In this document: positions 1-27,916 of the stretch, one piece after another
Layout of the letters: the number at the start of each line of letters is the position of its first letter
How positions within the stretch are numbered: the first letter of the stretch is position 1
Source: a virus
Virus record (IMG/VR): IMGVR_UViG_3300027832_000084
Length of the DNA: 27,916 nucleotides
Reading direction: 5' to 3' (one strand)
The notes under the pieces: generated by a model
What the model was told of the DNA's origin: nothing
Seen by the model: the letters and a program-made list of their open reading frames with translations, nothing else
The model's database searches: none
Program-made: the position numbers and the translations under genes

Positions 1-69
1 TGTAGTTACACCTACCCCCCTGTTGTAGTTACACCTACCCCCCTGTTGTAGTTACACCTACCCCCCTGT
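1..69. repeat. Left terminal array: three exact tandem copies of the 23-bp unit TGTAGTTACACCTACCCCCCTGT
   Basis: Read directly: copies at 1-23, 24-46 and 47-69. The unit is 12/23 G+C with a C6 run, in a very AT-rich genome. Bases 1-68 are identical to 27849-27916. Confidence 0.95.
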
Positions 70-138
70 TAACTATTAAATCATCTATCAACACCAATAA
101 TCAATTAATTAACTATAAGTTATGTAAACTATTATTTT

Positions 139-165
139 TATTTAAATTATTTAAATTATTTAAAT
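139..165. repeat. Three tandem copies of the 9-bp unit TATTTAAAT, each containing the 8-bp palindrome ATTTAAAT
   Basis: Read directly: 139-147, 148-156, 157-165. It lies in the ORF-free AT-rich stretch between the terminal array and the first promoter. Confidence 0.85.
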
Positions 166-239
166 AAGTGATAAAGATAACACTATCAACTAGTTACACT
201 AATACCTTATTTAGAATGAATATAAATAATATATAAATG

Positions 240-270
240 TTGACAAAACACAACTTTTAATGTATCTTTG
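240..270 (+). promoter_or_regulatory. Candidate Bacteroidota-type early promoter (-33 TTG, -7 TATCTTTG)
   Basis: TTG at 240-242 and TATCTTTG at 263-270, which matches the TAnnTTTG consensus. The spacer is 20 nt and the site is about 55 nt upstream of the first ORF. Confidence 0.5.
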
Positions 271-325
271 TGATATATATAAGAGTAAGCAATTACAAAT
301 AACGTAAACTAAAATAAAAAACAAA

Positions 326-514
326 ATGGTAAGTAATAAAAATAACAGATGGATTTTAATGTTAAATGGTGTTGAAATCTATAGAGCACCTTCAATCGAA
401 TTAATAGCGAATGAAGTAGGGTGTAGTAGATACTATATTTATAAGCAAACTAAAGAGAAAAGTAGTTTTGTTTATAAAAAAAATAACTATCAAATTATCG
501 ATAGATTGGCGTAA
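326..514 (+). CDS. Small hypothetical protein, possible HTH DNA-binding
   Basis: 62-aa ORF and first gene after the promoter. The segment IELIANEVGCSRYYIYKQ looks like a helix-turn-helix. Confidence 0.5.
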   Translation: MVSNKNNRWILMLNGVEIYRAPSIELIANEVGCSRYYIYKQTKEKSSFVYKKNNYQIIDRLA

Positions 515-526
515 TATTAATTTAAA

Positions 527-1216
527 ATGGAAAGTAAAACAAATACTAACGAAAACTTCACGAAGGTTTATGATAAAATAAGAACAGTACCAGTTAAAGT
601 AATAACACCAGCAGAGAAGATATTCTTTGCTTGGATTATCGGATGGCAAGAAAATAATAAAACAGTTACTGCATCAAACAAATATATCGCAGATGAATTA
701 GGTTATTCTGTTGATGGTGTTAGAACTATGATTAAAAAATGTAATGAGAAATTTAATTTCTTCACTTCAATACAGAATGAAATAACTAGCGATAATAATA
801 ATAAATACAGTTCATCTCACACTATAAATATTGATGAAGTTAAATTAGATAAATTTATTGATTCACTTAAAGATAACACTTCAACAGAGAATAAAGTTGT
901 TAAGAAGGTATCTAAAGTAGTTGAAGTTAAAGTTGAACAAACTACACCTATCAAACAAGAAGTATTGGTAGAAGCAGTTAAAACAACTAAACCAACCACT
1001 TCAAATAAAAGTAAGGTAATTGCGACCAAAGAAAAATTAATGCTTATATTTGATACCTACACAGATAAGATAGATTTGGGGGTTATGGTTGATATTAAAA
1101 CAAAAATAATCACAACCCAAGATTTTAATTATACCTCAGATTTGGTTAAGTATTTGGATGATAAATACCAAGAACAAGAAGAAGTTAAAGAAATTATGTT
1201 AAACTATAAATATTAA
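527..1216 (+). CDS. Winged-helix/HTH DNA-binding protein; possible replication initiator or early regulator
   Basis: 229-aa ORF. The N-terminal part (ITPAEKIFFAWIIGWQENNKTVTASNKYIADELGYSVDGVRTMIKK) resembles phage wHTH domains. A T/K/V-rich linker follows. No enzymatic motif seen. Confidence 0.5.
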   Translation: MESKTNTNENFTKVYDKIRTVPVKVITPAEKIFFAWIIGWQENNKTVTASNKYIADELGYSVDGVRTMIKKCNEKFNFFTSIQNEITSDNNNKYSSSHTINIDEVKLDKFIDSLKDNTSTENKVVKKVSKVVEVKVEQTTPIKQEVLVEAVKTTKPTTSNKSKVIATKEKLMLIFDTYTDKIDLGVMVDIKTKIITTQDFNYTSDLVKYLDDKYQEQEEVKEIMLNYKY

Positions 1217-1218
1217 TT

Positions 1219-1560
1219 ATGAGTAAATACAAAGAGCTAATGGAACAGCTGAATGCTGCTTCAAAACAAAAGCAAGAAGAACTATTAAATGAACAATACC
1301 TCATCGTCATCAAAATACCGTCACAACCAAATACTTTGCGTTTAACCTACGCAAGCTACAAGAAAGGTAGAATCATTCAAATAGATGAGTTAGATGCAGC
1401 AGATAAACTTATATCAACATCAGAGTTTAAAGGAAAAGGTTGCGAAGGGTTTTGCTCGTCAGATATAAAAGATATGAAAGTTCTACTTAATCAACTCAAA
1501 CCTAAAGATTTTAAAGATAATAAAGAAATTGTTGTTGAAGAATATTTTAAACAAAATTAG
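1219..1560 (+). CDS. Hypothetical early protein
   Basis: 113-aa ORF, tightly packed after the previous gene. No motif recognised. Confidence 0.6.
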   Translation: MSKYKELMEQLNAASKQKQEELLNEQYLIVIKIPSQPNTLRLTYASYKKGRIIQIDELDAADKLISTSEFKGKGCEGFCSSDIKDMKVLLNQLKPKDFKDNKEIVVEEYFKQN

Positions 1561-1604
1561 GAATAACAAAATATAATATGTAACTTTACAAAAAAAAAGA
1601 AATT

Positions 1605-1838
1605 ATGAAAATTGAAAAAGAAGAACAAGAAGAAATAAATAAAATTTTTGGTAGTGTTAAATCTAATACTACAGATTTATCTATCAGCTGTTATAACAAC
1701 ACACGCAATGAGATATTTATTGCAATAGGTGATATAGATGTTGATATACTAAATTATATGTGTATAGCTTTAACTAAAGAAAATGCAATCGAATTATTGG
1801 AAGAATTACAAAAAAGTATTAAATACTTATTAGACTAA
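1605..1838 (+). CDS. Hypothetical early protein
   Basis: 77-aa ORF with an A-rich start context. No motif recognised. Confidence 0.55.
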   Translation: MKIEKEEQEEINKIFGSVKSNTTDLSISCYNNTRNEIFIAIGDIDVDILNYMCIALTKENAIELLEELQKSIKYLLD

Positions 1839-1932
1839 TTTAAAAATATAATTAGAAAATAATACCAATATTAATTTTGTATTTATTTTAAAAAAAAGTG
1901 CAATTAAATTAGGTTAATCAAAAAACAATACA

Positions 1933-1940
1933 TATCTTTG
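1933..1940 (+). promoter_or_regulatory. Second TATCTTTG (-7 type) box
   Basis: The same octamer as at 263-270, sitting 38 nt upstream of the ATG at 1978. No clean -33 TTG at the expected distance. Confidence 0.35.
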
Positions 1941-1977
1941 TTACAACAAATAAAAACAACTAAAAAAAATAAAAATT

Positions 1978-2079
1978 ATGAATGAAGTAGACCAATACAC
2001 GAAAGAAGAAATAGCAATTATGGAAGCGGAGCACCTATTAGAGATGGAAATGTGGTTTTGGATGAATCAAGAAAGTTGA
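1978..2079 (+). CDS. Possible 33-aa micro-ORF (MNEVDQYTKEEIAIMEAEHLLEMEMWFWMNQES)
   Basis: Translated by hand; it is below the ORF-track cutoff. It fills an otherwise empty 360-bp gap and follows the TATCTTTG box. Confidence 0.3.
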   Translation: MNEVDQYTKEEIAIMEAEHLLEMEMWFWMNQES

Positions 2080-2198
2080 TAATAATTTAGGTTTACAAAA
2101 ACTTTAACATATTTATAATAAAAATAAATAAAAATAATAAATAAAGTGTATAGAATATATACTTTTTTTGTTTTACATTATATTTATATTAAAAGAAA

Positions 2199-2780
2199 AT
2201 GATGATAATAACAAAAGATGAAGAAAACCGCACGCTTGTAGCTAACAAAAACTTTGATAAATTACTAAAAAATAATAAGCGGTATATCACCAAACTATTA
2301 AATAAATATGGACCAAAAAATCACGATGACCTTAGACAAGAAGCTGCGTTAGGATTGCTTGAAGCAATGAATCGATTCAATCCAATCGAAGATATCGCAT
2401 TCATCACCTATGCAGCAATTTGGATGCGTAAGTACTGTAATCATTATTTGAATAATAATGCTCGCACAGTCAGATTACCAAAAAACAAAATACAAGAAGA
2501 ATATTTACATATTGAACAATCATTAGATAATACACACCATCAAATTAAAAATGATGAGGAAGATGATGATAGTGATGATGACCATTTAATTACACTTAAA
2601 GCGGTTGTAATGAAACATTTTAACTCTTTGAAAGAATCCTACCAAATAATAATAAAAGGTATTGTAATCGATAAAAAAACATTCAATGAATTAAGTAATG
2701 AACTTGGCATTAGCAAACAAGGATTAAATCAACGGTACAACTTAGCCATAAAAAAATTAAAACAATTAATGGAGGTTTAA
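2199..2780 (+). CDS. Sigma-70-family RNA polymerase sigma factor (phage-encoded)
   Basis: Region-2-like DLRQEAALGLLEAMNRFNP...FITYAAIWMRKYCNHYL, an acidic linker (EEDDDSDDD), and a region-4 HTH ELSNELGISKQGLNQRYNLAIKKLKQ. Confidence 0.7.
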   Translation: MMIITKDEENRTLVANKNFDKLLKNNKRYITKLLNKYGPKNHDDLRQEAALGLLEAMNRFNPIEDIAFITYAAIWMRKYCNHYLNNNARTVRLPKNKIQEEYLHIEQSLDNTHHQIKNDEEDDDSDDDHLITLKAVVMKHFNSLKESYQIIIKGIVIDKKTFNELSNELGISKQGLNQRYNLAIKKLKQLMEV

Positions 2781-2877
2781 CACATAAAAAACTACATTAA
2801 CAAATATATTTTCATTTATTTTCAAAAAAACTAGAACTTTTATAATAATTCAAATATTTATTATAAAAGAACTAAAT

Positions 2878-3396
2878 ATGAATGACTACGAAAGAAAAGA
2901 TGAAGAAGGAAGAGTAATCTTTAAAAAAATGTGTGAACAACAAAAATGGTGCAAATATAAAAAAGCAGCAATAGATAAATATAGCCAATGGGATGTTGCA
3001 TTCAATGATGAAAAACATATGGTAATTGGTGAAATAAAATATAGACATCAATACGATTCAAATAACTTTTCAAATTGGTTAATTGAAATGGATAAATACA
3101 ATAGTTTAAAAGCATTACAAGCATCTTATGTAGCAAAGAATATAGATGTAAAGATATACTACATTAATCACTTTAGAAACAATTATTCATTAATTTGGGA
3201 TTTAGATTCGATTAACCTAAATGATTACCAAATAAAAAAAGTATTACTTCAAAAGAATGATTTTGATGAACAACAAGTAATGAAAGATGTAATTTATTTG
3301 GAAAGGTATGCAGCAAAATATAAAATAGAAAGTGATGAAGAGTTATCAGTATTTAAAAAAATAATAGAAGAAGATGAAGATGATTTACCATTTTAA
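2878..3396 (+). CDS. Hypothetical protein with a PD-(D/E)xK-like nuclease motif
   Basis: QWDVAF...MVIGEIKYR fits a D...hhhExK signature. Acidic C-terminus. Motif-level evidence only. Confidence 0.35.
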   Translation: MNDYERKDEEGRVIFKKMCEQQKWCKYKKAAIDKYSQWDVAFNDEKHMVIGEIKYRHQYDSNNFSNWLIEMDKYNSLKALQASYVAKNIDVKIYYINHFRNNYSLIWDLDSINLNDYQIKKVLLQKNDFDEQQVMKDVIYLERYAAKYKIESDEELSVFKKIIEEDEDDLPF

Positions 3397-3435
3397 TAAA
3401 AAAAAATAGTATCTTCAATAAAAATAAAAACAAAT

Positions 3436-3513
3436 ATGACAGAAAAAGAAAAAATAATTGAAATGCTAAATATATTATTTAGTATTGCTGATGACGAAGA
3501 TGAAGAAGAATAA
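3436..3513 (+). CDS. Possible 25-aa acidic micro-ORF (MTEKEKIIEMLNILFSIADDEDEEE)
   Basis: Translated by hand. It lies immediately upstream of the terminator at 3521. Confidence 0.25.
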   Translation: MTEKEKIIEMLNILFSIADDEDEEE

Positions 3514-3520
3514 ATAAATT

Positions 3521-3554
3521 AAACTCACCTATTAAATAGTGTGAGTTTTTTTTT
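3521..3554 (+). terminator. Rho-independent terminator closing the early module
   Basis: 8-bp stem AAACTCAC (3521-3528) / GTGAGTTT (3541-3548), running into a T9 tract (3546-3554). Confidence 0.75.
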
Positions 3555-3600
3555 AAACAATAATGTACTATTTTATATTTTAATTATATAACATAGTATT

Positions 3601-4017
3601 ATGGCCCGAAAAACAAACCCGAAGTATAAAAAAGAGGAATTAGTTAAGATGATTGTAGATTGGACAATCGATGGAGTACCTCACGCAACAATAAAAAACA
3701 ACATCAAAAGTTTTGGATATGAGGTATCTTATTTTTATTTACTAAAAAAAGAAGCAAAAGCATTAATTAAAGAAGCACTTATTGGTGTTGCTGAAGATAG
3801 ATTAGCACCAACGATAATCGAAATGGAAGAACAATATACTTTAGCATTAGATGAAGGTGATAGGAAGCTTGCTAATGAAATAAGAAAAGAGATTAATAAA
3901 ATAAGTGGTTTGCATATAGTTAAAACAGATATAACAACAAATGGTGATAGCATAAATAATATTAGCGTAATAAAAATAATTGAAATAAAAAGAGAAGAAG
4001 ATGAAACTGAAAATTAA
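3601..4017 (+). CDS. Candidate terminase small subunit
   Basis: 138-aa ORF and first gene of the late operon, upstream of TerL. Basic N-terminus with an HTH-like segment, a helical middle, and an acidic tail. The call is based on position and architecture. Confidence 0.45.
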   Translation: MARKTNPKYKKEELVKMIVDWTIDGVPHATIKNNIKSFGYEVSYFYLLKKEAKALIKEALIGVAEDRLAPTIIEMEEQYTLALDEGDRKLANEIRKEINKISGLHIVKTDITTNGDSINNISVIKIIEIKREEDETEN

Positions 4018-4222
4018 AGAAGAATTAAAAGGATTAACAATCACAATAACTAATATGAGTATTGGTCAAATAACATTTGATAGTAATAAAGTAGATGAAG
4101 CAAATTATATCAATTTTTATAATTTAGGTTTTAGTGAAATATTTGAAGTGTTGGAAGAAGAAACACCAGTAAAAAAATTATTAATTGAAAATAAAATAAA
4201 ACGAAAAAACAATGGAAAATAA
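4001..4222 (+). CDS. Hypothetical protein
   Basis: 73-aa ORF that overlaps both neighbours by a few codons. Confidence 0.5.
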   Translation: MKLKIKEELKGLTITITNMSIGQITFDSNKVDEANYINFYNLGFSEIFEVLEEETPVKKLLIENKIKRKNNGK

Positions 4223-4541
4223 TCTTGAATATTTTTTAGCATTAAGAGTGAGAGTTGGATTTGATTTTGAAGGTACTTTATCAGCAAATGCAATACAAAC
4301 AATTACCAATCAATTAATAATTGCTGGAGGTACTGAAGTTTATATTATATCCTCATTAGATAATGCAGCTTCTTTATATTCATTATCACTTAAATTTGGT
4401 ATACCAATGACAAGAGTATTTGCAATGGGTAGTGATGAAGAAAAGATAAGAAAAATAAAACAATTGGGTATAAACATATTTTTTGATGCTAACCAATCAA
4501 TAGTTAATAAGTTACCTAATATAGGAAGAAGGTTAAACTAA
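4212..4541 (+). CDS. Small HAD-like protein (uncertain)
   Basis: VGFDFEGTL resembles HAD motif I (DxDxT) but has E at the second acidic position. YIISS could be motif II and FFDAN motif IV. At 109 aa there is no cap domain. Confidence 0.3.
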   Translation: MENNLEYFLALRVRVGFDFEGTLSANAIQTITNQLIIAGGTEVYIISSLDNAASLYSLSLKFGIPMTRVFAMGSDEEKIRKIKQLGINIFFDANQSIVNKLPNIGRRLN

Positions 4542-6539
4542 ATGGAATTACAATTAAAAACCACCAAGGTATTCAGTAAAAATTATGATGCATTATATAA
4601 TAGTCAAATCAGATTTATTGTTAATCAAGGCGGAACTCGTAGCAGCAAAACTTACAGTCTATGCCAAATGTTAATTGTATATGCTCTACAAAATAAAAAT
4701 AAAAATAAAACAATCTCAATCGTACGTAAAACATTTCCAGCTTTAAGAAGTTCGGTTATGAAAGATTTTTTTGAAGTGTTAAGAGATTTAAATATTTATG
4801 ATGAAAAATACCACAATAAAACTGAACACATTTATAAATTTCCAAATGGCAGTACTATATCATTTTTCTCATTAGATGATGCACAAAAAGTGAGAGGTAG
4901 AAAACACAGTATAGTGTGGTGCAATGAAGCAAACGAGTTAACCTTTGAAGATTTTAATCAATTAAATTTTAGGTGTGAAGAGAAGATGTATTTCGATTTC
5001 AATCCATCAGACACTGAGCATTGGCTATATGGTATAATAGATAGGGAAGATGCAATTAAAATACATTCAACCTACAAAGATAACAGTTTCCTTCCAAAAT
5101 CGCTTATAAAGCAAATAGAAGAGTTAATACTTGTTGACCAAGATTATTATAATATCTATGCTTTAGGGTTACCATCTAAATCAACTCACACAGTATATAA
5201 CCATCAACAATTTTATTCAGTTAGACCAGAATGTAAAGAAACAATTCTTGGTTTGGATTTTGGCTTTACGCATCCTTCAGCTTTAGTCAGATGTGATTTT
5301 AGAGAAAATGAAGTATATGTAAAAGAATTGATTTATGAAAGTTATTTAACAACACCAGAACTAATTGAAAAAGTAAAAGAAAAACTAATTGAAGAAGGTT
5401 TATTAACTTCACAGCTTATTGTTTGTGACTATGCTAGACCCGAAATCATCAGTGAGATGAATTCTGCTGGACTGAATTGTGTTAATGCTATCAAGAATGT
5501 AAAGGAAGGAATTGATGCTGTTAAATCAAAAGTATTTTTTGTAGATGAAACCTCATCAAATATCAAAAAAGAACTGGCCAACTATAAATGGAAATCTCAA
5601 GGTGAAAGAATTCTTGAAGAAGTTATTAAACAATGGGATGATGCTTGTTTTGTTGGAGATACTATGATTACAACTATAAATGGTCAAGTACCAATGAAAG
5701 ATATAATAGTTGGTGATATGGTATTAACATCACAAGGTTATAAAAAAGTATTATTAAAACATAATAACGGAACGCATCTAGTATCAAAATACTCTTTACT
5801 TTCCGATACTAATTTAGTATATTTAACTTGTACTAATAATCATAGAATAAAAACAATAGAAGGATGGACGGAGATTTCAAAATTACAATCGGAACAGACA
5901 ATTTACCAACACAAACATTTAACGGAAGAACATATAAATTATATCCCAACCGAAAATATTTCACACAACACAAACATCATATGCACCAACAAGTTTGGGA
6001 ATTTCATAATGGACCAAGAAAAAAAGGTTATCACATCCATCACATCAACGAAAACAGATGGGATAATAGAATTGAAAACTTGGAAGAAAAAGAAGCGTCT
6101 AAACATTTATCTGAACATTCAAAAGAAAGATGGGATAATAAAAGTGAGGAATCTAAAAAGGAATTTCATTCAAAAGGTATTGAAGCAGCAAAGATATGGC
6201 ATAAAAGTGAAGAGGGTAAACAATGGCACAGTGAACACGGTAAAAAATCTTGGATTAATAGGGTTAAAACCATTAAACAATGTGAACAATGTGGAAAAGA
6301 ATATGAAACTCACATTCCAACCAGAAGTAAATACTGCCATAACAACTGTAAAGCTAAAGCACTTAGAGCAAGGAGAAAGCTGGATGGAGGAAGTGTATGA
6401 TTTAACTATCGAAGATTGTAGTGAATATTTTGCTAATAATGTATTAGTACATAATTGTGATGCTGTTAGATACGGTGTGTTATATTATAAAAGAAATAAT
6501 ACCCAAGCTAATTTTGAATTTGTTTCATTTACTTTTTAA
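4542..6539 (+). CDS. terL: Terminase large subunit (PBSX/XtmB-like) interrupted by an intein; predicted mature protein 395 aa
   Basis: Walker A-like NQGGTRSSKT, Walker B-like SIVWCNEANE, and an RNaseH-like nuclease half (GLDFGF..., WDDA|CDAVRYG after intein removal). Confidence 0.85.
   Translation: MELQLKTTKVFSKNYDALYNSQIRFIVNQGGTRSSKTYSLCQMLIVYALQNKNKNKTISIVRKTFPALRSSVMKDFFEVLRDLNIYDEKYHNKTEHIYKFPNGSTISFFSLDDAQKVRGRKHSIVWCNEANELTFEDFNQLNFRCEEKMYFDFNPSDTEHWLYGIIDREDAIKIHSTYKDNSFLPKSLIKQIEELILVDQDYYNIYALGLPSKSTHTVYNHQQFYSVRPECKETILGLDFGFTHPSALVRCDFRENEVYVKELIYESYLTTPELIEKVKEKLIEEGLLTSQLIVCDYARPEIISEMNSAGLNCVNAIKNVKEGIDAVKSKVFFVDETSSNIKKELANYKWKSQGERILEEVIKQWDDACFVGDTMITTINGQVPMKDIIVGDMVLTSQGYKKVLLKHNNGTHLVSKYSLLSDTNLVYLTCTNNHRIKTIEGWTEISKLQSEQTIYQHKHLTEEHINYIPTENISHNTNIICTNKFGNFIMDQEKKVITSITSTKTDGIIELKTWKKKKRLNIYLNIQKKDGIIKVRNLKRNFIQKVLKQQRYGIKVKRVNNGTVNTVKNLGLIGLKPLNNVNNVEKNMKLTFQPEVNTAITTVKLKHLEQGESWMEEVYDLTIEDCSEYFANNVLVHNCDAVRYGVLYYKRNNTQANFEFVSFTF
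5646..6455 (+). mobile_element. Intein (270 aa) within TerL
   Basis: Block A CFVGDTMITT begins with Cys at 5646-5648. Block B is TCTNNHRI. Blocks F/G are VYDLTIEDCSEYFANNVLVHN, ending in His-Asn at 6450-6455. The +1 Cys is at 6456-6458. Confidence 0.85.
5864..6400 (+). CDS. HNH endonuclease, nested inside the intein in the -1 frame relative to TerL
   Basis: 178-aa ORF containing HQQVWEFHNGPRKKGYHIHHINENRWDNRIENLE (HNH core) and a C-terminal CEQCGKEY...CHNNC zinc-finger-like motif. The TerL frame stays open across the whole ORF. Confidence 0.8.
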   Translation: MDGDFKITIGTDNLPTQTFNGRTYKLYPNRKYFTQHKHHMHQQVWEFHNGPRKKGYHIHHINENRWDNRIENLEEKEASKHLSEHSKERWDNKSEESKKEFHSKGIEAAKIWHKSEEGKQWHSEHGKKSWINRVKTIKQCEQCGKEYETHIPTRSKYCHNNCKAKALRARRKLDGGSV

Positions 6540-6626
6540 TATTTATTTTTCAATTTATTGGTCGTTTCAAAAGTTTCATACTATTTATATTTAAATAATA
6601 ACAATTACATTAAATAAAAAGTAAAA

Positions 6627-7241
6627 ATGAAATTAAACTATAAAAAAATAATTGATGAATTTATAAAACAAAGATACGCTTACTTAATTGAATGCAGTAC
6701 TAATATATTAAAACAAAATAAAAGTTTATCACCCGAAGATTTAGTTAGTGAATTATGTATATATTTATATACCAATAAAGAAAAGGTAACAACATTTATT
6801 AATATGAATAAGTTGGAAGCGTTTGCAGTAAGTTGGATGAATATTCAAGGAAGATATAAAACATCACCAATCAATAAAAAATACGCTAACAATTTTGATG
6901 ACATAAATGATTTCACAGAATACGGATTAGATACCACAAACTTTTCAGATACAATTGATAAAAGTGATTATGAAAATGAATTAGCTTTAAGTTTTAATGA
7001 TGAACAAATAGTTAAAATTCTTAAGATAAAAAATGTTAAAAACTTATTAAGTAAATCAGAACAAATATTATATAATGCTTATTTTATAGAAAATTTATCT
7101 TATGATAAAATAAAAATTAAATATACATTTTACAGAGTTATTGATGGTAAAAGAATTAATTACAAAAGTAAGAACTCCATTTATCAAATGATGAAAATAA
7201 TGAAAGAAAAAATAAAATACTATATAAATGATAATAATTGA
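6627..7241 (+). CDS. Divergent ECF-like sigma factor or transcription regulator (uncertain)
   Basis: Region-2-like PEDLVSELCIYLY...LEAFAVSWMNIQGRY and region-4-like LSKSEQILYNAYFIENLSYDKIKIKY...NSIYQMMKIMKEKIK. Confidence 0.35.
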   Translation: MKLNYKKIIDEFIKQRYAYLIECSTNILKQNKSLSPEDLVSELCIYLYTNKEKVTTFINMNKLEAFAVSWMNIQGRYKTSPINKKYANNFDDINDFTEYGLDTTNFSDTIDKSDYENELALSFNDEQIVKILKIKNVKNLLSKSEQILYNAYFIENLSYDKIKIKYTFYRVIDGKRINYKSKNSIYQMMKIMKEKIKYYINDNN

Positions 7242-7485
7242 ATTAGCTTGTCTAAGCTTCTTATTTGTTAACGCTGAACCTCTGATACTATTCAAGAGGT
7301 TTTGTGGTTACAGAGAGGAGCAAATGCATACATATAGCAAAATAAAACAATTTATACATAAATTAATTTACTGTTGTTTATGTTCTGCGTTTTGGATTGG
7401 ATTAATATTTACTGGTTCAATTTTAAAAGCAGCATTAATATCAGTTTTAGCCGAAATAATATCAAAAATAAATAACAGATTATGA
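7228..7485 (+). CDS. Small membrane protein
   Basis: 85 aa with hydrophobic segments (IIIELACLSFLFV; CCLCSAFWIGLIFTGSILKAALISVLAEII). Overlaps its neighbours, which suggests translational coupling. Confidence 0.55.
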   Translation: MIIIELACLSFLFVNAEPLILFKRFCGYREEQMHTYSKIKQFIHKLIYCCLCSAFWIGLIFTGSILKAALISVLAEIISKINNRL

Positions 7486-7724
7486 CACCACAATTAGCAC
7501 AATTATTATCAGAACTTACATTAGATAATGTGACGGAAAAAACACAAATACTTATTGATGAAATAGGAATTACAAATTATACCAATAGTTTACAAACTGA
7601 GTTAATGTTTGCGTATAACAACTTATTATTCCCTCAAGCACAAGAACACGGTAAAAGCTGTGGAACGTGTCGTGGAAGGGTTTATAATCGATTAGTAAAC
7701 CATTTAAAAACAAATATAGAATAA
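7482..7724 (+). CDS. Hypothetical protein
   Basis: 80-aa ORF whose ATG overlaps the previous stop codon (ATGA). Confidence 0.55.
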   Translation: MTPQLAQLLSELTLDNVTEKTQILIDEIGITNYTNSLQTELMFAYNNLLFPQAQEHGKSCGTCRGRVYNRLVNHLKTNIE

Positions 7725-7738
7725 TAAATATTATAAAT

Positions 7739-8413
7739 ATGAGTATTAAAAAAAATATAATTAAAACTTGGGCTGATGTTAAACTATACCAACTGCAAGA
7801 ATTAGAAGGTTTGAGTGAATATGAGAATCAAATAGATTTAGTAGTTGAACAACTTTCTATTTTAATGGAAATGGACCCATCAGAAGTTCAAAATATGGCG
7901 GTTACTGATTTAATGATTGAAATAGATAAATGGAAATTCATTAAAGAAAAACCTATTGAAGCTAAAAGAATTAATTTATTTAAAATGGAAGGTAAAAGAT
8001 TTGGTTTTATTACATTAAATGAACTTACTTTAGCCCAACTTGTTGATATTGAATTTTATGTTGGTGATGGATTAATGAAAAATGCACATAAAATAATGAG
8101 TATTCTTTATTTACCAGTAAAAAAATATAACCTCATCACTAAAAAATATACACTAGAAGAATATTCGTCAGATGAAGATAGACAAAATCTATTCAAATTA
8201 GTAACTATGGATGTTTTATACCCTCAGATGCTTTTTTTTTGGAATATCGTAAAAATTTATTTGAAAGATATAGAATCATCTTTCGAAATGAAGATGAACA
8301 AACTGACGACGAATATGGAGATGAACAATATGACGATGGAACAAAAACAAGTAATGATTCAAAAACTGAAGAATCTACAAAACTTAACCAAAAATGGAAT
8401 TGGTATGGAATAA
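7739..8413 (+). CDS. Hypothetical virion-assembly protein, zero-frame product of a frameshift pair (possible tail assembly chaperone analogue)
   Basis: 224-aa ORF. A slippery T_TTT_TTT heptamer lies at codons 165-167 and an overlapping -1 ORF follows. Confidence 0.6.
   Translation: MSIKKNIIKTWADVKLYQLQELEGLSEYENQIDLVVEQLSILMEMDPSEVQNMAVTDLMIEIDKWKFIKEKPIEAKRINLFKMEGKRFGFITLNELTLAQLVDIEFYVGDGLMKNAHKIMSILYLPVKKYNLITKKYTLEEYSSDEDRQNLFKLVTMDVLYPQMLFFWNIVKIYLKDIESSFEMKMNKLTTNMEMNNMTMEQKQVMIQKLKNLQNLTKNGIGME
8233..8239 (+). promoter_or_regulatory. Candidate -1 programmed frameshift (or transcriptional slippage) site, T_TTT_TTT within a T9 run
   Basis: Zero-frame codons are CTT TTT TTT TGG (8231-8242). 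The -1 frame is open from 8182, and the track ORF starts exactly at 8239, the first codon read after a -1 slip. Confidence 0.5.
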
Positions 8414-8523
8414 TTAATCAACTAGCAAATGATGATATCCTTAAAATGGATGAGGTAGTTAAACTACCAGCATTGCAATGCTTAACTTACCTAAAATATA
8501 AAATAGAAACTAATAATAAATAA
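8239..8523 (+). CDS. -1 frame extension; the predicted fusion product 7739..8239/8239..8523 is about 261 aa
   Basis: It has no ATG (the track starts it at TTG). It overlaps the zero-frame ORF by 175 nt and ends 1 nt before the next gene. Confidence 0.45.
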   Translation: MEYRKNLFERYRIIFRNEDEQTDDEYGDEQYDDGTKTSNDSKTEESTKLNQKWNWYGIINQLANDDILKMDEVVKLPALQCLTYLKYKIETNNK

Positions 8524-8524
8524 T

Positions 8525-8968
8525 ATGGCACAAGTAACTTATAATCAACTAATTAAAGCTTTTGAAACAATTGGATATAATCATTTTCAGATTAATAGAT
8601 TTGGTAATGGGGTTGTTGAAGATGTTAATACTTTTAGTCCAGATTCAAATGGGTTCCCAATTTTATGGGTAGCTCCACAGGGTGTTGAATTGGGAGATAA
8701 CAGTATGATATATACTATGAGAGTTTTAGTATTTGATATTGATAAAAGCAATGATAGTTTAAGGAATGAAATTCTTTCAGATTGTTTATTGATATTAAAT
8801 GATGTGATTCAAATATTAAAAAACGATACTGATAATTATACTGTAAGTAATAATCCGCAAGCAATTCCTTTCAATCAAAAGTTTGTTGATTATTGTACTG
8901 GATGGTTTGCTGATGTTAATATTGAAACAGATATATTAAATACACTTTGCGTAATTCCTAGAGTATAA
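8525..8968 (+). CDS. Hypothetical structural (neck/tail) protein
   Basis: 147-aa ORF within the tightly packed morphogenesis operon. Confidence 0.55.
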   Translation: MAQVTYNQLIKAFETIGYNHFQINRFGNGVVEDVNTFSPDSNGFPILWVAPQGVELGDNSMIYTMRVLVFDIDKSNDSLRNEILSDCLLILNDVIQILKNDTDNYTVSNNPQAIPFNQKFVDYCTGWFADVNIETDILNTLCVIPRV

Positions 8969-9402
8969 TGGAAGATAAATTTGATATCATTTCTATACTG
9001 CAAGAACTTGGTGACGATATAGTTGCTGATATGCAAAAAATTATTCAGATGAATGGTTCAATCGGAACTGGTCGCTTATTAAATAATATAAAAACAAAAG
9101 CAGTTGAAAAGAATGATAAATATAATTTAATTATTTCATATCCTTTCTATGGTAAGTTTGTTGATGAAGGAAGGAAAGCTGGTAAGATGCCACCACTTGA
9201 TGATATAATCGCTTGGACGAAGTTAAAAGGTATTCCAGCAAGTGCAGCGTTCCCTATAGCTAAATCAATCGCTAAGAACGGAACAAAGGGTATTAACTTT
9301 ACAAAACCTTTCTATAATGACATTAAAGTAATTGCGGATATTTTAGGTGATAAATATTCAAAACACATAATAAAAGTAATAACAAAAGAATTAATTAATT
9401 AA
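8968..9402 (+). CDS. Possible HK97-gp10-like head-tail/tail component
   Basis: YPFYGKFVDEGRKAGKMPP...IIAWTKLKG resembles the gp10-family pattern (aromatic-x-x-VE/DxG ... P-P). TAATG overlap with the previous gene. Confidence 0.35.
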   Translation: MEDKFDIISILQELGDDIVADMQKIIQMNGSIGTGRLLNNIKTKAVEKNDKYNLIISYPFYGKFVDEGRKAGKMPPLDDIIAWTKLKGIPASAAFPIAKSIAKNGTKGINFTKPFYNDIKVIADILGDKYSKHIIKVITKELIN

Positions 9403-9410
9403 ATAAAAAT

Positions 9411-11132
9411 ATGCCACTTTCACTTTCAATAGTAAAACAACCAGCAGCATCGCTAACTCATAAGATATTACCAGTATATAATGGTTTACCTTTTATCGTT
9501 ACATCAAATAACTTTAATAGACAAAATTTTAAATATGTAGCTGATATTTATGTTAATAATAAATTAGTGACAACTTTAAAACATAATAAAGATATCACCG
9601 CATTAAACTATGGTATTTTTGATATTGGTAGAGTTGTTGAAAACTTTATTAAAACACCACCAACAATAATTGGCTCAAATGGATTTACAACAAGTAACCA
9701 ATCAGCTACTGCTTTATATCAAATAAAGTTTGGAGCTGAGTATGAAAGATATATTGAGTTTACTTCTATATCAAATAATGCTGGTAATTCTAGATTATCA
9801 ATTAATAACTCATTAAATGGTCAACACGATGTTGTTGCTGGTGATTACATTACAATTCAAAACGCTTCTAACAATTATTACAACGGAACCTTCTTAGTTA
9901 TATCAGTAACCACTTTAACTATTACTATATCAAAACCATTTACGAATACAGCAAGTGGTTTATTAATTGAAGGAGAAGGATTCTTTGATAACTATTATGT
10001 TAATAATATTGGGTTAGGTGGTGTAGTTGGATTTGCAATTTCTAACTCTAGACCAAGTAAAATAAATATTGGTGATTTAGTTGTTGTTCAACAAAATAGT
10101 AATGCAACAATTAAAGGGTATAATGGTGAGTGGTTAGTTGTTGATAAATTATCTAACGTAAATATTGGTGGTGCTTTTTATACTGTTATAGTAACAAATT
10201 GTCCGTTTTTTGGAAGTACACCAATTAATGGTGGGAGTATTTATTCTAAATCAAAATACAAATATAGAAATACAGTTACCTCATCAGTTGAATATGCTTG
10301 GGATGCTGCTTTACAATATAAAGAAGCATTAGTTTGGAACCCCTCAGTACACTCAATGAATGTAACAAATAAAGGAGCATTCTTAACTAGAGCACCAATA
10401 GCTAAAAATATTAGACTTAATGAGATAGATTCACTTTCTTTTTTCAATACATCTATCACTGGTGGACCTTCGGTGTCTAAGGGTGTATTTAAAACATACA
10501 ATGCAGCTAATTCTTTGATAACTAGCGCATCTTACTTTATGCCAATAACTAGTTTAATTAGAATTGATTTAATGACTGGAACAAAAAACATATTTGTATC
10601 GGTACCATTAAATGGTGTTAGTTACTACACAGTTGAGTTACAAGATTCTGCATCGAATAGGTTAAGTGAAATACGTAGATATAATTTAGATAGAGTTTGT
10701 TACAGATATTCACAGTATCGTTTTAAATGGTTAAATAGATTAGGTGGATGGGATTACTTTACATTCAATTTAAGAAGTGATAAATCAGTAAGTGTACAAA
10801 GAAGTTTATATAGTGGTCAATTAAAAACTTATCAACCAAATAATAGTACATTCAATTATAAAATGGGTGATAGTACTAATAGAGTATATAATGTGAAAGC
10901 AAATGATTCTGAAGTAGTATTTAGTAATTGGTTAACAAATGCTGAATCATCTTGGTTAGAAGAATTATTTACTAGTCCAGAGGTTTATATGTTAATTGGT
11001 GATACGACAGACACTTTACCAATTATATTAACTGATACTGATTATACAATAGGTGAAAAAGAAAATATAGGTTTATTACAATATAAAATAGGATTTAAGT
11101 ATTCTAATAACAAAGTTATTCAAAGAGGTTAA
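9411..11132 (+). CDS. Large tail/baseplate structural protein
   Basis: 573-aa ORF, rich in N/S/T/G as expected for beta-rich proteins, lying next to the fibre genes. No specific motif recognised. Confidence 0.5.
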   Translation: MPLSLSIVKQPAASLTHKILPVYNGLPFIVTSNNFNRQNFKYVADIYVNNKLVTTLKHNKDITALNYGIFDIGRVVENFIKTPPTIIGSNGFTTSNQSATALYQIKFGAEYERYIEFTSISNNAGNSRLSINNSLNGQHDVVAGDYITIQNASNNYYNGTFLVISVTTLTITISKPFTNTASGLLIEGEGFFDNYYVNNIGLGGVVGFAISNSRPSKINIGDLVVVQQNSNATIKGYNGEWLVVDKLSNVNIGGAFYTVIVTNCPFFGSTPINGGSIYSKSKYKYRNTVTSSVEYAWDAALQYKEALVWNPSVHSMNVTNKGAFLTRAPIAKNIRLNEIDSLSFFNTSITGGPSVSKGVFKTYNAANSLITSASYFMPITSLIRIDLMTGTKNIFVSVPLNGVSYYTVELQDSASNRLSEIRRYNLDRVCYRYSQYRFKWLNRLGGWDYFTFNLRSDKSVSVQRSLYSGQLKTYQPNNSTFNYKMGDSTNRVYNVKANDSEVVFSNWLTNAESSWLEELFTSPEVYMLIGDTTDTLPIILTDTDYTIGEKENIGLLQYKIGFKYSNNKVIQRG

Positions 11133-11136
11133 TAAA

Positions 11137-14076
11137 ATGGAATATAATATAATAGTACAATCGCAGGATAAAAATCAAACTTTTAAATTAGATTTATTTG
11201 GTAATGAACAAATATCAGTTATATTTAACGTAGTTGATGTAAGAGCACCAGAATCATTAAAAAGTAATTATACAAAAGAATTTATTATACCAGCAACAAA
11301 GGAAAATAATAAATTCTTTGAAGGTATTTTATATGAAGGATATACAACTAATAAATTCAATCCAAATTTAAAAGTATCTTGTCAATTAAATTATGATAAC
11401 ACGACACTTATTGATGGATTTTTACAAATAGTTAAAGTTAATAAAAATGATAATAAACTAGATAGTTACTCAATCATTATATACGGTGAACTATCAAATG
11501 TATTTAAACAAACTGAAGGTTTATATTTAAACGATTTAGATTTATCTGAATATAATCACATATGGTCATATGAAAATGTTGTACATAGTTGGGATATTTC
11601 AGTAATAAAAAACAATATACCAGTTCCTTTTATAAAGGGTAATGGTTACGTTTATCCTTTTGAGCATCGTGGTCAATCTGGTTCAGAGGATACTGCTAGT
11701 TTGGATGTAATGAATGTTGAAAACTTTTTCCCATCAATTTATGTTAAAACCATTATTGATAGTATTTTCACTAAAACAAATAATAAATATAATTCAAAAT
11801 TTTTTAATAGTTCTTTTTTCAGAGGTTTAGTATTACCTTATACAAAGGGGCATATGTATATTGATGAAGAAGCAAAAAAATTAAAAGAGTTTTCTGCTGT
11901 AAAAACTAGTGAACAATTCGTATTTAAATTTAGAGCTACTGTTCCAACAACATCACCCACCAATTTTATTACATTTCAAAATAAAGTTGACCCAGGTAAT
12001 ATATTTCTAAATCAAATATCGCTTCGTCCAAAAAATAAACAATCCTCATTATATGCTATAAAACTTAAGCTTAAATTAAATTTTAGAGCAGCTGTTAGTC
12101 CATCTGCACTATGGAAAATTATTGGTCCAGAATTCATAGCTAATGTATATTTAAAAAACTCAACAACTGGTGTAATAATTGCATCCAATAATATTAGTAT
12201 TCCTTATCCAAAAGCAACTGCCATTGGACCAGCTGGTATGGCGGACGCAACAATTGATTTAATATTAGATTATAATGGTTACTTTGCTGAATTAAACAAT
12301 CATATAATTAACGTAACCTTTACTATGCCAGATGGTCCCGAAAATTCAAAATTTATATCAATAAATGGTGGTGATGTTAATGGTGAGATTAACTGTTTTG
12401 TAATGCCAGAAAGTGAAGTTGTTTTAGCAACGACTGATTCTTGGTTATTTGAAGGTGATAAAATTGTTATTTCAAGTACACTTCCAGATAATATTTTAAT
12501 TAAAGATTTTTTAACGTCATTGAATAAAATGTTTAACCTTTATTGGGTTGCAAATAAAGATGGAGGTTTTGATATAGAACCACGTGATACATTCTATAAC
12601 AAAAGTGATGTTAGAATATTAGATTGGACCCAAAAGATTGATGAAACGCAAGAAATCACTATATCACCTTTACAAGAAATTGATGCTAAAACTTACTTCT
12701 TTCATAAAACACCAGATAATGATTATTACAATAAGCTTTATACTATATCAAATAAAGAAATATATGGTGAACGTAAGATTGAAGTTGAAAATGATTACGT
12801 TACTTCAACCAAAGAAATTGTACCTATCTTTTCACCAACAATATTATTATCTTATAAAGGTACAGATAGAATAGTGAATACAATTGCTGATTATGCTGAT
12901 GGATTTTTTGAAACATATGATGGTAATATTAGAATATCACAATATGGTGGTGTTAAATCAACATCTCAACCTTGGCTATTTAAACACAAAGGAAATTCTG
13001 ATGGTGCACAATATAGTAAATACCCATATTCTGGCCATTACGATGACCCTATGGTACCAACAAAGGATATAAACTATGGTCAAGCTAAACATTATTTATA
13101 TAGTTGGAAAAATACAACAACAAGTAATCTATATAATGATTTTTGGAAAAATACTATTAATGATTTAACAGCAATTGATTCACATATCTGGAAAGGTAAA
13201 ATGCGTTTAAAGTATTTTGATATTATTGATTTTAATTTATTTGATACAATTCAAGTTAATCAAGTTTATTATAAAATTAATAGTGTTAGTTACAATGCAA
13301 TAACTGAAATAGCAGAAGTTGAATTGTTTAAAGCTAATTCATTTGGTGGAACTCCTAGTAAATTAGGTATTCCAGTAACAACAGTTAGTGAAGTATATAC
13401 AGATTTTAGACAAGAAACAGAACTACGTAAAATAACTGGATGGCAATCAACAACATTTAAAAATAAATTTGTTAATCTAAACGAAGATGTTCTTCGACCT
13501 ACTGGTATCTATCGTGATGTAATTAGATGGCAAAGAGATACAACTGGTGGTGTTCTAGCATTTAAAAATAATGAATCAATGACAAAAGCTGGTAATATAC
13601 AACAAAAATCATTTGGAATTGGTCCAAACATTCAACGTAATGTAAACGCAAACATATACGAGAAAGGAGCTTTTATTGAATTGAATGGTGTTAATAATAA
13701 TGTTGGTCCACAATCATCAAGTATCAAAGCATTAGGTAATAACAACCAAATACAACAAAGATGTAAAAACATTTCAATCGTTGGAAATAATAACTTTATT
13801 GATGCTGGATTAACTAATGTTACTGTTATTGGTGATAATCAATACATTACAAAAAGTAATACTTCATATATTAATGGTACAGTTATTAGTAATGGTTTTA
13901 TAACACAAGATTTTAACTTTATAAATGCAAGTGTTAATGAAGTTCAAAACCCATTTGAAAGTAGTGTTAATGGAAACTTCATTCAATGTGGTAAAAATGC
14001 TGTTCAAAATATTGGTGGAGTTACAAAAAAAAATAAGATAATTTCACCAGTATTATTTGACACAAACAGAATTTAA
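11137..14076 (+). CDS. Large tail/baseplate (hub or tip-like) structural protein
   Basis: 979-aa ORF. The C-terminal part has N/G/V/I-rich short repeats (GNNNQIQ, GNNNFID, GDNQYIT) that suggest a beta-helix. Confidence 0.5.
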   Translation: MEYNIIVQSQDKNQTFKLDLFGNEQISVIFNVVDVRAPESLKSNYTKEFIIPATKENNKFFEGILYEGYTTNKFNPNLKVSCQLNYDNTTLIDGFLQIVKVNKNDNKLDSYSIIIYGELSNVFKQTEGLYLNDLDLSEYNHIWSYENVVHSWDISVIKNNIPVPFIKGNGYVYPFEHRGQSGSEDTASLDVMNVENFFPSIYVKTIIDSIFTKTNNKYNSKFFNSSFFRGLVLPYTKGHMYIDEEAKKLKEFSAVKTSEQFVFKFRATVPTTSPTNFITFQNKVDPGNIFLNQISLRPKNKQSSLYAIKLKLKLNFRAAVSPSALWKIIGPEFIANVYLKNSTTGVIIASNNISIPYPKATAIGPAGMADATIDLILDYNGYFAELNNHIINVTFTMPDGPENSKFISINGGDVNGEINCFVMPESEVVLATTDSWLFEGDKIVISSTLPDNILIKDFLTSLNKMFNLYWVANKDGGFDIEPRDTFYNKSDVRILDWTQKIDETQEITISPLQEIDAKTYFFHKTPDNDYYNKLYTISNKEIYGERKIEVENDYVTSTKEIVPIFSPTILLSYKGTDRIVNTIADYADGFFETYDGNIRISQYGGVKSTSQPWLFKHKGNSDGAQYSKYPYSGHYDDPMVPTKDINYGQAKHYLYSWKNTTTSNLYNDFWKNTINDLTAIDSHIWKGKMRLKYFDIIDFNLFDTIQVNQVYYKINSVSYNAITEIAEVELFKANSFGGTPSKLGIPVTTVSEVYTDFRQETELRKITGWQSTTFKNKFVNLNEDVLRPTGIYRDVIRWQRDTTGGVLAFKNNESMTKAGNIQQKSFGIGPNIQRNVNANIYEKGAFIELNGVNNNVGPQSSSIKALGNNNQIQQRCKNISIVGNNNFIDAGLTNVTVIGDNQYITKSNTSYINGTVISNGFITQDFNFINASVNEVQNPFESSVNGNFIQCGKNAVQNIGGVTKKNKIISPVLFDTNRI

Positions 14077-14108
14077 AAATAATATACTTTAAATAAAACT
14101 AAAAATAA

Positions 14109-16214
14109 ATGAGTGGATTAAATATTCAGAATTCTAGAATCACCCTAAAATATTCAACATTAACTGGTGATACACCAACGATAGCACCATCACTTGACCA
14201 CACAGATGGTACTTGGAATGCAAATGATATTTATATTGGTGAGGTAATGATTAACGTTGCTACAGATGCAATGTGGTTTCGTTCTTTAAATGGTATAATT
14301 CCGATTACATCTGGAACAACTACAATAGATAGCACAGCATTTTTAAATACTAGTGGTGGTACTTTAACTGGTCCACTTTTTGGTCCATCAATTTCAGCAA
14401 CTACTATTTCAGCAACTACTTTTTATTCCCCATCATTTAATGGAACTTTCTTTGGTGATGGTTCTAATTTAACTGGAATAACTGCAACAGTATTTACTGG
14501 AGGAACTATATCTGGTCCAACTATCTTTACTAACAATGTTGATTTATGTGGTGCTGTAGTGACCATAGAATCACTTTCTGGATGTGGTGGTACATCTATT
14601 CAATTTTTCTCTAGCATTGATGCTGTTGGTCATTCTATTTCAGCAACTACTTTCTTTGGTGATGGTTCTGGTTTAACTAATTTACCTTATATGTCTGGTG
14701 TTACTTTACAAGAAGTATTAGATTTAGGTGACACATCTACCAATGGAAGTATAGTATTGCAAAATGGAAATATAATATTAGATTCTGGTACTTTCTTTGG
14801 TGATGGTGCTGGTTTAACTAATATTCCATTTGGTCCAACACCAACATTAGAAGATGTATTGTTAATTGGTAATGTTTCAACAAACTCATCTATCCTATTA
14901 ACTAATGGGAGTATTGTATTAGATAATGGTATTTTTTATGGTGATGGTTCTGGTTTGTCTGGGTTAACTGTAACTGCTGATTTTACTGGAGGTACTGTTA
15001 CTGGTTCAACTAATTTTACTAATGGAATAACAGCAACAACTATATCCGCAACAACATACTTAAATTTACCAACTGCTGAAACACTGCAACAAACATTAGT
15101 CGCTGGCAATACAACTGGTAACAATTGGATTGAAAGTTCTAATCTATATGGTATGAGAAGTGTAAATGGTCTAGATGATAGAAGATTTACGTTTAATCCA
15201 GATGCAATAAATATTTCAGCAACAGACGATATTGGAAATGGTGAAATTGAAATTAATAATAGTGGTGTTATTACATTGTATTCAAGTAGTGGATTCTATC
15301 ATACGTTAGAAGATGGTGGTGGTAGTAATGCTGATTTCGTTATTAGAGGTTATACTGGTTTTAAAGGAGCTGAATACTTTGCAGATTATAGTGCAGATTA
15401 TACAAACAGAAGTTTAGTTGATAAAGGATATGTTGATAGTAATATATCTGCAATTACATTTTTACAAGATAGTGGAACAACAAGAAATTCAATTATAAAA
15501 GTAGATAGTAATGGAAATGCTACGGGAACAAAAGTTGCCAATAATGCCACACCTACAACTTATTCTGAATCTATATTTTCTGATGATTTTTATCAATTAA
15601 AAACAACGGATGTAGATTTCACTACAATTTTTGGTGTTGCTGCTGGTGGTATTAATATAGAATGTAAGAATACTACAACATTAGATGAATCTGCTGTTTA
15701 TATAAATACTAATAAAATTGAAACCTTTCTCTGGAATGCTGAAACTACTAAATCTGGTTATTATCAAATAATAAAAGAATTAAGTTCAGCTACTCAAACT
15801 GTTGGTGTTTCAATACAAGAAAGTATTGGTGCTACATCTGTATATAAATTTTCCAGAAGTATATTACAAAATGCTAGTACAACAAACATTCTTTTATTTT
15901 CAACAAGATTAGGGGCTGGAATACCTAGCGATAATTTAGTTTTTGTTGAAATTAAACTTATGGGTAGTAACTTATCAGATGGGAATAAAGTTTATATGGG
16001 TGATATAAAACAAGGGTTACGTTGGCTAGGTAATACTCCAACATTAATCGGTACCGCTATTTCTAGTGTTTTTTCAACAACTGAAGCTGGAACTAAATTT
16101 TCATTAACAACAGATGCTACACATTTAATACTTAACGTAGACAATGCTGAATTATCTTCTGCACAAATGGATTGGTCTGCTCACATTACATTAACACTTA
16201 AACTTAAATTATGA
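14109..16214 (+). CDS. Tail fibre / receptor-binding protein
   Basis: 701 aa with four copies of F(F/Y)GDG(S/A)xL(T/S) at aa 114, 182, 229 and 276. Repeated SATT segments and a G/T/S-rich composition. Confidence 0.65.
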   Translation: MSGLNIQNSRITLKYSTLTGDTPTIAPSLDHTDGTWNANDIYIGEVMINVATDAMWFRSLNGIIPITSGTTTIDSTAFLNTSGGTLTGPLFGPSISATTISATTFYSPSFNGTFFGDGSNLTGITATVFTGGTISGPTIFTNNVDLCGAVVTIESLSGCGGTSIQFFSSIDAVGHSISATTFFGDGSGLTNLPYMSGVTLQEVLDLGDTSTNGSIVLQNGNIILDSGTFFGDGAGLTNIPFGPTPTLEDVLLIGNVSTNSSILLTNGSIVLDNGIFYGDGSGLSGLTVTADFTGGTVTGSTNFTNGITATTISATTYLNLPTAETLQQTLVAGNTTGNNWIESSNLYGMRSVNGLDDRRFTFNPDAINISATDDIGNGEIEINNSGVITLYSSSGFYHTLEDGGGSNADFVIRGYTGFKGAEYFADYSADYTNRSLVDKGYVDSNISAITFLQDSGTTRNSIIKVDSNGNATGTKVANNATPTTYSESIFSDDFYQLKTTDVDFTTIFGVAAGGINIECKNTTTLDESAVYINTNKIETFLWNAETTKSGYYQIIKELSSATQTVGVSIQESIGATSVYKFSRSILQNASTTNILLFSTRLGAGIPSDNLVFVEIKLMGSNLSDGNKVYMGDIKQGLRWLGNTPTLIGTAISSVFSTTEAGTKFSLTTDATHLILNVDNAELSSAQMDWSAHITLTLKLKL
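14703..14975 (+). repeat. Tandem duplication of roughly 44-47 codons inside the fibre gene
   Basis: TLQEVLDLGDTSTNGSIVLQNGNIILDSGTFFGDGAGLTNIP... aligns with TLEDVLLIGNVSTNSSILLTNGSIVLDNGIFYGDGSGLSGLT... Confidence 0.8.
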
Positions 16215-16819
16215 ATATTTTAAATGGAAGTAGCTTATCAGCTACAACAATAACAGCAGGTAGCTTTTTTGGTAACGGTGCTAATATCACTGGAATAACC
16301 CCAGGTGCTGGTGGTTCTACTCTAATTGCAATGACTGAATTAAGTGCCGCAGCTTTGGTAACACATACAGTTGTAACATCTTTAACAGCAACCACAATCA
16401 ACTTAAATAGCGATGGAACAAATAGATTTGCTAAGGTAGTATTTATTGCTCCTTCAAGTTGTAAAGTAAGTGTAAAAATGTATTTCGACGCTATACTTAC
16501 CAATAGTGCAACTAATCTTCGAATTGGGTTACATAATGCATCTACATCAACTACAACACCAACTAACGGGTGGTTTAGAGTAAACGGTGACGATGATGCA
16601 TCAAGTAATGGTTATACTGCTGAATTTATTTTAACTGGTTTAACAGCTGGAACATCTTATACCAGATATTTTGTAGCAGCATCTGATTTTAGTGCAACTT
16701 TAATTAGAGCATCTCGAGCACAAACTGGTGTATTTGCTGTAAGTGATTTACCTCAGCCATTGAGAATAAAGGTTGAAGATTTAGGTAGTATTAGTATTTT
16801 AGCTAATCCTTCATCTTAA
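16211..16819 (+). CDS. Second fibre-related protein
   Basis: 202 aa. The N-terminus LSATTITAGSFFGNGANITGITPG repeats the fibre motif. ATGA overlap with the fibre gene. Confidence 0.55.
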   Translation: MNILNGSSLSATTITAGSFFGNGANITGITPGAGGSTLIAMTELSAAALVTHTVVTSLTATTINLNSDGTNRFAKVVFIAPSSCKVSVKMYFDAILTNSATNLRIGLHNASTSTTTPTNGWFRVNGDDDASSNGYTAEFILTGLTAGTSYTRYFVAASDFSATLIRASRAQTGVFAVSDLPQPLRIKVEDLGSISILANPSS

Positions 16820-16857
16820 AAACAATAAGTAACAAAAAAATATTCAAATAAAGAGAT

Positions 16858-19770
16858 ATGGCTAAAGAAACGGTAAATATAGATTTAATAATTAATGCTT
16901 CACAATCTGCAAAAACATTAAAGGAACAGAGGGAAGCATTAAAATCAATTCGAGATGGATTAGATAACGTTAAAGAAGGTTCTGGTGCATTTGAGTTATT
17001 AAATGAAGAAGCGACTAGATTAACATCTTCAATGGATAATCTTACTTTATCGTTTGAAGATGTTTATGGACAAGGTGTTAAACCACTTAGTTCTCAATTA
17101 GGTGAACTAGAAGATAGAATGTATCAAATGGCATTAGCTGGTGATACAACATCAGATAGTTTCAAAGAAATTCAACAAGAAGCGATTAGAATGCGTAAAA
17201 CCATTATTGATGTTGATGCTTCAGTTGATGCATTTGCTGATAAGGGTGCTAGGTTAAATTCATTTATTGGTATTGTTTCTGGTATTGCTGGTGCTTTTGC
17301 TGTTGCTCAAGGTGCGGCTGCATTATTTGGTAGTGAGAATGAAGAAGTTCAAAAAAGTTTATTAAAGGTTCAAGCGGTACTAGCTATATTGAATGGTTTA
17401 CAAGAAATAAATAGGTTAATTACAGAGAAGAATATTATTGTACAAAAGATACTTAACTCAACAATGTTGAAGAATCCTATTTTTATTATACTTGCTGTTT
17501 TAACTGCTGTAACAGCTGCTTGGGCTTTATTAACTAGAGGTATTGATAACAATGAAAAAGCACTTAAAAAACAATCAGAAACTAATATTAAAGTTATTAG
17601 TGATTTAAAAAGAGAAGAAGAACAAAATAAAAAGCTTGGTTTAAGTATTGATGAGGTTAGAGATAAAAGAATTGCTGCTGAAAAAGTTCAAATTAAAATT
17701 CAAGAAAAACAATTAGCTAAATTAATTAACGATTTAAAAATAGCTGAAATAGCATATCAAACAACACAAGATAATTTAAATTCATCAATCCCAGAAGCAA
17801 TATGGTTTAGACTATTTGGTACTTCTAAAAAAGATTTAACTGATTTAAAAGATAAATTAAAAGAAACATCTGATGCTTATAAAGATTCTTCTAATTCTGT
17901 ATTAGTTGATGAGAAAACTGCAGCTGATGAAAAAATACAAATATTAATTAATCAACTTGAAAGAGAAAGAGCTTTACAAGAAACTCGTGGAAAAGAAACA
18001 ATAGCACTTGATAGAAGAATCTTAGATTTAAAATTAACATTATACAATAAAGATAGTCAAGAATATAAAAACGTTATAAATGAAAAATCAATTCTTGAAG
18101 TAAATTATACTAAAAAGATTAAAACTCAAACAGAAGATAGAATTAAACTTCAAGAAGAATATCAAAAAAAATATTTAGATATTATTGAAAATATTAATGA
18201 TAGAGAAAAAGATTTAACTAACGAATTATATTTAAATCTTGAAGAAGGTGTTGCTAAAGAGTTAGCGTTAATAGAAGTTGCTTATGGCGAAAAACTTGAT
18301 TTAATAGAAGAACAACAAAAAAATGATATTGCTGAAGCTGAAAAAGCTGGTAAGGGTTTATTAGATATTAACAAAAAATATAGTGATATTTTATTAATGG
18401 AAACTGCGCTATTTAAAGATAAATATAAAACAACTATATTATTATCATTAACAGAAAGTAATGACCAATTTTCAAGTGATATGGATAAAAACACAAAATT
18501 ATCATTAAGAAGAATTGAATTGGAAGTTAGCAAAAGTATTGATATAGTAAATGAAGGTATTAAGGATGGTACAGTAGATTACGAAGCTGGTGAAGTTAAA
18601 AAAATAGCAATATTAGAAGTGGCTTCAAAATCTAAGCAAACAATATTAGATGAATCATATGAAGAACAGACGAAAGCATTAAAAAGTAACTCAGACGTAT
18701 ATATAAAGATAACTAAAGATAGACTACTTAAAGCTCAGAAAGAAGAAGAAGAAGCACAAAATCGATTAAACGAAGCTACTGAAATTGGTGAAAAAATGGC
18801 CATAACGGGAGCTGAATTAAATTTTTCTAAGAAAACAGCTATAACCAAAGAATTAAGTGCTGAACTTGTAAAATTAGAAACTGAAAATCGTAATAATTTA
18901 TTAACGATAGAAGAAGATTACTATAATAAAAGTAAAGATAATGCATATGATTCTTTTGAAGCACTTAAAGAAATTGCTAAAACTGCCACAGAAGAAACTA
19001 TTAATTTTATATCTCAAATAACAATTAATTCTTTAAATTTAATTAACTCAATTCAAAATAGCATAACTCAAAATAAATTATCCAACATTGAAAGAGAAAG
19101 AACATCAGCGTTAGAAGCTGTAGAAGCTGAAGAAAATGCTTATAATAAATCAATTGAAAACAAAACAAATAAAGAAAAAGCTCAAGAGATAATTGCTGAA
19201 AAATTTGAAAATAAGAAACGTGCAATTGAAAAAGCTGCAACTTTAGAAAAAAATGAAGCTGAATATAAAGGGCAAATTCAATCTTGGGAATTTAGTAAAG
19301 CACAAGCTATTGTTAACTTGAGTAATGCTGTTTTAAAAGCTGCGCCTAATCCTTTTTTAGTTGGTACAACGATTGCTTTAGGTTTTGTGGAGTTAGCTAC
19401 TATAACAGCAAATAAACCAGTTAAAAACTTTGCAACTGGTGGTTTGGTATTGGGTGAAGGAACTGGAACATCTGATTCAATTCCAGCTAATTTATCGAAT
19501 GGAGAATTTGTAATTAATGCTAAAGCAACTGCGGCTAACTTACCTATCTTACAAGCAATAAATAAGAATGGTGGTAAATCTCAAATAGTTAATACACCTC
19601 AAAGTAGTAATAATAATATGGTTCAAGTAGCTCAAGTAATTGATACAAGTAGATTGGAAGCTTTAATTGAAATGGTTATTGATAGACCAATTAAAACCTA
19701 CGTAGTTTCGTCTGATATCACCTCATCTCAAAATAGTGATAATAGATTAAAAGATAGAATAACATTCTAA
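16858..19770 (+). CDS. Tape measure protein (or internal ejection protein)
   Basis: 970 aa, largely coiled-coil (K/E/L/I-rich). Hydrophobic segments FIGIVSGIAGAFAVAQGAAALFG and NPIFIILAVLTAVTAAWALLT. C-terminal GGLVLGEGTGTSDSIPANLSNGEFVINA motif. Confidence 0.55.
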   Translation: MAKETVNIDLIINASQSAKTLKEQREALKSIRDGLDNVKEGSGAFELLNEEATRLTSSMDNLTLSFEDVYGQGVKPLSSQLGELEDRMYQMALAGDTTSDSFKEIQQEAIRMRKTIIDVDASVDAFADKGARLNSFIGIVSGIAGAFAVAQGAAALFGSENEEVQKSLLKVQAVLAILNGLQEINRLITEKNIIVQKILNSTMLKNPIFIILAVLTAVTAAWALLTRGIDNNEKALKKQSETNIKVISDLKREEEQNKKLGLSIDEVRDKRIAAEKVQIKIQEKQLAKLINDLKIAEIAYQTTQDNLNSSIPEAIWFRLFGTSKKDLTDLKDKLKETSDAYKDSSNSVLVDEKTAADEKIQILINQLERERALQETRGKETIALDRRILDLKLTLYNKDSQEYKNVINEKSILEVNYTKKIKTQTEDRIKLQEEYQKKYLDIIENINDREKDLTNELYLNLEEGVAKELALIEVAYGEKLDLIEEQQKNDIAEAEKAGKGLLDINKKYSDILLMETALFKDKYKTTILLSLTESNDQFSSDMDKNTKLSLRRIELEVSKSIDIVNEGIKDGTVDYEAGEVKKIAILEVASKSKQTILDESYEEQTKALKSNSDVYIKITKDRLLKAQKEEEEAQNRLNEATEIGEKMAITGAELNFSKKTAITKELSAELVKLETENRNNLLTIEEDYYNKSKDNAYDSFEALKEIAKTATEETINFISQITINSLNLINSIQNSITQNKLSNIERERTSALEAVEAEENAYNKSIENKTNKEKAQEIIAEKFENKKRAIEKAATLEKNEAEYKGQIQSWEFSKAQAIVNLSNAVLKAAPNPFLVGTTIALGFVELATITANKPVKNFATGGLVLGEGTGTSDSIPANLSNGEFVINAKATAANLPILQAINKNGGKSQIVNTPQSSNNNMVQVAQVIDTSRLEALIEMVIDRPIKTYVVSSDITSSQNSDNRLKDRITF

Positions 19771-19803
19771 AAGAACAATAACAGCTAAAATAATAATTAA
19801 ATT

Positions 19804-20853
19804 ATGAAGAAAATTATACCAACTTATCGAATAGTAGTTAATGAAGAAGATGAATCTGGCGTATATGCAGTTAGTTTGGTTGATGAACCAGCGATAGAAG
19901 TTAATTGGATTCACTTATCTAAGATTGTTGAAATGGAATTTGCTGCAAATAAAGATAAACAAATGTTATTTGGTCCATTGCTTATCCCTAATAAATTAAT
20001 TTTTAGACGTGATGAAAAAGGTAATGAATATAATATAATGTTTGATGAAGATACAATTCAAATAATTGCAGATAAATTCAATTCAAATAAATTGGGTGAT
20101 GTATTTAACTTTCAACATTCAGATAAAACGGTTGAAGCTATTTTATTACAAAACTGGATTACTGGTGATATAGATAAATCTCAAGAGTATGGTTTTAGTT
20201 TACCAAAAGGAACTTGGTTTGGTGGTGTAAAGGTTAAAGATAAATCATTTTGGTTAAATGATGTTAAAAGCGGAAAAGTTAAAGGTTTTTCTGTAGAAAT
20301 AAAAGCTGGTATTGAACTGGTAGAATTAAATAAAACAAATATAAAAACAAAACTTATGGAAATTAAAAGAAATGATGGTGTATCAATTTACTATGATGGT
20401 GAATTGGCATTAGGTACTTCACTATTTTTGGATGAAGCAATGACAGAAGCAGCACCAGAAGGTGAGCACACATTAGAAGATGGAAGAATCATCTTAATTT
20501 TAGAAGGTAAATTAGATGAAATTAAAGATGCAGTTGAGCTTGCAGATGTTTCTAAAGAAGAAGATGCAGTTGACACTAAATTAGAATTGAATGCTGAAGA
20601 AGTAATGGCAATTGTTCAACCAGAATTGGAAGCAATCAGAAATGGTATGGTTGAAATTCTTGCAAAATTGGCTGAATTGGAAGCTTCATTATCTAATGAC
20701 AATGATAATGCAATTGAAGAACTTAAATCTCAAGTAGAAAAGTTATCTAGTTTACCAGCAGTAACTTCTATCTCAATCAAAAATGATAAAGTAGCGGCTA
20801 AAAATGTTATGTTATTAAATAAAATTAACACGTTCAAAAAAAGCACAAAATAA
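19804..20853 (+). CDS. XkdF-like prohead protease domain fused to an acidic coiled-coil scaffold-like region
   Basis: The N-terminal YAVSLVDEPAIEVNW matches my recollection of the XkdF (Peptidase_S78_2) pattern. The C-terminal part is E/L/A-rich. The gene lies directly upstream of the major capsid gene. Confidence 0.5.
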   Translation: MKKIIPTYRIVVNEEDESGVYAVSLVDEPAIEVNWIHLSKIVEMEFAANKDKQMLFGPLLIPNKLIFRRDEKGNEYNIMFDEDTIQIIADKFNSNKLGDVFNFQHSDKTVEAILLQNWITGDIDKSQEYGFSLPKGTWFGGVKVKDKSFWLNDVKSGKVKGFSVEIKAGIELVELNKTNIKTKLMEIKRNDGVSIYYDGELALGTSLFLDEAMTEAAPEGEHTLEDGRIILILEGKLDEIKDAVELADVSKEEDAVDTKLELNAEEVMAIVQPELEAIRNGMVEILAKLAELEASLSNDNDNAIEELKSQVEKLSSLPAVTSISIKNDKVAAKNVMLLNKINTFKKSTK

Positions 20854-20920
20854 TAAGTATTTATAATTTAATTATAAGTTAAAAAACTAACAAAAAAAAA
20901 ATAAACAAACAAATTTTATT

Positions 20921-21826
20921 ATGGAAAATTTTAAATTAGCGTTCACAGATTCAACAGTTTTCACTGGAAAGGATTTAGCTGGATTTTATTCAAACGCATT
21001 ACTTACTGGTGCTGCAACAAGTTCTTTCAGATTGTTACCAGATGTTAAATCTTCAGCGAAAGTTGCAAGATGGAATTTAGGTGCAATTATTCAAGATGAT
21101 GACTGTGTATTCCAAGCAACTGGTGAAGGTACATTAAACCAAAAAACAGTTAATGCAAATGATATTAAAGTTAACTTGCAGTATTGTCAAAAAACTTGGG
21201 AACAAAATTACTTATCTCAAGTAATGCGTCCATCTAGTTCTGAATTGATGCCAGCATCAGTTGAAGAATTCTTAATAGATGCAGTAGCTAAAAAAATCTC
21301 AAATGATTTAGAGATTATCGCATTCCAAGGTTCTGGTGCAACTGTATCAGCTAACTTCACTTCTGAGATTGGATTAGAAGCTAAATTACTTGCTGATGCA
21401 TCTGTAATTGATGTTGCTTCTGTTACATTAACTTCTGCAAACATTATCGCACAATTAAACAGATTATTTGACGCTATTCCAGCGACTATTAAAAACAGTC
21501 CAGAATTAGTAATTTATATGAACACAAGAGATTCTGGTTTCTACAAACAAGCGTTAGCTGCTGCTTACACTGGTTTCTATACTGAATCTCAAAAATTAAC
21601 ATTCTTAGGTATTCCTATCATTGAAACTGGTGGTTTGACTGCTGGTAAAATGATTGCTGCTGAGAAATCTAACTTAGTATTGATTACAGATATCTTATCT
21701 GATTTTGAAGATTTATTGATATTGCCAATGCGTTCAGTAACTGGAGCACCAGTTGTTAATATGGTACTTTCTGCTAAATGGGGTGTAGATTTCGTTTACG
21801 GTAATGAGATTGTTTACTACAACTAA
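20921..21826 (+). CDS. Major capsid protein (HK97-fold candidate)
   Basis: 301-aa ORF downstream of the protease/scaffold gene, followed by the strongest hairpin terminator in the window. It avoids ATA/TTA-type codons, which fits high expression. Confidence 0.6.
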   Translation: MENFKLAFTDSTVFTGKDLAGFYSNALLTGAATSSFRLLPDVKSSAKVARWNLGAIIQDDDCVFQATGEGTLNQKTVNANDIKVNLQYCQKTWEQNYLSQVMRPSSSELMPASVEEFLIDAVAKKISNDLEIIAFQGSGATVSANFTSEIGLEAKLLADASVIDVASVTLTSANIIAQLNRLFDAIPATIKNSPELVIYMNTRDSGFYKQALAAAYTGFYTESQKLTFLGIPIIETGGLTAGKMIAAEKSNLVLITDILSDFEDLLILPMRSVTGAPVVNMVLSAKWGVDFVYGNEIVYYN

Positions 21827-21842
21827 AATTAATTAAACACAT

Positions 21843-21872
21843 ATAAAGGGGGTTTTTTTAAACCCCTTTATT
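21843..21872 (+). terminator. Rho-independent terminator or attenuator after the capsid gene
   Basis: GGGGTTT (21849-21855) pairs with AAACCCC (21860-21866). Flanking AAA/TTT extends the stem, and the context is T-rich. Confidence 0.7.
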
Positions 21873-21915
21873 ATAACAAATAAATAACAAAAACAAAATT
21901 AAATAAAAAATAATT

Positions 21916-22440
21916 ATGGCATTATGTGAAGCATTAATAGGTACAGACGCAAATTGTGAAAGCAATTCTGGTGGTCTATTAAAAATATATATCGCTCAAT
22001 ACGGTTTAATCACTAGCACAACAGAAGTTGCTGGAAGTTTATCTACGATAACTACGGCTGGTGGTGCTGCAGTATTTCACGAGTTTTCGTTTAACAGAAA
22101 TACTTGTTCTTACACTGAAACTGCAAACATTTCAATTGAAAATGGTTCTCAGTTTGTTTCTCAAAGTATTAGTTTAAACCTTGCAAGAAGAGAAAAAGTG
22201 AAAAGAGGAGCAATCCAAAAATTAATGGATGGTATTCAAAAATTAGTTATTATTGTAAGAGATAGTAATGGATTATTTTGGTACTTTGGATTAACTGATG
22301 GTGTTACGGTAACTGCTGTTGAAGGTGGTTCTGGTGTAGCAAAAGGAGATGCAAACGCTTACGTTATTACGTTTTTAGGCGAAGAACCAACATTCGCACC
22401 AGAGGTTTCATCTTCAATTATTTCAGCATTGATTGTTTAA
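21916..22440 (+). CDS. Abundant virion protein (major tail or head-decoration candidate)
   Basis: 174-aa ORF bracketed by two terminators and next to the capsid gene. Function is inferred from context only. Confidence 0.4.
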   Translation: MALCEALIGTDANCESNSGGLLKIYIAQYGLITSTTEVAGSLSTITTAGGAAVFHEFSFNRNTCSYTETANISIENGSQFVSQSISLNLARREKVKRGAIQKLMDGIQKLVIIVRDSNGLFWYFGLTDGVTVTAVEGGSGVAKGDANAYVITFLGEEPTFAPEVSSSIISALIV

Positions 22441-22464
22441 TAATAAGAATAACAAAAATTTATT

Positions 22465-22495
22465 AAAAAGGTACTCAATATGGGTACCTTTTTTT
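22465..22495 (+). terminator. Rho-independent terminator
   Basis: AAAAAGGTAC (22465-22474) pairs with GTACCTTTTT (22484-22493), with a 9-nt loop, and runs into a T tract. Confidence 0.75.
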
Positions 22496-22544
22496 ATTTA
22501 AATAAACAAATATTATAAATTTTATATTTTAAATAAATACAAAA

Positions 22545-22940
22545 ATGATAATAATAAACAAAGGAATGTTGAATAAGGTAGCGTTGACACTTACTGAAAA
22601 AAGTACTTTATATCCTTTTACAACATATAATTTATTTGTACTTAAAAATGAATCTAATTCTCAACAATATGTATTCACCGCAACTGATATAAGTAATTAT
22701 AAAGCAAGATTTAATCTATTCAATATAAGTGAAAACTTTTTAACTGAAGATGCTTTAAATGGTATAATTAGTTTAAGTGGTAATACTTCTCAATGGAGCT
22801 ACCGAATATTTGAATCATTAACACCTTATAGTGCCAATACTCTTTCTATCTCATCAACTACTGGTGTTGTTTTGGAAAGAGGAAGATTAATACTAAATGG
22901 TTTCGAACAAAATAACACTATAAATCAAATATATTTATAA
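22545..22940 (+). CDS. Hypothetical structural protein
   Basis: 131-aa ORF immediately upstream of the portal gene. Confidence 0.5.
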   Translation: MIIINKGMLNKVALTLTEKSTLYPFTTYNLFVLKNESNSQQYVFTATDISNYKARFNLFNISENFLTEDALNGIISLSGNTSQWSYRIFESLTPYSANTLSISSTTGVVLERGRLILNGFEQNNTINQIYL

Positions 22941-22941
22941 A

Positions 22942-24366
22942 ATGGGAATATTTAATTTCAGAAAAGAATTAAAAATACAAGAAAAAGAAATTGAAACTGG
23001 TGCAACAATTATTGATAATGTAATAAGATTAGCAGCTTCATCAAACTTACCAAGAATTATTGAAAATAAAAATAAAGAATGGGTTGAATATGGTAACGAT
23101 AATAACTATCCAAACTTTTTGGAAACATTATTCAATTCATCACCAACACACCAAGCTATTGTTAATTCTAAAGCACTTATAACAGCTGGTGATTCAATAA
23201 CCTTCAATGAAAATAAAGTAATGTTAGAACAAAACAATTTATTAAATCAGATGATTTATTTTATTGATGGTAAAATGACACTCGAAGAACTTATTCAATT
23301 AATAGCATTAGATTCTGAACTATACGGAGCATTTGCTTTACAATTAATTTGGTCAATTGATAAAACAAAAATTGTTAGTGTTGAAAGAATTTCACCTAAA
23401 CATATTCGTTCTGGTAAATTTGAAGATGGCAAAATAAAAGAATATTTTTATTCTAGAAACTGGTCAGACCGCAAGGAAGAAATATCACAAATTGCAGCAT
23501 TCGATACAAATGATAAAGAAAATCTTAGACAGTTACTTTATGTGCCTATTGCATTAATTACAAACGAATACTATGGTGAGGTTAGTTATTTAGCTTCGAT
23601 AAACTGGATAAGTTTAGAATCGCAATGTGGTGAATATTACAAATCCCTTTTGGATAATAATTTCTCTCCTTCAATGATTGTTAAGTTTTTCAGAAAACCA
23701 GCGAATAATGAGGAAAAAGATATGATTGTTAGTGGATTAAAAGAATCATTCGGTGGTACCAAAAATGCTGGAAAAGTTATTGTTAGTTTTTCTAGTGATA
23801 AAGATAGTGCTCCCGAAATTACACCAATTGATGTATCTAATGTTGATAAACAATTCTTAGTATTATCTGACCAAATTCAATCAAAAATACTTACGGGTGG
23901 CAGAATTACAACACCAGAGCTTTTAGGTATCGCAATACCAGGTTCATTGGGTGGTGCTGATTTTGCATCACAAGTAGAAGCATTTCAAAAATTTGTTATC
24001 AGACCAACACAAAAGAAAATAGAAATTATTTTAAATAAAATATTTATTATCAATGGATTAGATATTAATATTGAAATTAAACCTTATATTTTAACAGCAA
24101 ATAAAGTTGATGAAACCTCATCAATAGCTAGTCCAGTTCAATCTGAAACAGTAATTGATATTGAAGCACAAGCTAAAGCATCATTAAAAGGTTCAGTTGG
24201 TGGTGTACAAGGTATACTTTCTATCCAACAATCAGTAGCTGCTGGTACAACAGATTACCTTAGTGCTTTAGCTATTTTGGATTTAATTTACGGTATAAGT
24301 GAAATAGAAGCGAGAAGAATTTTAGGTTCACCATTAAATAACACACAAAATAATACTATAATATAA
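22942..24366 (+). CDS. Portal protein candidate
   Basis: 474 aa, a size and composition typical of portals. Contains TTPELLGIAIPGSLGG, a segment similar to ones I recall in portal families. It is the only ORF of suitable size without another assignment. Confidence 0.55.
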   Translation: MGIFNFRKELKIQEKEIETGATIIDNVIRLAASSNLPRIIENKNKEWVEYGNDNNYPNFLETLFNSSPTHQAIVNSKALITAGDSITFNENKVMLEQNNLLNQMIYFIDGKMTLEELIQLIALDSELYGAFALQLIWSIDKTKIVSVERISPKHIRSGKFEDGKIKEYFYSRNWSDRKEEISQIAAFDTNDKENLRQLLYVPIALITNEYYGEVSYLASINWISLESQCGEYYKSLLDNNFSPSMIVKFFRKPANNEEKDMIVSGLKESFGGTKNAGKVIVSFSSDKDSAPEITPIDVSNVDKQFLVLSDQIQSKILTGGRITTPELLGIAIPGSLGGADFASQVEAFQKFVIRPTQKKIEIILNKIFIINGLDINIEIKPYILTANKVDETSSIASPVQSETVIDIEAQAKASLKGSVGGVQGILSIQQSVAAGTTDYLSALAILDLIYGISEIEARRILGSPLNNTQNNTII

Positions 24367-24917
24367 TGACATTTCAATCATTTTGCACGCAAGCATATTT
24401 AAAATCATTTACACCAATCAACGGTAATGTTGACGTAAATGAATTAGATAGTCATTTGGAAGCGACTGAATTAATTTACACTAGAGAATTAATCGGAAAG
24501 AATCTTTATGACGATATCAAAACTAAATTTATAGCACAAATATTATCACCAGATGAAATCATTTTAGTTGGTTTTTTAAAGCAGCACATAGCTTATCGCA
24601 CAACATATGAAGCAATACCTTTCCTTAACGTTAAAATGGTCGCTAAGGGTCCATCAAAGCTACGTGGTGAGTTTAGTGAACCAGCATCTTTGAAAGATGT
24701 TCAGTGGTTACAATCCTCATTAGGTAACAGAGCTGAATATTTTGAACAAAGAATAGTTGATTATTTATGTTTGAATGGTAATTTGTTTCCATTATATTCA
24801 ACTAGTGATGATGTAACTGGTATATTACTAACAAATACAAATCAATTTGATTCAGATATTTATTTGGGTGATAATATTCACAACATTAATAATAACAGAA
24901 GATTCTTTAATTTTTAA
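24366..24917 (+). CDS. Hypothetical head-completion/adaptor protein
   Basis: 183-aa ORF with a TAATG overlap onto the portal gene. Confidence 0.45.
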   Translation: MTFQSFCTQAYLKSFTPINGNVDVNELDSHLEATELIYTRELIGKNLYDDIKTKFIAQILSPDEIILVGFLKQHIAYRTTYEAIPFLNVKMVAKGPSKLRGEFSEPASLKDVQWLQSSLGNRAEYFEQRIVDYLCLNGNLFPLYSTSDDVTGILLTNTNQFDSDIYLGDNIHNINNNRRFFNF

Positions 24918-24919
24918 TT

Positions 24920-25411
24920 ATGAAAACATACCTATTAACACTATATTCAAAATTGAGTTGGAAAACTTTTATGCTACCTTTTTTAGCATTTATAGCTCCC
25001 ATTAAGTTCATTCTTTTACTAGTTGGAGCTTTTATAATTTTTGATACTTATTTAGGTATTAAAAAAGCTAAAAAACTTAAATTAAAAATAAGCTCAAGAG
25101 CTTTATCTGCAATTATATCAAAAATGTTATTGTATCAAACTTGTGTTATCACAGCTTATATGCTAGAGATTTACCTATTGGGTGATATAATTTCACTTTT
25201 ATTTCCTTCTGTACCTTTATTATTGACAAAATTAGTTGGTCTGTCGCTCGTAGGTGTTGAGTTAGTGTCAATTTCAGAAAATTCAAAAATAATTTATGGC
25301 GTTAATTTATGGCAAAAGATGAAACAATCGTTTAGAAGAGCTTCTGATACTAGTAAAGAAGTTTCTGATATTATAAAAGAAATAAAGGAAAATATTCCAA
25401 AAAAAAAATAA
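24920..25411 (+). CDS. Holin (Phage_holin_4_1-like)
   Basis: Three to four hydrophobic helices. FIIFDTYLGIKKAKKLKLKISSRALSAIISKMLLY fits the D-x-x-T/G...A...SS...K holin pattern. It lies directly upstream of the endolysin. Confidence 0.7.
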   Translation: MKTYLLTLYSKLSWKTFMLPFLAFIAPIKFILLLVGAFIIFDTYLGIKKAKKLKLKISSRALSAIISKMLLYQTCVITAYMLEIYLLGDIISLLFPSVPLLLTKLVGLSLVGVELVSISENSKIIYGVNLWQKMKQSFRRASDTSKEVSDIIKEIKENIPKKK

Positions 25412-25422
25412 AGTTTTAAATT

Positions 25423-25890
25423 ATGATTACAACTAAACAATTAATTCAAAAATACGGTAAACCAACCCTAAACGGTGAAGATTACTTGGTTAGAATAAAA
25501 TTACCCTATCCAATGAGATTAGCGTGGGATTTAAACGTTAAGGTTAATAGAATAGCTGTTCACAAAAACATCCAAGATAACTTTTTAGGTGTATTTACGG
25601 ACCTTTTAGAGTGTTACGGGTATGATAGGTTGGTTGAGTTACAGATAGACGTTTTAGGAGGAACTTTTAATTTTAGAAAGATGAGAGGTGGTTCTGATTT
25701 TTCTAGACATTCTTGGGGTGTAGCAATTGATTTGGACCCAACAAGAAACTTATTAAAAGAAACAAATCGAACAGCAATATTTGCTAGACCAGAATATAAA
25801 GATATGATTGATATATTTTACAAATGGGGTTTTGTTAGTTTGGGTAGAGAGAAAAATTACGATTGGATGCATTTTGAAATTAAAAACTAA
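25423..25890 (+). CDS. Endolysin, peptidase M15 (VanY / L-alanyl-D-glutamate peptidase-like)
   Basis: SRHSWGVAIDLDP (H-x-x-G-x-A-x-D zinc site) together with the C-terminal DWMHFE histidine motif. Confidence 0.8.
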   Translation: MITTKQLIQKYGKPTLNGEDYLVRIKLPYPMRLAWDLNVKVNRIAVHKNIQDNFLGVFTDLLECYGYDRLVELQIDVLGGTFNFRKMRGGSDFSRHSWGVAIDLDPTRNLLKETNRTAIFARPEYKDMIDIFYKWGFVSLGREKNYDWMHFEIKN

Positions 25891-25940
25891 TGGAAGATGA
25901 TGACGAGTACTACCCAGATTTTTCAATATAATAGGTAATA

Positions 25941-25973
25941 AAAAAAGGAGTAACTTATAGCTACTCCTTTTCT
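25941..25973. terminator. Bidirectional hairpin terminator between the convergent transcription units
   Basis: AAAAGGAGTA (25943-25952) pairs with TACTCCTTTT (25962-25971). An A-run lies upstream and a T-run downstream, so it could terminate transcription from either strand. Confidence 0.7.
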
Positions 25974-26102
25974 ACTAAAAAAATAAGTTATGTCAAACTT
26001 ATCAACCAAAATGAAAATAAATAACTTTAATTTTAATCATTGTTATTTTTTTATTTCCATATACTAAAACAAATATACTAATAATTTATTAAAAAGCAAT
26101 AT

Positions 26103-26396
26103 TTATAAGTACTTTTTATACATTATTTTTAAAACATCATTATTTTGTTTAATAAAATTTCTGTATAATGTTTGAGTTCTCACACCAGTTGCAGTTGATA
26201 GTATTTTTGCACTATCTAATAAAAATAAAGTAACTGTATCTCTAACAATAGCAGCTTCTTCGTATTTCTCTTTTAAGAGTAGTATAATAACTATTTGAGC
26301 ATTCTCTATTATCGTTGTACTTACCTCATCACTGATAGCTTCTAAATACACTTTATCGCTAATTATTTCATTTATTACTTTCATCATTGTTTCCAT
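26103..26396 (-). CDS. Small protein with a C-terminal HTH (regulator candidate)
   Basis: 97 aa. AKILSTATGVRTQTLYRNFIKQ resembles resolvase- or TetR-type HTH segments (gvs..TlYR.f). Confidence 0.45.
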   Translation of the reverse strand: METMMKVINEIISDKVYLEAISDEVSTTIIENAQIVIILLLKEKYEEAAIVRDTVTLFLLDSAKILSTATGVRTQTLYRNFIKQNNDVLKIMYKKYL

Positions 26397-26413
26397 TTTC
26401 TTAAAGTATTTAA

Positions 26414-26548
26414 TTATTGATTATTGTTATTATTTAATAAATTTTTTATCTTAGATTGAGTATTCATTAATTTCTGCGTAGCGTTTATAAGTTTTAATGT
26501 AATTAATAGTTGTTTAATCTCTTCAATTTCTTTTTGTTCTGGTTTCAT
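26414..26548 (-). CDS. Possible 44-aa helical micro-protein (MKPEQKEIEEIKQLLITLKLINATQKLMNTQSKIKNLLNNNNNQ)
   Basis: Translated by hand. It is preceded by the same conserved leader as the 188-aa gene and ends 17 nt upstream of the HTH gene. Confidence 0.35.
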   Translation of the reverse strand: MKPEQKEIEEIKQLLITLKLINATQKLMNTQSKIKNLLNNNNNQ

Positions 26549-26587
26549 AATTTTTAGTTTTAGTTGATTGTTATATTAATAAATATC
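26549..26587 (-). promoter_or_regulatory. Conserved leader/promoter element, copy A
   Basis: On the plus strand, AATTTTTAGTTTTAGTTGATTGTTATATTAATAAATATC abuts the start codon. It is about 85-90% identical to copy B. Confidence 0.6.
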
Positions 26588-26641
26588 TGGGTATTCTGAA
26601 AAATACTAGTTTATCAAAAAATAAATGTAAATAAATTAATA

Positions 26642-27208
26642 TTACCTAGGTACACATCTAGTCCCGTAAACTCTAAGATTTGGATTAGTACAGTACCAAG
26701 TACCTCCTGCACCGTTTCTACCACCCTTATGTACTGCGTTGGTTGGTGTAACATCATTTACTGCATTTAAGTTGGGTACGGTAGCATTATATTTAATTGC
26801 GCAGCCAGTTGTATTTAATTGAGTTAAAGTTAAACCAGTATTTTGTGATACATAAGTTTGAACACATCTCATACATTTTTGATATGTACCTTGTAAGTTA
26901 TTAACTAAACTACCACAAATTCTTTCATATAAAAAATTCATTGATATATTAACTATAATAGGTGGTGGTGTTGTTATAGTAGTTGTATACACTATATTTG
27001 TTTTTATTTTTGTTGATTGAAGTATTTCTAAAGGATTATTAGTTACAAAAATTCTTGCTGGTGGATTAGTAACATTATTATTAATATAAACAGTTAGTTC
27101 TTGTTTTTCCTCATTTGACATATTATACAGTAATTGAGCAATAGTTTGAATGTAATTTCCGTTTATAAGTGGTACGTTGTCTGGCACGTTGTCTGCTAAG
27201 TTGTTCAT
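26642..27208 (-). CDS. Orphan cysteine-rich protein
   Basis: 188 aa. The N-terminus has a DNVPDNVP repeat, the middle is T/P/I-rich, and the C-terminal half has six Cys (including CMRC) and ends GGRNGAGGTWYCTNPNLRVYGTRCVPR. The C-terminal half appears to have higher GC than the rest of the genome. No signal peptide seen. Confidence 0.6.
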   Translation of the reverse strand: MNNLADNVPDNVPLINGNYIQTIAQLLYNMSNEEKQELTVYINNNVTNPPARIFVTNNPLEILQSTKIKTNIVYTTTITTPPPIIVNISMNFLYERICGSLVNNLQGTYQKCMRCVQTYVSQNTGLTLTQLNTTGCAIKYNATVPNLNAVNDVTPTNAVHKGGRNGAGGTWYCTNPNLRVYGTRCVPR

Positions 27209-27249
27209 AGTTTTTAGTTTTAGTTTAATTGTTATCTAATATAAATATC
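27209..27249 (-). promoter_or_regulatory. Conserved leader/promoter element, copy B
   Basis: On the plus strand, AGTTTTTAGTTTTAGTTTAATTGTTATCTAATATAAATATC abuts the start codon of the 188-aa gene. Confidence 0.6.
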
Positions 27250-27825
27250 AAAAAACATTAACTTATTCAAATTATTTTAATTTTATTTTCTTAACATAAT
27301 TGTTAAAATATTAACAAATGGTAGGTTTAACTCCTTTAGGTATTGAAGATTGCTAACGCTTGTTGAGTATTATTATTTAAATGAATATCTTTTACGTTTT
27401 AATGATGCCTAAGGAACTTTATCTTGCTTGAAGTATGTTTATATGTAAATAGATTATTCTATACCTTAAATCAAATAAAATAAATTAAGTTGAAGTTATT
27501 ATGTCATTAAATAGATTAACAAATAAATAAAAATACTACGTAGTTGAGTTATTGTTTAATTATTAGTTAATAAGATAATATATCAAATAAGATTATCTAA
27601 GAAACTATTTCTATTTAAATGAATCAATGTATTACTTTATAATTATAATCCATTAGAAGTTAAATAAAAGGTACTACGGTTAATTGAATTAGTTTGTTTT
27701 AAGTTATAAGAAAGATATAATTCAATTCAATAAATTAAAAAGAAATTCTATCAACAAATGTTATTGTATTTATAGTATTATTACTAATTTTATTTCTAAT
27801 CTAATTACTAATCTAATATAAGGGG

Positions 27826-27916
27826 TTCAGTTACACCTACCCCCCTGTTGTAGTTACACCTACCCCCCTGTTGTAGTTACACCTACCCCCCTGTTGTAGT
27901 TACACCTACCCCCCTG
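27826..27916. repeat. Right terminal array: one degenerate copy, two full copies and one truncated copy of the 23-bp unit
   Basis: 27826-27848 is TTCAGTTACACCTACCCCCCTGT (degenerate). Exact copies are at 27849-27871 and 27872-27894. The last copy, 27895-27916, lacks the final T. Confidence 0.95.

Follow-up and report, generated by a model that had tools for sequence, protein, structure and literature searches.

A Phage Terminase Intein with an HNH Endonuclease Gene in an Overlapping Frame: A Probable Composite Homing Element

Organization of the TerL Locus

The window analyzed here is the whole 27,916-nucleotide stretch of IMG/VR virus record IMGVR_UViG_3300027832_000084, and all features described below lie on its plus strand. 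At positions 4542–6539, a single unbroken open reading frame (ORF) encodes a 665-residue precursor of the terminase large subunit, TerL (Pfam Terminase_3, 1.3e-29; Terminase_6N, 2.1e-13), composed of an N-extein, an intein, and a C-extein. Within the intein, a second ORF runs in the −1 frame of TerL (frame 3) from 5864 to 6400 and encodes a 178-residue HNH endonuclease. At the nucleotide level, the TerL locus had no match among GenBank phages, and PHROGs returned nothing for most of the large ORFs of this phage.

The N-extein (4542–5645, 368 residues, ending in ...KQWDDA) was delimited by alignment with the intein-less TerLs P0001 (96% identical) and P0004, and most of it is modeled by AlphaFold2 (AF2) with a pLDDT of 80–93. 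It is followed by a class 1 intein of 810 nt (5646–6455), which lies inside the TerL nuclease motif. The N-terminal splicing domain (5646–5909) begins with Cys1, contains block B (T63-N-N-H66), and ends in ...EGWTEISKLQ. The C-terminal splicing domain (6366–6455), with blocks F and G, reads VYDLTIEDCSEYFANNVLVHN and is conserved in all nested relatives. Between the two lies a K/N/I/T-rich linker in the TerL frame (5910–6365, precursor residues 457–608). The C-extein (6456–6539) contributes Cys+1, DAVRYG..., 27 residues in all, and the stop codon, as seen by comparison with the intein-less allele.

The TerL frame has no stop codon from 4542 to 6537. In the same stretch, the −1 frame is free of stops only between 5846 and 6397 and elsewhere meets a stop every 10–40 nt, while the third frame contains about 30 stops.

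The Intein Splicing Domain

A reading made earlier from the sequence alone (the sequence-only reading) had placed the splice junctions at ...KQWDDA/CFVGDTMITT...TCTNNHRI...VYDLTIEDCSEYFANNVLVHN/CDAVRYG, within the TerL nuclease motif. The sequence reads exactly so, and the intein-less TerLs P0001 and P0004 align with the junction. All class 1 residues are in place, namely Cys1 (5646–5648), T63-N-N-H66, H269-N270, and Cys+1 at 6456. Since these catalytic residues are intact and TerL is essential, the intein is predicted to be active in protein splicing.

That reading had also proposed profile searches for both domains. The HNH domain scored above the Pfam threshold, whereas the splicing domain stayed below it (Hint_2, 25.2 bits vs. 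a threshold of 28.4; Intein_splicing, 23.2 bits vs. 35.8), and an NCBIfam search matched neither an intein model nor an HNH model. The similarity to known Hint and intein domains was instead apparent from solved structures: a construct from which the linker had been deleted matched mini-inteins end to end, including 4o1r (4.2e-7), gp41-1 (6qaz, 6.8e-5), and 1mi8. The central part of the intein had been described as free of endonuclease motifs in the TerL frame, in agreement with the lack of any Pfam match in the linker, which AF2 models with a pLDDT of only 25–35.

The Overprinted HNH Endonuclease and Its Start

The −1-frame product, by contrast, is modeled with a mean pLDDT of 94. It matches Pfam HNH_3 at 49.7 bits (2.8e-13; cutoff 24.8) and has no Endonuclease_7 match in Pfam at E ≤ 0.1. 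Its catalytic core spans residues 39–79 (5978–6100) and includes H59/H60, N68, and N72, with H81 just downstream; these five residues are invariant across 41 aligned homologues. A family-specific helical motif, WHKSEEGKQWHSEHG, occupies residues 112–126 (6197–6241). Here W112 and H113 are invariant and S115, G118, W121, and H122 nearly so, and the motif was found in all distant nested and free-standing homologues. A zinc ribbon of the form CxxC...CxxxC (6281–6349) forms a β-hairpin in the AF2 model, with C140 and C143 invariant and C158 and C162 nearly invariant in the alignment. The ORF, the HNH core, and the cysteine finger are thus as the sequence-only reading had described them.

A word-indexed search retrieved 87 HNH homologues of 108–254 residues. 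The longer hits, here and among representative clusters, are tandem HNH_3-like duplications or a fusion with a portal-like sequence. The best solved relative by profile is the homing enzyme I-HmuI (PDB 1u3e), at a weak E = 0.003. I-HmuI was also the best match of the HNH model in a Foldseek search of the PDB (E = 0.067, TM 0.26), a weak similarity of the kind expected for an extended multi-domain model.

Translation of the HNH would begin at the ATG at 5864–5866, which is built from the intein codons GGA/TGG (Gly-Trp). The HNH frame is closed by a TAG at 5843–5845, 18 nt upstream of this ATG. The start codon is kept in 73 of the 73 evaluable viral loci of the window's clade, in 57 of them 18 codons ahead of the F.G..Y motif, and in most viral loci it overlaps host codons for x-W. 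Merely 0–9 codons are open upstream of it in the relatives, and none in four loci. In three more distant phages, a Shine-Dalgarno sequence stands within the intein at the correct distance from the start codon: AAAGGAG-8 nt-GTG in Clostridium phage phiCDHM19, GGAGG-7 nt-ATG in the Rhodobacteraceae phage, and AAGGTG-7 nt-GTG in the Acinetobacter phage. No Shine-Dalgarno sequence precedes the HNH ATG in the window's clade, where the leader is A-rich and predicted to be unstructured. RNAalifold found no consensus structure around the HNH start, so nothing there points to a regulatory hairpin or to a stimulator of frameshifting.

Dual Coding and Selection on Two Frames

The codon usage of the overlap reflects the need to keep two frames open. 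All five xTA codons of the HNH frame (three TTA, one ATA, one GTA) had been reported to precede a codon whose first base is C or T, and a recount agrees; the base following the four xTG codons is likewise never A. When the HNH protein was fixed and its codons were resampled, 4.9–5.4 stops were expected in the TerL frame, and the probability of finding none was between 2e-4 and 1.4e-3, according to the codon table used. For the individual nested elements, this probability ranged from below 2e-4 to 0.11. Conversely, with the TerL-frame peptide fixed, about 19 stops were expected in the HNH frame, and none of 20,000 resamples was open. Across the overlap, the TerL frame contains no stop in any nested copy vs. 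1–14 in 11 homologues from free-standing or split contexts. These results support truly dual coding of the segment 5864–6400.

The two frames are not equivalent. Relatives are 56% identical at the amino-acid level in the HNH frame vs. 39% in the TerL frame, and nucleotide differences at HNH codon positions 1, 2, and 3 amount to 0.32, 0.31, and 0.46, respectively. To judge from these patterns, purifying selection on protein sequence acts in the HNH frame. The TerL-frame linker is held open and is not detectably selected as a protein. Of the earlier statement that both frames have to be functional, the part that holds is that the TerL frame must stay open; a functional protein there is not borne out, as conservation is lower in the TerL frame than in the HNH frame and the TerL-frame product is predicted to be unstructured. 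The locus shows cleanly asymmetric dual coding, with one frame selected for its protein and the other only for the absence of stops, and could provide calibration material for methods that detect overlapping genes.

Recurrence, Mobility, and Loss

The nested layout was found in 91 independent loci, always with the HNH in the −1 frame and with a TerL frame free of stops throughout the overlap; relatives with an interrupted TerL frame, which would have spoken against the sequence-only reading, are absent among them. The loci include five isolated phages or deposited records, five metagenomic relatives, and all of the 80 best IMG/VR relatives. The first group comprises Clostridium phage phiCDHM19, Rhodobacteraceae phage LS06-2018-MD07, Acinetobacter phage Highwayman, Tetrasphaera phage TJE1, and a fecal phage contig, with the element in TerL in every case. 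Clustering of the host ORFs at 60% identity divides the 80 IMG/VR relatives into 42 or more groups, and in each relative the HNH ORF spans 160 codons or more and contains one or more CxxC. This census covers the relatives closest to the window's HNH, which form one clade, and is no frequency estimate for the whole HNH family.

An intein-less allele (P0001, from loci L020 and L021) is about 94% identical to the window in DNA and 96% in protein, and lacks exactly the 810 nt from 5646 to 6455. It reads GATGCT/TTG GATGCTGTTAGATA, and in the window TGT (Cys) replaces TTG (Leu); the empty site in L020 is GATGCT/TTGGATGCT. Intein-less TerL homologues are 393–395 residues long. Loss has also affected the endonuclease alone: in locus L023 (protein P0012), the HNH core is gone through in-frame deletions with both frames still open, and the proteins P0023 and P0109 show deletions of the HNH region in protein alignment. 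Elements that are 71–72% identical occupy TerLs only 33–35% identical, and the same HNH family is found within a non-terminase gene, that of a TPP enzyme. With near-identical genomes that do and do not carry it, divergent TerL hosts, and decayed copies, the distribution of the HNH is sporadic and mobile.

The Hint domain and the HNH are co-inherited. Their distances correlate with r = 0.47, a value reached by none of 300 permutations, while the correlations with extein distances are weaker (0.18 and 0.22).

Proposed Mechanism and Alternatives

The locus is best explained as a composite homing element made of a Hint splicing domain and a separately initiated HNH homing endonuclease, a reading to which we assign a probability of about 80%. 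The Hint domain, read in the TerL frame, would excise itself after translation together with a meaningless linker of 152 residues, restoring ...WDDA-CDAVRY.... The HNH_3 and zinc-ribbon gene in the −1 frame of the linker would be translated separately from the internal ATG in the conserved Gly-Trp codons. In co-infections, the nuclease may cleave intein-less TerL alleles, and repair would then copy intein and HNH jointly. Because TerL is essential, selection purges TerL-frame stops across the overlap. For the HNH, the most likely role is that of the intein's homing nuclease, which the sequence-only reading had offered as one of two options and which is supported by the presence/absence allele, the mobility of the element, and its HNH_3 family. 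The HNH enzymes probably recognize a highly conserved TerL motif.

The simplest prior explanation would be an ordinary intein with an in-frame HNH domain, seemingly frameshifted by two compensating sequencing or assembly indels or by recent decay mutations, an outcome that the sequence-only reading had itself raised and for which homopolymer runs such as the A8 at about 6019–6026 would offer an opportunity. It can practically be discounted, because the layout recurs in unrelated phages and stops are selected against: the frame relation is identical in all 91 independent loci, from isolates and many metagenomes, and the TerL frame is open beyond what codon resampling predicts. Moreover, the HNH ORFs have start codons of their own and, in part, Shine-Dalgarno sequences, and no in-frame Hint-HNH protein occurs among the 87 word-indexed homologues or the best 150 of 1,051 strong representative clusters. 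Programmed ribosomal frameshifting is very unlikely as well. A −1 shift would yield a fusion of N-extein, N-terminal splicing domain, and HNH, and a −1 shift with a subsequent +1 shift would yield a canonical intein. The short gap between upstream stop and conserved ATG leaves little or no room for such an event and contains no slippery heptamer of the canonical X XXY YYZ type, predictions give no conserved RNA structure around the HNH start, and distant relatives have a Shine-Dalgarno sequence and a start codon. An A-rich sequence just upstream (ATAAAAACA) and the missing Shine-Dalgarno sequence of the window's clade would fit frameshifting, as would the −1 frame of every nested copy; the last, however, is explicable by common descent of Hint and HNH and is therefore not independent evidence for any mechanism.

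HNH–terminase partnerships are established in HK97-like phages. They have also been noted in the literature (PMC3592412, PMC11855218), and the free-standing homologues of the window's HNH nearly always adjoin terminase genes. The HNH could accordingly have been domesticated as a terminase accessory, comparable to HK97 gp74, and aid the cutting of genome ends instead of homing, the second option of the sequence-only reading. This is unlikely, because intein and HNH are both missing from a TerL with 96% protein identity. Nor would an accessory be expected to lose its core in L023 while the TerL frame remains intact, to move among TerLs only 33–35% identical, to belong to a family whose closest solved relative is a homing enzyme, or to have a family member in a TPP enzyme gene. 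An obligatory partner of the HK97 type is incompatible with the near-identical TerL without HNH and with the TerL kept in the core-deleted L023. It is similarly improbable that the HNH ORF is a decaying relic, unexpressed or inactive, in what is effectively a mini-intein with a long linker. Degenerate versions do exist (L023, P0023, and P0109), but the window's HNH retains all invariant catalytic and zinc-binding residues and gives a confident model, the codon-position pattern indicates purifying selection in its frame, and the ORF is retained at length in all 80 viral relatives.

Origin and Related Forms

The most likely origin of the composite homing element is the insertion of a free-standing HNH gene into a mini-intein, at the gene's own target site or close to it, as relatives of that gene suggest. 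In-frame Hint-HNH fusions, which would point to an ancestral canonical intein, were absent from the 87 word-indexed homologues and the best 150 of the 1,051 representative clusters. Free-standing homologues stand directly downstream of an intein-less TerL in the phages PAE1, FBPa53, SN1, and Poludnitsa and in the metagenomic contig L026; these genes lie 12–66 nt downstream of TerL and about 100–150 nt from the intein site. HNH relatives also occur in a split form at the same TerL site in Vibrio phage 1.238.A (L012) and Lactobacillus phage CL2 (L009). In a further, putative form, the HNH family resides in the ORF of a candidate intron at the TerL motif; the insert in an Exiguobacterium phage gave only a partial Intron_gpI match of 11.9 bits in Rfam.

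It is possible, at somewhat less than even odds, that all nested copies represent one ancient monophyletic composite element, in which a Hint domain and a −1-frame HNH_3/zinc-ribbon gene, its start wired into a conserved Trp codon of the intein, spread, mostly without being annotated, across dozens of TerL lineages whose phages infect several bacterial phyla. The HNH family is also found at this TerL motif as a free-standing gene, as a split-intein spacer, and as the ORF of a probable intron. If the reading is true, the four forms would constitute a natural series for the acquisition of endonucleases by inteins and for the origin of split inteins. The free-standing, overprinted, and split forms at one TerL site provide testable material for the model "splicing domain first, endonuclease invades later" and for split-intein origin (Dassa et al. 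2009; Gosselin et al. 2025).

Relation to Known Systems

The sequence-only reading knew of no described case of this kind, which is outdated. An endonuclease encoded out of frame within an intein is an arrangement already described and re-described in 2025–2026 (10.1101/2025.01.02.630785, 10.64898/2026.09.14.751524), the ShiLan case is a further example of a hidden endonuclease (PMC11855218), and Gorbalenya 1998 ("Non-canonical inteins") is credited with such endonucleases in these later papers. The window fits the definition of a non-canonical intein: the splicing blocks are in the host frame, the central region has no recognizable fold, another frame contains a complete endonuclease ORF, and both frames are open.

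The closest parallel is found in the actinophage inteins of Gosselin, Arsenault and Gogarten (bioRxiv 10.1101/2025.01.02.630785), in which an endonuclease VII-like enzyme is encoded in frame 3 and the terminase figures among the four host proteins given for the non-canonical types. As in the window, the nuclease is on the same strand in the −1 frame, at the position of an in-frame endonuclease; the host frame is open with an unstructured peptide, the terminase large subunit is among the hosts, and the nuclease has free-standing relatives. These authors also proposed the same origin, with a free-standing endonuclease gene invading an intein. Unlike the actinophage nucleases (IPR004211), that of the window is an HNH_3 enzyme with a zinc ribbon. 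The phages differ as well, being low-GC uncultured phages together with Clostridium, Acinetobacter, Rhodobacteraceae, and Tetrasphaera phages, and the window's family is much more abundant, with at least 91 loci vs. a handful. In a tblastn search with the copy of the actinophage TJE1, neither the 60 records listed (388 others matched) nor the ten most frequent organism names included a PhagesDB-type actinophage.

In the cyanobacterial dnaX intein (Gorbalenya 1998, as cited in later papers; Phillips et al., 10.64898/2026.09.14.751524), the endonuclease is likewise encoded in an overlapping ORF of the intein. Purifying selection on the endonuclease frame and relaxed selection on the host frame, a sporadic distribution, and mini-intein derivatives are further shared features (10.64898/2026.09.14.751524). 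The window differs in having an HNH instead of a LAGLIDADG enzyme and phage TerL instead of cellular dnaX as its host. The frame or strand of the dnaX endonuclease also differs from the window, being given as a "+2 ORF" in the 2026 preprint and as antisense in the 2025 preprint.

Third-frame HNHs with zinc fingers (about 195 residues) are also "hidden" in the ShiLan domain and Pacc40 inserts of mycobacteriophage DNA methylases (PMC11855218). The host frame is again free of stops, free-standing homologues adjoin the same gene in relatives, the distribution is sporadic, and no ribosome-binding site was detected. Unlike the window, these inserts have no Hint domain and are thought to stay in the protein. 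Insertion into an essential catalytic motif would be possible in the window because the junk peptide is removed by protein splicing.

The fractured genes of Dassa et al. 2009 (PMC2677866) resemble the window in carrying an endonuclease ORF at the intein's endonuclease-insertion point in phage genes including the terminase, and their stepwise model also has a free-standing endonuclease gene invade an intein. In contrast, the host frame of the window is continuous, its intein would splice in cis, and the endonucleases of the fractured genes are GIY-YIG and Vsr-like, not HNH. The window itself is thus neither a fractured gene nor a split intein, given its continuous TerL frame; its relatives in Vibrio phage 1.238.A and Lactobacillus phage CL2 are. 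With I-HmuI-type enzymes and free-standing phage HNH_3 genes, the window's HNH shares the HNH_3 core and an extended multi-domain DNA-binding architecture, but I-HmuI is encoded in a group I intron, the window's HNH is overprinted on an intein, and the similarity is weak.

The Hint domains of these elements would tolerate a linker of about 150 residues of arbitrary sequence, a property with potential for tools. At loci of this type, gene callers report TerL alone and miss the nuclease: phiCDHM19, TJE1, Highwayman, and LS06-2018-MD07 are annotated with TerL and without an HNH, and the split TerLs of CL2 and Vibrio phage 1.238.A are not annotated as split.

Two open reading frames in the terminase gene

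In the ORF listing, the large terminase (TerL) gene spans 4542–6539 (665 aa) and the HNH ORF 5864–6400 (178 aa). The latter lies in the −1 frame ("frame 3", one base upstream of the TerL frame), overprinted on the central linker of the 810 nt insert at 5646–6455. The G+C content of the window is ~27%, and the stop map of the −1 frame shows a stop every 10–40 nt as a rule; this frame is open exactly at 5846–6397, a stretch across which the third frame holds ~30 stops, and the TerL frame is stop-free over 4542–6537. Pfam matched Terminase_3 in the TerL frame (1.3e-29) and, above threshold, HNH_3 in the −1 ORF (2.8e-13). Matches to Hint, the intein splicing domain, were sub-threshold and located at both ends of the insert, and the 152 residues in the middle of the TerL frame gave no Pfam match.

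With the HNH protein held fixed, synonymous resampling yielded ~5 expected stops in the TerL frame, the probability of none being 2e-4 to 1.4e-3. When the TerL-frame peptide was fixed instead, ~19 stops were expected in the HNH frame. Chance is no explanation for the double openness. The codon check also bore out the proposal that each of the five xTA codons of the HNH frame is followed by a pyrimidine. Overall, the finding of the sequence-only reading is real and was accurately described, and its interpretation was right in the essentials.

The intein and its empty allele

Re-reading of the sequence recovered the proposed junctions and the predicted excision product, WDDA-CDAVRYG. The insert has a Cys at its start, a T-N-N-H block B, and His-Asn at its end, followed by Cys. 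After deletion of the linker, it matches solved mini-inteins over the full length (Npu-type DnaB 4o1r, 4e-7; gp41-1, 7e-5). By its sequence, the insert is an intein. An empty allele is provided by P0001, a metagenomic TerL (loci L020 and L021) that is 96% identical to that of the window and has no insert. The DNA of these loci is ~94% identical to the window TerL locus and differs from it by exactly the 810 nt, and around the insertion point (slash) L020 reads ...AATGGGATGATGCT/TTGGATGCTGTTAGATATGG.... Otherwise the junction differs only at position +1, where P0001 has TTG (Leu) and the window TGT (Cys).

Coding and probable initiation of the HNH frame

For the window and the five full relatives nearest to it, amino-acid identity across the overlap is 56% in the HNH frame versus 39% in the TerL frame, and nucleotide differences are highest at HNH codon position 3 (0.46; position 1, 0.32; position 2, 0.31). 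AlphaFold2 gave the HNH ORF a mean pLDDT of 94; when the full TerL precursor was modelled, residues 457–608 (nt 5910–6365) reached only 25–35, versus mostly 80–93 for the exteins. Among 41 homologues, the catalytic residues H59/H60, N68, N72, and H81 and the zinc ligands C140, C143, C158, and C162 are invariant or nearly so. Taken together, identity, codon-position pattern, models, and conserved residues indicate that the HNH frame codes for a real protein, and that over the shared stretch the TerL frame is only held open. Among solved structures, the homing enzyme I-HmuI comes nearest (profile E = 0.003), with a weak fold match.

Many members of the HNH family carry a second, apparently degenerate HNH_3-like domain that arises from N-terminal duplication of the module F.G..Y...H..vW...G.IP (representative proteins P0208, P0214, P0217, P0218, P0221, P0224, and P0211, the last with additional N-terminal zinc ribbons). 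In P0336 (472 aa), the HNH is joined to putatively portal-like sequence, possibly through read-through or an assembly artefact.

In the clade of the window, an HNH ATG is present in all 73 evaluable loci and is usually formed by the intein codons xxA-TGG (x-Trp); in 57 loci it sits 18 codons ahead of the F.G..Y motif. The leader is A-rich; in 69 of the 73 loci no Shine–Dalgarno sequence precedes the ATG, and no consensus structure was predicted around the start. Three distant relatives do have a Shine–Dalgarno sequence at canonical spacing, within the intein coding sequence. Furthermore, an HNH-frame stop lies just 0–9 codons upstream of the ATG in this clade, leaving essentially no space for frameshift entry from the TerL frame. 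Internal initiation is therefore favoured, based on the conserved ATG, the nearby upstream stop, and the Shine–Dalgarno sequences of the relatives. The 40 nt around the start (window 5850–5900, alignment A3; ATGGA.AGAGATTTC..AAATTACAATCGG) hardly vary between relatives only ~50% identical in protein, as expected if both frames are under constraint where the HNH N-terminus overlaps the end of the N-terminal splicing domain.

Recurrence of the nested layout

A tblastn search with the HNH ORF found matches within genes annotated as TerL in four unrelated phages (Clostridium phiCDHM19, Rhodobacteraceae phage LS06-2018-MD07, Acinetobacter phage Highwayman, and Tetrasphaera phage TJE1) and, as a fifth match, in the TerL of a human fecal phage contig. 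In all five, an intein interrupts TerL at the nuclease motif used in the window (D-[DH]-x/C-D-A-x-R-Y, to within a few residues). Read in frame, the middle of the intein is unrelated junk, and a 160–220 aa HNH ORF occupies the −1 frame. The same layout was found in five metagenomic TerLs ~50% identical to that of the window. This recurrence in unrelated phages and metagenomes rules out a sequencing artefact.

A profile scan of IMG/VR returned at least 490 confirmed relatives of the HNH. The best 80 loci were all nested, with the same frame relation and a host ORF of ~650–750 codons; the host ORF matches the window TerL extein in 74, and the remaining six end at the contig end. Clustering at 60% identity divides these 80 host ORFs into at least 42 groups. 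As the loci are those of the closest HNH relatives, the census describes the clade of the window rather than the entire family. A natural control is offered by 11 free-standing or split-context homologues, which contain 1–14 stops in this frame, whereas no nested copy has any.

In a sixth metagenomic relative (L023, the P0012 locus, 2802–3032), the HNH has lost both its catalytic core and its zinc ribbon. The deletions are multiples of three, and both frames stay open, with 76 codons left in the HNH frame; this copy may show an intermediate stage of endonuclease decay, on the way to a mini-intein. In the protein alignment, P0023 and P0109 resemble it.

Mobility and origin

Across 55 complete, non-redundant elements, Hint distances correlate with HNH distances (r = 0.47, a value reached by none of 300 permutations), and the correlation of each with extein distances is weak (0.18 and 0.22). 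Moreover, elements 71–72% identical occupy TerLs only 33–35% identical. Both observations argue that Hint and HNH travel together and pass between terminases. At the level of sequence comparison, the empty allele and the decayed copy in L023 are further evidence of mobility.

Free-standing HNH genes lie 12–66 nt downstream of intein-less TerL genes, ~100–150 nt from the intein site, in Pseudomonas phage PAE1 (L006), FBPa53 (L013), SN1 (L014), Poludnitsa (L010), and a metagenomic locus (L026). No in-frame Hint–HNH fusion was found among 87 word-indexed matches or in the best 150 of 1,051 representative clusters. Derivation from a canonical intein by frameshift is disfavoured, given that the free-standing copies adjoin TerL and that no in-frame fusion was found among these matches. 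The same two observations fit an invasion, in which a free-standing homing-endonuclease gene, already targeting this part of TerL, would have entered a mini-intein. The free-standing ORF of Poludnitsa is unannotated, and in PAE1 another annotated homing endonuclease lies two genes beyond the free-standing HNH.

The family also occurs in other contexts. In Vibrio phage 1.238.A (L012, NC_055735, 161–3889), the same motif is the point at which TerL is split: its N-part stops at 3037 and ends in an intein N-half (HDDA/CSSGDTL...), an HNH of the same family lies in the −1 frame (2923–3633), and the ORF at 3560–3889 carries the intein C-half and C-extein (VVHN/CDT). The arrangement resembles a "fractured gene" whose intein is split, here in an isolated phage. 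A separate second intein, with LAGLIDADG-type sequence recognized by eye only, lies near the N-terminus of this TerL. TerL is likewise split in Lactobacillus phage CL2 (L009, NC_028835, 473–2774), although the annotation does not say so. There, an intein N-half (AHDH/CLTGDTIV...ATGDHLILTENGWKEL) forms the end of the annotated "terminase large subunit", which is followed by an annotated HNH (1967–2590) and an unannotated ORF (2490–2774) with the intein C-half and TerL C-extein (FIVHN/CMDATRY).

The TerL of Exiguobacterium phage vB_EauM-23 (L007, MH844558, 2290–3280) stops after ...EDKNNHSMAA, exactly at the intein site. Beyond ~210 nt of G+C-rich sequence come an HNH of the same family with a Shine–Dalgarno sequence and, just before the portal gene, a short frame reading CDATRYAMEMD... 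to a stop. No Hint motifs are present; the insert is probably an intron bearing the HNH at the same site, although Rfam gave only a partial Intron_gpI match (11.9 bits). On metagenome contigs L024/L025 (1351–4961), a family member 49% identical (P0174) sits between the N-domain and M/C-domain ORFs of a TPP-dependent enzyme; by eye, the listed ORF translations contain no Hint motifs. A fragment of the downstream gene is duplicated (PLLIIGNGARGLDW.KFGIPIITTRLGIDLI at 2123–2287, again from 3500), and an Endonuclease_7 ORF (4473–4961, opposite strand) overlaps the 3′ end of the downstream TPP-enzyme gene.

Relation to known systems

The sequence-only reading knew of no described intein with an overprinted endonuclease; preprints of 2025 and 2026 contradict this. 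In actinobacteriophage inteins, endonucleases resembling endonuclease VII are encoded "in reading frame 3 relative to the intein", and antisense LAGLIDADG and Vsr-like ones occur as well; terminase is one of four host proteins listed for the non-canonical types, their under-annotation is predicted, and the same invasion origin is proposed as for the window intein (bioRxiv 10.1101/2025.01.02.630785). An out-of-frame endonuclease has been analysed in a cyanobacterial dnaX intein (bioRxiv 10.64898/2026.09.14.751524), and that preprint credits the first notice of such an arrangement to Gorbalenya (1998). A split-gene version and a stepwise model were given by Dassa et al. (2009, PMC2677866), and the ShiLan and Pacc40 "hidden HNH" insertions, located in methylases, use the same third-frame trick without an intein (PMC11855218).

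The window element belongs to a recently described kind, and the principle would no longer surprise a specialist. What appears to be new is the nuclease family (HNH_3 plus zinc ribbon, with no detectable relation to the endonuclease-VII-like enzymes of actinophages), the breadth (at least 91 loci, in phages from several phyla), and the finding of one nuclease family in several forms at a single site. No literature linking inteins to TJE1, phiCD119, or phiCDHM19 was found. The abundance, the clean evidence of selection, and the series of free-standing, nested, and split forms at one TerL motif are worth pursuing.

The phage of the window

The phage itself is poorly characterised. Its TerL locus has no nucleotide match among GenBank phages, no tRNAs were found in the window (1–27916), and five of the seven tested ORFs of ~350 aa or longer (9411–16214 and others) have no PHROG match. 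Gene order is unusual: the portal gene (22942–24366) lies ~16 kb downstream of TerL, with a tape-measure/endolysin-like ORF (16858–19770) between them.
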